From an uncultured Collinsella sp. (GTDB taxonomy: Bacteria; Actinomycetota; Coriobacteriia; Coriobacteriales; Coriobacteriaceae): a stretch of DNA of 64,000 nucleotides. The DNA lies in assembly GCA_902466855.1 (NCBI GenBank), contig CABQSP010000001.1, forward strand, positions 45,783-109,782, written 5' to 3'. Below are positions 1-64,000 of the stretch, one piece after another (position 1 is the first letter of the stretch; every line of letters starts with the position of its first letter). The position numbers and the translations under genes were made by a program. The notes below the pieces were generated by a model. The model did not search any database. It had not been told where the DNA came from and saw nothing but the letters and a program-made list of their open reading frames with translations.

Positions 1-60
1 AGAGATAACAGAGAGACAAGAGATAATTACGAGAGATAATGAGAGACGAAGGAAATCTAT
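1..60. repeat. Short direct repeats of AGAGATAA/GAGAGA-type motifs at the window edge, upstream of the first gene
   Basis: Read directly: 'agagataac...agagataat...gagagataat...gagagac'. Function unknown; possibly promoter or operator repeats, or the end of an upstream element cut by the window. Confidence 0.3.
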
Positions 61-94
61 TCGCGGCATTCTCCGCCGGACCGAGCGAAAGGAC

Positions 95-1567
95 GTGCAG
101 ATGAACGAAAACGAGCTGACCGGTCAGCTCGAGTCTTTAAGGCGCATGGGCTCGGACGATCTTAACGTCGAGGTCAAGGAGAGCGCCACGACGCTTTCCC
201 GCGACGTATGGGAAACGGTTAGTGCATTCGCGAATACCGCTGGCGGAATTATCGTGCTCGGCGTGAGCGAGCGCGCGGGCTTTGTCCCGGTTGAGAACTT
301 TGAGACCGAGAAGGTGCTCAACCAATTCGTAGCGGGCATGGGCGATGCCGGCGGTCGCGGAAAACTGGCCAATCCGCCCAAATACACCATTGAACGCGTG
401 GAGCTCCAGGGCACCGTGGTTCTGGTCATCACAATTGAGGAGCTCGACCCGTCGAGCAAGCCTTGCTATGTCATAGAGCGGGGCGCTCAAGGTGGCAGCT
501 ACAAACGCATCGATGACAAAGATGTCCCGCTTTCGTCGACCGAGGTGCTCGCATTGGCGTCATACGGTCGAGCGACTCCGAGCGATCGCGACGCGGTGGC
601 GGGCGCGGGTGCGGACGATCTCGACGAGGCGCTGGTCGACCGTACGATAGATCGGGCTTTCTCGTTGACGCCTCGGGCAATGCGCGGCGCGCCGGACAAA
701 CAAACGAAGCTGGAGCGCCTAAATTTCCTTGATTCCCAGGGCAATGTCACTAAGGCCGGACTCCTGGCTGCGGGTGCCTATCCTCAGCAGTTCTATCCCA
801 AGCTCTTTATCGATGTGGCGGTCTATGCCGGAACGCAGAAGGGCGCTGCGGGGTCGTTGAGGTTCATGGACCGTACGATCTGCGAGGGGACGTTGGGCGA
901 AATGATCTCGGATGCCGTCGCGGCAATCGCCAAGAATTTGCGGCGAACCTCGACGATCCAAGGCGTCTCGCGTGTCGACTCGCTGGAGATTCCCGAGGAA
1001 GTCCTACGCGAGGCAATCGCCAACGCCGTAATCCACCGAGAATACGGAGATCGGTTCTGTGGGCAATCGATCGCTGTTGACGTTTTTGATGACCGTATCG
1101 AGGTGACGAACCCCGGCGGCCTATACGGAGGAAAGACTCGCGAGAACCTGTTTGACGGCAACTCCCGATGTCGCAATGCGACGCTTGTGAAGCTCATGTC
1201 GATTGTCCCGCTGCCGGATGGCGCAGGTTCGCCGGCTGAGGGCAATGGCTCGGGCATCCCGATGATGATCGATGCCATGCGCGCGCATGGTCTGGCCGAG
1301 CCCCTGTTCTGCCCGGGGTTCGATCGGTTCAAGGTCGTACTTTACCGTTCAAAGATCGAGCCGGTCGATCATGGCGGGGGCTTAATTGTGACGGCACTCA
1401 AACATTACGGCGAGCTGGGGACGCGTGAGCTGGCAGAGCGCACGGGGCTCACAATTTCCCAGGTTAGGTCGCGCGTCAACGCGCTCATTGCTCAAGGCGA
1501 GCTTGAGCCCACGGCGCCGGCGACGAGCCGCAACCGCAAGTATCGACTGTTGGAGCGCGTGGAATAA
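95..1567 (+). CDS. AlbA_2 (Schlafen-like, 'divergent AAA') + HATPase_c_4 (RecG C-terminal-like) + C-terminal wHTH ATP-binding protein
   Basis: N-terminal motif 'EVKES...VSAFANTAGGIIVLGVSE' matches the AlbA_2 signature. 'REAIANAVIHREYGDR...DDRIEVTNPGGL' matches HATPase_c_4. The C-terminus 'TRELAERTGLTISQVRSRVNALIAQGELE' is wHTH-like. Confidence 0.6.
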   Translation: MQMNENELTGQLESLRRMGSDDLNVEVKESATTLSRDVWETVSAFANTAGGIIVLGVSERAGFVPVENFETEKVLNQFVAGMGDAGGRGKLANPPKYTIERVELQGTVVLVITIEELDPSSKPCYVIERGAQGGSYKRIDDKDVPLSSTEVLALASYGRATPSDRDAVAGAGADDLDEALVDRTIDRAFSLTPRAMRGAPDKQTKLERLNFLDSQGNVTKAGLLAAGAYPQQFYPKLFIDVAVYAGTQKGAAGSLRFMDRTICEGTLGEMISDAVAAIAKNLRRTSTIQGVSRVDSLEIPEEVLREAIANAVIHREYGDRFCGQSIAVDVFDDRIEVTNPGGLYGGKTRENLFDGNSRCRNATLVKLMSIVPLPDGAGSPAEGNGSGIPMMIDAMRAHGLAEPLFCPGFDRFKVVLYRSKIEPVDHGGGLIVTALKHYGELGTRELAERTGLTISQVRSRVNALIAQGELEPTAPATSRNRKYRLLERVE

Positions 1568-1667
1568 ATGCGTTAGCGGACGAGGCGACCCAATAATCGA
1601 CCCTCGATCGGCGCCCACTAAGGTTAAGCGGTTGTTGCCCAGTCGACGGTGATGCTAAAGACTCGGC

Positions 1668-2159
1668 TTACGCCGGCATGGCCGCGAACCCGTCCATCAA
1701 GAACAGCCTAAGAACCAGTTTGATGACATATCCCGGTTTGACTTCAGCCGCGTCAAAGACATGGCGCTCGGCGAGCTCGCTGCAGTATGTATAGATGTCG
1801 CGGATAAGGTCCGCGCCCGAAAGCGTAAACATGTAGCCTGCGTCCGAAAGCGCATTGGGCGCGGCGGGCAACTTGGCCATGTGGCAGAACGTTTGCAGGT
1901 CGGGCGCCATAACATTCTGGTAGTCGAGGTGGCCGCTGGCATCCTGTGCGGCAAGCTCCAATTGGCGCACAAAATCCAGCGCCGCTGCCAGCACAAAGCT
2001 CGGCGTAGGCGCGTTGACGTCCTGAGTGGTCGCCACGAGCCTGCCCGCCGCCTGCGTGACAAGCCAAGCGACCTCGCGCTGGCAACGCACGGCCTTGCGC
2101 GTAACCGGCTTGATGGACGAAGAAGAAACGCTCCCCTTAGGCGGATTCGAAGCAGCCAT
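1668..2159 (-). CDS. Hypothetical protein (helical, no recognisable domain)
   Basis: 163-aa ORF between two defence-like genes. Coding status is inferred only from ORF length and context. Confidence 0.3.
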   Translation of the reverse strand: MAASNPPKGSVSSSSIKPVTRKAVRCQREVAWLVTQAAGRLVATTQDVNAPTPSFVLAAALDFVRQLELAAQDASGHLDYQNVMAPDLQTFCHMAKLPAAPNALSDAGYMFTLSGADLIRDIYTYCSELAERHVFDAAEVKPGYVIKLVLRLFLMDGFAAMPA

Positions 2160-2365
2160 AAGACCCTCCCATGAACAATCCGGCCCAACAGGCCCGGACG
2201 AAACACGTGCTACATCAGTATACAGGGGAGTGGGGTGGCGGGGTACGAGCGCGCCAGCGGCAAACCGAGAGCATCAACGATGTGCCGATCGCGGAATGAG
2301 ATCTCGTAATAATTGACTCTCGGTCATATTATTGAGGGGCATGACTCGCGTTCGTATGGTTGTAG

Positions 2366-3457
2366 GTGCTGGCGATGAACGACATTGACCTTGCTGTTCC
2401 GTTGATGGATGGACCAAGCTATGACCGTGCCTGCAGTCTCGTGCCTTCTGAATACGTTGAGGCATGGGAGTGGTTTCTGGGTGAGGAGCAGCGCGGCGGC
2501 GTTTGGACCAGCCTTCCGCACCACACCAAGGAAGATAGCCCTCAGTATCAGTATCGTTTGAGAATTGGCTCGGACTTCTTTCCCGTAACGCGGGATTCAG
2601 GGATCTTCTGGCCGGGCCAGGATCGGGTGAAGCAAGATCCCAATAAGATCTTTGCGCTCTCGGTCCATAACTCTAAAAAGAGCTTCTACACCGATGTGCC
2701 TCCGCTCTATTTGGACGATGGTACGTGGGTCATTAAGTACTCGGTTCAAGCGCCGGGTACCGTTGGTTTTCGAGACCAGAATTACAACCGTAAAATGCTC
2801 AACTGCATGGAATGCGGCGTTCCAGTCGGAGTCATATTTGCAACCGAGGTGGGCTATAAGGTGCTCGGCCTTGCGTTTGTTGAGCGGTTCGAGCCCGAAA
2901 ACGGATGGTTTGTTCTGCACGGTCCTGTTCATAAAGGCGGGCCGGACCCTCGTTTTGCGCCCGACATGAGTTATCTGAAGCGCATGCCCGTCGATATTGA
3001 GTTTGCCGGACAGGGTGCGACCGACGACGAAAAGGTCCGCTATGCGTTAAGGCGCGAGCGATTGGGGCAACAATGGTTCCGCAAGCAGCTCGTTGCCGCC
3101 TATGACGGCCGTTGCGCGGTGTCGGACTGTGGCGTCAGCGAAGCTCTGGAGGCTGCGCATATCGAGAATTACTCGGGACCCAAATCGCAGGTTGCCAGCA
3201 ACGGCATTCTGCTTCGGCGCGACCTTCATTCCCTATTTGATGCTCACCTGATTTCGTTTGAGCCTGTTTGCGGCGAATATCGGCTGTGCGGATCGTACCT
3301 GCTGGATAAGACCGACTACGCTTCCTTTGCGGGTGCGACGCTAAGGCAGCCGAATGAGCGTCAGTGGCGACCCAATACGGTGTTTCTTGAGGCCCATCGC
3401 ATTGAGTTCGATCGCTCGGAAAAGAAGCGTGAAAAGGCGGGGCTTCTGCCGTATTAG
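2366..3457 (+). CDS. Putative modification-dependent (type IV) restriction endonuclease: SRA/YDG-like domain fused to a C-terminal HNH nuclease
   Basis: C-terminal 'CAVSDC...EAAHIENY...NGILLRRDLHSLFD' matches the HNH_2-type motif. Upstream 'LYLDDGTWVIKY...GYKVLGLAFVERFEPENGWFVLHG' resembles the SRA (YDG) fold, as in ScoMcrA/TagI-like enzymes. Confidence 0.6.
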   Translation: MLAMNDIDLAVPLMDGPSYDRACSLVPSEYVEAWEWFLGEEQRGGVWTSLPHHTKEDSPQYQYRLRIGSDFFPVTRDSGIFWPGQDRVKQDPNKIFALSVHNSKKSFYTDVPPLYLDDGTWVIKYSVQAPGTVGFRDQNYNRKMLNCMECGVPVGVIFATEVGYKVLGLAFVERFEPENGWFVLHGPVHKGGPDPRFAPDMSYLKRMPVDIEFAGQGATDDEKVRYALRRERLGQQWFRKQLVAAYDGRCAVSDCGVSEALEAAHIENYSGPKSQVASNGILLRRDLHSLFDAHLISFEPVCGEYRLCGSYLLDKTDYASFAGATLRQPNERQWRPNTVFLEAHRIEFDRSEKKREKAGLLPY

Positions 3458-3507
3458 CGTATTTGGCTTTGGCATTCTTTGACGATCGTGTTGTTTGATC
3501 GGATCGC

Positions 3508-3864
3508 GTGGCGATGCAATCTCGCGCATGCCCGCCGGTGCATGCTCTTCCTGTTTTGTATAGCGAGAGGGGAGCGTGTATGAGCTGGCGAGGCGATATT
3601 GCGATGGGGAAGTACGGAAAACTGCCGTGTGCCCTTATAGACAACAATATGTTTCCGAGCGTAGAGGTTGATTGCGGGTCGTTTGTCGTCACCTGCCCTT
3701 GCTGCGGCTCGCAAATACCGTGTCTCGACATTCGGTTCATCGATGCGCGCGACAGGTTCAGCGACGAAGTGAGAAAACAGACAGGCGTTCATATGCCGGT
3801 GTATCCGGAGAAATGCCCCGTTTGTGGCCTCGATATCGTGTACGACGCCGGCGACGAGGGATAG
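3508..3864 (+). CDS. Small Cys-rich (2x CxxC zinc-ribbon) hypothetical protein; start uncertain (alternative M at ~3580)
   Basis: 'CPCCGS...CPVCG' paired CxxC motifs are present. Coding status is not otherwise supported. Confidence 0.3.
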   Translation: MAMQSRACPPVHALPVLYSERGACMSWRGDIAMGKYGKLPCALIDNNMFPSVEVDCGSFVVTCPCCGSQIPCLDIRFIDARDRFSDEVRKQTGVHMPVYPEKCPVCGLDIVYDAGDEG

Positions 3865-3902
3865 GTGATGCGGAGGAGCTGACTGTGAAGGCCTCTCCGT
3901 CC

Positions 3903-4625
3903 CTACAAATAAATCCCCTCACCGAGCTGCTTGTGGAACTCGGCGTGATGGTCGCGTGCCCAGGTAAAGAGCGCCTGGTCAAAGTCGGTACGCGTGGCCG
4001 GGACGCCAAAGACGCCGGCAACTTCGACGCGTATAAACTCCAGTGCCGGCAGCTTGTTGATGGCAGTGAGGGCAAACGGGGATGAGGGCTCCTCGAACAG
4101 ATAGCGGCTGCCTTGCAGCACGTCGCAACTGGTGCACGTGTTGCCGAGCGACGGGGCTTTGGAGGCTCGCGCGCCTACGGGCTTGTAGCCGCAGCGCTTA
4201 TGAAGGTAGTCGCGGATCTCGCCCGGCACGCAGCCAAGAGCGGGCACGATGGCGAGTGCGTTGGCGTTGGCCGTGTCGATGGCAATGTGCCCGGATTCGT
4301 TGGGCGCGTGCGCGATGGCGACGCTCTCGTCGTTATCGGTTCGATAGGGAATGCCGAAGGCCGCGACCGAGGTCTCTTTGTGACACTTCCAGCACTCGCG
4401 CTTGCCCAGTACTAGATATATATACGGCGCTGAGGGGTCGGATCGGTCAACACCGGGCAGCCACTCGGCAAAGGGCTCGGGGTTGACGCCGCTGGGTACA
4501 TACCAGACCTTCTTGGTCCGGTCCCATTTGGCGCCCAGCGCCTTGGCTTCTTCTTTGTGCGAAAAGGGGACATCGAGCTCGGTGCGCATGGCGGCTCCTT
4601 GGTGCTGCAGGTGCAAGTGGCCCAA
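3903..4625 (-). CDS. DUF5710-domain protein (primase/plasmid-replication-associated N-terminal domain) with Cys-cluster; likely true start at M12 (~4589)
   Basis: 'KEEAKALGAKWDRTKKVWYVP' matches the DUF5710 signature. 'CWKCHKE' and 'CTSCD' Cys pairs follow. Confidence 0.5.
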   Translation of the reverse strand: MGHLHLQHQGAAMRTELDVPFSHKEEAKALGAKWDRTKKVWYVPSGVNPEPFAEWLPGVDRSDPSAPYIYLVLGKRECWKCHKETSVAAFGIPYRTDNDESVAIAHAPNESGHIAIDTANANALAIVPALGCVPGEIRDYLHKRCGYKPVGARASKAPSLGNTCTSCDVLQGSRYLFEEPSSPFALTAINKLPALEFIRVEVAGVFGVPATRTDFDQALFTWARDHHAEFHKQLGEGIYL

Positions 4626-4761
4626 GGATACCGCAGGGCGCAGACATCGCGACGTTTTGCTGAGAAGTTGCGGTGCGGACTGATTGGTTATGCCGATGGA
4701 TAGATCGGCAAGTAGATGGTCGGCTTTTGGCTAGTTGGGCGGTTGGAACTGCCGGCGGATT

Positions 4762-4800
4762 TGGCGACATAAAACAAAACAGCCCAGAGGACATAGCCTC
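4762..4800 (-). terminator. Hairpin + T-run terminator downstream of tRNA-Val (minus strand)
   Basis: Minus strand shows an imperfect hairpin, 'gctcagagg..cctctgggc', followed by 'tgttttgtttt'. Confidence 0.4.
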
Positions 4801-4815
4801 TGAGCTGCGAACATT

Positions 4816-4890
4816 TGGTGGGCGTTAGAAGATTTGAACTTCTGACCTCTTCCGTGTCAGGGAAGCGCTCTCCCCCTGAGCTAAACGCCC
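4816..4890 (-). tRNA. tRNA-Val (anticodon GAC), CCA encoded
   Basis: Reverse complement reads GGGCGTTTAGCTCAGGGGGAGAGCGCTTCCCTGACACGGAAGAGGTCAGAAGTTCAAATCTTCTAACGCCCACCA. It is a cloverleaf with anticodon loop CTGACAC. Confidence 0.85.
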
Positions 4891-5179
4891 GATCAAGGGT
4901 GCGCAAGCGCGCAAGGGATAATATAACGGAGCCTGAACTCGGTGGCAAGAACATTTTTAAAAATCGCTTACATTGTGGAATTCGGGGGCTTTGCCATATC
5001 CATTTCAAAAGAGCCTGCTGCCGCGATTTGGCTGTCGCATAATGCAAGGCCATTGCGGTATCGAGCTATGGAAAGACGCCTGCGGAATTGTCCTACCGAT
5101 AAGCGGACAAGCCTCCAGCTGGTGACTTCGCCGTGGTAAGGTAAGCCGAATTGTTTCCAGGCTGTTTCGGGGGAGTGGA

Positions 5180-6202
5180 ATGAGCAAAGAGTGTGTCGAG
5201 CAGGTCGAAGGCGCAGGGGCTTCGGTGCCGATGACCGATATGTCGAACATTGATGTGCCCGAGGGCACCGACGAGCTCAGCCGTAGCACCCGCCGCGCCT
5301 GGCGCGACCGCCTTAACGATGCGTCGTCGCGCAAGATGATCACGGGCGTCTTGGCTACGTTGGTGGGCGGTTCGTTTTGGGGCTTCTCGGGCACCAGCGC
5401 GAGCTTTCTGTTCGATACCTACCACGTCGACACCTTGTGGCTTATGAGCGTGCGTCAGATTCTCGCCGGTCTACTCTTTATGGCCGTGGTTGTTACGCGC
5501 GACCGCGAGCGCCTGATTAAGCTCTGGACCACACCCGCCGATCGCAAGCAGCTGCTGCTCTTTACCGCCTTTGGCCTGCTGTTCAACCAGTTTTGCTATC
5601 TTTCGGCCGTGCGCCTGACGAACGCCGGAACCGCGACGGTGCTCCAGTGCCTGCAGCTCGTTATCATCATGGGCTACGCCTGCGTGACCGATCGCCGCAT
5701 GCCGCGTACTCGCGAAGTCATCGGCATTGGCCTGGCTCTGGGTGGAACCTTTTTAATCGCCACCGGCGGCGACCCCACCAGCCTGAATATCTCGCCGCTT
5801 GGCCTGGCAGCAGGTCTTATGTGTGCGGTCAGCGCCGCGTGTATGGCGGTGATTCCCGCCAAGATCCTGCCCGAATACGGCAGCCCCATCGTCACGGGCT
5901 CGGCAATGCTCACGGCGGGCGTGGTCTCGTGCGTCTTCGTGCAACCCTGGGCGCATATGCCGGCGCTCGACGCTGCCGGCATCGAGGCGCTCGCGGTGTT
6001 CGTGGTTATCGGCTCGTTTTTTGCTTACATGCTTTATATGCAGGGCGTTAAGGACATCGGCTCGGTGCGCGCGAGCCTCATCGGAACTGTGGAGCCGGTT
6101 TCGGCGACCATCACCAGCGCCGTTATGCTGGGGACGGTGTTTTTGCCGACCGACCTTATCGGCTTTGTCATGATCATCGTGATGATGTTCCTCACGGTGT
6201 AG
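5180..6202 (+). CDS. EamA/DMT-family (drug/metabolite) transporter
   Basis: About 10 predicted TM helices form a duplicated EamA-like architecture ('FWGFSGTSASFLF', 'AGLLF'). Confidence 0.7.
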   Translation: MSKECVEQVEGAGASVPMTDMSNIDVPEGTDELSRSTRRAWRDRLNDASSRKMITGVLATLVGGSFWGFSGTSASFLFDTYHVDTLWLMSVRQILAGLLFMAVVVTRDRERLIKLWTTPADRKQLLLFTAFGLLFNQFCYLSAVRLTNAGTATVLQCLQLVIIMGYACVTDRRMPRTREVIGIGLALGGTFLIATGGDPTSLNISPLGLAAGLMCAVSAACMAVIPAKILPEYGSPIVTGSAMLTAGVVSCVFVQPWAHMPALDAAGIEALAVFVVIGSFFAYMLYMQGVKDIGSVRASLIGTVEPVSATITSAVMLGTVFLPTDLIGFVMIIVMMFLTV

Positions 6203-6324
6203 CTAGCGCCGCTGCCAAGACGGAAAAGGTGTTGTGCCGCATTTTCGCCAATTGATGTCCGTGTCTGGAGTTTAGCTGTCGATGCTCAAAATGCCATAAA
6301 CTAGTAACGTTATGGACTTTTTCA

Positions 6325-8664
6325 TTGCGACTCAATTGCGAGGATTTCTTTATGGCTGGTAATCACTTTAAGGGCAGCGATAGCGGCCGCCCTGCAGTTC
6401 CGCCGCGTCCGAACGGGGCTGGTAAGGCCGGCACGCCGGGCGGCGCTGGACAGGGCGGTTCCGGTAAGCGCGTGTCCCCGGGCGAGACGGCGATGTTTAC
6501 CGCTCTGTACGAGCAGTCTCAAAAGGCAAAAAAGACCGGCCGTGCAAGAGGAAATGTCTTTGCGGGCGGTGCAACCTCTGCGTCGCAGCCGAGCGGGGCT
6601 CCTTCGGTACCTGCGAACAACGCAGGTGCTGCCAACGCCGCGAATGGCGCCGGCAACGTTAATGCCGGCAAGGCCGACAACAATACTCCCTCTGCCGGTG
6701 GCGCGGGGCTTACGGGTAACCTCGGCACGATTTACACCGGCGCCTCCGAGACAGGCACGTTCGCCCGCCTGGATGATAGCGGTGCCGAGTTTGCGGGCTC
6801 GGGTTCCAAGGAAGATTATTACGATTTTGGCTTGAACTACGGTAGCGATGCTTCGTCGAGTTCGACCTCTGACGGTCTGGTCCGTCATCGCCATCGCAAG
6901 GGCGAGCGCAAAAAGCGTCACACCGGCGCCATTATTGCCGCTGTAGTCGCGGTGCTTCTCGTTGCGCTTGGCGCAAGCGGCTTTATGCTGCTTAACTCGG
7001 CAAAGACCGTAAAGAGCGAAGCGAAGGAGGCTGTCGAGATCGTCGGTGGCCTTAAGGACAAGGTCACGTCGGGCGATTTTTCGACGCTGCCTGACGACGC
7101 GAAGAAGATCGATGAGCTCTGTAACAGCATGAAGGCGGAGACCTCGAGCCCGCTGTGGACGGCGGCTTCGTTTATCCCGGTGTATGGCAGCGATATCAAT
7201 GCGGCCCGCACCATGATTGACGCCCTGTCCGATGTCTCGAGCAATGCGCTGGTTCCCATGGCCGATAACCTTTCGCAGGCTACGCCCGGCAAGCTGTTCC
7301 AGGACGGCATGATTAACGTGTCCGCGCTGCAGGCGGTCGCCGATTCGCTTTCCAGCAGCTCGAAGGTGTTCAAGAGCGCCAACGAGAAGGTCCAGGGCAT
7401 TGGCGATACTCATATTTCCCAGGTGACCGAGCTGGTCGATAAGGCCAAGGACGGCTTTGCCACCCTCAACGGCGCGGTTGACGCGGCGGAGAAGGTCGCC
7501 CCCGTCCTTCCCCAGATGCTCGGCGCCAACGGCCAGACGCGCAACTACCTTATGTACGCCATGAACAACGTCGAGATTCGTGCCTGCGGCGGCTTTGGCG
7601 GTTCGCAGGGCCTGATTTCGGTCACCGACGGTCAGATGTCGATTGGCGAGTTTGTTCCCCGCATTGGACTCAGCGAGGATGAGGCGGTCGAGAGCGTCGA
7701 CGAAGAGGATGAGGCGCTGTTCGGCAACCACAGCAACCTGTACAACTCGGGCAATACCTATTCGCCTGATTGGCCCCGCAACTCGCAGCGTGTCGCCGCG
7801 CTGTGGAAGTCCCAGTATGGACAGGACGTTGATGGCGTCATCGGTATCGACCCGGTGTTCCTGCAGTATCTGCTGGGCCTGGTCGGTAACGTGTCACTGC
7901 CCGACGGAACGGTTGTCGACGGCACCAACGCCGCAAAGGTCCTCATGCACGATGTGTACTGGAACTATCCGGTCGAGGAGTCGGACGGCATCTTTGCATC
8001 CGTCGCCAGCGCTGCCTTCGACAAGGTCCTTGGCGGTATCGGCGATGTCGATGTTACGAAGCTTGTCAGCGCCGTTGAGCGCGGTGCCGAAGAGGGCCGC
8101 CTGATCGCGTGGATGAGAAACGATGATGAGCAGAATGCCATCAAAGAGACGGGCATTGACGCTTCGCTGCCCGATCCGGATGATCCGAGTGCCGATCCCG
8201 TTGCCGGCGTTTACTTTAACAACCTGAGCTTCTCCAAGCTCGACTGGTATCTGAACGCCGACACTCAGATTGGTCAGGGCGTGAAGAACGGCGACGGCAC
8301 GTGCTCCTATCGCATCACCGTTACCCTGACGAACATCATGACGCAGGAGGAGGCTGGCAAGCTGCCCGACTACGTTGCGGCGAGCGCGCCCGATGCCGCG
8401 CGTGACGACGAGCGTCTGAATGTCTCGTTGTTTGCCCCGACGGGTGGCAACATCAGTGACCTTACGGTTGAGGGTACCCAGTTTGGTCTTGGTGCCGCTA
8501 CGTGGCATGGAATCCCCTTCTATTCGGGCACCGTTGACCTGCATGCTGGCGAGACGACGACGATCACGTATACGCTGACCACGTCGGCCGAGGCGGGGGA
8601 CAAGCCTCTTACGCTGCGTCAGACCCCTACATGCCAGGCGGCTCGCGACAGCGCGTCGGCGTAG
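6325..8664 (+). CDS. DUF4012-domain membrane protein (Ala/Gly/Pro-rich N-terminus, single TM); probable start at 6352
   Basis: 'YLMYAMNNVEIRACGGFGGSQGLISVTDG' is the DUF4012 core. A TM helix reads 'AIIAAVVAVLLVALGASGF'. The family often accompanies polysaccharide loci in Actinobacteria. Confidence 0.7.
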   Translation: MRLNCEDFFMAGNHFKGSDSGRPAVPPRPNGAGKAGTPGGAGQGGSGKRVSPGETAMFTALYEQSQKAKKTGRARGNVFAGGATSASQPSGAPSVPANNAGAANAANGAGNVNAGKADNNTPSAGGAGLTGNLGTIYTGASETGTFARLDDSGAEFAGSGSKEDYYDFGLNYGSDASSSSTSDGLVRHRHRKGERKKRHTGAIIAAVVAVLLVALGASGFMLLNSAKTVKSEAKEAVEIVGGLKDKVTSGDFSTLPDDAKKIDELCNSMKAETSSPLWTAASFIPVYGSDINAARTMIDALSDVSSNALVPMADNLSQATPGKLFQDGMINVSALQAVADSLSSSSKVFKSANEKVQGIGDTHISQVTELVDKAKDGFATLNGAVDAAEKVAPVLPQMLGANGQTRNYLMYAMNNVEIRACGGFGGSQGLISVTDGQMSIGEFVPRIGLSEDEAVESVDEEDEALFGNHSNLYNSGNTYSPDWPRNSQRVAALWKSQYGQDVDGVIGIDPVFLQYLLGLVGNVSLPDGTVVDGTNAAKVLMHDVYWNYPVEESDGIFASVASAAFDKVLGGIGDVDVTKLVSAVERGAEEGRLIAWMRNDDEQNAIKETGIDASLPDPDDPSADPVAGVYFNNLSFSKLDWYLNADTQIGQGVKNGDGTCSYRITVTLTNIMTQEEAGKLPDYVAASAPDAARDDERLNVSLFAPTGGNISDLTVEGTQFGLGAATWHGIPFYSGTVDLHAGETTTITYTLTTSAEAGDKPLTLRQTPTCQAARDSASA

Positions 8665-8701
8665 GGTTTTTCTGGTAGCGCAGATAATCGAGTACCATTT
8701 T

Positions 8702-8735
8702 GGGGCGGACAGGCAATCTGTCCGCCCCTATTTTG
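8702..8735 (+). terminator. Rho-independent terminator
   Basis: ggggcggacagg-caat-ctgtccgcccc followed by tatttt. Confidence 0.7.
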
Positions 8736-8747
8736 TAAGGAGAGCGC

Positions 8748-10079
8748 ATGAAGTACTTTGGCACCGACGGCTTTCGCGGTGAGGCCAACGTTGGGCTGAC
8801 GGTAGAGCACGCTTATAAGATTGGCCGTTTTGTGGGCTGGTATTACGGCGCCAACCGCGAGCGCAAGGCACGCGTCATCGTGGGCAAGGACACGCGTCGC
8901 TCGAGTTATATGTTCGAGGCGGCGCTGGTGAGCGGTCTGGTCGCGAGCGGTGCGGACGCCTATATGCTGCACGTGATCCCCACGCCGGGCGTGGCGCATC
9001 AGACCGTGGAGGGCTGCTTCGATTGCGGCATCATGATCAGCGCGAGCCACAACCCGTTTTGCGATAACGGCATTAAGCTCGTCAACAGCGACGGCTTTAA
9101 GATGGACGAGGACGTACTGGAGCTCATCGAGGACTACATCGATGGCAAGAGCGAGGTGCCGCTGGCCACGGGCAACCACATCGGCGCCACGGTGGACTAC
9201 ATGCAGGGCCGCAACCGCTACATTGCTTCGCTCATCGCCAGCGTGAACTTTTCGCTGCAGGGCGTCAAGATCGGTATCGACTGCGCCAACGGCTCGGCTT
9301 CCTCGGTGGCCAAGCCGGTGTTCGACGCGCTGGGCGCTGACGTGCGCGTGATCAACGCCGCGCCCGATGGTTTTAACATCAACGTCGACTGCGGCTCCAC
9401 GCATATGGAGCGTCTGCAGCGCCATGTGGTGGAGCAGGGCCTGGACGTGGGTTTTGCCTACGACGGCGATGCCGACCGCTGCCTGGCCGTGGATGAGCGC
9501 GGTCGCGTGGTAGACGGCGACCAGATCCTGTACGTGTGCGGCGTGTATCTGAACAAGCACGGGCGACTCTCGGGCGGTACCGTGGTGCCGACGATTGCCA
9601 GCAACTTTGGCCTGGTCAAGTCGCTGGAGCTTGCCGGTCTGAGCGCCGTGACCAGCGGCGTGGGCGACCGCCACGTGTATGCCAAGATGCGCGAGGGCGG
9701 CTACAGCCTGGGTGGCGAGCAGACGGGCCATACAATCTTTGGCGATATCGAGCGCACGGGCGACGGCATTATGACCTCGCTGCGCGTGATGGAAGTGATT
9801 CGTGCCGAGCGCGAGACGCTCTCGCAGCTCACGGCTCCGTGCAAGCTGCTGCCGCAGGCGCAGGTGGCCGTGCACGTGGCGGACAAGGACGCCGCGCTCG
9901 AGAACATGGGCGTGCAGAACGCCATCGCCGAGGCCGAGGCTGCGCTGGCAGGCGAGGGCCGCGTGCTCGTGCGCAAGAGCGGAACCGAGTCGGTGATTCG
10001 CGTGCTGGCCGAGGCTCCGGACCAATCGGCCGCCGACGCCGCCATGAAGCGTATCGCAAGTGCTCTGGAGGCTCTGTAA
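8748..10079 (+). CDS. glmM: Phosphoglucosamine mutase
   Basis: 'MKYFGTDGFRG' N-terminus. The active-site Ser loop 'SASHNP' is present. RBS 'aaggagag' lies upstream. Confidence 0.95.
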   Translation: MKYFGTDGFRGEANVGLTVEHAYKIGRFVGWYYGANRERKARVIVGKDTRRSSYMFEAALVSGLVASGADAYMLHVIPTPGVAHQTVEGCFDCGIMISASHNPFCDNGIKLVNSDGFKMDEDVLELIEDYIDGKSEVPLATGNHIGATVDYMQGRNRYIASLIASVNFSLQGVKIGIDCANGSASSVAKPVFDALGADVRVINAAPDGFNINVDCGSTHMERLQRHVVEQGLDVGFAYDGDADRCLAVDERGRVVDGDQILYVCGVYLNKHGRLSGGTVVPTIASNFGLVKSLELAGLSAVTSGVGDRHVYAKMREGGYSLGGEQTGHTIFGDIERTGDGIMTSLRVMEVIRAERETLSQLTAPCKLLPQAQVAVHVADKDAALENMGVQNAIAEAEAALAGEGRVLVRKSGTESVIRVLAEAPDQSAADAAMKRIASALEAL

Positions 10080-10117
10080 GGTAGTCATTGGGGACGTTCT
10101 TAAACAACTAGGTGGAA

Positions 10118-10153
10118 AGGGGGCGCCGCGGATTGGTTCCGCGGCGTCCCCTT
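10118..10153. terminator. Bidirectional terminator between glmM (+) and M32 peptidase (-)
   Basis: A 13-bp GC stem, 'gggggcgccgcgg...ccgcggcgtcccc', is flanked by an A-run and a T-run. Confidence 0.7.
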
Positions 10154-10176
10154 TGCGTTGACGTGTCGGTTATGCC

Positions 10177-11796
10177 TTACAGCTCGTAGAGCGTGGTGAA
10201 CTTGTCCTGCAGGTAGCTGCAGTAGTAGCGGGCATCGAACGCCATGCCGCATGCGCCCTTGATGAGTTCCGGCGCGTCCTTGGCGCGGCCCCACTGCCAA
10301 ATGTGCTCGCCCAGCCAGGCGCGGACGGGCGCCAGATCGCCGCTCGCACAGGCGCCATTGAGGTCGACGCCGTCGCGGCACATGGCCGGCACAAACATGG
10401 CATCGTAGGCGCTACCCAGCGCATACGTGGGGAAGTAGCCAAACGAGCCGCCGCTCCAGTGCGTATCTTGCAGGCAGCCGCGTGTGTCGTCGGGAACGGG
10501 AATGCCCAGGTACTCGTCCATAAAGCGATTCCAAAGCGCGGGGATGTCCTTGGCCGTGGCCTCGCCGGCAAACAGCATGCGCTCAATCTCGTAACGCACC
10601 ATGATATGCAGCGGGTAGGTGAGCTCGTCGGCCTCGGTACGGATCAGCGACGGCTGAGCGATGTTCACGGCGCGGTAGAGCGTGTCCTCGTCCACGTTGC
10701 CGTAGACCTCGGGCGCGTGGCGGCGCAGCACCTCGAGCAGCGGTCCCATAAAGGCGCGGCTGCGGCCCACGGTGTTCTCGAAAAAGCGGCTCTGGCTCTC
10801 GTGGATGCCCATGGAGGTGCCGCCCTCCAGGCACGTGCGCGCGTAGGCGGGGTTCACGCCCAGCTCGTACATGGCGTGGCCGGCCTCGTGGATGATGCTG
10901 TAGACGTTGGAGATGCAATCGTCCTCGTAGATGTGCGTGGCGATGCGCGCGTCGCCCACCGAGAAGCCCTCGCTAAACGGATGCTCGGTAAAGGCAAGCG
11001 TGGTGTCGTCCAGGTCCAGGCCGACGAGTTTCATCAGGTCGAAGCTCATGGCGCGCTGGGCGGCCTCGGGCACGCGGGCGTGCAAAAAGTCTGCAGCGGG
11101 CTGCTGGCCGCGCTCGCCGATGGCGTGCACGAGCGGCACGACCGTGGCCTTAACCTCGTCGCAAAACGCATCGAAGCTCTCGGTGGAAAGGCCGCGCTCG
11201 TACTGGTCGAGCCACACGTCGTATGGGTCGCGCTTGGGGTTCATGAGCTCGGCCTGATGCTTGAGCTGGCTGACGATTTTGTCCACATAGGGCTCAAAGC
11301 TCGCCCAGTCGTTGGCCGCTTTGGCCTTGTGCCACACGGCGTCGGCCTCGCAGGTGAGCCTGGTCCAGGCCTCGGCCTCCTCGGTGGGGATGACGCTTGC
11401 CTCGCGCTGGTCGCGGCCGAGCACGCGAATCTCGTCAAGCAGCTGCGGGTCGTCGATCTTTCCGCCGGTGACGGTCTCGCGTGCCAGCGAACGTACAAGT
11501 TCGACAGACTTTTCGCTGGTCAGGAGCTTATGGTGCTCGCCGGCAAGGGTGCCCATGGCGTCGGCACGGGCGGCGGCACCGTTGGCGGGAGCAATGGTCG
11601 CGCCGTCAAACTCGGCAATCTTGAGCAGGTACTCGCGGGTCCACAGTTTGCCTTCGAGCTTGCGGAATTTTTTGACGGCCTTATCGACCTTCATGCCTTT
11701 GGGCGTCTTGCCCGCTGCGGGCTTGGCCTTCTTATCGTGCTTCTTTTCCATACCATATCCTTGATCTCGCGAGCCGAACGCCACGGCTGGGCGCAC
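10177..11796 (-). CDS. M32 carboxypeptidase (carboxypeptidase Taq family metallopeptidase)
   Basis: 'HEAGHAMYE' is the HEXXH motif. 'DTHWSGGSFGYFPTYALG' and 'IRTEADELTYPLH' are M32 family motifs. True start is possibly 'MEKKHDKK' (~11752). Confidence 0.85.
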   Translation of the reverse strand: MRPAVAFGSRDQGYGMEKKHDKKAKPAAGKTPKGMKVDKAVKKFRKLEGKLWTREYLLKIAEFDGATIAPANGAAARADAMGTLAGEHHKLLTSEKSVELVRSLARETVTGGKIDDPQLLDEIRVLGRDQREASVIPTEEAEAWTRLTCEADAVWHKAKAANDWASFEPYVDKIVSQLKHQAELMNPKRDPYDVWLDQYERGLSTESFDAFCDEVKATVVPLVHAIGERGQQPAADFLHARVPEAAQRAMSFDLMKLVGLDLDDTTLAFTEHPFSEGFSVGDARIATHIYEDDCISNVYSIIHEAGHAMYELGVNPAYARTCLEGGTSMGIHESQSRFFENTVGRSRAFMGPLLEVLRRHAPEVYGNVDEDTLYRAVNIAQPSLIRTEADELTYPLHIMVRYEIERMLFAGEATAKDIPALWNRFMDEYLGIPVPDDTRGCLQDTHWSGGSFGYFPTYALGSAYDAMFVPAMCRDGVDLNGACASGDLAPVRAWLGEHIWQWGRAKDAPELIKGACGMAFDARYYCSYLQDKFTTLYEL

Positions 11797-11884
11797 GGCC
11801 AGTTTGCACAGCTACCTGCCTTGTACCCAGCACGAACAAAACGGAACGCGGCGATACGCCCACACAATGTGGTATCCTATAGCC

Positions 11885-12170
11885 CAATGCGTTGACGGAG
11901 AGGGTTTTGCCCGCCGCGTCGCCGGCAAGAGAGGGAAGGTCATGGGCTGCAAGCCTTCCTGCGGTGACAAGGGCCAAGCGTTCACTCCCGAGCAGCGACC
12001 TCAACGGGCACGCGGCCAGCGGCGGCGAAGCCCCAGTAGGGAAGCCGTGAGCCTCGCGACAAGGGGCAAAGAGTGGGCGCGGCGGGCCAGACATCCGCCG
12101 GGTCAAACAAGGTGGTACCGCGGAATTCAACCGTCCTTGGGCAATGCACATGCCCGAGGGCGGTTTTTTG
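11885..12170 (+). promoter_or_regulatory. T-box leader (tRNA-Phe responsive) preceding pheST
   Basis: T-box sequence 'AAACAAGGTGGTACCGCGG' at 12105..12123. Terminator: stem 'ccgtccttgggc', loop 'aatgcacat', stem 'gcccgagggcgg', then 'tttttt' (12131..12169). A GA-motif-like 'tgacggagag' lies near 11893. Candidate specifier UUC sits in 'gcgTTCAct' or 'gccTTCctg'. Confidence 0.7.
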
Positions 12171-12255
12171 TTACCGAACCGGGCCGCGTTTTCGCAACGT
12201 CAGACGGCGGCAGCCGCCTCGGCAAGCGGGGAGCGCGAGAGACGAAAGGGAAGAC

Positions 12256-13332
12256 ATGAGTCTGATTGATGATCTGGTCAAACTCGAGGAAGAGGCCAAG
12301 GAGCTCGTCGCGGGCGCCGACGACGCCGCAAAGCTCGAGGCCGCGCGCGTTGAGCTGCTCGGCCGCAAGGGCCGCATCACTGGCCTGATGCGCATGATGG
12401 GCAAGCTCGCCCCCGAGGATCGTCCCATGATGGGCAAGCGCGCCAACGAGATGCGCCAGCTGATTGAGGGCATGCTCGACGAGCGCACCACCGAGATGAA
12501 GGCCGCCGCCCTCAAGCACACACTCGAGCACGAGGCCGTCGATATCACGCTGCCGGGCATCCGTCCGCAGATCGGTCACCAGCACCTGATCAAGCAGATC
12601 ATCGAGGAGGCCGAGGACATCTTCTGCGGCATCGGCTACACCGTCGAGTCCGGTCCCATGGTCGACACCTCCTACTACAACTTCACCGCGCTCAACGCCC
12701 CCATGGATCACCCGAGCCGCTCGGCCCGCGACACCTTCTACGTGGTCGACAACAACCCCGGCAGCGTCGCACACCCCGAGGCTCACGCTCACGGCGAGTC
12801 CGACGTGCTGCTGCGCACCCAGACCTCGGGCGTGCAGATCCACACCATGGAGTCGCAGAAGCCGCCCATCTACATGATCTGCCCGGGCACCGTCTATCGT
12901 CCCGACACGGCCGACGCCTGCCACCTGCCGCAGTTCAACCAGATCGAGGGCCTGGTCGTCGACGAGGGCATCACCTTTGGCGACCTCAAGGGCACGCTCG
13001 ACTACTTTGTTAAGTGCATGTTTGGCGAGGATCGCAAGACGCGTTACCGCCCGCACTTCTTCCCCTTCACCGAGCCTTCCTGCGAGGTGGACGTGAGCTG
13101 CCACGTGTGCGGCGGCAAGGGCTGCAACTTCTGCAAGCACAGCGGCTGGATCGAGATCCTGGGCTGCGGCATGGTCGACCCCAACGTCCTGATCAACTGC
13201 GGTATCGACCCCGAGAAGTACACCGGCTTCGCCTTCGGTATTGGCGCCGAGCGCGTCGCGGCCCTACGCTACGACCTGCCGGACCTGCGCACGTTGATGA
13301 CGGGCGACATGAGGTTCTTGAACCAGTTCTAG
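12256..13332 (+). CDS. pheS: Phenylalanine--tRNA ligase alpha subunit
   Basis: 'MSLIDDLVKLEEEAKE' N-terminus preceded by RBS 'aaagggaaga'. Class II motifs are present. The track ORF is extended upstream across the leader. Confidence 0.95.
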   Translation: MSLIDDLVKLEEEAKELVAGADDAAKLEAARVELLGRKGRITGLMRMMGKLAPEDRPMMGKRANEMRQLIEGMLDERTTEMKAAALKHTLEHEAVDITLPGIRPQIGHQHLIKQIIEEAEDIFCGIGYTVESGPMVDTSYYNFTALNAPMDHPSRSARDTFYVVDNNPGSVAHPEAHAHGESDVLLRTQTSGVQIHTMESQKPPIYMICPGTVYRPDTADACHLPQFNQIEGLVVDEGITFGDLKGTLDYFVKCMFGEDRKTRYRPHFFPFTEPSCEVDVSCHVCGGKGCNFCKHSGWIEILGCGMVDPNVLINCGIDPEKYTGFAFGIGAERVAALRYDLPDLRTLMTGDMRFLNQF

Positions 13333-13395
13333 AACGCTTTCTTCTTAGTTGCAGTTTCCGGCTCAAAGCCGCATTTATGAAAGGAGACCAGTTAT

Positions 13396-15849
13396 ATGCG
13401 TGTTTCTTACGACTGGCTCAAGACCATGATCGATATTCCGGAGGATCCCAAGACCCTTTCGGACGAATACATCCGTACCGGCACCGAGGTCGAGGCGATC
13501 GACACCGTGGGCGAGTCCTTCGACCACGTGGTGACTGCCAAGGTGCTTACCAAGACCCCGCACCCCGACAGCGACCATATGTATGTGTGCTCGGTCGACG
13601 TGGGCGACAAGAATCTCGACGCCGACGGCAACCCCGCCCCGCTGCAGATCGTCTGCGGCGCGCAGAACTTCGAGGCCGGCGACCACATCGTCACGGCAAT
13701 GATCGGCGCCGTGCTTCCCGGCGACGTCAAGATCAAGAAGAGCAAGCTTCGCGGCGTCGTGTCCATGGGCATGAACTGCTCTGCGCGCGAGCTCGGCCTG
13801 GGCGGCGACCACTCCGGCATCATGATCCTGCCCGAGGATACGCCCTGCGGCATGCCGTTTGCCGAGTACGTGGGCTCGAGTGACACCGTGCTCGACTGCG
13901 AGATCACGCCCAACCGTCCCGATTGCCTGTCCATGATCGGCATGGCCCGCGAGACCGGCGCCATTTTCGACCGCGATTTCCACGTTGAGCTGCCCGCTAT
14001 CAAGGCGGAGACCGGCCGCGCGACCGACGACGAGCTTTCCGTCGAGATTGCCGACGAGGGCCTGTGCGACCGCTACGTCGCCCGCATCGTGCGCAACGTG
14101 AAGGTCGGCCCGTCGCCCGACTGGATGGTCAAGCGTCTCAACGCCCTGGGCGTGCGCCCGCACAACAACATCGTCGACATCACTAACTATGTGATGATGC
14201 TCACCGGTCAGCCGCTGCACGCCTTTGACCTGGACACCTTTGCCGAGCGTGATGGCCATCGCCGCGTGGTGGTTCGCGCCGCCCAGCAGGACGAGAAGTT
14301 TACGACGCTCGACGGCGAGGAGCGCACGCTCGACGCCGGCATGGGCCTCATCACCGACGGCGAGCGTCCCGTGGCGCTGGCCGGCGTTATGGGCGGCATG
14401 GATTCCGAGATCGAGGACGATACCGTCGATGTGATGGTCGAGAGCGCCTGCTTCAACGCCGGTCGCACCTCGCACACCAGCCGCGACCTGTCGCTGATCT
14501 CCGATGCCTCCATTCGCTTTGAGCGTCAGGTCGATGAGACCGGTTGCGTGGATGTTGCCAACGTTACCTGCGCGCTGATCGAGGAGATCGCCGGCGGCGA
14601 GGTTGCTCCCGGCTATGTGGACGTGTTCCCCGCGCCCAAGACCATCGACAGCATTAAGCTGCGCCTGGCCCGCGTGCGTGCCATCTGCGGTGCCGACATC
14701 GAGCCCGACTTTATCGAGCGTTCGCTCACCCGCCTGGGCTGCACCGTCGAGCGCGACGGCGAGGACTTCATGGTCACCCCGCCGAGCTTCCGTCCCGACC
14801 TGCCGCGTGAGATCGACCTGATCGAGGAGGTCCTGCGCCTATGGGGCATGGGCCGCGTTACGGCGACCATCCCGGCTGCCAAGAACCACATCGGCGGCCT
14901 GACCCGCGAGCAGAAGCTCACCCGTAAGGTCGGCGAGATCCTGCGCGCCTGCGGCCTCAACGAGACCACGACCTTTGGCTTTGCCGCCCCGGGCGACCTG
15001 GAGAAGATTGGTATGTCCACCGAGGGCCGCGGCTGCCCCGTGGTTCTCATGAACCCGCTGGTGGCCGAGCAGACCGAGATGCGCCGCTCGCTGCTGCCGG
15101 GTCTGCTGCAGTCTGTGGCCTACAACGAGGCCCACGGCACGCCCAACGTGCACCTGTACGAGGTCGGCAGCCTGTTCCATGGCCGCGAGAACGCCAGCCT
15201 GCCCAAGGAGACCAAGTCCGTGGCGGGCGTGCTCTCGGGCCAGTGGAGCGAGCAGTCCTGGAACATGAAGTACCGTAAGCTGCGCTTCTTCTTTGGCAAG
15301 GGCATTGTCGAGGAGCTGCTTGCTCAGCTGCGCATCGAGAAGGTTCGCTTCCGTCCCGTCGAGGGCGAGGGCTATGCCTTCTTGCAGCCGGGTCGCGCCG
15401 CCGAGGTTCTGTCCGGCGGTACCGTGCTGGGCTGGGTTGGCGAGATTCACCCCGAGGCGCGCGAGGCTATGGGCATTGACGAGGTTGTCGTTGCCTTTGA
15501 GCTCGACCTGGACAAGCTGATCAAGGGCGCCCGCAACCAGGAGAACTACCGTGAGTTCTCGCAGTACCCGGCCGTTGAGCACGACCTTGCTATCGTGGTC
15601 GACAACACTGTGACCTGCGAGGATCTTGAGCGCCGTATTACCAGCGCCGGAGGCAAGCTGCTCGAGGATGTGCGTCTGTTCGACGTCTACCGCGATCCCA
15701 TCCGCATCGGAGCGGGCAAGAAGTCCATGGCCTTTGCGCTTACGTATCGCTCCGACGACCACACGCTTACCAGCGAAGAGGTCGAAAAGGCGCACCAGAA
15801 GATCGTTACCAAGGTGTGCAAGGGCGTAAACGGCGAGGTCCGCGGCTAG
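13396..15849 (+). CDS. pheT: Phenylalanine--tRNA ligase beta subunit
   Basis: 'MRVSYDWLKTMIDIPEDPKTLSDEY' is the canonical PheT N-terminus. Length 817 aa. Confidence 0.95.
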   Translation: MRVSYDWLKTMIDIPEDPKTLSDEYIRTGTEVEAIDTVGESFDHVVTAKVLTKTPHPDSDHMYVCSVDVGDKNLDADGNPAPLQIVCGAQNFEAGDHIVTAMIGAVLPGDVKIKKSKLRGVVSMGMNCSARELGLGGDHSGIMILPEDTPCGMPFAEYVGSSDTVLDCEITPNRPDCLSMIGMARETGAIFDRDFHVELPAIKAETGRATDDELSVEIADEGLCDRYVARIVRNVKVGPSPDWMVKRLNALGVRPHNNIVDITNYVMMLTGQPLHAFDLDTFAERDGHRRVVVRAAQQDEKFTTLDGEERTLDAGMGLITDGERPVALAGVMGGMDSEIEDDTVDVMVESACFNAGRTSHTSRDLSLISDASIRFERQVDETGCVDVANVTCALIEEIAGGEVAPGYVDVFPAPKTIDSIKLRLARVRAICGADIEPDFIERSLTRLGCTVERDGEDFMVTPPSFRPDLPREIDLIEEVLRLWGMGRVTATIPAAKNHIGGLTREQKLTRKVGEILRACGLNETTTFGFAAPGDLEKIGMSTEGRGCPVVLMNPLVAEQTEMRRSLLPGLLQSVAYNEAHGTPNVHLYEVGSLFHGRENASLPKETKSVAGVLSGQWSEQSWNMKYRKLRFFFGKGIVEELLAQLRIEKVRFRPVEGEGYAFLQPGRAAEVLSGGTVLGWVGEIHPEAREAMGIDEVVVAFELDLDKLIKGARNQENYREFSQYPAVEHDLAIVVDNTVTCEDLERRITSAGGKLLEDVRLFDVYRDPIRIGAGKKSMAFALTYRSDDHTLTSEEVEKAHQKIVTKVCKGVNGEVRG

Positions 15850-16009
15850 GTCCTGCGCCGGATATAGGCCAGCGTCGGCTGCCGCCGAGTCTTACGTGAC
15901 TGCTGTTTTCGGTATAAGGCACCGTTGAGCCTGCATATATGACACGCGCATTACATAACGGCGTGCTGCTTTGTCGGCAGTGCGCCGTTTTGCTATGATA
16001 GCCCGCGGC

Positions 16010-16037
16010 GTGTTACGAATCTGACATTACGTAACAC
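16010..16037. promoter_or_regulatory. Perfect 8-N12-8 palindrome GTGTTACG-N12-CGTAACAC upstream of cbiM: candidate operator
   Basis: Read directly. It lies ~60 bp upstream of the cbiM start. Confidence 0.35.
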
Positions 16038-16094
16038 TGGAAAGGTGATTCAAGCGGCGTTGCAATTCCGTGCGCCGATAACCGGGAGGCGTAC

Positions 16095-17180
16095 ATGCAC
16101 ATTCCAGATAATTATCTGTCCCCGCAGACCGATGCCGTCATGGCGGTGGCAATGGTGCCCGTCTGGGTTCACTGTATCAAGAAGGTGCGCGCCACGCTCG
16201 ATCGCGAGCACATGGCTTTCCTGGGCATCTGCGCCGCATTTTCCTTCTTGCTTATGATGTTCAACGTGCCGCTGCCCGGCGGCACCACTGGCCACGCCGT
16301 TGGTGGCGCACTCATCGCGCTGCTGCTGGGCCCCGAGGCCGCGGCTATCGCGGTTTCGGTCGCGCTGGCGCTGCAAGCGCTGCTGTTTGGCGACGGCGGC
16401 ATCCTGTCCTTTGGCGCTAACTGCTTTAACATGGCCTTCGTGTTGCCGTTTGCCGCAGCCATCGTGTTCCGCGCGCTTAACAGCCGTTTGCACGACAAGA
16501 GCTGGGGCACCTCGGTTTCGGCCATCGTAAGCGGCTGGGTCGGCCTGTGCCTGGCGGCCCTGTGCGCAGCAATCGAGTTTGGTATTCAGCCGATGCTTTT
16601 CACGAATGCTTCGGGCGCTCCGCTGTACTGCCCCTTCCCGCTGTCCATTGCCATTCCGGCCATGATGATCCCGCATATGTTGGTAGCCGGCGTGGTCGAG
16701 GGCGTGGCGACTGCCGCGATCTACGGCTTTATCAAGAAGACGGCGCCGAGCGTTATCGTCGGCCCCGAAGCCGCCGATGGACAGCTTGCTGCCGAGGGCG
16801 CTGCTGCAAAGAAGACCTCGCTGGTCCCCACGCTCATCTTGGTTGCCGTGCTTGTCGTGGCCACGCCGCTGGGCCTGCTGGCCACGGGTGACGCCTGGGG
16901 TGAGTGGGACGCCGAGGGCGCCGCGACCGCCGTTCAGGAGGCTGGCGACGACAGCCTGCAGGCTTCGGTCGGTCTCGACACCCCGACCTTTGCCGACGCT
17001 CTGCCTACGGGTGATTACCTGCAGGCCTATTCCGAGGAGCAGGGTCTCGGCTTTGCCGGTCAGGCTGCCATGTATATCCTGTCCGGCGTGATTGGCGTGG
17101 CGGTGCTCACCATCGCATTCCGTCTGATCTCGCTGACGGTCAAGGAAAGCGGAGCCCATGGCGATGGTCGAGCTGCCTAG
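16095..17180 (+). CDS. cbiM: ECF transporter substrate-capture component CbiM/NikM fused to a CbiN-like C-terminal two-TM module
   Basis: 'MHIPDNYLSP' is the metal-binding N-terminus of the CbiM/NikM family. The C-terminal ~100 aa carries two TM helices and an extracytoplasmic Asp/Glu-rich loop, like CbiN. Confidence 0.85.
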   Translation: MHIPDNYLSPQTDAVMAVAMVPVWVHCIKKVRATLDREHMAFLGICAAFSFLLMMFNVPLPGGTTGHAVGGALIALLLGPEAAAIAVSVALALQALLFGDGGILSFGANCFNMAFVLPFAAAIVFRALNSRLHDKSWGTSVSAIVSGWVGLCLAALCAAIEFGIQPMLFTNASGAPLYCPFPLSIAIPAMMIPHMLVAGVVEGVATAAIYGFIKKTAPSVIVGPEAADGQLAAEGAAAKKTSLVPTLILVAVLVVATPLGLLATGDAWGEWDAEGAATAVQEAGDDSLQASVGLDTPTFADALPTGDYLQAYSEEQGLGFAGQAAMYILSGVIGVAVLTIAFRLISLTVKESGAHGDGRAA

Positions 17181-17994
17181 CTGGCTTGCGGCCGAGGAGC
17201 GATACGAGCCCACGGGCGCTCGTCATCGCGTGATGCAAAAGAACGTCCTGCACCTGGCGAGCCTGCTTGAGCGGGTTCGCCTGGGTGGAGGCGCGCACGA
17301 GGGCGGGTCGATGGTCGACCGCGCCCTTTCTTGCGTTTCGGCTCCGGTGCGCCTGGTGGGGATATTCGTTTGCGTCCTGTGCGTGTGCCTGACACAAAGC
17401 CCGCTGTACCTCATGTTGATGGCGGCCATTGCGCTGGTGCTCGTTGCCGTGCGTCCCGTACGCGGGCTGCGCGCGACCTTTGTGCCGGCGCTTGGCGCCG
17501 CGGGGCTCGCAGTGGTTTTGGCGCTGCCTGCCCTGCTGCTAGGTGCTTCCGCTACGGGCGCCATGCTCAAGATTGCGCTCAAGACCTTCATTAATGTGTC
17601 GCTGGTGCTGGGCGTTTCGTGGACCCTCACGTGGAGCCGCATGTCGGCGGCGCTCAAGATGCTGCATCTACCCGACGAAGTTATCTTTACGTTTGATATG
17701 GCGCTCAAGCACATCGAGGTGCTGGGTCGTACGGCGCACGATCTGTGCGAATCGGTCATGCTGCGCAGCGTTGGCCGTGCGCCCGAGGGATTTTCGCGTA
17801 CCGATTCGATCGCGGGTATCATGGGCATGACCTTTATCAAGGCGATGAAATGCAGCCGCGCGATGGACGAGGCTATGCTTTGCCGCGGCTTTGCCGGTGC
17901 GTATCCGGCTCCCGCGCGCGCCAGGTTTGGCTGGCGCGATGCGGCCTATGCGGCCGGCGTGGCGCTGCTGACAGTGTTGTGCGCCGTGCTGTAG
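17158..17994 (+). CDS. cbiQ: ECF transporter transmembrane (T) component
   Basis: CbiQ-like TM protein. It overlaps the cbiM stop, which indicates translational coupling. Confidence 0.75.
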   Translation: MAMVELPSWLAAEERYEPTGARHRVMQKNVLHLASLLERVRLGGGAHEGGSMVDRALSCVSAPVRLVGIFVCVLCVCLTQSPLYLMLMAAIALVLVAVRPVRGLRATFVPALGAAGLAVVLALPALLLGASATGAMLKIALKTFINVSLVLGVSWTLTWSRMSAALKMLHLPDEVIFTFDMALKHIEVLGRTAHDLCESVMLRSVGRAPEGFSRTDSIAGIMGMTFIKAMKCSRAMDEAMLCRGFAGAYPAPARARFGWRDAAYAAGVALLTVLCAVL

Positions 17995-18022
17995 GCGCTG
18001 CTGGTTCCGACTGGGGATGTAA

Positions 18023-18811
18023 ATGGGGAAGGGCGACGTTTTGACGATCGATATGAATAGTGCGGCGGGCACGAACGGTGTGGGCGGCGCCGAGGTCGTT
18101 CCGCTCATCGAGCTGCGCGACGTGGTGTTCTCCTATGCGGGGCATACGGTTGTCGATGGCGTGTCGCTGCAGGTCGATCGTGGTGAACTCGTTGCCCTGC
18201 TCGGTCCCAACGGCTGCGGCAAGACGACGATTATGCGTCTTATTAACGGCCTTGAACTCGCGGACGCAGGGGCATACCTGTTTGACGAGCACGTGGTCGA
18301 TGCGGCGTATCTGAAGGATTCTGCTGCTGCTCAGAAGTTCCACCAGCGCGTGGGCTTCGTATTCCAAAACGCCGATGCCCAGCTGTTCTGCGCCACGGTG
18401 GGCGAGGAAGTTGCTTTTGGTCCCGCGCAGATGGGGCTGCCGGCAGACGAGCTCGAGCGCCGCGTGCGCGATGCCATGGGGCTGTTCCAGGTTGCCGACC
18501 TTGCCGACGCCTCTCCCTATCAGCTCTCGGGCGGGCAAAAGAAGCGTGTGGCGCTGGCGGCAGTTGTATCGATGAACCCCGATATCCTAGTGCTCGATGA
18601 GCCCACCAATGGGCTCGACGAGGATTCATGCGACATCGTGGTCAACTTCTTGCTGGCCTACGTCGCGGCGGGTAAGACGGTCTTGATGAGCACGCATCAC
18701 CAGGATTTGGTGCGACGCCTGGGTGCCCGTGCAATCTATATCGATCGATATCACCGTGTGGTCGAGACGCCTTCGCCGTCGTATGGAACCGAAAGCGGTA
18801 CTACGGACTAG
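18023..18811 (+). CDS. cbiO: ECF transporter ATPase component (start probably ~18053)
   Basis: Walker A motif 'GPNGCGKTT'. 'LSGGQKKRVALA' is the ABC signature. Walker B reads 'LVLDEPTNGLD'. Confidence 0.9.
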   Translation: MGKGDVLTIDMNSAAGTNGVGGAEVVPLIELRDVVFSYAGHTVVDGVSLQVDRGELVALLGPNGCGKTTIMRLINGLELADAGAYLFDEHVVDAAYLKDSAAAQKFHQRVGFVFQNADAQLFCATVGEEVAFGPAQMGLPADELERRVRDAMGLFQVADLADASPYQLSGGQKKRVALAAVVSMNPDILVLDEPTNGLDEDSCDIVVNFLLAYVAAGKTVLMSTHHQDLVRRLGARAIYIDRYHRVVETPSPSYGTESGTTD

Positions 18812-18879
18812 TTGCTGCGTAGAGCGTGCGTAGCCGCCCGCGCGGCTTTGCCGTGATGGTATAGTTATCCAGGTTTTTT

Positions 18880-19740
18880 ATGGGGGTGGCTATGCCAAGT
18901 TGGAACATTCATATCGCTCAGACGGAGCGTTTGCTGGAGCGCACCGGTGCACTTGCCAATAGCGTGCGCGACCGCAATGCCTTTTTGTTTGGCTGCGTGG
19001 TTCCGGATATTTTCGTGGGCTATATGGTCCCTGGCATCGCCGATCCCATCCCGTACCGCATTACGCACTTTGCCAAGCCCGAGCCTATCCCTAAGCCGCG
19101 TGAGCACGAGTTCTGGGATACCTATGTGGCACCGTTGTTTAAAAGTTCGCCCACCGGTGCGCCAGCCGCGGCGACCTCGATTATCGAGGAGCGCGAGCGA
19201 CTGAATCGCGTGCACTATCCCCAGCGCTACAGGGATGCTGAGCCGGTTGTCGGTCCCGGCGCTCGTGAGTTCTCGCTTGCGTCCGAAGATGTGGCGCAGT
19301 CGTTGCTCGATTTGACACTGGGTGTCTGGTCGCATCTGGTGGCCGATACCGTATGGAATACGCGCGTGAATCAGTACCTGGAGGCGCACGGCGGCAAGCC
19401 GTGCGAGGAGTTCCGCATTAAAAAGCAAGGCGACTTTGACTGGTTCGGCAAGACGCTCGGCATTGTTTCGATTCCGCGCGCGACCGATCGCCTGTATACT
19501 GCGGCGACGCGTTTTGGGCAGTATCCCATCCATAAGGAGTATGTGCTCAAGACCATCGGCGTTATGCACGAGATCGTGCGCGAAAACCCCGGCGAGCCCG
19601 ACCATCCGCCATACCGCCTGCTGACCGAGAAATTCTTCGACGCAACGTTTACCGAGGTCATCGAGCTGACCGAGGCGGGCTTTGCCGCCCGTGTCGAATC
19701 GCCCGATGTGCCTGCTCTGCCCCTGATTGCTAGCTGCTAG
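18880..19740 (+). CDS. Hypothetical protein (weak resemblance to Zn-dependent phospholipase C/P1-nuclease fold N-terminus)
   Basis: 'SWNIHIAQTERLL...SHLVADTVWN'. The assignment is tentative. Confidence 0.35.
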   Translation: MGVAMPSWNIHIAQTERLLERTGALANSVRDRNAFLFGCVVPDIFVGYMVPGIADPIPYRITHFAKPEPIPKPREHEFWDTYVAPLFKSSPTGAPAAATSIIEERERLNRVHYPQRYRDAEPVVGPGAREFSLASEDVAQSLLDLTLGVWSHLVADTVWNTRVNQYLEAHGGKPCEEFRIKKQGDFDWFGKTLGIVSIPRATDRLYTAATRFGQYPIHKEYVLKTIGVMHEIVRENPGEPDHPPYRLLTEKFFDATFTEVIELTEAGFAARVESPDVPALPLIASC

Positions 19741-20810
19741 CTGGCCGGCCCGGCAGCGAATAGCTCAACCCAATCGACAAGTAGCTCTTGCCGTAAGGTA
19801 TCTTCGGCAATGCGCTCCTGTTTGGTCTTTGGGATGTGGGGAAGCCCGGCCTTTTTATGGATGAGCTCGGCTATGTGGTCGAAGCTCTTCTTCTCCTTGA
19901 TCTGGTCATAGGTAATTTGGATGACGTCGTAGCCCATGCTTGTGAGTGCGGTGGCGCGCTCGGCATCGGAGAGGCTTGCGGCTTCGCTGTCATGGGCGGA
20001 GCGGCCTTGGCATTCCAAGATGACGCCCATGCTGTCGGTGGCGCTTTCGATGAGGATATCGGCGTAGCAGCAGGTTTTGTCATACAGCGAACGTGCGGCT
20101 TCACTGAGCGGGATGCGCGCGTTGTTGGCGATCTCGATGCCCTGGCCACCCTCGTCGCGGGGGAGCGAGATAAGCATGGACGTCTGAACTTCGAAGGGCG
20201 AGGCGGTCTGCCCCGTCATGTGCTCGGCCGCCCAGCGCAGTTGTTTGACGCCGCGCAGGCCTGCGGCTTGCTTGGCGAACGCGGCGATATCCGTTGCGGT
20301 AAGAAGCGGCGTGCGCTTCCACAAGTTGGTGTCATTGCCCTTGGTGTCGTTAACTCGCTCCCAGCCGCAGTTGGATGGAATGAGCTTAAGCGAAATAGCT
20401 TCATCGAGTTGTTGTTGCGTTCGCTCGCAGGGCTTAAACACTGCAAAGGAGCCGCACATCTCGTAGCACGCCATGAGTAACTGGTTGCGTGAGACCTGCG
20501 TGGCAAGGCTGAGCAGCGTAAACTCCGGTGAAGTGACATCAAATCCATGTTCAGTCTGCCTAAACGACCCCGGAGGTGGTTCTTGGGTCAGGAGGTGCGA
20601 TTTAAACAGGCTTCGCGACCCGGATTGTGCCCGAGTGAATACAAGCCTGTGAAGTGGTGCGTGAAGCAGGTCTTTTACAACTGCATGACTTCCGAGGCCA
20701 CAACATCTGCGATCCATATTGCCAAGGCTAATGGCGGGGTAAAGGCCTAATACCTGCGGCGGGATGCGGTAGTAGTTAAAGGCGGATTGCCCACAAAGCG
20801 TCAGGTCCAT
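19737..20810 (-). CDS. Hypothetical protein with C-terminal DUF559/Vsr-like endonuclease-fold domain
   Basis: 'DILIESATDSMGVILECQGRSAHDSEAASLSDAERATALTSMGYDVIQITYDQI' fits the DUF559 pattern (D..IE...E..G..H......D..R...L...G..V.R). Confidence 0.45.
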   Translation of the reverse strand: MDLTLCGQSAFNYYRIPPQVLGLYPAISLGNMDRRCCGLGSHAVVKDLLHAPLHRLVFTRAQSGSRSLFKSHLLTQEPPPGSFRQTEHGFDVTSPEFTLLSLATQVSRNQLLMACYEMCGSFAVFKPCERTQQQLDEAISLKLIPSNCGWERVNDTKGNDTNLWKRTPLLTATDIAAFAKQAAGLRGVKQLRWAAEHMTGQTASPFEVQTSMLISLPRDEGGQGIEIANNARIPLSEAARSLYDKTCCYADILIESATDSMGVILECQGRSAHDSEAASLSDAERATALTSMGYDVIQITYDQIKEKKSFDHIAELIHKKAGLPHIPKTKQERIAEDTLRQELLVDWVELFAAGPAS

Positions 20811-20862
20811 AATGCCCTCCTGGCCGAAATCATCTCTTTGAAGCGAGTGATGCCAGCGTCAA

Positions 20863-20989
20863 TCCGGAAGTATGCGGCAAAATCTGAACCCTATGAGCGG
20901 ACCTGGCTTTTGAGGCTAGTTTATCAGGCATTTTGTTGCGAAAAAACAGGGTGTGCTCGGAGGTTCCAGAATTTGCCGCATACTTCCGA
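20863..20989. repeat. 127-bp unit bounded by 28-bp imperfect terminal inverted repeats (MITE-like or large RNA stem)
   Basis: Left arm 'tccggaagtatgcggcaaaatctgaacc' (20863..20890). Right arm 'ggttccagaatttgccgcatacttccga' (20962..20989). The two are reverse-complementary at about 26 of 28 positions. Confidence 0.5.
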
Positions 20990-21173
20990 AAACCAGGTCG
21001 ATTTGGTTCTTGCTAAAACGATTTATCAGCCCTGTGTGAGGTGTGGGTTTGCCACCGGGCGAACACTTTTAGCGCTTGGGGCTTTATTTTTTGGGCCTCG
21101 AAGGGTGGATTTCGCGCTTTTGGTAAAGAAATGAGTGCGTGTTTTGCCGTGCGGCGGCATTGGCACAGAAAAA

Positions 21174-21203
21174 GGGCCCGGAAGGCGAAGCCTTCCGGGC
21201 CCT
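21174..21203. terminator. Terminator of pyk (hairpin gggcccggaagg-cgaa-gccttccgggccc)
   Basis: A perfect 12-bp GC stem. The minus-strand reading ends in 'tttttc'. Confidence 0.75.
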
Positions 21204-21233
21204 TTGCAATGCAAATCTGCTTGCAAGTACGAT

Positions 21234-22694
21234 TTAGCGCACCTGAGCGACGTATGCGACGTTGGTCGAGGAGACCTTGTCCTCGAGCTGGACGCTCATG
21301 CGGGGATCGCCGGCGGTAGCGACGGTCAGATCGCCGGCCTCGACGTAGCCGAGCTCCTTAGCGGTCTCGATTGCCTTGACGATCGTGCCGTTGACGGTAC
21401 CCTGGGTAATCTCGGCCTGGTGCGGGATAACGCCCCAGTACATAATCATCTGCTGGACGGCCCACTCGTGGCGGGAGAACGCGCAGATCGGCATGTTGGG
21501 ACGGAAGTGCGAGATCAGGCGAGCGGTACGACCGGTGGTCGTCGGCACGGTGATGCACTTGGCGCCAACGGTGGTGGCCATGTTCACAGCGGACATACCC
21601 ACAACGTTGTTGACAACGCGGGTGCCGTGAGCATCGGCCGGAACCTCGAGCGGAGCGTGGGCCGGGAGATACTTCTCGGTCTCGAGAGCAATGCTGGCCT
21701 GCATCTTAACGGCCTCGACCGGGTACTTACCGGCAGCGGACTCGCCGGACAGCATGACGGCGTCGGTGCCGTCGTAAATGGCGTTAGCAACGTCGGCAAC
21801 CTCGGCGCGCGTCGGGCGCGGGTTCTGCTGCATGGAGTCGAGCATCTGCGTAGCGGTGATAACGGGCTTGTAGGCCGCGTTGCACTTGGCGATAATCTCC
21901 TTCTGGATGTGCGGAACGAGCTCGGGCTTGATCTCGATGCCCAGGTCGCCACGGGCGACCATGATGCCGTCGGAAGCCTCGAGAATCTCGTCGAAGTTCT
22001 CGACGCCCAAGGCGCACTCGATCTTCGGGAAGATCGTCACGTGCTCGCCGCCGTTCTCGCGGCAAAGCTCGCGGATGCCGCGGACGGACTCGCCGTCACG
22101 GATGAAGGAAGCGGCGATGTAGTCGATGTTCTCGGTCAGGCCAAAGAGGATGTCCTGACGATCGCGCTCGGTGATGGCGGGCAGCGAGATGTTGACGTTG
22201 GGCATGTTGACGCCCTTGCGCTCGCCGATCAGGCCGTCGTTCTTAACGACGCAGGTCATGTCCTGGCCACTGACGGACTCGACCTCGAGGGCAACCAGGC
22301 CGTCATCGATCAGGATGAGGGAGCCCTTCTCGACCTCGGAAGGCAGAGCCAGGTAGTCGAGGGAGATGTGCTCAGCGGTGCCGTGGAAATCCTCGGACGT
22401 GGGCTGAGCGGTGACGACGATCTTATCGCCGGTCTTGACGGCAACCTTCTTGCCGTCGACCAGAAGGCCGGTGCGGACCTCGGGGCCCTTGGTGTCGAGC
22501 AGGATGCCGACAGGCAGACCGAGCTCCTTGGAAATACGGCGGACGCGCTCGATGCGACCGTGGTGCTCGTCGTAGGAGCCGTGCGAGAAGTTAAAACGGG
22601 CGACGTTCATGCCCGCCTTGATCATCTCGCGGATGGTCTCGTCGCTATCGCAGGCGGGACCCATGGTGCATACAATCTTAGTGCGCTTGTACAT
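21234..22694 (-). CDS. pyk: Pyruvate kinase
   Basis: 'MYKRTKIVCTMGPACDSDETIREMIKAGMNVARFNFSHG...LLDTKGPEVRTG'. Confidence 0.95.
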   Translation of the reverse strand: MYKRTKIVCTMGPACDSDETIREMIKAGMNVARFNFSHGSYDEHHGRIERVRRISKELGLPVGILLDTKGPEVRTGLLVDGKKVAVKTGDKIVVTAQPTSEDFHGTAEHISLDYLALPSEVEKGSLILIDDGLVALEVESVSGQDMTCVVKNDGLIGERKGVNMPNVNISLPAITERDRQDILFGLTENIDYIAASFIRDGESVRGIRELCRENGGEHVTIFPKIECALGVENFDEILEASDGIMVARGDLGIEIKPELVPHIQKEIIAKCNAAYKPVITATQMLDSMQQNPRPTRAEVADVANAIYDGTDAVMLSGESAAGKYPVEAVKMQASIALETEKYLPAHAPLEVPADAHGTRVVNNVVGMSAVNMATTVGAKCITVPTTTGRTARLISHFRPNMPICAFSRHEWAVQQMIMYWGVIPHQAEITQGTVNGTIVKAIETAKELGYVEAGDLTVATAGDPRMSVQLEDKVSSTNVAYVAQVR

Positions 22695-23059
22695 TCAGAC
22701 CTCCATCTGACATCGTCTTGCGCTGATAGATAAACCATAAGAAATAAAACCGAGATGATTATAACGAAATGCCGACCGAATACCCCAAAAAATCGACCGT
22801 ATGCCGAAATGGAAGTTCATTTTTTGCGGGAAAAACGGTATATGAAAAATCTTTACCAACCACTCCAACCGCTGCTATCTGGGCGATATGTCAGTTTGGC
22901 GATGTGCCGAAGAAAAAACGTTTTACCAATGTTGAGCATCACACGGTCTGCACCGTTGCGTGCGGACCATATTTCCAAACCGATTGTTTTGGCTAGACGC
23001 GTCTCTTTGGGGTACCATAGCTCCACTATCAACTGCCGCTCAGCACGGCAGCCTTGATG

Positions 23060-23125
23060 AGCCCTTGCCCTTCTCCTGGGAATTATGATCGGGCATCAAT
23101 CTGCTGAGTGGCCCGAATCCCAGGA
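23060..23125 (+). promoter_or_regulatory. Stem-loop overlapping the RBS of the P-type ATPase (tcctgggaatt...gaatcccagga)
   Basis: A 10-bp inverted repeat whose 3' arm includes part of the 'aggagggg' Shine-Dalgarno. It could act as a translational control element. Confidence 0.25.
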
Positions 23126-23136
23126 GGGGACTCTAT

Positions 23137-25818
23137 ATGCAAAAGGAATACCTGTCCGCCGCGGCGGAGGTGCTCAGCGACCAAGGTGTCGATGAGAACC
23201 TCGGCCTGAGCAACGACGAGGCGTCTTCGCGCCTCGCCAAGACAGGCCCTAACAAGCTCGAGGAAGCCGAGAAGACGCCGCTGTGGAAGCGTTTCTTTGA
23301 GCAGATGGCCGACCCCATGGTCATCATGCTGATCGTTGCCGCCGTCATCAGTGCGCTCACGGGCATGGTCAAGGGCGAGCCCGACTTTGCCGATGTTGCC
23401 ATCATCATGTTCGTCGTTATCGTCAACTCGGTGCTGGGCGTGGTCCAGGAAGCCAAGAGCGAGGAGGCCCTCGAGGCCCTGCAGGAGATGAGTGCGGCGC
23501 AGTCCAAGGTGCTGCGCGACGGCAAGCTCGTGCACCTGCCGAGCGCCGAGCTCGTGCCCGGCGACGTGATCATGCTCGAGGCGGGCGACTCCGTCCCGGC
23601 CGACTGCCGCGTGCTCGAGAGCGCCACGATGAAGATCGAAGAGGCCGCGCTCACCGGCGAGTCCGTGCCCGTAGAGAAGCACGCCAACGTGATCGAGCTT
23701 GCCGCGGGCACCGCTGACGTGCCGCTCGGCGACCGCAAGAACATGTGCTACATGGGTTCCACCGTGGTATACGGCCGTGGCCGCGCCGTCGTGGTCGGCA
23801 CCGGCATGAACACCGAGATGGGTAAGATCGCCGGCGCCCTGGCCGAGGCCAAGGAGGAGCTCACGCCGTTGCAGGTGAAGCTTGCCGAGCTCAGCCGCAT
23901 CCTTACCATTATGGTGATCGTCATCTGCGTCGTGATCTTTGGCGTTGACATCCTCCGCCACGGCGTGGGCAATGTCCTCACCGACCCGACTGCCCTGCTC
24001 GACACCTTTATGGTCGCCGTCTCGCTTGCCGTCGCCGCCATTCCCGAGGGCCTGGTCGCCGTCGTGACCATCGTCCTTTCGCTCGGCGTGACCAAGATGG
24101 CCAAGCGCCAGGCGATTATCCGCAAGCTCTCTGCCGTCGAGACCCTTGGCTGCACGCAGACCATCTGCTCCGACAAGACCGGTACCCTTACCCAGAACAA
24201 GATGACCGTCGTCAAGCACGAGCTCGCTGCGCCCAAGGAGAAGTTCCTGGCCGGCATGGCGCTGTGCTCCGATGCTCAGTGGGACGAGGAGCTGGGCGAG
24301 GCCGTGGGCGAGCCGACTGAGTGCGCGCTCGTCAACGACGCCGGCAAGGCGGGCCTCACTGGCCTGACTGCCGAGCATCCGCGCGTGGGCGAGGCCCCGT
24401 TTGACTCGGGCCGCAAGATGATGTCCGTGGTCGTCGAGACCCTGGATGGCGAGTACGAGCAGTACACCAAGGGTGCGCCCGACGTGGTGATCGGCCTGTG
24501 CACCCATATCTACGAGGGCGATAAGGTCGTCCCCCTGACCGAGGAGCGCCGCGCCGAGCTCGTGGCGGCCAACAAGGCCATGGCCGACGAGGCCCTGCGC
24601 GTACTGGCGCTGGCAAGCCGCACCTACACCGAGGTTCCCGACGACTGCAGCCCCGCTGCGCTCGAGCATGACCTGGTCTTCTGTGGCCTGTCCGGCATGA
24701 TCGACCCGGTCCGTCCCGAGGTGGCCGACGCCATCCGCGAGGCGCACGACGCCGGTATCCGCACCGTCATGATCACGGGCGACCACATCGACACCGCCGT
24801 GGCCATCGCCAAGCAGCTGGGCATCGTCGCCGATCGCAGCCAGGCCATCACCGGTGCCGACCTCGATCGCATGAGCGACGAGGAACTCGACGCGCACATC
24901 GAGGACTACGGCGTGTACGCCCGCGTCCAGCCCGAGCACAAGACACGCATCGTCGAGGCTTGGAAGTCGCGCGACCAGATCGTGGCCATGACGGGCGATG
25001 GCGTCAACGACGCCCCGTCCATCAAGCGCGCCGACATCGGCGTGGGCATGGGCATCACCGGTACCGACGTCACCAAGAACGTCGCCGACATGGTACTTGC
25101 CGATGACAACTTCGCTACCATCATCGGCGCCTGCGAAGAGGGTCGTCGCATCTACGACAACATCCGCAAGGTCATCCAGTTCCTGCTTTCGGCCAACCTT
25201 GCCGAGGTGTTCTCGGTGTTTATCGCCACGCTCATCGGCTTTACCATCTTCCAGCCGGTGCAGCTGCTGTGGGTGAACCTGGTCACCGACTGCTTCCCCG
25301 CGCTCGCGCTGGGCATGGAGGATGCCGAGGGCGACATCATGAAGCGCAAGCCGCGCAACGCCAAGGACGGTGTCTTTGCCGGTCACATGGGCCTGGACTG
25401 CGTGGTCCAGGGCCTGATCATCACCGTGCTGGTGCTGGCGAGCTTCTTTGTGGGCGTGTACTTTGACATGGGCTACATCCACATCGCCGATATGATCGCC
25501 GGTAATGCCGACGAGGAAGGCGTGATGATGGCCTTCATCACGCTCAACATGGTCGAGATCTTCCACTGCTTCAATATGCGCAGCCGTCGTGCGTCGCTGT
25601 TTAGCATGAAGAAGCAGAACAAGTGGCTGTGGGCTTCGGCCGCGCTGGCGCTGGTGCTGACGGTTATTGTGACCGTGCAGCCGACGCTTGCCGAGATGTT
25701 CTTTGGCCCCGTGACGCTTGAACTCAAGGGCGTTATCGCCGCCCTGGGCCTGGCCTTCCTGATCATCCCGCTGATGGAGATCTACAAGGCGATCATGCGC
25801 GCGGTCGAGAAAGAGTAG
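23137..25818 (+). CDS. P-type (P2A/P2B-like) cation-transporting ATPase, probably Ca2+
   Basis: Phosphorylation site 'DKTGTLT'. 'TGDHIDTAVAIA' and 'GDGVNDAPS' are present. 10-TM architecture. Length 893 aa. Confidence 0.9.
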   Translation: MQKEYLSAAAEVLSDQGVDENLGLSNDEASSRLAKTGPNKLEEAEKTPLWKRFFEQMADPMVIMLIVAAVISALTGMVKGEPDFADVAIIMFVVIVNSVLGVVQEAKSEEALEALQEMSAAQSKVLRDGKLVHLPSAELVPGDVIMLEAGDSVPADCRVLESATMKIEEAALTGESVPVEKHANVIELAAGTADVPLGDRKNMCYMGSTVVYGRGRAVVVGTGMNTEMGKIAGALAEAKEELTPLQVKLAELSRILTIMVIVICVVIFGVDILRHGVGNVLTDPTALLDTFMVAVSLAVAAIPEGLVAVVTIVLSLGVTKMAKRQAIIRKLSAVETLGCTQTICSDKTGTLTQNKMTVVKHELAAPKEKFLAGMALCSDAQWDEELGEAVGEPTECALVNDAGKAGLTGLTAEHPRVGEAPFDSGRKMMSVVVETLDGEYEQYTKGAPDVVIGLCTHIYEGDKVVPLTEERRAELVAANKAMADEALRVLALASRTYTEVPDDCSPAALEHDLVFCGLSGMIDPVRPEVADAIREAHDAGIRTVMITGDHIDTAVAIAKQLGIVADRSQAITGADLDRMSDEELDAHIEDYGVYARVQPEHKTRIVEAWKSRDQIVAMTGDGVNDAPSIKRADIGVGMGITGTDVTKNVADMVLADDNFATIIGACEEGRRIYDNIRKVIQFLLSANLAEVFSVFIATLIGFTIFQPVQLLWVNLVTDCFPALALGMEDAEGDIMKRKPRNAKDGVFAGHMGLDCVVQGLIITVLVLASFFVGVYFDMGYIHIADMIAGNADEEGVMMAFITLNMVEIFHCFNMRSRRASLFSMKKQNKWLWASAALALVLTVIVTVQPTLAEMFFGPVTLELKGVIAALGLAFLIIPLMEIYKAIMRAVEKE

Positions 25819-25837
25819 GTCGAAAGGCCATCCTTCC

Positions 25838-25952
25838 CACCGGCCCGACCGCCTGCGGGGTTTCTTCTTCGCTGGTCCTCGCGCTTCGCGCTGCGGGATC
25901 GCTCAGAAGAAATCCCTCCCGGCGGTCGGGCCTTCGGATAACCTCTCGGGAC
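25838..25952. repeat. Long imperfect inverted repeat (~25-bp arms, ~45-nt loop) downstream of the ATPase
   Basis: 'ccggcccgaccgcctgcggggtttcttcttc ... gaagaaatccctcccggcggtcgggcc'. Confidence 0.35.
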
Positions 25953-25965
25953 CATAAGCTGAGGG

Positions 25966-26001
25966 AAAGTGTGTGAGTCGGTCGAGCAATTGCTCGACCG
26001 A
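25966..26001 (+). terminator. Rho-independent terminator (gagtcggtcgagcaattgctcgaccgactc + TTTTTT)
   Basis: Perfect 13-bp stem. It overlaps the 5' part of the track's rsgA ORF, so the rsgA start must lie downstream. Confidence 0.8.
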
Positions 26002-26059
26002 CTCTTTTTTGTGGGTAAAATACCTGCTCAGTTGTGATTTATGGTGCTGGGAGGCGTTT

Positions 26060-27244
26060 GTGGGCAAGGCTAAGGCTAAAGCGAAGAAGAAGACGACGGG
26101 GGCGCGGGCTAAGCGCGATCGTCGTCGGAAGCTTGCGACCGAGGCTCCCGCGTCTGCCGAGGAGTTGTTGGCGAGCGTACCGGGGCTCGATGCGCTGCAG
26201 GATGTTCCGGCGTTTGATGACCTGCCGGTCGATGAAGCCCAGCAGACTGCCTTCGATGATTTCTGCGCACATGCCGAGGAGCCCGAGCAGATGCAGCTTG
26301 GCGCCGTGGTGCGCTTGGATCGCGGGTTTCCGCTGGTGGCGACTGCCGACGATACCTTCCGCGCCGAGCATGCAGTGGGGTTTGCCAAGTCGCGCGGCGA
26401 GGACGAGGTCCTGCTGCCTGCCGTGGGCGACCGTGTGGCGGTGCGCCGCGCTCCCGGGCATGATATGGGCGTGATTGAGTGCGTGCTGCCGCGCCGTACG
26501 AGCTTTGAGCGTTGGCGCGGCCGTGCCCGTGGAGAGCGCCAGGTGCTCTGCTCCAACGTGGATAGCGTGCTAATCGTGCAGGCGCTCGGTGCCGGTGAGG
26601 TGCTGCTCGACCGCGTGGCGCGCTCGCTGGTGTTGGCGCTCGACTGCGATGCCGAGCCGGTGGTGGTGCTCACCAAAGCTGACCGCTGCGATGCCGAGGA
26701 GCTCGAGCGCGATCTGGACCGCGTGCGCCGCCTAGTGGGCCCGGACGTGCGCGTGATCGTGACGTCTTCTGCCGAGGGCCGCGGCCTGGACGAGGTCCGT
26801 GCCTGCGTGCCTGCCGGGAGCTGCGCCATGATTCTGGGCGAGTCGGGTGCCGGCAAGTCGACGCTGCTCAATGCACTGCTGGGCCACGATACGTTGGCGA
26901 CCGGCGGTGTGCGCGAACGCGACGACCAGGGCCGTCACACTACCGTCGCGCGCGTGATGGTGGCGCTGCCGGGCGACGCCGGCGTGATCGCCGATGCCCC
27001 GGGCCTGCGCAGCCTACCGCTCGTGGGTCACGAGCGGGGTCTGGCGTGCGCCTTCCCCGAGATTGTCGAGGCATCGCACGCGTGCCGGTTTGGCGATTGC
27101 ACGCATACCCATGAGCCGGGCTGCGCCGTTCGCGAGGCCGAGGACGCCGGGCAGATCGACAGCCTGCGTCTGGAAACGTTCCAAAACCTGGCGTCATCCA
27201 TGCGCGTGAGCGCTCAAATGCTCGATCCCGATGTCCATCTGTAA
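26060..27244 (+). CDS. rsgA: Ribosome small-subunit-dependent GTPase A, with Lys/Arg-rich N-terminal extension; GTG start inferred
   Basis: Circularly permuted GTPase: G4 'TKAD' precedes G1 'GESGAGKST'. C-terminal Zn-finger 'CRFGDCTHTHEPGC'. Confidence 0.85.
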   Translation: MGKAKAKAKKKTTGARAKRDRRRKLATEAPASAEELLASVPGLDALQDVPAFDDLPVDEAQQTAFDDFCAHAEEPEQMQLGAVVRLDRGFPLVATADDTFRAEHAVGFAKSRGEDEVLLPAVGDRVAVRRAPGHDMGVIECVLPRRTSFERWRGRARGERQVLCSNVDSVLIVQALGAGEVLLDRVARSLVLALDCDAEPVVVLTKADRCDAEELERDLDRVRRLVGPDVRVIVTSSAEGRGLDEVRACVPAGSCAMILGESGAGKSTLLNALLGHDTLATGGVRERDDQGRHTTVARVMVALPGDAGVIADAPGLRSLPLVGHERGLACAFPEIVEASHACRFGDCTHTHEPGCAVREAEDAGQIDSLRLETFQNLASSMRVSAQMLDPDVHL

Positions 27245-27481
27245 TTGATTTTTCCTATGACAGCCGTCTCCCAACTGTTCGGGAGACGGCTTTTTTGCTG
27301 CGGAAAAGCCTCGAAACATGCAGTTTGCTGACGTGCTGACCAAAACCTTGCCACGAGCTTGACGGGCTGGTCAGCTTTTGGTCAGCGATTGGTTTGACAT
27401 CGAAAACCAAGATCGCGATTGCGCCGCTTTGCGCTCTGACCGCCCAGACAATGGTGGTACGGGCATTCGCCCGGCACTGCC

Positions 27482-28156
27482 ATGAGAGGAGCGGCCGTGA
27501 ACAAGAGCAAGCGCATCGCCATCAGTCTGGTCGCGGGCGTGCTCGCTGCTCTGCTCTGCATGGTTTACGGCTCGTCAATCCGCTCGCAAGCCGAACAGGT
27601 CCAGGCTGAGACCTTGGCCAAGTACGGTGGCGATCGCGTCGAGGTATGCGTCGCGGCGCGCGATATCGATGTGGGCGAGACCCTCGATGAGACCAATGTC
27701 ATAACCCAGGAATGGCTGACGAGTCTGCTGCCGCGTGACGCGGCGACCGAGCTGCGCCAGGTGCGCGGCGACGTGACGACTTCGCGTATTCCCAAAAACG
27801 CCGTGATCTGCAATGTCTACACCAAGGCCGAGAGCCACAAGCTCGAGGTGCCTAAGGGCAAGGTCGCCGTTTCGGTGGCGGTCGATGCCGAGCACTCGGT
27901 CGGCGGTGCCACGGGCGTGGGCAGCTATGTGGACGTGTACGTGCAAAAAGATGGCGTAACCGATCGACTGTGCGGCGCGCACGTGATCGATACCAGTGAG
28001 AATTCCGGTGCCACGCGCGAGGGCAAGATCGAATGGGTGACGCTGGCGGCTGACCCCGAAGACGTCAAGGAACTGCTGGGGGCATCGGGCAAGGGAACGG
28101 TCAGCTTGACGATTCCCGCCACGGCGCGCGGCAAAAAGAGCGGAGGCGACGAGTGA
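27482..28156 (+). CDS. cpaB: Flp pilus assembly protein CpaB/RcpC (SAF-domain); alternative GTG start 27497
   Basis: N-terminal TM 'IAISLVAGVLAALLC'. The SAF-like region reads 'VCVAARDIDVGETLDE'. Confidence 0.75.
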   Translation: MRGAAVNKSKRIAISLVAGVLAALLCMVYGSSIRSQAEQVQAETLAKYGGDRVEVCVAARDIDVGETLDETNVITQEWLTSLLPRDAATELRQVRGDVTTSRIPKNAVICNVYTKAESHKLEVPKGKVAVSVAVDAEHSVGGATGVGSYVDVYVQKDGVTDRLCGAHVIDTSENSGATREGKIEWVTLAADPEDVKELLGASGKGTVSLTIPATARGKKSGGDE

Positions 28157-29793
28157 TGAAGGCGATCTGGCTTGCGTGCTGCGCGTGCGGCGATTACGGG
28201 CTGTTGCAGCAGGAAGTCGAGGGCCGTGATGCGGGTGCACAGGTGCTTCGCGTGGGTGACCTGGACGGGCTGGTTTCCATGGCGCGGGCGTTTCCGTCGC
28301 GCCGCGGGGCTGCCATCATCGCGGCGTCTCTGTTTGATATCGAAGATGTGCGCAAGACTGTTGCGCGCCTGACGGCCGAAGGCCGCGTGAGTCGCGTGGT
28401 CGTGTTGATAGAAGTGCTCGATCCGTCGGATATCGAGGGGCTGTTTCGCGCGGGGGCGACCGAGGTCATCGCTGCGCACAGTATATGCGGCAACGGGCGC
28501 GCGGGCGAGGGAGCGGTTGATTCCGATCGGCGCATGACGATTGAGCCCGATGCTTTTGTTGATAGGGAACCCGGGGTGCCTCGCGCTACAAGAGGCCCGC
28601 GTGTTGATGATTATGGAAAAGCGGAAGCCGAGCATGGTCGGCGCCCCCGGAACCCCCTTGTATACGATGACGCTGGAGGGCCGGCACAGCATGCTGGCGA
28701 CTCCCCGGCTGTAGATATGGGATACGTGCACGGCGTGAATCTGGCGGATGAACTTGACGAAGTTGAGGGCTTTGCCGGGTGCGGCGAGTTGTCGCTGATG
28801 CGGAGTGAACAGATTGCACAGAACGAGCCTGCCTCGCAGACCGAACAAGCCGCCATGCCGGCTTGGACGCAGCGTGTGGTTGCGGCAGGGGAGACGGGGA
28901 CGCTGTCACCGACGCCTCCGATGCCGCCGGCAGACGCTGCCGCTCCGCAGCATCGAGCTCCGGTCATCTGCGCCATTTCGGGTTCGGGCGGTTGCGGCAA
29001 GTCGACGATCGTTGCCACCATGGCACACGCATCGTCGCTGTTGGGCTTGCGTGCCGCCGTGCTCGACCTGGACCTGATGTTTGGAAACCTTTACGACTTG
29101 TTAGGCGTCGATGCTCCGCGCGATATGGCGGCACTTATCGAGCCGTCGGCGGCGGGCGCGCTCACCGAGCCGGATATCGTAGCCACATCGATGCGCGTGG
29201 CGCCGGGCGTTACGCTCTGGGGTCCCGTCGCGGCGCCCGAGCAAGCCGAGCTCATGGCACGTCCGGTGGAGCTACTGCTTGATGTTCTGCGTCGCGAATC
29301 CGACGTGGTCTTTATCGATACCTCGGTCTTTTGGGGTGATGCCGTGGCGGCTGCGGTGGCGGCGAGCGACCGTTGCCTGGTCGTTGGCGATGCTGCGGTA
29401 TCGTCCGCGACATCGGCGTCGCGCGTCATTGAGCTGGCAAGTCGAGTAGGTGTGCCGCGCACGCGCATGAGCGCTGTATTCAACCGGTTTGGCGCGCGCG
29501 GGGCAGACGAGGACGTCGCCATGCGCTTTGAGATTGCCTGTGCGTTGAGCTCCAAGATTCGTATCGCCGATGGCGGGCAGGATCTCGCCGCGCTCATGGC
29601 GTTTGGGCGCGCTGACGAGGCAGTGGGGCAGACCAGCGCTTTTGCGACCAGCGTGCGCGAGGCCACGCGCGAGATGCTCGTGGAACTGGGGTGCGCCGTC
29701 GGCCCTTGGAGCGATATGGTCGCCGACCGTGCAACGCGCACCGAACGCCCGCGTATCCGCCTTCCCTGGTCGCGCGAGGGTGATCAGCGATGA
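28153..29793 (+). CDS. tadZ: Tad pilus assembly ATPase-like protein TadZ/CpaE (receiver-like N-domain + ParA/MinD-type P-loop)
   Basis: Deviant Walker A 'ISGSGGCGKSTIV' follows a pseudo-receiver N-terminal domain. Confidence 0.8.
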   Translation: MMKAIWLACCACGDYGLLQQEVEGRDAGAQVLRVGDLDGLVSMARAFPSRRGAAIIAASLFDIEDVRKTVARLTAEGRVSRVVVLIEVLDPSDIEGLFRAGATEVIAAHSICGNGRAGEGAVDSDRRMTIEPDAFVDREPGVPRATRGPRVDDYGKAEAEHGRRPRNPLVYDDAGGPAQHAGDSPAVDMGYVHGVNLADELDEVEGFAGCGELSLMRSEQIAQNEPASQTEQAAMPAWTQRVVAAGETGTLSPTPPMPPADAAAPQHRAPVICAISGSGGCGKSTIVATMAHASSLLGLRAAVLDLDLMFGNLYDLLGVDAPRDMAALIEPSAAGALTEPDIVATSMRVAPGVTLWGPVAAPEQAELMARPVELLLDVLRRESDVVFIDTSVFWGDAVAAAVAASDRCLVVGDAAVSSATSASRVIELASRVGVPRTRMSAVFNRFGARGADEDVAMRFEIACALSSKIRIADGGQDLAALMAFGRADEAVGQTSAFATSVREATREMLVELGCAVGPWSDMVADRATRTERPRIRLPWSREGDQR

Positions 29794-31118
29794 GCCTGCA
29801 AACGAGGATTAAGGCTGCCGGCGCTGCAGCGGCGGCAGCGCCTGTAGATGCGGGGCGTCGCCGCGCGGTGAAACGACGCACCAAGCGCGCCGTGATGGAC
29901 CGCATGGGTTACGACGAAGTGGCGCGTATCAGCGCCTATGTCGACCCGGCACTTGCCCGCTCGGAATTGCGTCCCGCGGTGGAGGCGGCGCTCAATGTTG
30001 AGGAGCCGACCGATCTCGCGACGCCCGAGCGCGAGACCATCATCGACGAGATTTTGGATGACGTGGTGGGCTTGGGGCCGTTGCAGCCGCTCATCGAGGA
30101 CGACACCGTTACCGAGATCATGATCAACGGCTGCCGCTCGGCTTTCTTTGAACGCGGCGGCGTCTTGTATCCCATCGAGCATGCGTTTGAGGATGATGAG
30201 CAGATCCGTGTGCTTATCGACCGCATTATCTCGCCACTTGGCCGCCGTATCGACGAGCGCAGCCCCATCGTCAACGCCCGCCTCAAAACGGGCTATCGCG
30301 TCAACGCGGTGATTCCGCCTGTGGCGATTGACGGACCGATTCTCACCATCCGAAAGTTCTCGGACCGTATCTGCTCGCTGGACGAGCTCGTGGGGTTGGG
30401 ATCGCTGCCGCTTTGGTATGCGCAGCTGCTGTCGTGTGCGGTGTCGCTGCGACAGGACCTGGCGGTTGCGGGAGGCACGGGATCTGGTAAGACCACCCTG
30501 CTCAACGCGTTGTCATGTGAGATTTCCACCGGCGAGCGCATCGTGACGATCGAGGACTCTGCCGAGCTCAAGTTTGCGCATCATCCGCACGTGGTGCGCC
30601 TAGAGGCGCGCGAGGCTTCAATTGAGGGCGAGGGCGCGGTGACGATCCGCGACCTGGTGACTAATGCCCTGCGCATGCGCCCCGACCGCATCGTGGTGGG
30701 CGAGGTGCGCGGTGCCGAGTGCTGCGACATGTTGCAGGCCATGAACACGGGCCACGACGGGTCGCTCACCACGCTTCATGCGGGTTCAGAACAGGAGACC
30801 GTGGTGCGTCTGACGTTGCTTGCACGTTATGGCATCGATCTGCCGAGCGAGCTCATCGAGGAGCAGATTGCCATGGCACTCGACGGTATCGTGATGTCCG
30901 AGCGCCACGCCGATGGCAGGCGTTTTGTCTCCTCGTATTCGGGGGTGCGACGCGCCGCATCGGGCGGCGTAGAGCTCGAGCGCTATGTGACGTTCGATGC
31001 CGCCGAGCGCACCTGGACGCTTGACCGCGAGCCGCCGTTTATCGCAGAAGGCCTGCGGTCGGGGACGCTCACACAAGAGGAGGTGGACGAATGGAGATCA
31101 CTGTGCCCCTCGTCGTAG
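29790..31118 (+). CDS. tadA: Tad/type II-IV secretion ATPase CpaF/TadA
   Basis: '[14 protein letters not shown]' is Walker A. 'TIEDSAELK' is in the Asp box region. '[14 protein letters not shown]' is the His box. Confidence 0.9.
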
Positions 31119-32017
31119 GGGGCTTGGCAGGGCTTTCTGTCGCGACGGCGTGCGGGGCGGAACCTCGTGTGCCGCAGGTACCGCCGGCGGAGCTGGCACG
31201 TCAGGCGCTCGAGACGGTGGCAGAGAAGCTGCCGCGTGAGCTGGTGGAAAACGATCTGCTGAAAAAGATCGCCCGTTCGTGGGCATCGCTGGCTCCGGCG
31301 CATCGCCTTGGCCTCGTGATCGAAGATGCTTCGGGACGTTTGGCGTTTCTGCTGCTATCGAGCGGTGTCTGCTGCGTTTTACTAACGATGGTGTCGTTAT
31401 CGCCCCTCGGATTTGCCTTGGGACTTGTTGCTCCGTTTGCCGTTGGTGCCGCTCGGGATGGCTTTGAGAGCCGGCGCGAGCAACACGATGCAGAAGAGGC
31501 AATGCCCGAGGCGTTTACCGCACTTTCCATGTCGCTTGCCTCGGGACATTCGCTGGCCCAGGGCATGCGCTTTGTGGGCGCTCATGCGCAAGAGCCAGTG
31601 CATACCGAGTTTTTGCGGGTGGCGGCGGCGATCGATTGCGGCATCTCGGCGACCGACGCGCTCGATGACTTGCTCGTGCGTATCGACGCCCCCGGTCTTT
31701 CGCTTGCGACCTTGGCGCTTAAGGTGTCTCAGCGCACCGGCGCTCCGCTTGCCGACTTACTGTCCGAGGCGTCGAGCATGGTGGGGGAGCGCATTGAGCT
31801 CAAGCGCCGCCTGGATGTTAAGACGTCGCAGGCCCGCATGTCTGCGCATATGGTCGCGGCGATGCCGGCGGGCATGTGCGCGGTGTTGGCGCTGCTTTCG
31901 GCAGATTTTCGTCGCGGTCTTGCGACGCCTGCCGGCGCGGGCGCTGTGGTGCTGGGTCTTGCCCTCAACGCCGTTGCCCTGGTGGTTATCCGGCGCATTA
32001 TGCGGGTGGAGCTATGA
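31091..32017 (+). CDS. tadB: Tad pilus inner-membrane platform protein TadB (GspF-like)
   Basis: T2SSF-like TM protein. Stop overlaps the next start (ATGA). Confidence 0.75.
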   Translation: MEITVPLVVGGLAGLSVATACGAEPRVPQVPPAELARQALETVAEKLPRELVENDLLKKIARSWASLAPAHRLGLVIEDASGRLAFLLLSSGVCCVLLTMVSLSPLGFALGLVAPFAVGAARDGFESRREQHDAEEAMPEAFTALSMSLASGHSLAQGMRFVGAHAQEPVHTEFLRVAAAIDCGISATDALDDLLVRIDAPGLSLATLALKVSQRTGAPLADLLSEASSMVGERIELKRRLDVKTSQARMSAHMVAAMPAGMCAVLALLSADFRRGLATPAGAGAVVLGLALNAVALVVIRRIMRVEL

Positions 32018-32655
32018 GCGCCCCGGTTGCAGTTGCGGCTTGCCTGTGCGCCCTGAGTGTATTTGTCGCGACGGGTTTGGATCGGGCGGATGCACGCAAG
32101 ATCGCAGGGGCCTGCAAGCGCGAGGCGGTGCTGGTCGCTGCCGCGGGTCGCTCGGTGGTCGATGCTCTGACCGCGCGAGTGAAGGGCGCGGTTGGAGCGG
32201 GCGGCCCGGCGCGAGTGTCGCTCGGCGAAGTGTCCGAGATGATCGATGTTGTGCGCTTGGGTCTTTCGGCCGGTCTTTCGTTTGATGCGGCGCTTGAGAT
32301 TTTCTGCGCCAACCGCCGGTCAGTGCTGGCTCTTCGCCTTGAGCGCGCCTGCATGGCGTGGCAGGTGGGCGTGGGCACGCGTGAGGACGAGTTGTTGGCC
32401 GCCGCGCGCGACCTGGACGTGCGAGCGCTCGAGACCTTTGCCATCACGGTGGGGCAGGCGCTCGCCCTGGGTGCCCCACTTGCCGAGACACTGGCCGCTC
32501 AAAGTCGCGAGATCCGTGCGGCTCATCGCGCCGCGGTCGAGCGCGAGATCGAGCGTGCGCCCGTCAAGCTGCTGATTCCCACCGGCACGCTCATCTTGCC
32601 GGCGTTGCTTCTGTCCATATTGGGCCCGCTGCTGGGAGCAGGCGGGATGACGTAG
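32014..32655 (+). CDS. tadC: Tad pilus inner-membrane platform protein TadC (GspF-like)
   Basis: ATG 32014 overlaps the tadB stop. T2SSF-like, 'PVKLLIPTGTLILPALLLSILGPLL'. Confidence 0.75.
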   Translation: MSAPVAVAACLCALSVFVATGLDRADARKIAGACKREAVLVAAAGRSVVDALTARVKGAVGAGGPARVSLGEVSEMIDVVRLGLSAGLSFDAALEIFCANRRSVLALRLERACMAWQVGVGTREDELLAAARDLDVRALETFAITVGQALALGAPLAETLAAQSREIRAAHRAAVEREIERAPVKLLIPTGTLILPALLLSILGPLLGAGGMT

Positions 32656-32665
32656 GGAGGAATAC

Positions 32666-32899
32666 ATGAACACGATGACTGACGCTGCTGGCAAGGTCCA
32701 GGGCTGGGCGTTTTGCCGGGCGGCACATGTTCGTCAGCGCGCCAAGGAACTATTGCAGGAGGAGAGTGCACAGGGTACCACCGAGTATGCCATCTTGGTC
32801 GGCGTGCTCGTGGTGATCGCGATTATCGCCATCGTCGCATTTAAGGGCAAGGTCCAAGATCTATGGAACGCTATCAGCGAGGGCATCAACAGCCTGTAG
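32666..32899 (+). CDS. flp: Flp-family pilin (prepilin)
   Basis: 'EESAQGTTEYAILVGVLVVIAIIAIVAF' is the Flp motif, a G/TEYA followed by a hydrophobic helix. Confidence 0.8.
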   Translation: MNTMTDAAGKVQGWAFCRAAHVRQRAKELLQEESAQGTTEYAILVGVLVVIAIIAIVAFKGKVQDLWNAISEGINSL

Positions 32900-33426
32900 A
32901 GGGCGAACGCCCCGTCGGGGTGCTGCTGGTGTTTGCTTGCCTGACCGTGGCGATAGCGGCGGTGCTTTGGGGGCTTAACGCCGCGCGGCAGCAGCGTCCT
33001 GGGACCGCCTCCGATTTGGGCTCAGATTCGGCGGTGGCGTCTCAAAAAGATGAGATGCGAGATGCGGACGATTCGGATGTCGCTGTCACGGCGCAAACCT
33101 TTCTGCGGACGCTCGACAAGCGGTCTGGCACTGCGACGGATTCGCCTGAGGGCAACGCGATTGCGGTCCGACTTGCATGGTCCGAGGACCGACCGATGAC
33201 CGAAGCGGCGGCGGATATGCTGCGTGCCTATCGCGAGGTACCCACGGCGCAACTTGCTCTGAGCGGCTATCTCGACATCAAGGGAAACGTGTGGGGCGCC
33301 ATCGTACGCGACGGACGCGGCTGGGTCGATATGGTGACAATTGCCGCGGATGCTGGCGATGCTTCGTGTCGTCTGCGCGCCGTGCGCCTGAGCCCGCAGG
33401 CAACGGACCCAAAGGAGGGATCGTGA
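32863..33426 (+). CDS. Hypothetical single-TM protein inside the Tad locus (alternative non-overlapping GTG start ~32917)
   Basis: TM 'VGVLLVFACLTVAIAAVLWGL'. No recognised domain. Confidence 0.4.
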   Translation: MERYQRGHQQPVEGERPVGVLLVFACLTVAIAAVLWGLNAARQQRPGTASDLGSDSAVASQKDEMRDADDSDVAVTAQTFLRTLDKRSGTATDSPEGNAIAVRLAWSEDRPMTEAAADMLRAYREVPTAQLALSGYLDIKGNVWGAIVRDGRGWVDMVTIAADAGDASCRLRAVRLSPQATDPKEGS

Positions 33427-33427
33427 A

Positions 33428-33646
33428 ATGCATGATGTCCTGCGTGAGGAATCTGCCCAGGCGACGGTCGAATACGCCATCGTCACGGTGGCGCTGTTAT
33501 CGATCGTGCTGGCGATCGCGGGGCTTTGGCGTGCCGGCACCGATGGGCGCTTGGCGGCGCTGGTTGAGCGGGCGGCATCCCATGGCGTTGCCTCGACGTC
33601 GGTTATCGACGCCGCTGCGGCCGCTAAGGACATCGCGTTGTATTGA
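33428..33646 (+). CDS. Second Flp-family pilin-like protein
   Basis: 'EESAQATVEYAIVTVALLSIVLAIAGLW'. Confidence 0.7.
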   Translation: MHDVLREESAQATVEYAIVTVALLSIVLAIAGLWRAGTDGRLAALVERAASHGVASTSVIDAAAAAKDIALY

Positions 33647-34118
33647 TATCGCGCGCGAGGACCGGGCGCAGTCTACGGTCGAGGCCGCTTTTTTGCTGCC
33701 GACGTTTCTGACGCTCATCCTTCTCGCACTGCAACCGGTGTGCCTGCTTTATACGCGCGCGGTCATGGAGTCTGCCGCCGCCGAGACCGCGCGGCTCATG
33801 ACCACGACGACGGCGGAGGACGACGATCTTAAGGAGTTCGCCCGCCGCCGACTTGCCGCAGTGCCCAACGTTTCGATCTTTCATGCCGGCGGGCCGTTGT
33901 CGTGGGATATCGAGCTTGGCCGGGCCGGTGCGGGTGGCGTCTCGTCCGTGTCCGTTTCCGGCGAGGTCAAGCCGTTGCCTGTGATCGGTGCGTTTGCGCA
34001 GGCTATGGGTGGTACCGCCGAGGGCGGCTACGTTGAGCTCAAGGTCGATGTCTCGTATCAATCGCGTCCCGAATGGCTGGAGGGAGATTATGATTCGTGG
34101 ATTGCTGCATGGGATTAA
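33645..34118 (+). CDS. tadE: TadE-like (pseudopilin-like) protein; start codon not resolved (no canonical start immediately upstream)
   Basis: 'QSTVEAAFLLPTFLTLILLALQ' is a TadE-type N-terminus. Confidence 0.6.
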   Translation, partial: DIAREDRAQSTVEAAFLLPTFLTLILLALQPVCLLYTRAVMESAAAETARLMTTTTAEDDDLKEFARRRLAAVPNVSIFHAGGPLSWDIELGRAGAGGVSSVSVSGEVKPLPVIGAFAQAMGGTAEGGYVELKVDVSYQSRPEWLEGDYDSWIAAWD

Positions 34119-36243
34119 GCGTTTCTGGTCTAGACGCGTTTTGACGCACCGTCCGAGCTGCCATCGCAAGCGAGGCGACTTTATGGGTCGAGCCGGTGTC
34201 GATCTGTTTATCGAAGATGGCGCCTATACCACGCTTTCTTCTGCCGTGGTCATCCTAGTGGTGCTCACATTGTTGTTTTCGTCGACCGCGGCGATATGGA
34301 GCATGTCGCGTGCCGGGGATACTCAGGTGGCGGCTGATAGTGGCGCGCTGGCGGGTGCCAACGTAGTGTCGTCCTATCACACGGCTGCCACGGTGGTTGA
34401 TGCGAGCATCTTGAGTCTGGGGCTGGCGGGGTTTGCCACGATCGGGACGGGCCTGGTCGCCATCCTCATCCCGGGTGCCGAGCCGGTTGCCGGCAATATG
34501 GTCGACACCGGGATTGAGATCATTAAAACGCGCAACAAGTTTGCCAAAAGCGCATCGGAAGGCTTACAGAAAATCGAGACGGCTCTGCCGTATCTGATCG
34601 CCGCGCGTGCCACGCAGACGGTGTCGGCGCAGGATACCGATAGTGTGACCTATACCGGTACGGCGCTTGCCGTGCCCAGGACATCCGAGTCTGACTTCGC
34701 TGCGCTCAAAGGATCAGAGATCTCGACCGATACCATTAAAGACACATCAGATGATTTAGAGGGTGCGGCCGAGGAGCTGCGGAAGGCTTCTGAGGACACG
34801 GCGAAGGCTAAAGAGCGTGCTTGGCTGGCGGATTGTGGTGGGTCTGACAAGGGCTCGGTCGGCAGCTGTTCTTGCATGTGGGAGCGTGCGAAAAGCCTAA
34901 CGGATCTCTCCGGTGTTCAAAATCCGCATTACTCATCGAGCGTTACGTGGGAGCCCCAAGTTGCCCTTGATCGCGCGAAGGACTACTACCATTGGCGTCT
35001 GACAAATGAGAAGCCCCACGGCTCGAGTGTCGAGATGAAGGCAGAGTCTGCGGCGCGTAAGGCGTTTTATACCTATGCGAGCGCGGAGGTCGATCGGGCA
35101 CATATAACCGAGAACGGAGACAGGGTTTCCTCCTATATTCCGCTGCTGCCGCGCAACTCTGATGAGGTTCGGGCGACGGAGCTCTATACCGATGCGGTGT
35201 GGCCGACGAGCGTGAACGATGACAAGGCGTATCTGCATTACGGGACGACCTGCCCTAACTATAAGAAAGGGACGCCGAGCGGATTTGCTTCGGTTGCCGA
35301 TTACGATGGACAGGATAAATGCAGCAAATGCCATTTTGGCGTTTCGTCGCTTGGTGCTGTTGCGGCGCCTTCAACCTCTATCGAAAACGGCTTCGAATAT
35401 CACTTCGACGAGTTCAAAAAGGCCTTGGAGGAATACGTCAAATGTCGGAACAAAGAGCTTGAGCTCATGCGTCAGACCGAGGATGAGGCCGACCGTGCGA
35501 GCAATGCGTTTGACCAGGCCATTAAAGCGCTTTCGGGCGAGCGTCCGCGTATCGCTCCGCCCGGTCGCAACGGCGTGGTTGCCTTTGCGGTTTCGGGTGC
35601 CATCTCGAGCCCCGATGAGCTCAACTCTTCGTTTAACACGGCAGTCAGGCTTGGCGATCGCGGTGCCATCTCTGCCGCGGTGCTGGCGCCCGATGAGGCG
35701 ACGGCGCAAAACAACGTGCTTTCGCGATTTTTCTCGACATTGAAGGAACGCTCGGGTGGCGTTGCCGGCGTACTCGATGGCGTCATGGATGTCTGGGGAC
35801 GGCTGCTTGTGGGATACGGAGACATCCAAGGTTCGGCCGACGAACTTATGGACGAGATGATTAAAGGCCTAGGAGGGGGCAGCGGCGCGTTGGGCTCCAT
35901 TGCATCGTGGCTCGGCGATACCGTTTCGGCGTCCGTGGCGGCGCTGGGTTTGGAACCGTGCGACTTGCGCCTGCGAAAGCCGGTGCTGACTGATTCCGCC
36001 AACGTCATTAAGAGCCCGGGGTCTGACATTGCCGGTCTCTCTCAAGCGCAAGACAAACTGCGAAGTATTCCGTTGGGCGTGACCGATCCCAAGGCGCTTT
36101 GCGAGGCGTTGGAATATCAAGTCGAACGCACCATCAGCGGTACGGTGTTCACGCTTGCGGAGATTCCTCTGCCCGGCGGCGGTTCCATCCCGCTCACCGT
36201 CGATGTCGCCACGCTGGTTGGCGCTCTGGGCGGTGGGTCGTAA
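34090..36243 (+). CDS. tadG: TadG-like large pilus-associated protein (alternative start 34184)
   Basis: N-terminal TM 'AVVILVVLTLLFSSTAAIW' of Tad-like (PF13400) type, followed by a ~650-aa extracellular region. Confidence 0.6.
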   Translation: MIRGLLHGIKRFWSRRVLTHRPSCHRKRGDFMGRAGVDLFIEDGAYTTLSSAVVILVVLTLLFSSTAAIWSMSRAGDTQVAADSGALAGANVVSSYHTAATVVDASILSLGLAGFATIGTGLVAILIPGAEPVAGNMVDTGIEIIKTRNKFAKSASEGLQKIETALPYLIAARATQTVSAQDTDSVTYTGTALAVPRTSESDFAALKGSEISTDTIKDTSDDLEGAAEELRKASEDTAKAKERAWLADCGGSDKGSVGSCSCMWERAKSLTDLSGVQNPHYSSSVTWEPQVALDRAKDYYHWRLTNEKPHGSSVEMKAESAARKAFYTYASAEVDRAHITENGDRVSSYIPLLPRNSDEVRATELYTDAVWPTSVNDDKAYLHYGTTCPNYKKGTPSGFASVADYDGQDKCSKCHFGVSSLGAVAAPSTSIENGFEYHFDEFKKALEEYVKCRNKELELMRQTEDEADRASNAFDQAIKALSGERPRIAPPGRNGVVAFAVSGAISSPDELNSSFNTAVRLGDRGAISAAVLAPDEATAQNNVLSRFFSTLKERSGGVAGVLDGVMDVWGRLLVGYGDIQGSADELMDEMIKGLGGGSGALGSIASWLGDTVSASVAALGLEPCDLRLRKPVLTDSANVIKSPGSDIAGLSQAQDKLRSIPLGVTDPKALCEALEYQVERTISGTVFTLAEIPLPGGGSIPLTVDVATLVGALGGGS

Positions 36244-36719
36244 TGAGTATCCGCATGCGTCTGCGCGAGGAGCGCGCCCAAGCGACGGTGGAGATGGCAG
36301 TGGTTACGCCCGTTTTGCTGGTGCTGGCACTCATTGTGTACAACGTCATGATCTTTGCCAGCGCTGTCGCGCGCTTCGACCGCGTGGTGCCCGACATCGT
36401 GTTGGCGCACGCCGTGGCGTCGGAGGGGGAGGGCGACGAAAGCTCTGTCGATGCCTCGGCGACGGTCCAGACTCAAATTCTGAATGCCATGGAAGGCTAT
36501 GACTTGCAGATCGAAGTGTCGAGCGAGCAAGGCGCGGAGGCATCGGATGGTGGTCTGCTCTCCCTATCCGGTACGTTTAGGACCTACACCTGCACCATGC
36601 ACTATGAGCCGTGGCCGACTTCTCTCAGCATCGCTGGCGTTCCGCTGGGGGCGCCGACAACGTTGTCGCACGAGCGCGCGGTGACGGTCGATCCATGGCG
36701 TCCGGGGGTGGTCATGTGA
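36243..36719 (+). CDS. TadE-like protein
   Basis: 'EERAQATVEMAVVTPVLLVLALIVYNVMIF'. ATG overlaps the tadG stop. Confidence 0.65.
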   Translation: MSIRMRLREERAQATVEMAVVTPVLLVLALIVYNVMIFASAVARFDRVVPDIVLAHAVASEGEGDESSVDASATVQTQILNAMEGYDLQIEVSSEQGAEASDGGLLSLSGTFRTYTCTMHYEPWPTSLSIAGVPLGAPTTLSHERAVTVDPWRPGVVM

Positions 36720-37075
36720 CCGCGGTCTCGTCCTACATCGCCTACGCGCGGGCACTCAATAGGCTGGGCTGGACGCCGGCCGAGTTTGCGGTGGCGGAGT
36801 CGTTTGCCGTGCGCCTGCGCGGCATGCTGGGACGGTGTCCGGTTGCCGCCAACGGTCTGCCGCTCGTCATGGCATTTCCACGCTGCTCTTCGGTCCATAC
36901 GTGTTTTATGGCCTATCCCATCGACATCGCCTTCATCGATCGCGACGGCAATATCCTCGCGCGCTACGAAAACGTACGTCCCTGGCGTATGTGCTCCTGC
37001 CCCGGCGCCTGGGCCGCATTAGAGCGCCCTTCAATCATTGTTTCGACCCCTGCTCTCCAACGCGTGCCGGCTTAA
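36714..37075 (+). CDS. DUF192 (COG1430) protein, a common accessory of tad loci; GTG start inferred
   Basis: 'AYPIDIAFIDRDGNIL' is the DUF192 core. Confidence 0.6.
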
Positions 37076-37133
37076 GAATTGGCGACAGCGGACTTTCGTC
37101 ATACGAAATTGGGTAAGATGGAGGAGAAGATGC

Positions 37134-37424
37134 ATGGATGTTGAGATCCATCCCAACGCTAAAAAGCACCTGACGGAAAAGCAGGTGCTTAGCGCTTGGC
37201 TTGCGGTTACTGAGTGCATTCGTCGCGAGTCGAAGGACGAGCCGCCGAGATGGCTTGCGATTGGATGGCTCCCAGACGGACGAAGCGTGGAGCTTGTCGC
37301 GGTCGAGCTTGTCCGTGGGGGCTTATCATTCATGCCTTGTCTCCAGTCCAGAAGAAATTTTGGCAGGAGATTGAACGGGCTCGGCAAAGGGGTCGATGAT
37401 GGACAAGACGTATACGGCCGCTAA
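37134..37424 (+). CDS. BrnT-like (DUF497) toxin candidate
   Basis: 'RWLAIGWLPDGRSVELVAVE' resembles the BrnT 'ERFIAIG...GRLLFVVYT' block. It overlaps the downstream RHH gene. Confidence 0.45.
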   Translation: MDVEIHPNAKKHLTEKQVLSAWLAVTECIRRESKDEPPRWLAIGWLPDGRSVELVAVELVRGGLSFMPCLQSRRNFGRRLNGLGKGVDDGQDVYGR

Positions 37425-37683
37425 TGGTCAGGTTGTAACGGATGAAATGATTGACGCGTGGTGCGAGTCGTACGAGCGCGGAGAGTTTCCGGATGGCGAA
37501 CACACCGTTGGTGGGATCGTGCATGGACGGCCCCCGCTCTCAGGTGAGGGGACGGCAACGCTGTCGGTCAAGATTCCTCTGGGAATGAAGGAGGCCATTC
37601 GTCGACGGGCGGCTGCCGAGGGGATGACGCCAAGTGAGTTTGCCCGTGCGGCTCTGAGCGAAAAACTTCTTGCTGCCGGCTGA
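37396..37683 (+). CDS. Ribbon-helix-helix (CopG/BrnA-like) antitoxin candidate
   Basis: 'LSVKIPLGMKEAIRRRAAAEGMTPSEFARAALSEKL' is a canonical RHH. Confidence 0.6.
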   Translation: MMDKTYTAANGQVVTDEMIDAWCESYERGEFPDGEHTVGGIVHGRPPLSGEGTATLSVKIPLGMKEAIRRRAAAEGMTPSEFARAALSEKLLAAG

Positions 37684-37806
37684 TGTCTCTGACGTGCCGA
37701 TTTATAGAACCGAGGCTGTGCTCAAAAACTTTTTTAAAATTCTCGGTTGACCGGAACGCGTCCTTGGTTATACTAATCAAGCCTTGAAACAAGGCACACC
37801 TCAAAT

Positions 37807-37881
<75 letters not shown>

Positions 37882-38084
37882 TTGAATTGACTAGGACCTC
37901 TGCAAAGGGGTCCTTTTCTTTTATGCAGTCCCCTGCGGAAAGCGCATCCCAGACATTCCTCCCGCTTTTGCGTCACTTTTCAGACCATTCGGTCGCCTGC
38001 CCGCACGCGCGGGTATACTCAAAACGATACTTTTCCTATGCAATACGATGCGGGCTCGACCTGCACGATCCGAAGGGGGCAGTG

Positions 38085-39146
38085 ATGGAGAGGATACTCG
38101 GCGTTAATCTCTCTGGCTGGTTTATTCCCGAGCCTTGGGTGACCCCGTCGCTGTACGCGGCGACCGGTGCATCCAACGCGGCCGAGCTGCAGGAGGCCAT
38201 GGGCACCGCCGCCTATAACGAGCGCATGCGTCGTCATTACGAGACGTTTGTGAGCGAGGATGATTTTCGCCGTATGGCGCAGATCGGCCTCAACGCCGTG
38301 CGCCTGCCGGTGCCTTGGTATGCCTTTGGCTCACAGGAGTCCGATGCCTCCTACATCTCGGTTGTCGACTACATCGACCGCGCGATTGAGTGGGCTGCCA
38401 AGTACAACATTCGCGTGCTGCTCGATCTGGCAACTGTGCCCGGTGGTCAGGGCGATTCCAACGATTCGCCCACCACGCCGGAGGCTGTTGCCGAGTGGCA
38501 TTCGTCCACTAACGGCCGCCATGTCGCACTCGACGTGCTCGAGCGTTTGGCCGATCGCTACGGTGAGGCCGAGAGCCTGCTGGGCATTGAGCTGCTTGAC
38601 ACGCCGCAGATGAGCGTCCGCAAGAGCCTCTTTACCATGACGGATGGCATTCCTGCTCACTACCTGCGCAACTTCTATCGCGATGCTTACGAGCTCGTCC
38701 GTTCGTATATGCCCGAGGATAAAATCGTCGTCTTCTCGTCTTCGGGGTATCCCAGCGAGTGGAAGCATTTTATGCGCGGCACCAAGTACAAGAACGTCTA
38801 CATGGACCTTCACCTGTACCATTACCGTGACGAGTATGCACTCGACATCACGAGCCCCCGCGGGCTGACGACGGCGATTTCGCGTAACAAGCGCGAGCTT
38901 AAAGAGGCGATTTCGACGGGGTTCCCCGTGCTGGTGGGCGAATGGTCGGGTGCGGCGATCTTTGCCAACTCGTCGGTTACGCCCGAGGGCCGCAATGCCT
39001 ACGAGCGCGTGTTCATCGCCAATCAGCTGGCATCGTTTGCGCCGGCTGCCGGTTGGTTCTTCCAAACGTGGAAGACCGAGAAGCGTATTGCGGCATGGGA
39101 TGCCCGCGCGGCGCTCGGTACGCTCGAGCGCGGCATGATTGAATAG
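38085..39146 (+). CDS. Glycoside hydrolase family 5 (exo-beta-1,3-glucanase-like)
   Basis: 'LGVNLSGWFIPEPW...NAVRLPV' is a GH5 motif block. 'LLDLHTVPGGQ'-like 'LLDLATVPGGQ' and a catalytic 'VGEWSG'-type Glu are present. Confidence 0.7.
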   Translation: MERILGVNLSGWFIPEPWVTPSLYAATGASNAAELQEAMGTAAYNERMRRHYETFVSEDDFRRMAQIGLNAVRLPVPWYAFGSQESDASYISVVDYIDRAIEWAAKYNIRVLLDLATVPGGQGDSNDSPTTPEAVAEWHSSTNGRHVALDVLERLADRYGEAESLLGIELLDTPQMSVRKSLFTMTDGIPAHYLRNFYRDAYELVRSYMPEDKIVVFSSSGYPSEWKHFMRGTKYKNVYMDLHLYHYRDEYALDITSPRGLTTAISRNKRELKEAISTGFPVLVGEWSGAAIFANSSVTPEGRNAYERVFIANQLASFAPAAGWFFQTWKTEKRIAAWDARAALGTLERGMIE

Positions 39147-39152
39147 GTTGAT

Positions 39153-40031
39153 ATGACGCAAAACAGCGCCCATACGGGCAAACTCTATGTGGTCGGCACA
39201 CCCATCGGCAACTTGGGAGACCTGTCCCCGCGCGTTGGCGAGGCGTTTGCCGCCGCCGATGCCATCTGCTGCGAAGACACGCGTGTGACGTCAAAGCTGC
39301 TAATGCACCTGGGTATCTCCAAGCCGCTTGTCCGTTGCGACGAGAATGTGATCGCCAGCCGCGCCGCCGGCCTGGTCGACCGTCTGCTGGCGGGGGAAAC
39401 CCTCGCCTTTGCCTCGGACGCCGGCATGCCGAGCGTGTCCGATCCCGGCCAGGCGCTGGTCGAGGCAGCGCGTGAGGCCGATGTACCCGTCGAAGTTATC
39501 CCCGGGCCCTCTGCTTGCGTCACGGCGCTCGTTTCGTCCGGCATTCCCTGCGAGCAATTTTTCTTTGAGGGCTTTTTGGGCCGCAAGCACGGTGACCGCG
39601 TGCGCCGTCTGCAGCGCCTTGCCGTGGTGCCCGGCGCGCTCATCTTCTACGAGTCTCCACATCGCATCGTGGCGACGCTCGAGGCTGTGGCCGAGGTCTT
39701 TCCCCAGCGTGAGGTTGCCGTCTGCCGCGAACTCACCAAGCTGCACGAGGAGGTCTTGCGCGGGCCCGCTGACCAGCTTGCCGAGGAGCTGCGTGCTCGC
39801 GGCGAGGTAAGGGGCGAGATTGCGCTGGTCATCGCGCCGCCGAGCGAGGATGAGGAGGCCGGTATCGTGCCGGTTGGCGCCGCGGCAGCGGATCCCGACG
39901 AGGCCCTGCGCGAGGATATCCGCGCCGCGCTCGAGGAGGGGGAGCCCGCGTCTGCGGTGGCCAAGCGCCTGTCTCAGAAGTATTCGCGCCGCAAGCGCGA
40001 TGTCTATGCCATGGTGCTCGATATGCAATAG
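39153..40031 (+). CDS. rsmI: 16S rRNA (cytidine1402-2'-O)-methyltransferase
   Basis: 'KLYVVGTPIGNLGDLSPRVGEAFAAADAICCEDTRVTSKLL' is the RsmI N-terminus. Confidence 0.9.
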   Translation: MTQNSAHTGKLYVVGTPIGNLGDLSPRVGEAFAAADAICCEDTRVTSKLLMHLGISKPLVRCDENVIASRAAGLVDRLLAGETLAFASDAGMPSVSDPGQALVEAAREADVPVEVIPGPSACVTALVSSGIPCEQFFFEGFLGRKHGDRVRRLQRLAVVPGALIFYESPHRIVATLEAVAEVFPQREVAVCRELTKLHEEVLRGPADQLAEELRARGEVRGEIALVIAPPSEDEEAGIVPVGAAAADPDEALREDIRAALEEGEPASAVAKRLSQKYSRRKRDVYAMVLDMQ

Positions 40032-40100
40032 ATGGAGGATATCCAGCCCTTGCGCTAGAATCATCCCCTGTATGCAACGTTTTTCTGGAGGACAAACCCC

Positions 40101-41702
40101 ATGGATCAAAGCAAGCCTTCGTTCTTTATCACGACGCCCATCTACTACGTCAACGCCGATCCGCACCTGGGCACGGCTTATTCCACCATCATCGCCGACG
40201 TTCAGGCTCGCTATCGCCGCTCCGCCGGCTATAACGTCAAGTTCCTGACCGGCATGGACGAGCACGGCGAGAAGGTCGCCGAGGCCGCAGCCAAGCATGG
40301 TATGACGCCGCAGGAGTGGACCGACAGCCAGGCCCCGCACTTCAAGGAGCTTTGGAGCAAGCTCGAGATTTCCAACGACGACTTCATCCGCACCACCGAG
40401 CCGCGCCAGCATCATGCCGTGCAGTACCTGTGGGAGCGCATGAAGGAGTCCGGTTACCTGTATAAGGGCAGCTACGACGGCTGGTATTGCGTGCCTGACG
40501 AGACCTACTTCACCGATACGCAGGTCCAGAAGGGCGACGAGGAGTACGGCAGCGTCGGCCAGCATCTATGCCCCGACTGCCACCGTCCGCTTGAGCGCGT
40601 CCAGGAGGAGTCCTACTTCTTTAAGCTTTCCGCCTTCCAGGACAAGCTTCTCAAGCTCTATGACGAGCACCCCGACTTTGTCGAGCCTGCGTTCCGCATG
40701 AACGAGGTTCGCAGCTTTGTCGAGGGCGGCCTCAACGACCTTTCCGTGAGTCGCACGAGCTTTGACTGGGGCATCCAGGTTCCGTTTGACGAGGGCCATG
40801 TGACCTATGTATGGTTTGACGCGCTGCTCAACTATATGACGGCCGTCGGCTACGGTGTCGACACCGACGAGGCGCGTGCCGAGCTGGCCTATCGCTGGCC
40901 CGCGCAGTTCCACATCGTGGGTAAGGACATCATCCGCTTCCACTGCGTCATTTGGCCCGCCATGCTCATGGCCATCGGCGAGGCCCTGCCCGAGCACGTC
41001 TTTGCCCACGGCTTCCTGACCGTGCGCAATGCCGAGACCGGCAAGGCCGAGAAGATGTCCAAGAGCCGCGGTAACGCCATCGCTCCGCAGGACGTTATCG
41101 ACATGCTGGGCGTCGAGGGCTATCGCTACTACTTTATGACCGATGTCGTTCCCGGTACCGACGGCGCCATCAGCTTCGATCGCATGGAGCAGGTCTACAA
41201 CGCCGACCTGGCCAACAGCTGGGGCAACCTTATCTCGCGTTCGCTCAACATGAGCGGCAAGTACTTTGACGGTTGCGCGCCCGCCAAGCCCGCATCGTTC
41301 GATGCGTTCGACAACCCGCTGGCAAAGATCGCCGATGGCCTGGTCGACCGCTACATGGCCAAGATGGACGTGCTCGATTACGGCGGAGCCAAGGATGAGG
41401 TCATGGAGCTCATCCACGCCGCCAACCACTACATCGAGGACTCCGAGCCCTGGGCACTTGCCAAGGACGAGGCCAAGGCTGACGAGCTGGCGTTTGTGAT
41501 CTACAACCTGCTCGAGGCCATCCGCATTGCCGCTCACCTGCTGATGCCGCTCATGCCTCAGACCTCTGCCGAGGCCCTGCGCCGCCTGTCCTGCGAGAAC
41601 GAGGCCGCGACCGACGACCTCAAGGGCATTTGCGCTTGGGGCCTGCTTGCTGGTGGTCAGCCCGTCGAGAAGGGCGATCCGCTGTTCCCGCGTCTGGCGT
41701 AG
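40101..41702 (+). CDS. metG: Methionine--tRNA ligase (short form)
   Basis: 'FITTPIYYVNADPHLGTAYS' carries the HIGH-region variant. 'KMSKSRGN' is KMSKS. Confidence 0.95.
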   Translation: MDQSKPSFFITTPIYYVNADPHLGTAYSTIIADVQARYRRSAGYNVKFLTGMDEHGEKVAEAAAKHGMTPQEWTDSQAPHFKELWSKLEISNDDFIRTTEPRQHHAVQYLWERMKESGYLYKGSYDGWYCVPDETYFTDTQVQKGDEEYGSVGQHLCPDCHRPLERVQEESYFFKLSAFQDKLLKLYDEHPDFVEPAFRMNEVRSFVEGGLNDLSVSRTSFDWGIQVPFDEGHVTYVWFDALLNYMTAVGYGVDTDEARAELAYRWPAQFHIVGKDIIRFHCVIWPAMLMAIGEALPEHVFAHGFLTVRNAETGKAEKMSKSRGNAIAPQDVIDMLGVEGYRYYFMTDVVPGTDGAISFDRMEQVYNADLANSWGNLISRSLNMSGKYFDGCAPAKPASFDAFDNPLAKIADGLVDRYMAKMDVLDYGGAKDEVMELIHAANHYIEDSEPWALAKDEAKADELAFVIYNLLEAIRIAAHLLMPLMPQTSAEALRRLSCENEAATDDLKGICAWGLLAGGQPVEKGDPLFPRLA

Positions 41703-41745
41703 AGACCGCGCGAGCGCCATATCGGCAATTTGCTGTTTAGATGTA

Positions 41746-41780
41746 AGGGCATGGCCGCAACGGTCCATGCCCTTTCGTTT
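41746..41780 (+). terminator. Terminator after metG
   Basis: gggcatggccgcaacggtccatgccc + tttcgttt. Confidence 0.6.
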
Positions 41781-41812
41781 CAAGACGCCGCCATCATGCT
41801 AAGGAGGCAACT

Positions 41813-42673
41813 ATGACAACTTCGCCTTTGGCAAACCCCACGGCAACAAGGGAGCTGCTGGAGGAGTTTGGCCTTGCGACCAAGCATCGCCTGGGCCAGA
41901 ACTTTCTAATCGACAATCATGTGATCGAGCGTATCTGCGAGCTTGCCGAGCTTGCAGGTGACGAGCGCGTACTCGAGGTGGGTCCGGGTTGCGGTACGTT
42001 GACACTTGCGTTGCTGCAGGAAGCGGCGTGCGTTACGTCCATTGAGGCCGATCCTGAGCTCGAACCGGTGCTCGACGCCCACGCCGCCGACTATGCCAAC
42101 TTCCGCTTTATCATGGGCGACGCGCTTAAGGTGGGCCCGGAGCAGATTGAGCAGGCTGCGGGCGGTGAGCCGACGGTATTTGTCGCGAACTTGCCCTATA
42201 ACGTGGCGGCGACGATCATTTTGCAATTTTTCCAGACGATGCCGGCGCTCAAGCGCGCCGTCGTCATGGTGCAAAAGGAGGTTGCCGATCGCATTGCCGC
42301 AGTGCCGGGCAACAAGATCTATGGCGGCTTTACGGCAAAGCTTGGCCTGTATGCGCAGGTAACGGGTCGCTTTGAGGTGCCGCCGCGTTGCTTTATGCCG
42401 GCGCCACACGTGGACTCGGCCGTCGTGCGTATCGACCGTGTTGACGGTGTGGTGCCCGAAGGACTCGATCGCGAATTTGTGGCCCGCGTGATTGATGCTG
42501 CATTTGCTCAGCGTCGCAAGACCATCCGCAATTCCATGAGCGCCAACGGCTTTGCCAAGGACGTGCTCGATGCCGCCTTTGAGGCTTGCGGTATCGCACC
42601 CACCACGCGGGCCGAGACGCTCGATGTTGCCGACTTTGTCCGTCTGGCCCGGGAGCTTTCCCATGACGCTTAA
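41813..42673 (+). CDS. rsmA: 16S rRNA (adenine1518/1519-N6)-dimethyltransferase
   Basis: 'HRLGQNFLIDNHVIERI' and 'VLEVGPGCGTLT'. Confidence 0.95.
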   Translation: MTTSPLANPTATRELLEEFGLATKHRLGQNFLIDNHVIERICELAELAGDERVLEVGPGCGTLTLALLQEAACVTSIEADPELEPVLDAHAADYANFRFIMGDALKVGPEQIEQAAGGEPTVFVANLPYNVAATIILQFFQTMPALKRAVVMVQKEVADRIAAVPGNKIYGGFTAKLGLYAQVTGRFEVPPRCFMPAPHVDSAVVRIDRVDGVVPEGLDREFVARVIDAAFAQRRKTIRNSMSANGFAKDVLDAAFEACGIAPTTRAETLDVADFVRLARELSHDA

Positions 42674-43580
42674 TGCCGAACGCGTGACGTTTACCAAAAA
42701 AAAGAAGACGGTTGCTTGTCCCGTGCCCTTGGCACCGCTTGCCGACACACATGCGCATCTGCTTTCGTTCTGGGGCAAGGATGTGCCCGAGACACTCGTG
42801 CGTGCCAAGGCGGCAGGCATCGACCTGTTGGTGACGGTCTTCGATCCCATTGCCGATAAGCGCAGCGTGACGGACTATAGCGACTGGCTGACGCGCGAGA
42901 TTCTGCCGATGCAGGATATCCCGCAGATCAAGTATCTTGCCGGCGTGCATCCGTATGGCGCGCCGGACTATACCGACGACGTTCACGCACAGGTTGTTGC
43001 TGCGCTTGATGACCCTTTGTGCGCCGGTATTGGCGAAATCGGTCTGGACTACCACATGGATTACGACGACGACATCACGCCGGCGCCCCACAGCGTGCAG
43101 ATTGATTGCATGGCACGTCAGCTCGAAGTCGCCATGCGCTGCAATGTGCCGGTGGAGTTGCACCTGCGGCACGAGGACTCGGATGGGGAGCGCACCTCGC
43201 ATATGGATGCGTACAACGTGCTTCGTGAGGTGGGCGTGCCCCAGGTCGGTTGTGTGCTGCACTGCTTTGGCGAGGACCGCGCCACGATGGAGCGCTTTGT
43301 GGAGCTGGGCTGCTATATCGCCTATGGTGGTGCGGCCACCTTTAAGCGCAACGAAGACGTGCGCGAGGCATTTGCGGCAACCCCACTCGATCGCATTTTG
43401 TTCGAGACGGATTGTCCCTATATGGCGCCGGAGCCCATTCGTGGTCTTGAGTGCGAGCCGGCAATGATTTCTATCACGGCAAACACGCTGGTCAACGACC
43501 GTGTCGATCGTACCGGCGAGGATGCTGAGGCAATCGCGCGAGCAGCTTGGGAAAATGCCTGCAAACTTTTTCAAAAATAG
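42663..43580 (+). CDS. tatD: TatD-family metal-dependent deoxyribonuclease
   Basis: 'LADTHAHL' and 'IGEIGLDYH'. ATG overlaps the rsmA stop. Confidence 0.85.
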   Translation: MTLNAERVTFTKKKKTVACPVPLAPLADTHAHLLSFWGKDVPETLVRAKAAGIDLLVTVFDPIADKRSVTDYSDWLTREILPMQDIPQIKYLAGVHPYGAPDYTDDVHAQVVAALDDPLCAGIGEIGLDYHMDYDDDITPAPHSVQIDCMARQLEVAMRCNVPVELHLRHEDSDGERTSHMDAYNVLREVGVPQVGCVLHCFGEDRATMERFVELGCYIAYGGAATFKRNEDVREAFAATPLDRILFETDCPYMAPEPIRGLECEPAMISITANTLVNDRVDRTGEDAEAIARAAWENACKLFQK

Positions 43581-43623
43581 TTCTTGCGTTCGCGATGGTG
43601 CTCCGTTATTCTAATTCCTGCAC

Positions 43624-43710
43624 GCGGGCGTGGCGGAATTGGCAGACGCGTACGGTTCAGGTCCGTATGGGGGCAACCCCATGAAGGTTCAAGTCCTTTC
43701 GCCCGCACCA
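43624..43710 (+). tRNA. tRNA-Leu (anticodon CAG), CCA encoded
   Basis: GCGGGCGTGGCGGAATTGGCAGACGCGTACGGTTCAGGTCCGTATGGGGGCAACCCCATGAAGGTTCAAGTCCTTTCGCCCGCACCA. Long variable arm. Confidence 0.85.
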
Positions 43711-43946
43711 TTGATTGAAAGAGCTCCCAGCAATGGGAGCTTTTTTGTTATGGGCCCATCACGGGGACTTGAACCTGTGAAGGAGCGAGCGCAAAGAAAA
43801 CGCGGAGCGTTTTTAGCGAGCTGGCGAGGACGCCGGCAGGCGGCCGAAGCCGGTGCGGATCCGCGAAGCGGATACGCGGACGTCCTTTCGCCCGCACCAT
43901 TAAATGGAAGAGCTCCCAGCAATGGGAGCTTTTTTGTTATGGGCCT
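43693..43946. repeat. tRNA-Leu-associated copy of a dispersed ~190-bp element. A 96-nt core (43785..43880) is flanked by imperfect direct repeats (43693..43756 and 43882..43946) of the tRNA 3' end plus terminator
   Basis: Core is 94% identical to 48784..48879. The flanks are 'gtcctttcgcccgcaccatt[ga/aa]...gagctcccagcaatgggagcttttttgttatgggcc' twice. An inverted T-arm-like 'ggggacttgaacc' precedes the core. Confidence 0.7.
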
Positions 43947-43995
43947 CTTGTTGATGTCACGTGGCTGCTTCGTGCGGGTATCCTAGTGCCAACGT

Positions 43996-44955
43996 GTGCC
44001 TATCAGAGGAGAGACCATGCTGTTGTCCGGAATCATTGCTGCCCTTACGAGTCTTCTGCTTCCCATCATCATTTTGTTGCTGCTGCTTCCCAACGCCTGT
44101 TATGTCGTTGAACAGCAGCATGCCGTGATCATCGAGCGCCTGGGCAAGTTCAATCGTATCGTCAACGCGGGCTTCCACATGAAGGTGCCCGTGATCGACC
44201 GCAAGGCCGCCACGGTGAGCCTGCGCACCATGAAAAACGGCTTCGGCATCGACGTTAAGACCCAGGACAACGTGACCATCGGCCTTGAGGTCTCTGCTCA
44301 GTACCACGTGAGCTATGACATGGGCGCCGGTCCGGCAGATTCGGGTATCTACAAGAGCTACTACATGCTGCAGGAGCCCGTCGACCAGATGCGCGATTTC
44401 ATCACCGATGCCCTTCGCTCTTCCATCCCCGTCTACACACTCGATGAGGTCTTTGCCAAGAAGGATGACATCGCCAAGGACGTCAACGCCACCGTGTCCG
44501 AGCAGATGGCTGCCTACGGCTTCACCCTCGTGTCGACGCTCATCACCAAGATCGCGCTGCCGACCGAGGTCGAGAACTCCATGAACGACATCAACGCCGC
44601 CCAGCGCAAACGCGCTGCTGCGCAGGAGCTCGCCGAGGCCGACCGCATCAAGCGCGTCACCGAGGCGACCGCCGAGGCCGAGGCGATGGAAAAGGCGGGC
44701 GAGGGCATCGCCAACCAGCGCAAGGCCATCGCGCTGGGCATCAAGGATTCACTCGAGATTATCCAAGAGACGGGTGTCGGCAATGACGAGGCCAACCAAC
44801 TGTTCATGTTTACGCAGTGGTCCGAGATGATGACGGAGTTCGCTCGCACGGGTAAAACCTCGACGGTCGTGCTGCCGAGCGACTTTTCGCAGTCGGCCTC
44901 GATGTTCGAGCAGATGCTGACCGCCAGCAAAGTTCAAAACGATTCGAAGGAGTAG
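43996..44955 (+). CDS. SPFH/Band-7 (stomatin/prohibitin-like) membrane protein (likely start 44017)
   Basis: N-terminal TM followed by 'AVIIERLGKFNRIVNAGFHMKVPVID' (SPFH) and a coiled-coil Ala/Glu-rich C-terminus. Confidence 0.8.
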   Translation: MPIRGETMLLSGIIAALTSLLLPIIILLLLLPNACYVVEQQHAVIIERLGKFNRIVNAGFHMKVPVIDRKAATVSLRTMKNGFGIDVKTQDNVTIGLEVSAQYHVSYDMGAGPADSGIYKSYYMLQEPVDQMRDFITDALRSSIPVYTLDEVFAKKDDIAKDVNATVSEQMAAYGFTLVSTLITKIALPTEVENSMNDINAAQRKRAAAQELAEADRIKRVTEATAEAEAMEKAGEGIANQRKAIALGIKDSLEIIQETGVGNDEANQLFMFTQWSEMMTEFARTGKTSTVVLPSDFSQSASMFEQMLTASKVQNDSKE

Positions 44956-44961
44956 ACGCGC

Positions 44962-45432
44962 GTGAAATACACCGTCGTTTGCGTCGGTAAGCTCAAGGAG
45001 CGCTTTTGGAAGGACGCGTGCGCTGAGTACACCAAGCGCCTAGGTGCCTATGCCAAGGTTGATATCCGCGAGGTGGCCGATATCGACCCGGCTAAGGCGG
45101 GCGGCGTGGATGCCGCGCGCGACAAGGAGGGGGCGGCAATTCTTGCTGCATTGCCGTCTCGAGCGCATGTGATCCTGCTGGCTATCGAGGGCAAGGAGCG
45201 TTCGAGTGAGGAGCTCTCGGCGCGGCTCGACGATCTTATGCTGCGAGGCAGCAGCGACATTGCCTTTGTAATCGGCGGTTCGGACGGCGTGAGTGATGAG
45301 GTACGCGCCCGCGCCGACGAGATGCTCAGCTTTGGACGCATTACCTTGCCGCATAACCTGGCGCGTGTGGTGCTGCTAGAGCAGATTTACCGTGCCTGCA
45401 AGATCAGCCGTGGCGAGCCGTATCACAAATAG
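44962..45432 (+). CDS. rlmH: 23S rRNA (pseudouridine1915-N3)-methyltransferase
   Basis: 'MKYTVVCVGKLKERFWKDACAEYTKRL' is an SPOUT RlmH N-terminus. Confidence 0.9.
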   Translation: MKYTVVCVGKLKERFWKDACAEYTKRLGAYAKVDIREVADIDPAKAGGVDAARDKEGAAILAALPSRAHVILLAIEGKERSSEELSARLDDLMLRGSSDIAFVIGGSDGVSDEVRARADEMLSFGRITLPHNLARVVLLEQIYRACKISRGEPYHK

Positions 45433-45505
45433 GTCGGCAATACGAAACAATGGCGTGGGACAATACCTTTCGTTTTGAGGAATGTGTCTGAAAGGACTAT
45501 GAGAT

Positions 45506-46276
45506 ATGAAGATTGGATTTGTCGGTTTTGGCAATATGGCGAGCGCTATGGCCGATGGCTGGATCGCTGCCGGTGTAGTTGCGAGCGACATGTGCGCCTG
45601 TGCGGGTCGCTACGACGCACTGGTTGAGCGCTGCGAGGCGCGCGGCATGGCCGCCTGCCACGATGCCGCCGAGGTTGTCGCCGCATCCGATATCGTGGTC
45701 GCTGCGGTCAAACCGTACATGATCGAGAAGGTATTCGCCCCGCTCAAGGATGCTCTTGCCAAAAAGGTCGTTCTGTCGGTTGCCTGGACCTGGGACAGTG
45801 TCAAGTGGGAGCAGGTCCTGCCGGGCGTCGCGCATATCTCGACGGTGCCCAACACGCCGGTTTCGGTGGGCGAGGGCGTCATCGCTTGCGAGAAGGCTTC
45901 CACGCTTAGTGATGAGCAGAGCGCAGTGGTGCTTGATCTGCTTGGCAAACTCGGTGCGGTGGTCGAGCTCGATACGAGCCTGCTGTTTGTGGGCGGCACG
46001 GTGGGTGGTTGCGCTCCGGCATTTGTCGCCATGGCAATCGAGGCCCTGGGCGATGCAGCGGTCAAGCACGGTATCCCGCGTGCCGATGCCTATCGCATTG
46101 TGAGCCAGATGGTGCTGGGTACGGCAAAGCTGCAGCTTGCAACTGGCCAGCATCCTGCGGCGATGAAGGATGCCGTATGCTCGCCCGGTGGTGCCACCAT
46201 CAAGGGCGTCGTTGCACTCGAGGACGCCGGCATGCGCAGCGCCCTGGTCAAGGCAATTGACGCAACTCTCCAATAA
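45506..46276 (+). CDS. proC: Pyrroline-5-carboxylate reductase
   Basis: 'MKIGFVGFGNMASAMADG' is the Rossmann motif. The C-terminal dimerisation domain is present. Confidence 0.9.
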   Translation: MKIGFVGFGNMASAMADGWIAAGVVASDMCACAGRYDALVERCEARGMAACHDAAEVVAASDIVVAAVKPYMIEKVFAPLKDALAKKVVLSVAWTWDSVKWEQVLPGVAHISTVPNTPVSVGEGVIACEKASTLSDEQSAVVLDLLGKLGAVVELDTSLLFVGGTVGGCAPAFVAMAIEALGDAAVKHGIPRADAYRIVSQMVLGTAKLQLATGQHPAAMKDAVCSPGGATIKGVVALEDAGMRSALVKAIDATLQ

Positions 46277-46435
46277 AACCGACCAAAAAAGACAGGTATA
46301 TTTTGGCAGGTTTTTCCTGCGGTTTTGTCGCATGTACGAAAAGCGCCCCGCAACTGGCTCAATTCCAGCTGCGGGGCGCTTGCATTTGCCCAGATAAAAC
46401 CGACCAAAATAAACCTGCCCCTTTTTGGCAGGTTA
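46274..46435. repeat. 16-bp direct repeat ATAAAACCGACCAAAA (46274 and 46394) bracketing a 15-bp-stem hairpin (46343..46380)
   Basis: Read directly. The first repeat copy overlaps the proC stop codon. Confidence 0.5.
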
Positions 46436-46606
46436 GTCCCAGAAGCTGTCTTCCTCATCCTCGGACTTGGGTCCGCGGTCGACGTACATCTTATGGGTAC
46501 GCTTCTCCATTACAAAGGCAAGAATCGCAAATAACAGGATGCCGCCGGCGAAAAGGATGGCAAAACCGGTGCGGGTGCCAAACAAAAAGGAAAAAACTGC
46601 GTCCAT
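46433..46606 (-). CDS. Small (57 aa) single-TM protein with acidic C-terminus
   Basis: 'MDAVFSFLFGTRTGFAILFAGGILLFAILAFVMEKRTHKMYVDRGPKSEDEEDSFWD'. Confidence 0.4.
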   Translation of the reverse strand: MDAVFSFLFGTRTGFAILFAGGILLFAILAFVMEKRTHKMYVDRGPKSEDEEDSFWD

Positions 46607-46717
46607 TGGGTGCCTTCTTGCGTAGTTGGGTTGGGTCGTAAACGCTCATAAGTATATACTTGCCCATACATGTACAAGGTTGCAACCTAAATGGAATGTA
46701 TATCGCCGGAGGATCTA

Positions 46718-48001
46718 ATGCTTGATATCAAGTTTGTTCGCGAGAACCCCGATGCCATCGATGTCGCCATGGCTAACCGCCAGACGTCTTGGGATCGCGA
46801 GAAGTTCTTTGAGCTCGACGACGAGCGCCGTGCCGTCATCACCGAGGTCGAGGAGCTCCAGGCTACGCGCAATGCCGAGTCCAAGAAGATCGGCGCCCTG
46901 ATGAAGGAGGGCAAGAAGGACGAGGCCGAGGCCGCCAAGGAGGCCGTGCGCGCCGTCAACGAGAAGATTGACGGTCTGGCCGAGCGCCGCACTGCTCTCG
47001 AGCAGGAGCAGTACGACTTCATGGCTCACCTGCCCAACATTCCTTGCGAGGCCACGCCGTACGGCAAGGACGAGGACGAGAACATTGAGCGCCGTCGTTG
47101 GGGCACCCCGCGCGAGTTCGACTTCGACTTTAAGCCGCACTGGGATCTGGGCACCGATCTGGACATCCTCGACTTCGAGCGTGGCAATAAGCTCTCCGGC
47201 AGCCGCTTTACCGTTCTCGGTGGCGCCGGCGCCCGCCTGGAGCGCGCCCTTATCAACTTCTTCCTCGATACGCACACCAGCCGTGGTTTTAAGGAGTGGT
47301 GGCCGCCCATCGTCGTCAAGCGTCAGACCATGTTTGGCACGGGTCAGCTGCCCAAGTTCGAGGACGACGCCTATCACGTCTCGGGCGACAACTTCCTGAT
47401 CCCCACCGCCGAGGTCGTGCTTACCAACTTGCACGCCGGCGAGGTCCTCGATGCCGACACTCTGCCGCGCCGCTACACCGCCTTCACCCCCTGCTTCCGC
47501 GAGGAGGCCGGTTCCGCCGGTCGCGACACCCGCGGCATCATCCGTCAGCACGAGTTCGACAAGGTCGAGATGGTCAAGTTCGCTAAGCCGGAGGAGTCCG
47601 ACGAGGAGCTCGAGAGCATGACCGCCGAGGCCGAGTACCTGCTGCAGCAGCTGGGCCTTCCGTATCGCGTGATTAGCCTGTGCACCGGTGACTTGGGCTT
47701 CTCTGCCCGTCAGACCTACGACGTCGAGGTCTGGCTGCCGAGCTACAACGCCTACAAGGAGATTAGCTCCTGCTCCAACTGCGGTGACTTCCAGGCTCGC
47801 CGCGCCAACATCAAGTATCGCGACCCCGAGAACTTCAAGGGTTCGCGCTACTTGCACACTCTCAACGGTTCCGGCTTGCCGGCCGGCCGCACCATGGCCG
47901 CTATTCTGGAGAACTACCAGAACGCCGACGGCACCATCACGATCCCCGAGGTCCTGCGCCCCTACATGGGCGGCCTCGAGAAGATCGAGCCGGTCGCGTA
48001 A
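46718..48001 (+). CDS. serS: Serine--tRNA ligase
   Basis: '[14 protein letters not shown]...' coiled-coil N-domain, then class II core motifs 'FREEAGS' and 'GSGLPAGRT'. Confidence 0.95.
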
Positions 48002-48024
48002 CTTGCCTGCATAGGGGATATGCA

Positions 48025-48058
48025 AGGGCGCTCCTTCGGGGGCGCCCTATTTCGTGCG
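48025..48058 (+). terminator. Terminator after serS
   Basis: agggcgctcc-ttcg-ggggcgccct + atttcgtg. Confidence 0.55.
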
Positions 48059-48174
48059 TAGGTCCATACCATGCCGTGCGGACAGCTCAATAGAAAACAC
48101 ACGAACAACTGTTCTGTATACAGCCATCTACCTGCTATGCTTTTGCTAAATAAGAGCGAGAGAAAGGGGACGCG

Positions 48175-48552
48175 ATGGAGCTGTTTGATGATCGGGTGGT
48201 TTTGTTTGAGAGCGACGAGGGCGGGGAGTACCTGCTTGTAACGTGTGAGCCGTCTGGCATGGGTGGCCTGGTGGTTCGGCAGACGAGCGAGGGTCCGTTG
48301 ACCCAATGGTGCTTTGAGGAGTCGCCGCATGTGGTCGAGACGTTTGTGGCGCACGAGGGGCTTGTGGCGCTGGAGCACTTCTATGGAGTTGGGACTTCCA
48401 ACCAGGTCGCGCGCATGCTGAGCATCTCGTTTGCCGATTATGACTGTGCTCAGCGGGTGAGATCGCTCCTGAGGGAACTTGATGCCAAGTTTGACGTGAT
48501 CGAAAAGCCAATCGATCGTACGGGGAACGGCGGTATATGCGGAGCAGCATGA
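48175..48552 (+). CDS. Hypothetical protein (125 aa)
   Basis: ORF only. An acidic N-terminus is present. No recognised domain. Confidence 0.35.
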   Translation: MELFDDRVVLFESDEGGEYLLVTCEPSGMGGLVVRQTSEGPLTQWCFEESPHVVETFVAHEGLVALEHFYGVGTSNQVARMLSISFADYDCAQRVRSLLRELDAKFDVIEKPIDRTGNGGICGAA

Positions 48553-48629
48553 CAAAACTGCGTTCCACAAAAAAGTTTGAGATTGTGCTTGACTCCAATA
48601 AGCTAAAGTGGTTTTATATGTCTTGCGCT

Positions 48630-48706
48630 GCGGCGTTACCTCAGCTGGATAGAGGGTCTGACTACGAATCAGAACGTCATAGGTTCGAATCCTATACGCC
48701 GCACCA
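48630..48706 (+). tRNA. tRNA-Arg (anticodon ACG), CCA encoded
   Basis: GCGGCGTTACCTCAGCTGGATAGAGGGTCTGACTACGAATCAGAACGTCATAGGTTCGAATCCTATACGCCGCACCA. Confidence 0.85.
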
Positions 48707-48976
48707 ATTGAATTTTAAAGCCTCCGGCAACGGGGGCTTTTCTTTTATGTCGCCGCTGCATGGATTCGAACCTCGGTCGAGGCGCGAGCGCCAAGAAAAC
48801 GCGGAGCGTTTTTAGCGAGCGGGCGAGCACGCCGGCAGGCGGGCGAAGCCGGTGCGGATCCGCGCAGCGGATGCGCGGAATCCTATACGCCGCACCATTT
48901 GAGATTAAAGCTCCCGGCAACGGGGGCTTTTCTTTTACGTAAACACTGCATGGATTCGAACCTCGGTCGAGGCGCA
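48688..48976. repeat. tRNA-Arg-associated copy of the dispersed element. The 96-nt core (48784..48879) is flanked by ~97-bp imperfect direct repeats (48688..48786, 48880..48976) of the tRNA 3' end, terminator and inverted T-arm-like segment
   Basis: 'atcctatacgccgcacca..aaagc[c/t]cccggcaacgggggcttttctttt..ctgcatggattcgaacctcggtcgaggcgc' occurs twice. The core is 94% identical to the Leu-locus core and contains the palindromes GCGGATCCGC and CGCGCAGCGGATGCGCG. Confidence 0.7.
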
Positions 48977-49082
48977 GGCGTAAAGCGGACTATTTCCTGT
49001 CGACTCGTGTAAGATTTCGAGTAGGTGTCGCGGCCCATCCGTGACCACTCCTTCTTCAAGCGACCGATCAGGGTGATACTTC

Positions 49083-51524
49083 GTGGCAGAGCGTCCGACA
49101 TACAAGCTCAGGTTTCTCGATCCCAAGAAGCGCTTTCCGGCGATGCCCGAGCAGCCTGCGGGGCGCTCATATGGCGTGGTCTGGAAACTCTTTGGCGAGG
49201 ACCAGCATGAATCTTGTTATGTCGTCGAATTCGTTGGCAAAAGCCATGTGTCGCTTTTGGGCTACGTAAGCGTTTCGGGTGAGGTGTACAAGGTGGACCG
49301 CCCCGTTAGCGAGGCTCCGCTGCCCAACGATCCCGACATGGAGCTGGTCCTTGACGAGTCGGATTCCAGTATTGGTGAGATTATGGTAAGGGAAGCCAAC
49401 GGTGCAATGCGTACGTGTGCGCAAACTGCCGGCTCTCCCGAAGGCCCCATGCGCGAGCAGTCCGACCACGAGACATGGAATTCGACCCGCGCCCTTCCTT
49501 ACGGCGAGTTCATGGCCTCGATGTTCTTGCGCTACGTGATATTTGCCAACTCCGAAAGCGCTATTGCGAACACGGCGGGCGTCGACGGTCTCGATGCGGA
49601 CATGCAAAACGTTGTCGACAAAATAAAGCTCGTAAAGTTGCCCGAGCCGGTCGAGGTGTTTTTGGGCTTTAACACGGCACCGCTACCTGACGCTATCGAG
49701 ACGCTGCTCTACCGTGTCGACCATGCCGAGAATCCGAGCGGTATCGAGCGTTATGCGGCCGCCCTTATGAGCGAGGTCGACTTGCCCCGACTGCGCACCA
49801 TCGCCGCCAAGTCCGAGATGAGCCTGGCTCGCATCGATCGCTCAAAGCTTTTCTATCTCAATTTTGATCGTAGCCTGCTGGACCAGGACGAGATTGACAT
49901 GCTGCTTGCCATCGAGTGCCGTCTCAACCGCCTCTCTGGCATCCTCGAGCGCATCGGGGCCGGATTGGCCCCTGCGGCATCCTCGCCGAGCCTTGAGGGC
50001 TGCGCGCTCTTTGATGCGTGGCATATCGCCAAGACGACCAACGATGTTCCCCGACTGCTCGATACGGCCTCGAGCGATAACCCGTGGGGCAAACCGGGTA
50101 CGGTGGCTTGCCAGCCGGGCGGTGAGTGGGATGTGCGTACCCGCTTCGCGCGTATTGTCGAGGCGCTTAACGTGGTCACACGGCTCGACTATACCTATCG
50201 GGCAAACGTTGCCGAGGGGATTATGCTCGTTCGGTTTGGGCGGTCTGTCGTTGATGCCATGCCGCAACGTGAATACGACGCTCAGGATGACGCCTGGCGC
50301 GAGCTGGACGAGGACATGCGCGCGATCTGGGCCGCGGAGCACGATGCGCGCGTGGCACTTACGCTTGCGGCAGCGTGTTTTGCCGCGGGCACCTGCATCA
50401 CGCGCTGCTATGTGCAGATTGCTGCTCCCGACAGTGAGCAGGGCGAGCGCGTTGTCGCAACGTATTTCTTTGGGCGCGCGGCCCATCTGGCCGATTGCGT
50501 GCCTGTCGCCAAGGATCTTGAGAGCATGGACATGGACGATATGCCGTGCAAGCGTGTGCTTGAGGCGTATGAGTCAACCGCTCCGGAGACGATTGAGCCT
50601 GCGGAGGTTCATGCTCGTCCGCGTGATGACCATCGCACACTGCCGCCGGCGCTGCGCGATCTGCTGCTTGCCGATACGGCTGACGAGTTGGAGGTCATGG
50701 AAGAGGACGACGACCCATACGTGGCCCGCGTTGTTGAATTGCGCGAGCAGGCAAAAGTCGACCGTACAGGTGCCTTTGAAGGCTTTTCCCGTCTTGTCGA
50801 GGAGTTGGAGGCTAAGTGCGCCGTCGCCGAGCTTTTGGCGACAGGTCCGGTTCAAACGCAGTTTTGCGATAACCAGCTGGTACGCATGGTGCTACCGGTG
50901 TTGGAAGAAGACCGCTCTGTGCGAATCCTTCGTGCGCCCGATGCGCTGTACTTTGCCCAGCACGAGATCTGCAGCTTTTACGCCGAGCAAGAGGACTTTG
51001 AACGAGCACTGCCCGAGGTGCGCCATCTTTACGATCTGGCGCGCTCGTCCATGCAATCGCACTTTGCGCTCATCAACGTGCTTGCGCGTCTGGAGCGCTT
51101 TGACGAGATTATCGAGGTGGCGCGCCACGGCCTACGTATTGCCAGCGATCGTTCTGCAATCGGCTACCTGTTCTATCGCTTGGCGTTTGCCTATTGGAAT
51201 TGCGATCAGCTCGACCTGGCGCTGGCTTGTTACCGTCTGGTGCCGCGCGGCGAGGAGTCGGGCAGTAGCGCGCTGGAAGAAATGCAGGGCCTTATGAATG
51301 AGATGGGCGTCAGCGAGCCTCTGACGTTCGAGGAGGCGGTCGAGACCATCCGCAAGGCTGGACTCGAGCTGCCGCCAGTGTCCGCCGTGACGAATCAGCT
51401 GGCAGATGCCGCTGTGCAACTGGTCGACAACGGCTTCTTTTTCCTGGCACGCGGTTGTATCTTCCAAATGTGGCGCACCATGGGCAACGACGAGCTCGGC
51501 TCCCTCAACCGCTCGCTGGGGTAG
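49083..51524 (+). CDS. Large hypothetical protein (813 aa), acidic, possible C-terminal TPR-like helical repeats
   Basis: Long uninterrupted ORF. The C-terminal 'LFYRLAFAYWNCDQLDLALACYRLV' is TPR-like. No catalytic motif recognised. Confidence 0.5.
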   Translation: MAERPTYKLRFLDPKKRFPAMPEQPAGRSYGVVWKLFGEDQHESCYVVEFVGKSHVSLLGYVSVSGEVYKVDRPVSEAPLPNDPDMELVLDESDSSIGEIMVREANGAMRTCAQTAGSPEGPMREQSDHETWNSTRALPYGEFMASMFLRYVIFANSESAIANTAGVDGLDADMQNVVDKIKLVKLPEPVEVFLGFNTAPLPDAIETLLYRVDHAENPSGIERYAAALMSEVDLPRLRTIAAKSEMSLARIDRSKLFYLNFDRSLLDQDEIDMLLAIECRLNRLSGILERIGAGLAPAASSPSLEGCALFDAWHIAKTTNDVPRLLDTASSDNPWGKPGTVACQPGGEWDVRTRFARIVEALNVVTRLDYTYRANVAEGIMLVRFGRSVVDAMPQREYDAQDDAWRELDEDMRAIWAAEHDARVALTLAAACFAAGTCITRCYVQIAAPDSEQGERVVATYFFGRAAHLADCVPVAKDLESMDMDDMPCKRVLEAYESTAPETIEPAEVHARPRDDHRTLPPALRDLLLADTADELEVMEEDDDPYVARVVELREQAKVDRTGAFEGFSRLVEELEAKCAVAELLATGPVQTQFCDNQLVRMVLPVLEEDRSVRILRAPDALYFAQHEICSFYAEQEDFERALPEVRHLYDLARSSMQSHFALINVLARLERFDEIIEVARHGLRIASDRSAIGYLFYRLAFAYWNCDQLDLALACYRLVPRGEESGSSALEEMQGLMNEMGVSEPLTFEEAVETIRKAGLELPPVSAVTNQLADAAVQLVDNGFFFLARGCIFQMWRTMGNDELGSLNRSLG

Positions 51525-51616
51525 GCGAAGCCTCCAAGGAGGAAAGGATGCTAGGCAATTAGAAAATTTCCTCTTGCCCATCCTTGGCTGTTTGGTTACT
51601 ATAGAACGGCTGTTAC

Positions 51617-51707
51617 GGAGAGCTGACCGAGAGGCCGAAGGTGCTCGCCTGCTAAGCGAGTATGCCCCAAAAGGGCATCTGGGGTTCGAATCCCCAGCTC
51701 TCCGCCA
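51617..51707 (+). tRNA. tRNA-Ser (anticodon GCT), long variable arm, CCA encoded
   Basis: GGAGAGCTGACCGAGAGGCCGAAGGTGCTCGCCTGCTAAGCGAGTATGCCCCAAAAGGGCATCTGGGGTTCGAATCCCCAGCTCTCCGCCA. Confidence 0.85.
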
Positions 51708-51762
51708 GTTTAACCTTAAAGAAGGGTCCCATCGGGGGCCCTTTTTTATTATCGAGAAAGGG

Positions 51763-51780
51763 CGCTGGGGATTCGAACCC
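51763..51780. repeat. Inverted partial copy of the tRNA-Ser T-arm/acceptor 3' strand, located after the tRNA-Ser terminator
   Basis: 'gctggggattcgaaccc' is the reverse complement of the tRNA's 'gggttcgaatccccagc' (17 of 17). It has the same placement as the inverted segments at the Leu and Arg loci. Confidence 0.6.
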
Positions 51781-51840
51781 TCAAAAAAAGGAGGCATCCT
51801 TTCGGACACCTCCTTTCAGCGAGTGTATTGTTCTTCGACC

Positions 51841-53292
51841 TTACACCTCGGGTGCCTTGGCTACGGTCTCGCTCTCGGCTGTGAGCGGGCGGTTGTCGAT
51901 GCGGCGGCCCAAGCGATCGAGCTTCACGAGCAGCCATTCAATGGGATTCGGCCCTGCACCTTCCTCGTCGGCAACCAAATCCACGACGGCAATCTTGGTG
52001 CCGTCCTGCTTGAGCGTAACGCTGCCCACCTTGTCGCCCACATGCACCGTGCCCGAAAGATCGTCGTAGCTAACCTTTTCGGTCACCTCGCCGGCAAGGG
52101 AAAACACGGTCGCTTGCGCCGTGGGGTCGGCGAGCGTGGCGTCGATCGTCTTATCCGTCCAGTCGGTTTGACCGATGCGCGCCATAAGCGGGTTGCCGTT
52201 GGCGGTCTTTTCCTGCGTGTTGGCGATCGCGACCGTCACCTTATGACCGTAGTACCAATTGGCAAGGGTTGCGGTATCGGTAAAGCGCTGATCGGTGGTG
52301 GTGGAGTTCAAAATAACGGTGTAGATCTCGTCGCCGTCGCGGTTGTAGGCGCTCGTAAAGCAATAGCCCGCGTCGTCGGTGGTGCCGGTCTTGCCGCCGA
52401 TGTTGCCATCTTGGCCCAGCAAATAGTTATGCGTGTCCATGGAATGCGAATGGTCGGTGCCGTCGGCGCCCGTGACCTCGATCCAGGAATCCTCGCTCGC
52501 TACGACCTCGCGGATCGTGTCGTTTTTCATGGCCTCCTGCATCATCAGCGCTACGTCGTGTGCGGTTGAGTGCATATCGCCAGCCCACTCATCAAAGTCC
52601 AGACCATGCGGGTTTTCAAAAAGCGTACCGGTGCAGCCGAGCTTCTTAGCGCGCTCGTTCATGGCCTTCACAAATGTGGCCTCGGCGTCTTTGGTCTTAG
52701 GGTCGATCTTCTTGCCCACATATTCGGCGAGCACGATGGCGGCGTCGTTGCCCGAGGGAATCATCAGGCCGCGCAGTGCCTGCTCCACGGTAAGCTCGTC
52801 GCCTTCGAGCAAGCCGGCGGTCGAATTACCCACGGTGGCCGCGGCGTTGCTCACTGTGACCTTCTCGTCCATCTTGCAATTCTCGACGGTTAGGATTGCG
52901 GTCATGACCTTGGTGATCGAGGCAATCTTGACCTGCTCATCGGCGTCGCGGGCATAGTAGACGGTGCCGTCTTTGCCCATGACGAGGGCATTGGTCGCAT
53001 CGATATCGGGCAGGTTTTCGGCCGTGATACCGCGCACATCGGCGGTTTTGCCGCAAACATTGTCGGTCGTGAGCACTTGGGCGCCGGCGACGGTGGGCAC
53101 GCCAGCGGCAAGGGCGATAGCGCAGACAAAGCCGGCGGCAAGCTGGGCTGAGCGCTTTGCAAAAGAGGTGAGGGACTTCACGGATTTCGCTTTCGACGGG
53201 ATGGTCTCTTCTGAAACTAGAGTATATCGTTTGCCGGCGTCGGCGATCATCGCGTGCGTGCGTGGCCCACATCCGCGCCCGAACGGGCACAA
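51841..53292 (-). CDS. Serine-type D-Ala-D-Ala carboxypeptidase (peptidase S11, PBP5-like) with signal peptide and C-terminal domain
   Basis: 'SITKVMTA' is SxxK. 'SGN' and 'KTGTT' follow. The signal/TM region reads 'AAGFVCAIALAAGVPTVAGA'. Confidence 0.8.
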   Translation of the reverse strand: MCPFGRGCGPRTHAMIADAGKRYTLVSEETIPSKAKSVKSLTSFAKRSAQLAAGFVCAIALAAGVPTVAGAQVLTTDNVCGKTADVRGITAENLPDIDATNALVMGKDGTVYYARDADEQVKIASITKVMTAILTVENCKMDEKVTVSNAAATVGNSTAGLLEGDELTVEQALRGLMIPSGNDAAIVLAEYVGKKIDPKTKDAEATFVKAMNERAKKLGCTGTLFENPHGLDFDEWAGDMHSTAHDVALMMQEAMKNDTIREVVASEDSWIEVTGADGTDHSHSMDTHNYLLGQDGNIGGKTGTTDDAGYCFTSAYNRDGDEIYTVILNSTTTDQRFTDTATLANWYYGHKVTVAIANTQEKTANGNPLMARIGQTDWTDKTIDATLADPTAQATVFSLAGEVTEKVSYDDLSGTVHVGDKVGSVTLKQDGTKIAVVDLVADEEGAGPNPIEWLLVKLDRLGRRIDNRPLTAESETVAKAPEV

Positions 53293-53378
53293 GGGTGCTT
53301 AAGGCCGACTTAATCACCCACGCTTGTTGTGTGTGACGGGCGCCCCCTCGGGCATAATGGAGCGCGAGAGGAGCACGC

Positions 53379-54074
53379 ATGAACGAGCGCATACTGGTAG
53401 TTGATGACGAGAAGGCCATTGCCGACCTAGTGGGCATCTACCTTACAAAAGAAGGCTTTGACGTCCAGATTGCCTATAGCGGGGCCGATGCTGCCAAGGC
53501 AATCTTGGAGCAGGAGTTCGATCTGGCGCTGCTGGATGTCATGCTGCCCGATATCGATGGGTTTGAGCTGCTGCGTACGATCCGTTCCAGCCATACCTAT
53601 CCTGTGATCATGCTGACGGCGCGCGATGCCCAGCAAGACAAGATCGAGGGCCTTTCGCTTGGCGCGGACGATTACGTGGTTAAGCCGTTTCGTCCGCTGG
53701 AGCTCGTCGCGCGCGTGCACGCTCAGCTTCGCCGCTACACCAGCTACGGTAGCCGTGCACAGGCGGCCGAGTCGCCGACCATTCAGCTCGACGGCTTGGA
53801 GATCAACCGCGACGCTCGTTCCGTGACGGTGGACGGTGCACCGGTACGCCTCACACCCACCGAGTATTCAATCTTGCTGTATCTGGTCGAGCATCGCGGC
53901 AGCGTGGTGGCCGTGGAGGACCTGTTCCGTGCGGTGTGGAACGAGGATTTTATGCCCGGCTCCAACAATACGGTGATGGTGCACATTCGCCACTTGCGCG
54001 AAAAGATTGGCGACGACGCACAAAAGCCGCGCTTTATCAAAAACGTCTGGGGCGTCGGCTACATAATCGAATAA
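53379..54074 (+). CDS. OmpR-family response regulator
   Basis: 'ILVVDDEKAI...LDVMLPDIDGFEL' is the receiver domain. A winged-helix C-terminus is present. Confidence 0.85.
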   Translation: MNERILVVDDEKAIADLVGIYLTKEGFDVQIAYSGADAAKAILEQEFDLALLDVMLPDIDGFELLRTIRSSHTYPVIMLTARDAQQDKIEGLSLGADDYVVKPFRPLELVARVHAQLRRYTSYGSRAQAAESPTIQLDGLEINRDARSVTVDGAPVRLTPTEYSILLYLVEHRGSVVAVEDLFRAVWNEDFMPGSNNTVMVHIRHLREKIGDDAQKPRFIKNVWGVGYIIE

Positions 54075-54100
54075 CGCTTTTCGCTTGTGAGGATCTTGAT

Positions 54101-55339
54101 ATGACAAAAGACGATAGACAAGCGTTCGAGGTGCCCGATCGACTCTTTGAATACGTGAGGTCGGTCGTCGACAACCGCGCGCTTGCAACGGTGCTGCTTT
54201 TTTTGCTGAGCCTGCTGCTGGTTGGCATCGATAACATCGCCGGAATCTTGACGGTGCTGCTTGCCGGCTTTTTGCTGATCGATCGATTTGAGATCGTGCG
54301 CCGCTGCATGGTGATTGGCGGCGCCGCGTGGGCCATGACGTTGGCGATTGGCGCCATGGCGCTCGGCGGCATCGAAGGGCCGGTGCTGTTCGATGCCGGC
54401 TTTGTATTCAACATGCTTGGCTTTGTGCTGGCGCTTGCCGCGTGCGTGCTGTTCTTGTGCGGCCGCGCCCTGTACTACCAGGGCTACGAACAGGGCGAGC
54501 AGCATGCCGATTGTGTGCTGGCCGCTCGTATTCAAGATCGCCTGATCGATCACCCCGACACCTGGGACAACATCGACGGCGACTTCTTGGAGGCCGAGGG
54601 TGCCCTTAACCGCGTGCGTGACCGTGAGCGCAAGGTGCAGCAAGCTCTGCGTGACGAGTCGCATCGCAAGGACGATCTGGTCACGTACTTGGCACATGAC
54701 CTGCGCACCCCGCTTGCCAGCGTGGTGGGCTATCTTTCGCTGCTGCAAGAGGCTCCCGAGCTGCCGGTTGAGCAACGTACGCACTTTACGGGCGTGGCGC
54801 TCGACAAGGCGCACCGGCTCGATGCGCTCATCGAAGAGTTCTTCGATATCACGCGCTTTGACTTCCACGATATCGTGCTCACGCGCGGCTATGTTGATCT
54901 GGGGTTGCTGCTGGCTCAGGTGACTGACGAGTTCTATCCCATCCTCAACGAGCAGCATAAGGAAGTCCAAGTTGATATTCGCGAGGACCTGACGGTGCTC
55001 GTGGATGGCGACAAGATGGCCCGCGTGTTTAACAACATCATGAAAAACGCCGTCGCCTATAGCTATGAGGGCTCGACTATCACGATCGAGGCCGGGCGCC
55101 AAGACGATGGCGGCGTGCGCGTGCGCTTTATCAATCAGGGCGATCCTATCCCTGCGGCTAAGCTCAAGGTGATCTTTGAGAAGTTCTATCGCCTGGATGC
55201 GGCGCGTGCGACCAATCGCGGTGGTGCCGGTCTGGGCCTTGCTATTGCCAAGGAGATCATCGCGGCACACGGCGGTACCGTTGCATGTGAATCGACGCCC
55301 GAACACACGATATTCACCATCGAGCTGCCCGCCGCATAG
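54101..55339 (+). CDS. Sensor histidine kinase (2-3 TM, HisKA + HATPase_c)
   Basis: H-box 'YLAHDLRTPLASV'. N/G boxes 'NIMKNAVAY' and 'GGAGLGLAIAKE'. Confidence 0.85.
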   Translation: MTKDDRQAFEVPDRLFEYVRSVVDNRALATVLLFLLSLLLVGIDNIAGILTVLLAGFLLIDRFEIVRRCMVIGGAAWAMTLAIGAMALGGIEGPVLFDAGFVFNMLGFVLALAACVLFLCGRALYYQGYEQGEQHADCVLAARIQDRLIDHPDTWDNIDGDFLEAEGALNRVRDRERKVQQALRDESHRKDDLVTYLAHDLRTPLASVVGYLSLLQEAPELPVEQRTHFTGVALDKAHRLDALIEEFFDITRFDFHDIVLTRGYVDLGLLLAQVTDEFYPILNEQHKEVQVDIREDLTVLVDGDKMARVFNNIMKNAVAYSYEGSTITIEAGRQDDGGVRVRFINQGDPIPAAKLKVIFEKFYRLDAARATNRGGAGLGLAIAKEIIAAHGGTVACESTPEHTIFTIELPAA

Positions 55340-55427
55340 CCAGCGTGCCCTTACAAACACTTGACAATGCGCTCACGTGCATATGAGCCGCGATTTCTAC
55401 TATCGATACTGCTGAATTGATATCGAT

Positions 55428-56318
<891 letters not shown>

Positions 56319-56382
56319 TACCATCTAGTACAGGCACCTTTAGGGTTAAGATGCGGTCATGCCGGCCGCAAAGGGGTTCAAC

Positions 56383-57111
56383 ATGATCTATTACGTCGAG
56401 GACGATGACAACATCAGGGATTTGACGGTCTATGCGCTGCGCAAGCAGGGGATCGAGGCCGAAGGCTTTTCGTGCGACGGTGAGTTTAAGGCTGCCGTGG
56501 CGCGACGGGTACCCGATGCCGTCCTGCTCGACATCATGCTGCCCGATACCGATGGCTTGGCGATTATGCGTCGCCTGCGTGCCGATCGCCTGACGGCGAC
56601 GGTGCCCATCATGATGCTTACCGCCAAGGATACCGAGCTCGACAAGGTGATGGCGCTCGATGGCGGTGCCGACGATTACCTGACTAAACCCTTCTCGCTC
56701 ATGGAGCTTGCGAGCCGCTGCCGCGCACTGCTGCGTCGCGGCGGCATGGTCAAGCAGGCGAGCGATGTGCTCAGCGTGGGCGACATCGTGCTCTCGCCCA
56801 GTCATCGCGAGGTGACCGTTGCCGGCGAGCCGCTTAAGCTCACCCTGCGCGAGTTCGACCTTCTCGAGTACCTCATGCGCAAGCCCGGCGTGGTCTTTAC
56901 CCGCGAGTCGTTGCTGCAGAGCGTGTGGGGTTGGGACTTCGACGGCGGTTCGCGCACCGTTGACGTGCACGTGCAGACGCTTCGCCAAAAACTGGGCGAG
57001 CATGCCAGCGCCATCGAGACCGTGCGCGGCGTGGGCTACCGCTTGGCCGAGCCTTCTGCCGGTGATGGTGCCGAAGGTGACGACACCGCGGCCACCGCAT
57101 CGGAGGAGTAA
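56383..57111 (+). CDS. OmpR-family response regulator (PhoP/PhoB-like)
   Basis: 'MIYYVEDDDNIRDL...LDIMLPDTDGLAI'. A winged helix reads 'VDVHVQTLRQKL'. Confidence 0.8.
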   Translation: MIYYVEDDDNIRDLTVYALRKQGIEAEGFSCDGEFKAAVARRVPDAVLLDIMLPDTDGLAIMRRLRADRLTATVPIMMLTAKDTELDKVMALDGGADDYLTKPFSLMELASRCRALLRRGGMVKQASDVLSVGDIVLSPSHREVTVAGEPLKLTLREFDLLEYLMRKPGVVFTRESLLQSVWGWDFDGGSRTVDVHVQTLRQKLGEHASAIETVRGVGYRLAEPSAGDGAEGDDTAATASEE

Positions 57112-57114
57112 CCC

Positions 57115-58539
57115 GTGGTCTTTACCCCCCAGGGAAAACATACGCTGTCGCACCGCGTTTTTGTGACGATCTTTGTCTGTGCCATGGCGGTTATCGTGGC
57201 GTTTACGGTGCTGGGTGCGTTCTTTGTGCAAAACACCTTGGCGGATGCCACGAGTGCCAATCTGGCGCAGGAAACCGAGCTCATTGCTGCCGCCCTCGAC
57301 GAGCAGCAGGAGCCCATCCCGTTCTTGCGTAGCCTCGATCGCGAGGACTTGCGCATCACGCTGATTAACAAGGATGGATCGGTTGCCTACGACAACGAGG
57401 CGTCGCCTTCTACACTGCCCAACCATGGCGATCGCCCCGAGGTCATCGAGGCCTTTAAGAGTGGTTTGGGTTCCGCGGAGCGCGCAAGCTCTACGCTCGA
57501 CGAGATTATGCTGTATCGCGCCGTCGCCCTTGATAACGGCCAGGTTGTCCGCTTGGCGCAGGCCCAGCCTGGCGTTGCGGCGATTTTGCTGTCGATGGTG
57601 GCGCCGATGCTGCTTATCGCGGCAGCGGGTGCGGTACTCTCGTTTTTTATGGCGCGCCGCGAGTCCCGTGCCATCATCGCGCCGTTGCAAGAGGTGGATT
57701 TGGACCACCCACGCCGTAGCTATGAGCACGCCTATGCCGAGATGGTTCCCATGCTTGAGCGTATCGAGTCGCAGCGCCAGGAGCTCAAGCGCCAAATGGC
57801 GGTGCTGGCGGACAACGACCGTATGCGCCGCGAGTTCACGGCGAATATCACCCATGAGCTCAAGACGCCGCTTACGGCGATTTCGGGCTATGCCGAGCTC
57901 ATCGCAAACGGTATGGTCGAGGGCGAGGACGACCTGCGCAACTTTGGCGGTCGCATCTATCGTGAGGCGGGCCGTTTGGCGGCGCTTGTCAACGACATCC
58001 TTACGCTGTCTAACTTGGACGAGGCCGAGCGTGCAACTGAGGGCGAGGCGGTGCCCATTGGGTCCACGGAGCCTATTGAGCTCTCGCGTGCCATCTACGC
58101 GGTTGAGCAGCGTCTTGAACAGGTCGCCCGTCAGGCGAATGTGACGATAAGTCATGAGACCAAGCCTGTGGTCATCGAAGGCGTGTCGCGCTTGATCGAC
58201 GAGCTCATCTATAATTTGGCAAGCAACGCCATCCGCTACAATCGACCCGGCGGTACGGTTACGCTGCAGTGCGGCACCAACGACGAAGGCCATCCGTTCC
58301 TTGCGGTCGCCGACACGGGAATCGGTATCGCGCCTGAAGAACAGGGCAAGGTATTTGAGCGGTTCTATCGCGTGGACAAGAGTAGATCCAAAGCACGCGG
58401 CGGAACCGGCCTGGGGCTTGCCATTGTCAAGCATGCGGCTCTGTATCATCACGCCACGCTCGATTTGTCGAGCGAGTTGGGCGTGGGAACCACCATTACG
58501 GTGACGTTTCCCATACAGCAGGACGAGCCATTCGCATAG
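57115..58539 (+). CDS. Sensor histidine kinase (PhoR/SenX3-like)
   Basis: H-box 'ANITHELKTPLTAISGYAELI'. 'GGTGLGLAIVKH'. Two TM helices flank a periplasmic domain. Confidence 0.8.
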   Translation: MVFTPQGKHTLSHRVFVTIFVCAMAVIVAFTVLGAFFVQNTLADATSANLAQETELIAAALDEQQEPIPFLRSLDREDLRITLINKDGSVAYDNEASPSTLPNHGDRPEVIEAFKSGLGSAERASSTLDEIMLYRAVALDNGQVVRLAQAQPGVAAILLSMVAPMLLIAAAGAVLSFFMARRESRAIIAPLQEVDLDHPRRSYEHAYAEMVPMLERIESQRQELKRQMAVLADNDRMRREFTANITHELKTPLTAISGYAELIANGMVEGEDDLRNFGGRIYREAGRLAALVNDILTLSNLDEAERATEGEAVPIGSTEPIELSRAIYAVEQRLEQVARQANVTISHETKPVVIEGVSRLIDELIYNLASNAIRYNRPGGTVTLQCGTNDEGHPFLAVADTGIGIAPEEQGKVFERFYRVDKSRSKARGGTGLGLAIVKHAALYHHATLDLSSELGVGTTITVTFPIQQDEPFA

Positions 58540-58734
58540 CGATACAACATAGATATTGATGCAGACGCCGCATTTGACTTTCGGGTGCGGCGTTGTTGTG
58601 CAATTTTACGATTGCTTCCGACATTTTTACAGGAGAGCCTGTTTCTTATGTATAGAGTTTGGTCTCGGTAAAAAGATGCGATAACATACGGACAGTTTTG
58701 TCAATCCGAACTGGGGAAATGAAAGGCAAGCTGC

Positions 58735-59391
58735 ATGACCCTTCTCGAACTGTTCCAGCTGCTCAAAAAGCACCTTCAGCTGGTCATCGCCCTTCCGGTG
58801 GTCTGCGCGATCGCCATGGGCATCGTGTCCTTCGTTGCGATGGACAACACCTACACCGCGACGACGAGCATGTACATTCTCGCTAAGACCGACGATAGCG
58901 GTCAGATGAGCTACAACGATCTCTCGGCGAGCCAGATGCTTTCCAACGATATTGCCACGCTGCTGGATAGCGATAGCGTTAAGAGCGGCGCCGCCAAGGA
59001 ACTGGGCCTCACCGATCTGGATGACTACAAGGTGTCTGTTTCCTCCGAGACCACCACGCGTGTCATTACGCTTTCGGTTACCGGCACCGATGCCAAGGAG
59101 ACGGCTGAGGTCGCAAAGGCCATAGCTAGCTCGGTGAGTACGGTCGCTCAGAACGTCGGCGCTGCCCAGAGCATCAACGTTATCGACGAGGCTAAGACCC
59201 CCGAAGCCCCCAGCGGCCCCAAGCGCACGCTGTATATTGCCGTCGCGTTCCTCGCCGGTATCTTTATCGCAGTCGCCTATGTCGTTTTGGCAGACATGCT
59301 CAATACCCGCATCCGCGGTGCCGAAGAGGCGGAAGAGCTCCTGGGCATTCCCGTTGTTGGCCGAATTCCGGCTATGAAAGGTGGTAAATAG
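58735..59391 (+). CDS. Polysaccharide chain-length/regulatory protein (Wzz-domain, CpsC/Wzd/YveK-like)
   Basis: N-terminal TM 'LVIALPVVCAIAMGIVSFVA', the Wzz region and a C-terminal TM. Confidence 0.75.
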   Translation: MTLLELFQLLKKHLQLVIALPVVCAIAMGIVSFVAMDNTYTATTSMYILAKTDDSGQMSYNDLSASQMLSNDIATLLDSDSVKSGAAKELGLTDLDDYKVSVSSETTTRVITLSVTGTDAKETAEVAKAIASSVSTVAQNVGAAQSINVIDEAKTPEAPSGPKRTLYIAVAFLAGIFIAVAYVVLADMLNTRIRGAEEAEELLGIPVVGRIPAMKGGK

Positions 59392-59393
59392 GC

Positions 59394-60131
59394 ATGGCTA
59401 AGGCAAAGAACACCGATAAGCTCGTTGTACAGAATGCCGCCAAGACCCTTCTGGCCAACATCCGCTTTGCGAGCGTGGACGACCCCATTCGCACCATCAC
59501 CGTTACCTCCTCGATTCCCAACGAGGGCAAGTCTACGGTTTCCATCAACCTTGCCCAGGCTATCGCCACGAGCGGCAAGTCCGTGCTCCTGGTCGAGGCC
59601 GATATGCGCCGCAGGTCCCTTTCCGATATGCTCGGCGTTCGTTCGCGCGGCGGACTCTATGCGGTCCTTTCCGAGCAGATCTCCATTGACCAGGCAATTG
59701 TCGAGACGGGTCAGAAGAACTTCTACTTCCTCGATGCCGAGCCACATATTCCCAATCCTGCCGATATCATCGTCTCTCACCGCTTTGCCAAGTTGGTAAA
59801 GGCACTGTCCGCCAAGTTCCAGTACGTCATCTTTGATGCTCCCCCGGTCGGCACCTTCATCGATGCTGCCGAGATTGCCAGCCTGACCGACGGTACGCTG
59901 TTCGTGGTGCGCGAGGACTTCACCAAGCGCGAGGAGGCACTCAACGCTATCGGCCAGCTTAAGAAGTCCGAGAAGGTCAAGCTCATCGGTACCGTCATGA
60001 ACTACTGCGAGACCGAGACCAGCGAGTACTACTACTCCTACTACACCAAGGACGGTAAGAAGGTTAAGAAGGGCTCCGACGATCAGGGGACTTCCAAAAA
60101 GGGCATCTTCACCAACCGAGCAAACGTTTAG
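59394..60131 (+). CDS. BY-kinase (tyrosine-protein kinase CpsD/Wze/EpsB-like) with C-terminal Tyr cluster
   Basis: Walker A 'SSIPNEGKSTVSINLA'. Walker A' reads 'LLVEADMRRRS'. The C-terminal cluster reads 'YYYSYYTK'. Confidence 0.85.
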   Translation: MAKAKNTDKLVVQNAAKTLLANIRFASVDDPIRTITVTSSIPNEGKSTVSINLAQAIATSGKSVLLVEADMRRRSLSDMLGVRSRGGLYAVLSEQISIDQAIVETGQKNFYFLDAEPHIPNPADIIVSHRFAKLVKALSAKFQYVIFDAPPVGTFIDAAEIASLTDGTLFVVREDFTKREEALNAIGQLKKSEKVKLIGTVMNYCETETSEYYYSYYTKDGKKVKKGSDDQGTSKKGIFTNRANV

Positions 60132-60148
60132 TTGATTAAGGCTGACCT

Positions 60149-60799
60149 ATGCGTGACATTCATTGCCATATCTTGCCGGGTGTAGACGACGGCGCCGCCG
60201 ATCTCGATGAGAGCTTGGCGATGCTCGAGGCTGCCAAGCGGGCCGGTGTAACCAGAATCGTTTGCACTCCTCACTGCCGTGATCCCTATTTTGATTACGA
60301 CAAGATGTGGGATGCCTTTGAGCTGCTGCGTGATAACGCTGACGGTTTTCCGCTCCAGATGGGCTTCGAGGTCAACCATCGAAAGCTCGTTGAACTTGGT
60401 ATCGATGCCGCGGAGCACTTGCATTTCGATGGAACCAACGAGTTTCTGCTCGAGCTTTCGACACATGCCGATGCGTATGCGTTTAGAGAGTACGAGAACA
60501 CGATTTACGATTTGCAGTGCCGTGGCTACCAGGTGATCATCGCTCATCCTGAGCGCTATCGTGCGGTTCAAAAGGATGTAAGCGTGGCGGAGCGCCTGGT
60601 CGATATGGGCTGCAAACTGCAGGCTTCGGCGGACTTTATTGCCGGCGGTCGCTTTGGTCGCGAGAAAAAGCCGGCACAGCGTCTGTTCGATCATAACCTG
60701 TACAGCTTCATCGCGAGCGATGCCCATAACGTGGGTCATTACGACTGCCTGGCGAAGGCTCGCGCGAAGTTTAGCGTGCGCGGAGCTCATTTTCGCTAA
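60149..60799 (+). CDS. PHP-family Mn-dependent protein-tyrosine phosphatase (CpsB/Wzh/YwqE-like)
   Basis: 'MRDIHCHILPGVDDGA' is motif I. 'VCTPH' and 'IIAHPERY' follow. Confidence 0.85.
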   Translation: MRDIHCHILPGVDDGAADLDESLAMLEAAKRAGVTRIVCTPHCRDPYFDYDKMWDAFELLRDNADGFPLQMGFEVNHRKLVELGIDAAEHLHFDGTNEFLLELSTHADAYAFREYENTIYDLQCRGYQVIIAHPERYRAVQKDVSVAERLVDMGCKLQASADFIAGGRFGREKKPAQRLFDHNLYSFIASDAHNVGHYDCLAKARAKFSVRGAHFR

Positions 60800-60820
60800 A
60801 ATCTGTCCCTAACGTTCGCA

Positions 60821-61339
60821 TTGAATGAAGGGGCAGCCATGGATATTCAACTTAAGACGGGATGCTTTGATGACGCGGCGTTGGTGCGCCGCGTCGTTTT
60901 TATGGACGAGCAGGGCTACGAGAATGAGTTCGACGCTATCGACGAGGATCCGAACTGCATTCATGTGACGCTCTATGTAGACGGCGAGCTTGCCGGTTGC
61001 TCGCGCGTGTTTCCCGAAGAGCTTGAGCGCGTGGCTGACGCAGAGGCCCCGGTGTTGCCGGCATGCGACATGGACGAAGGCGTTGCGGCGGGGGAGACCT
61101 ACATTATGGGGCGCGTGGCTGTGCTGCCGAGCATGCGCCGTCGCGGTTTGGCGAGCAAGATTGTCGAGGCCAGTGATGCCGCCGCGCGTGATGCCGGCGC
61201 CAAGCTTATTAAGCTGCATGCGCAGGAATACGTGCTGCCGCTCTATGTAAAGGCGGGCTACACGCAAATTGCCCCGGTAGATTACGAAGACGAGGGCCAG
61301 CCCCATGTCTGGATGGCCAAGCGCGTAGATGGCAGATAG
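60821..61339 (+). CDS. GNAT-family N-acetyltransferase (likely start 60839)
   Basis: 'GRVAVLPSMRRRGLASKIV' is the acetyl-CoA-binding motif. Confidence 0.7.
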   Translation: MNEGAAMDIQLKTGCFDDAALVRRVVFMDEQGYENEFDAIDEDPNCIHVTLYVDGELAGCSRVFPEELERVADAEAPVLPACDMDEGVAAGETYIMGRVAVLPSMRRRGLASKIVEASDAAARDAGAKLIKLHAQEYVLPLYVKAGYTQIAPVDYEDEGQPHVWMAKRVDGR

Positions 61340-61541
61340 GGACGTTCCTTTTCTGCCGGCAGCTGGGGACACTCCTTGGCAATTGACGCATTGGAGCGCT
61401 CGGACATACAGTTTTTCGATTCCGTATGTATATATGCGCGTTAATGGGTTATAAAATCTAAGTCTGAACATAGCAGGTCTGCGATGCGGCTCGGGCGACC
61501 GGGCCGTTTTTGCGGACAGGGGTAGCGCGAAAGGACTGCAC

Positions 61542-63566
61542 ATGCGTCAATTTAAGACCGAGAGCAAAAAACTGCTCGACCTCATGATCAACTCCATCTA
61601 CACCAATAAGGAAATCTTCCTGCGCGAGCTTATCTCTAACGCGAGCGACGCCGTCGACAAGCTCAACTTTAAGAGCCTGCAGGACCCGAGCGTCAAGATC
61701 GACCAGGGCGACCTGGCCATTCGCGTCTCCTTTGATAAAGACGCCCGCACCATTACCATCTCGGATAACGGCATTGGCATGACCGCCGAGGAGCTCGAGC
61801 GCAATCTGGGCACCATCGCCCATTCCGGCTCCGAGGAGTTTAAGACCGAGAACGCCGAGCAGCAGGGTTCGGATGTCGACATCATTGGCCAGTTTGGCGT
61901 GGGCTTCTATTCGGCCTTTATGGTCGCCAGCCACGTGAAGGTTGTCAGCCGTGCTTATGGCGAGGACGCCGCTCATGTGTGGGAATCCGACGGTCTTGAG
62001 GGCTACACCATCGAGGACGGCGAACGTGCCGAGCACGGTACCGACGTCATCCTGACGCTGCGTGAGAACGAGAAGCTCGACGCCGACGGCGAGGCCGAGA
62101 CCTACGATCGCTTCCTGACCGAGTGGGGTCTCAAGAGCCTGATTCAGCAGTACAGCAACTATGTGCGCTACCCGATTCAGATGATGGTGTCCAAGAGCCG
62201 CCAGAAACCCAAGCCCGAGGACGCCGGCGACGATTACAAGCCCGAGTACGAGGACTACCAGGAGCTCGAGACCGTCAATTCCATGACGCCGATCTGGAAG
62301 AAGCGCAGCTCCGATGTCGAGCAGAAGGACTACGACGAGTTCTACAAGTCCACGTTCCACGACTTTGACGATCCTGCGCGCACCATCAGCTTCCATGCCG
62401 AGGGCACGCTCGAGTATGACGCCCTGCTGTTTGTGCCGGGACGCGCGCCGTTCGATCTGTACAGCAAGGACTACGAGAAGGGCCTGGCGCTCTACAGCTC
62501 CAACGTCCTGATCATGGAGAAGTGCGACGACCTGCTGCCCGACTACTACAACTTTGTCCGCGGCGTCGTGGATTCCGCCGACGTGTCGCTCAACATCTCG
62601 CGCGAGACGCTTCAGCAGAACCGTCAGCTCAAGGCCATCGCCAAGCGTGTGGAAAAGAAGATCACCGCCGACCTTGAGGACATGCGTGACAACGACCGCG
62701 AGGCCTACGAGAAGTTCTTTGAGAACTTTGGCCGCGGCCTTAAGTACGGCATCTACTCGAGTTATGGCATGAAGGCCGATGAGCTCGCCGACCTGTTGCT
62801 GTTCTGGTCTGCCAAGGAACAGAAGATGATTACCCTGGCCGAGTATGCCAAGGGCATGCCCGAGGATCAGAAGGCCATCTACTACGCCGCCGGTGACTCG
62901 CGTGAGCGCTTGGCCAAGATGCCCGTGGTAAAGGGCGTGCTCGACCGCGGCTATGACGTGCTGCTGCTGACGCAGGATGTGGACGAGTTCACGTTCCAGG
63001 CTATGCGTGAGTACGTTGCCGCCGATATGCCCAAGATCTACGAGGACGATGCTGCCCGCGAGGCTGCCGAGAAGGCTGTGGCCGACGGTGCCGAGCCCGA
63101 GGTCGAGGATCGTCATCTAGAGCTCAAGAACGTTGCGACTGGCGATCTTGATCTGGCGACCGAGGACGAGAAGAAGGAGGCCGAGGACGCCACCAAGGAA
63201 AACGAGGACCTCTTTAGCGCTATGAAGGAGGCGCTCGGTGACAAGGTCGAGAAAGTTGCCGTCTCCGCGCGCCTGACCGATGCCCCCGCTTGCATCACTA
63301 CCGAGGGCCCGCTTTCGCTTGAGATGGAGAAGGTGCTCCAGAAGGGACCCGAGGGCGCGCCCGACGGTATGCCCAAGAGCCAGCGCGTGCTCGAGCTCAA
63401 CGCCAAGCACCCGGTCTTTTCCAAGCTCGTCGCCGCTCAGAAGGCGGGCGACGCCGACAAGATCAAGCAGTACTCCGGTTTGCTCTATGACCAGGCCCTG
63501 CTGGTCGAGGGCATTCTGCCCGAGGACCCCGTGGCCTTCGCCGCAGCTGTCTGCGACCTGATGTAA
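61542..63566 (+). CDS. htpG: Molecular chaperone HtpG (Hsp90)
   Basis: 'IYTNKEIFLRELISNASDA' and 'GQFGVGFYSAFMVA'. Confidence 0.95.
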   Translation: MRQFKTESKKLLDLMINSIYTNKEIFLRELISNASDAVDKLNFKSLQDPSVKIDQGDLAIRVSFDKDARTITISDNGIGMTAEELERNLGTIAHSGSEEFKTENAEQQGSDVDIIGQFGVGFYSAFMVASHVKVVSRAYGEDAAHVWESDGLEGYTIEDGERAEHGTDVILTLRENEKLDADGEAETYDRFLTEWGLKSLIQQYSNYVRYPIQMMVSKSRQKPKPEDAGDDYKPEYEDYQELETVNSMTPIWKKRSSDVEQKDYDEFYKSTFHDFDDPARTISFHAEGTLEYDALLFVPGRAPFDLYSKDYEKGLALYSSNVLIMEKCDDLLPDYYNFVRGVVDSADVSLNISRETLQQNRQLKAIAKRVEKKITADLEDMRDNDREAYEKFFENFGRGLKYGIYSSYGMKADELADLLLFWSAKEQKMITLAEYAKGMPEDQKAIYYAAGDSRERLAKMPVVKGVLDRGYDVLLLTQDVDEFTFQAMREYVAADMPKIYEDDAAREAAEKAVADGAEPEVEDRHLELKNVATGDLDLATEDEKKEAEDATKENEDLFSAMKEALGDKVEKVAVSARLTDAPACITTEGPLSLEMEKVLQKGPEGAPDGMPKSQRVLELNAKHPVFSKLVAAQKAGDADKIKQYSGLLYDQALLVEGILPEDPVAFAAAVCDLM

Positions 63567-63570
63567 CTTA

Positions 63571-63715
63571 GTTACGCCGTTCTACCGAACGGCGTAACGG
63601 CTCGACGCTGCGCGGGCCGCATTTGGACAATCTGACGTTCAACTTCAAGGGCGCGACCAGAAGGTCAGCGCCCTTTCGTTTCACGTCACCTTGCCTCAAA
63701 TGCGGCCCGCTCGCT
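63571..63715 (+). other. Terminator hairpin (63571..63598) followed by a nested-inverted-repeat structured element (14-bp arms gcgggccgcatttg/caaatgcggcccgc around an inner hairpin)
   Basis: Read directly: 'gttacgccgttctaccgaacggcgtaac', then 'gcgggccgcatttg...gggcgcgaccagaaggtcagcgccc...caaatgcggcccgc'. Confidence 0.45.
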
Positions 63716-64000
63716 GTCCGTCCTCTGCCTGCGGCGCCGTAATGGTCCAAAGTAGTCGTTGGACGTTCTTGTTTGACTAGTCGTTTAAGAACGTCCCCGA
63801 TGACTATTTGAATTGCTAATTTGTGCGGGTTGTGGTTTTGTGACCTGCTGAAATTTAGGATACTGTACATCTGTACGTTAACTCATCTTCGTAGTATATT
63901 GCTACCCGCAAAACTCAACACCATTGTGCTTTGAGACGTTAAAGCGCCTACTACAATGGTTGTCGATAGTACGATTCGATTTAACGACAGGATGGATGGT

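Follow-up and report, generated by a model that had tools for sequence, protein, structure and literature searches.

How does the same short, GC-rich sequence come to lie directly behind two different tRNA genes, enclosed each time by pieces of the local tRNA? The question is raised by a 64-kb stretch of Collinsella DNA (the window), in which tRNA-Leu(CAG) and tRNA-Arg(ACG) are followed on the + strand by the same succession of parts: a terminator, a segment antisense to the local T-loop (X), a GC-rich core of 100 nt, a second tRNA 3' end that begins at nt 57–59 and a second terminator. The initial annotation had recognized this common core, and over its coordinates the copies do agree at 90 of 96 positions; a repeat search gives 100 nt at 93% identity (43781–43880 and 48780–48879), and the perfect palindrome GCGGATCCGC is present. 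One core 28-mer occurs exactly twice in the window, where shuffled sequences predict none. The 93% identity need not mean recent transposition: in every genome 5 kb separates the two sites, which point the same way, and gene conversion would suffice.

At the Leu locus the upstream tRNA gene is intact (43624–43710; ARAGORN, Rfam tRNA 50.6 bits). It is followed by R1 (43711–43756), comprising the trailer, an intrinsic terminator whose hairpin is recovered in the fold, and a T-run, and then by X (43757–43780), in which ggacttgaacc (43765–43775) is the reverse complement of ggttcaagtcc in the tRNA. The 3' CCT of X pairs with AGG across a GTGA loop to form helix P1 (43774–43783), which covaries (UA in 17 rows, CG in 12). 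The type-1 core (43781–43880), supported by its identity to the Arg copy, folds, covariation and pi, carries hairpins P2 (AAAACGC-GGA-GCGTTTT), P3, P3' and P4 (ATCCGC-GAA-GCGGAT) and terminates in GCGGAC. Next come the repeated nt 59–76 of tRNA-Leu found by the repeat search (GTCCTTTCGCCCGCACCA, 43882–43899), a copy beginning with nt 59 in 76 of the 77 Leu units, and R2 (43900–43945), a second trailer and terminator 95% identical to R1. The direct repeat flanking the Leu core, 64 nt at 95% identity (43693–43756 and 43882–43945), is thus as the initial annotation had described it.

The Arg locus is built alike, from tRNA-Arg(ACG) (48630–48706; ARAGORN, Rfam 66 bits), R1 (trailer and terminator, 48707–48753, stem 48717–48740 in a terminator scan), X (48754–48782, with ggattcgaacc at 48762–48772 complementary to ggttcgaatcc in the tRNA), P1 (cctcggtcgagg, 48771–48782), the type-1 core (48780–48879; repeat search, nhmmer profile match E = 1.5e-34), the second tRNA 3' end (48880–48897) and R2 (48898–48945, stem 48907–48930 in the same scan). 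Counting the core-terminal GA, identity to the tRNA starts at nt 57, the starting point in 64 of 65 Arg units. The antisense T-arm segments noted earlier before each core are therefore real, but the simple flanking repeat proposed for Arg is not: the match of 48690–48753 to 48880–48943 is extended by one of 48715–48795 to 48905–48985 (81 nt, 86%), which passes the terminator into a second X and a partial second core. This remnant of a further unit (48946–48990) consists of X' (ggattcgaacc, 48952–48962), P1 and a core start fused to a core end (aggcgcaggcgtaaag-cggac), the cut-down core retaining its first ~15 nt within 48970–48990. The Arg locus is about 1.5 tandem units and not a single insert with clean flanks. 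Core-less alleles such as L090, L088 and L077 have a single terminator followed by nothing but the Arg-type X'/P1/core remnant.

Two further sites on the same strand of the window bear on the question. Behind tRNA-Ser(GCT) (51617–51707) stands a solo X (51764–51780, gctggggattcgaaccc), the reverse complement of Ser nt 51–67, where other genomes carry a type-3 core and a second 3' copy directly after X. The tRNA-Phe(GAA) gene (37807–37881) with its terminator (to 37927) is an empty site in the window genome, and a type-2 unit is found there in 13 of 20 other genomes.

Both loci belong to a Collinsella family of gene-less, ~188-bp units that are specific to tRNA and tmRNA genes. We found at least 351 units, with three core types, in Collinsella genomes and gut metagenomes, by scans that were seeded with exact core words and whose unit frequencies are therefore biased. 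Among the matches listed, 105 units followed Leu(CAG), 75 Arg(ACG), 40 Val(TAC), 31 Gln(TTG), 21 Glu(TTC), 19 Phe, 10 Ser(GCT), four Lys, two Ser(TGA), one Leu(TAA) and one the tmRNA gene. Every assignable unit lies downstream of its tRNA and on the same strand (at least ten tRNA genes plus the tmRNA gene), and a profile search of the 64-kb window and of 93 kb from C. aerofaciens found units at tRNA genes only. The Leu unit is present in nearly all Collinsella genomes fetched. The dispersed family at tRNA 3' ends that the initial annotation suspected from two loci thus extends to ten tRNA genes and the tmRNA gene.

The anatomy of a unit is as follows. The tRNA 3' end (T-loop nt 55–59 to CCA) is followed by R1, X, the ~100-nt core and usually the tRNA 3' end again, in most units its last 18–22 bases. 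X is antisense to the local T-loop plus 2–4 flanking nucleotides on each side (up to nt 51–67) and matches five local T-loop variants (TTCGAAT, TTCGATT, TTCAAGT, TTCGAGT and TTCGAAC). One junction is fixed, the tRNA copy starting at nt 55–59 in every type; nt 59 and nt 59' stand 183–193 bp apart and the unit length is constant (132–143 nt). Apart from the tRNA 3' end, which recurs from T-loop nt 55–59 to about nt 72–76, no segment is repeated in nearly all members. The repeats that flank the tmRNA and Phe units match at 100%. R1 and R2 are unrelated at Val(TAC), Gln and one Ser(GCT) lineage (L203), and the flank at Arg, Glu and Ser contains part of a second, decayed unit. The earlier proposal that the long terminator repeats were all generated at insertion is not supported. 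The 3' copy itself is decayed at Gln and Ser(TGA) and absent from the Lys units and one Leu variant, and R2 is missing at Gln.

Sites vary between genomes. Ser(GCT) is filled in seven of 11, an Arg array may have one, two or three units, cores stand in tandem in L022, L048, L068 and L165, cut-down copies exist and one unit is a Gln/Val chimera (L138). The comparison of filled with empty sites, proposed earlier as a means of fixing insertion boundaries, did yield both kinds of allele; since all the "empty" ones are derivable by recombination between repeats and may be secondary deletions, they do not define the pre-insertion state, and no insertion event is directly documented.

The core comprises 4–5 hairpins with GNRA/GNA loops, and 95.7% of cells are paired against 83.2% in shuffles (0/500) and 25–57% in slid controls, with 84 double-change cells against 27. 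Among the Arg copies, AAAACGC/GCGTTTT is replaced in compensation by CGGACGC/GCGTCCG. G·U pairs, in 73 of 694 cells, fall on the tRNA-sense strand, and the opposite strand would have mismatches there. At the Leu locus pi is 0.031 in the core, 0.107 in the downstream intergenic DNA and 0.170 at codon position 3; core and 3' copy vary 4–5 times less than synonymous sites, and the core is apparently under purifying selection. The initial annotation had recognized no described family in the module, and our Rfam search returned no match either.

We tentatively read the unit as a non-autonomous, tRNA-gene-specific insertion module, anchored in the T-loop, with a core acting as structured RNA or in single-stranded form, and moved in trans; this was among the candidates first proposed, and we put its chances slightly below even. 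The module has the look of a tRNA-gene-specific miniature insertion element not described before, or else of a tRNA-linked RNA. Its mobility, the part played by the hairpin core (an RNA or single-stranded form serving mobilisation or expression) and the enzyme are what we infer. On entry at a tRNA gene, one junction of the module would always fall in the T-loop; since both sides carry the 3' end, the tRNA would stay intact. Recombination between the repeats would afterwards multiply, delete and shuffle units, which would produce the tandem arrays, "empty" alleles and chimeras, while gene conversion would homogenise neighbouring copies such as those at Leu and Arg. Two routes of entry appear about equally plausible. 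A recombinase crossing over in the T-loop might integrate a circle of t3-R-X-core (t3 being the tRNA 3' end), although moving to a new tRNA would then pass through a chimeric, non-functional tRNA. Alternatively, X-core might insert at staggered breaks in the T-loop and downstream, possibly through RNA, duplicating the local 3' end; secondary events would then be needed to explain why R1 and R2 are unrelated at Val, Gln and Ser. Against an insertion module of either kind stand the Lys units and the Leu variant with a single 3' end, and the search for an enzyme: when units at different tRNA genes are compared, genes for an integrase, transposase or reverse transcriptase do not recur within 5 kb, and we saw no circular or excised form.

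There are two live rivals. The stronger, already raised as a structured RNA co-transcribed with the tRNA, is possible though distinctly less probable in our view: X-core, alone or together with the 3' copy, would form a structured domain of the 3' trailer, made by read-through of R1 and acting on its own tRNA either in cis or in trans. It might, for instance, help read-through precursors to fold or subject them to quality control, take part in 3'-end processing, or serve as a spare 3' end or a decoy. Selection, not mobility, would have kept it after an ancient spread among tRNA genes. Host function fits as well as a selfish element, because the Leu unit is nearly universal and the core apparently under purifying selection. 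The covariation, loop types, sense-strand G·U pairs, low variation, constant length, locally complementary X in all types and lack of a linked mobility gene all accord with it. In the fold predicted for a read-through transcript, 14 bp join X to the T-arm (Leu), and the distal 3' copy is the partner of the 5' acceptor strand; Ser-type units are predicted to form a closed multi-helix junction (z = -5.2); and the R1-to-X interval holds no promoter-like site, a terminator following the unit. Yet that transcript, a predicted one, would awkwardly have to cross an efficient terminator, and of six units submitted to folding, those of Arg (z = -1.42), Val (z = -1.84) and Leu (z = -2.60) exceed shuffles only modestly in stability. 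Close relatives differ in presence or absence at Phe, Ser and Arg, copies cut down or split by miniature transposable elements are tolerated, and the decay of the 3' copy at Gln and Ser(TGA), its absence at Lys and the lack of R2 at Gln weigh on the same side.

The second rival, which we regard as improbable, sees classical integrase footprints: decayed islands or prophages that integrated in the T-loop, attL now joined to attR and stacked by accretion, with the regenerated 3' end and an element-borne terminator on the attL side and units without function or mobility of their own. The first description had set simple att duplication aside, unjustifiably, as a repeat from T-loop to 3' end is the classical att core. 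An intact tRNA with a displaced 3' fragment from the T-loop is a hallmark of island ends, as in Islander (PMC4383910) and Ms6 (PMC1762012), and decay followed by accretion is documented (PMC5704250). Prophages adjoin units directly at tRNA-Glu and tRNA-Gln, and the Val(TAC) unit is followed by an island remnant (IS elements, RelB antitoxin, methylase). The crossover point of those prophages, however, is the very 3' end of the true tRNA, they contain no core, and searches of phage, plasmid and viral collections yielded no full-length element with these unit ends. Random decay would not give eleven genes homologous cores, covarying hairpins and one common 188-bp architecture, nor a core more conserved than adjacent intergenic DNA.

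Tandem duplication or unequal crossing-over within single tRNA loci, without transfer between them, would suit the variable Arg array and the gain and loss of units between direct repeats, but it cannot account for the same core beside unrelated tRNAs, at ten tRNA genes and the tmRNA gene, in unlinked loci and different species, and is very improbable as a whole. A small protein or leader peptide can practically be dismissed, as the initial annotation judged from size: open reading frames of 77–118 codons do cross both units, but they traverse terminators and tRNA, family members differ by 1-nt and 4-nt indels in hairpin loops, substitutions are compensatory in stems and not codon-wise, and only two of the six Leu/Arg differences are synonymous in the best frame.

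Among known systems, E. coli tyrT has 178-bp tandem repeats containing the last 19 nt of tRNA-Tyr, and so resembles the Collinsella arrays in its ~180-bp units after a tRNA gene, each with a tRNA 3' end; it is a single locus, and we know of no antisense T-loop in it and no core common to other tRNA genes. Eukaryotic SINEs, which move by target-primed reverse transcription, share a 3' junction fixed at the first nick (some with an extra nucleotide), a variable target duplication length, a non-autonomous structured RNA and an association with tRNA. To our knowledge there is no bacterial example of such retroposition; in Collinsella no reverse transcriptase is linked, cut-down copies keep the 5' part and not the 3', and the duplication includes DNA past the transcript end. 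Group II introns (EBS/IBS pairing) and IS110 bridge/seek RNAs are mobile RNAs bearing guides, with a segment complementary to their own target across the insertion point on a structured scaffold, much as X covers nt 51–63 around the 58/59 junction. They make no target duplication of 18–100 bp, and in the Collinsella units we detected no ribozyme core, Rfam match, recombinase or intron-encoded protein.

MITEs and REP/REPIN sequences are likewise small, non-coding, palindrome-rich, intergenic, moved in trans and polymorphic between strains. The Collinsella units differ in their low copy number, restriction to tRNA genes, repeats of 18–100 bp instead of 2–10 bp, and terminal inverted repeats (4–11 bp) made up of the target T-arm itself; they have no partner transposase that we could find, whether RAYT or of an insertion sequence. 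A further comparison is with integrative elements that have T-loop att sites. In the actinobacterial phage Ms6, strand exchange takes place in the T-loop within a 26-bp core, and small changes in the attP core retarget such exchange at tRNA genes in Actinobacteria (PMC1762012). Ms6 and the Islander islands share with our units the tRNA/tmRNA targets, the intact gene at one end and the displaced T-loop-to-3' fragment at the other, the ~18–26 bp repeat reaching the 3' end, and tandem occurrence. The Collinsella unit, by contrast, measures ~188 bp, has no integrase, no gene whatever and no known excised form, and it shares a covarying hairpin core at eleven targets, with an inverted local T-loop inside. 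Decayed elements that retain attL and attR are known to accumulate in tandem, and these cis-mobilizable CIMEs (PMC5704250) are also non-autonomous, with att repeats at the tRNA 3' end; they are kilobase-sized decay products of arbitrary content, whereas the content of the Collinsella units is constant in size, conserved, structured and common to different tRNA genes.

Five tRNA genes lie in the window, and two of them are followed by the same series of parts. Downstream of tRNA-Leu(CAG) (43624–43710) and tRNA-Arg(ACG) (48630–48706) we found, in the same order, a trailer with an intrinsic terminator (R1), a short antisense copy of the local T-loop (X; ggacttgaacc at 43765–43775 behind Leu, ggattcgaacc at 48762–48772 behind Arg), a GC-rich core of 100 nt (43781–43880 and 48780–48879, 93% identical between the loci), a second copy of the tRNA 3' end (43882–43899 and 48880–48897) and a second terminator (R2). 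A 28-mer of the core occurs twice (0 expected), and beyond R2 of the Arg locus there is another X with a truncated core (48946–48990). Sequence and repeat comparison of both loci bore out the coordinates and counts of the initial annotation, which had described a dispersed element at these two genes. The tRNA-Val(GAC) gene of the window has neither X nor core; its terminator tail (4780–4760, minus strand; gttttgttttatgtcgcc) is nearly identical to the tRNA-Arg tail at 48740–48757 (cttttcttttatgtcgcc), a resemblance in sequence that hints at common ancestry of tRNA downstream regions.

The pattern extends far beyond this pair. A profile search across all retrieved sequences recovered at least 351 units, which form an undescribed family that is miniature, tRNA-gene-specific and structured; literature searches yielded no description of it. 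Genome and metagenome loci were chosen by exact core words, a 19-mer of the core and a word of the type-2 core. The 19-mer matches at least 120 genome contigs, nearly all from Collinsella, in which the tRNA genes are syntenic (Phe – 6 kb – Leu – 5 kb – Arg – 2.6 kb – Ser) and the core stands at a constant offset behind tRNA-Leu(CAG) in 99 of 100 genes and behind tRNA-Arg(ACG) in 71 of 107. A type-1 core also follows the tmRNA gene of C. acetigenes (confirmed by Rfam), with flanks of 80 nt that are 100% identical. Diverged type-2 cores follow tRNA-Phe (occupied in 13 of 20 genomes but not in the window) and, on a 900-kb C. aerofaciens replicon, tRNA-Val(TAC); a type-3 core follows tRNA-Ser(GCT) in 7 of 11 genomes, the window having a solo X only. 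Run against gut metagenomes, the type-2 word brought in further targets, namely Gln(TTG), Glu(TTC), Lys(TTT), Ser(TGA) and Leu(TAA). The C. aerofaciens replicon (NZ_OY725717.1, source of loci L121, L122 and L134) is filed as 'plasmid 6'; it bears recA, groEL/ES, ftsK, an arg operon and tRNA genes, and is either a replicon of chromosomal type or a piece of a chromosome.

Within the 64-kb window and across 93 kb of C. aerofaciens, profile matches were only units at tRNA genes (two copies and one, respectively). The matches elsewhere without a tRNA fell at the edges of loci or at prophage junctions (tRNA-Glu, tRNA-Gln), or were the tmRNA copy or rearrangements. The initial annotation had suggested testing whether every copy abuts a tRNA 3' end with a duplicated terminator: all units that could be assigned do lie behind a tRNA or tmRNA gene, and the duplicated terminator is not present in every copy.

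The repeats begin in the T-loop. The tRNA copy starts at nt 59 in Leu, Val, Glu and type-3 Ser units, at nt 57 in Arg, Gln and Leu(TAA), at nt 56 in Phe and at nt 55 in type-2 Ser, so that its onset lies within nt 55–59 in nine tRNA types; a T-loop-type onset is seen at the tmRNA as well. Nt 59 and its copy lie 183–193 bp apart in the nine tRNA types and 200 bp apart at the tmRNA; this variation is explained by that of terminator length, and the range is too broad for a helical-phase constraint on a 188-bp spacing. In all Gln and most Val units the repeat is the 3' end alone (~14–22 nt); in Leu, Phe and some Arg, Glu and Ser units it spans 50–100 nt and includes the terminator and even X. The tRNA 3' end is thus the sole near-universal repeat, missing its second copy at Lys and in one Leu variant. 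That reverse transcription stopping at m1A58 might set the nt-59 boundary is a speculation made attractive by the 18-nt copy; the copy, however, runs on into trailer and terminator and its start varies between nt 55 and 59.

X always matches the local T-loop, in five variants (TTCGAAT, TTCGATT, TTCAAGT, TTCGAGT and TTCGAAC), and the match extends over 2–4 flanking nt per side, reaching nt 51–67 in tmRNA, Ser and Gln copies. The inverted ends of the unit are copies of the target T-arm (4–11 bp), and its direct repeats measure 14–100 bp. At tRNA-Lys (L139, L190) the core is enlarged by duplication of a P2-like hairpin, the unit is interrupted by a second miniature transposable element with terminal repeats GAGGTTTTTCGTA / TACGAAAAACCTC, and no second tRNA 3' copy was found anywhere in the locus.

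From X to CCA the unit measures 132–143 nt. An alignment of 29 diverse units gave a structure in which the 3' CCC or CCT of X pairs with GGG or AGG across a GNRA loop (P1), followed by a long P2, a P3 and a terminal P4, with a closing helix formed between the 5' part of X and the beginning of the tRNA 3' copy; P4 is present in every core type with wholly different sequence between types. Tested on the alignment from which the structure was itself predicted, 95.7% of cells formed pairs against 83.2% in column shuffles (0/500) and 25–57% with slid partners; double-change cells numbered 84 against 27 in shuffles, both sides had changed at 14 pairs, and the covariation score was 0.432 against 0.209 shuffled (0/500). 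Among Arg copies, for instance, some have CGGACGC..GCGTCCG in place of AAAACGC..GCGTTTT, and a G·U intermediate occurs. G·U pairs occupy 73 of 694 cells, which on the opposite strand would be A·C mismatches, and the loops are GGA, GAA, GCA, GCAA, GTGA, GAAA and GAGA. According to this predicted structure the core folds as one strand, that of tRNA sense; single-sequence folding z-scores ranged from −1.4 to −5.2. In a predicted read-through transcript, X pairs with the T-arm over 14 bp and the distal 3' copy with the 5' acceptor strand. The terminator scan detected the Arg terminators; no promoter-like site was found upstream of X, by a scan that misses tRNA promoters too.

The Leu locus, compared in 62 genomes, shows the core to be conserved. 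Nucleotide diversity was 0.000 in the tRNA, 0.024 in the 3' copy, 0.031 in the core (~0.038 once the ascertained 19-mer is excluded) and 0.078 in X, against 0.107 in the downstream intergenic sequence and 0.170 at third codon positions.

The loci also vary by rearrangement. The tRNA-Arg locus (48630–48990 in the window; retrieved loci L007, L029, L043, L045, L059, L065 and L098) holds one to three complete genes, each extra copy having its own promoter spacer (TTGACC...CATAAT) of one of two types and most being followed by a unit; gene dosage therefore differs between strains. There are also alleles with tandem cores, without a core or without X. Ser terminator alleles are swapped between first and second positions, R2 of the Val locus resembles the Leu terminator, and the terminator tail with the 5' part of X is common to Leu and Val, and to Arg and Phe, despite differing core types. 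One locus (L138) has tRNA-Gln, its terminator, a Gln-type X and a core, followed by the tRNA-Val(TAC) 3' copy and terminator; this chimera, with its junction within the core, is sequence evidence for recombination between cores of different tRNA genes.

Comparison of empty and filled sites had been proposed as a way to define the insertion exactly. Precise alleles do exist: at Phe the window has the empty allele and locus L003 the filled one, at Ser the filled counterpart of the empty window allele is L029, and the empty site equals one repeat. However, each 'empty' allele is also the recombination product of the unit's own repeats, and so is no proof of a pre-insertion state.

Other repeats share these loci. 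Terminal inverted repeats GGKCAAAAAAYRGCAAATATGAGTACTG / CAGTACTCATATTTGRYCTTTTTTGMCC delimit a miniature transposable element (~300 nt) that adjoins or enters units at Leu (L073, L010, L080, L099, L101, L022), at Glu (L127–L133, L160) and in the Gln/Val chimera L138, some copies taking the place of the tRNA's second copy and the 3' half of the core. A further repeat, a perfect palindrome of ~60 nt (GCCGGCACTTGGAGACGTTCCTAAAGTGCCGGC and its reverse complement), recurs downstream of Gln units (L129, L124, L125, L151). A multi-copy insertion at contig or locus ends (L110:1–186, L119:1–136, L115, L135) terminates in ...GGCGGCCCCCAATGGCTTTCTCATATCGTC inside the T-run of R1, a short way 5' of X, at three tRNA loci (Phe, Leu and another), with 100% identity between two genomes. 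This end had no match in Rfam (including group II introns), plasmids or viral contigs, and a group IIC intron, considered for the 186-nt end in L110 and L119, was dropped as Rfam gave it no support. The insertion may be a terminator-targeting mobile element and is a candidate trans-acting partner of the units.

The unit, at ~188 bp, contains no ORF and hence no tyrosine or serine integrase gene. No integrase, transposase or reverse transcriptase recurs within 5 kb of units across tRNA types; the only recurrent neighbours at different tRNAs were ABC transporter and response regulator paralogues, and two families without a Pfam match. BLAST with the unit found no match in phages and, in plasmids, only the Val(TAC) member on the chromosomal-type Collinsella replicon. 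Ten real matches in viral contigs were all host DNA beside a prophage attR junction (tRNA-Glu, tRNA-Gln), so we rejected phages as carriers: these prophages, which encode a GH25-LysM lysin, cross over at the very 3' terminus of the genuine tRNA, and their attR abuts host DNA with the unit, then the host glutamine synthetase. Phages, plasmids and viral contigs yielded no parent element (ICE/IME or phage) with the ends of the unit. Rfam, which the initial annotation had named as a check, gave no match for the type-1 core at E ≤ 10 or the type-2 core at E ≤ 1, its tRNA-like, group I/II intron, ribozyme and Collinsella-1 families included; at gathering and E-value thresholds it returned tRNAs and weak terminator-like matches only, and none to cores.

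Prophages of this kind occur at tRNA-Glu(TTC) (L127–L133), at tRNA-Gln(TTG) (L124–L126, L129) and in the viral contigs, and their attP arm contains a degenerate pseudo-tRNA 3' part, a T-arm-like hairpin with ...CACCA or ...GCCA. A neighbouring prophage of this type encodes an RVT_1 (Pfam reverse-transcriptase) protein (L132:6609–7850, minus strand), probably from a diversity-generating retroelement. Retroposition by target-primed reverse transcription would entail a reverse-transcriptase source and copies truncated on the 5' side; this protein is not linked to units, and truncated unit copies keep their 5' part.

The constant gene-less unit, the covarying core and the antisense T-loop therefore lead us to favour, tentatively, a non-autonomous module specific for tRNA genes, which may be moved in trans and reshaped by homologous recombination and gene conversion; a non-autonomous element aimed at the tRNA 3' end was among the readings of the initial annotation. 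Such a module might enter as a circle integrating at the tRNA gene. This would be in line with precedent, with the lack of relatedness between R1 and R2 at Val, Gln and Ser, and with the presence of decayed second units beyond R2, but transfer to a further tRNA would go by way of a chimeric tRNA. Alternatively, X and core might be inserted at staggered breaks, possibly RNA-mediated, which would make the 3' copy local by construction and would fit the fixed 3' junction with a variable other boundary, as well as the identity of R1, R2 and the empty-allele terminator at Phe and tmRNA; it would, however, need secondary events elsewhere, and we know of no bacterial enzyme for it. The local match of X could reflect a guide function, pairing within the RNA in cis, or template-switch correction between nearby inverted repeats.

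That the unit is instead a host RNA linked to tRNAs would be consistent with all the structural and conservation data; mainly the dispensability and decay of units weaken this reading, and we regard it as a strong but less probable rival. More doubtful still is a categorically new mechanism. The X-core RNA might home to tRNA genes, its antisense T-loop guiding it to the gene or precursor tRNA, where it would be copied or inserted, with one junction at nt 58/59 of the T-loop and a duplication of the local 3' end, as a bacterial counterpart of SINE or guide-RNA-directed insertion; or the unit might be a 'spare 3' end' RNA cassette, X splinting a broken tRNA to the replacement 3' segment. To our knowledge no bacterial precedent has been described for either.

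The remaining candidates were rejected. A group I intron would interrupt the anticodon loop and have a conserved P3–P9 catalytic core and a terminal G; here the junction lies in the T-loop, the ~100-nt core is four simple hairpins without an Rfam intron match, and the last base is G under some junction readings only. A tRNA-like gene on the minus strand would have neither T-stem nor acceptor pairing, and the G·U pairs favour the plus strand. The units lack the short fixed target duplication (2–10 bp) and own terminal inverted repeats of MITEs and the high intergenic copy number of REP/BIME/REPIN sequences; a small ORF or other protein-coding reading and a purely local duplication were likewise discarded.

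If mobile, the units would be a miniature class of tRNA-gene-specific elements and would point to a trans-acting activity that recognises T-arms, with potentially programmable targeting; if a host RNA, they would be a new family of tRNA-linked structured RNAs. They also cause copy-number variability of tRNA-Arg, break assemblies at tRNA loci and can mislead island finders that use tRNA fragments.

Islands and prophages land mainly in genes for tRNA and tmRNA, and the known rules for these sites involve integrase-carrying elements of several kilobases. An intact tRNA with a displaced 3' fragment starting in the T-loop is an island footprint in the Islander account (PMC4383910). In the actinobacterial phage Ms6, strand exchange occurs in 7 bp of the T-loop within a 26-bp core, and small core changes retarget it (PMC1762012); decayed elements with attL and attR pile up by accretion (PMC5704250). 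The objection first raised against an integrase-type duplication therefore fails, because a footprint from T-loop to 3' end is that of textbook integration at tRNA genes, with precedents in Ms6 and decayed elements. Like integrase-borne islands and prophages, the units have direct repeats of the tRNA or tmRNA 3' part from the T-loop and precise presence or absence, the empty site being one repeat; unlike them, they carry no tyrosine or serine integrase gene, and unlike a CIME, which keeps attL and attR and derives by gene loss from an ICE/IME or phage parent, they had no recognisable parent among phages, plasmids and viral contigs. With structured non-coding RNAs in general the core shares compensatory changes on one strand. 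Here the integrase-like footprint surrounds a gene-less 188-bp unit, behind eleven genes of an abundant human gut genus, and what is new with respect to known islands is the constant design of this unit, a conserved, covarying hairpin core common to the eleven targets, and an internal antisense copy of each target's T-loop.
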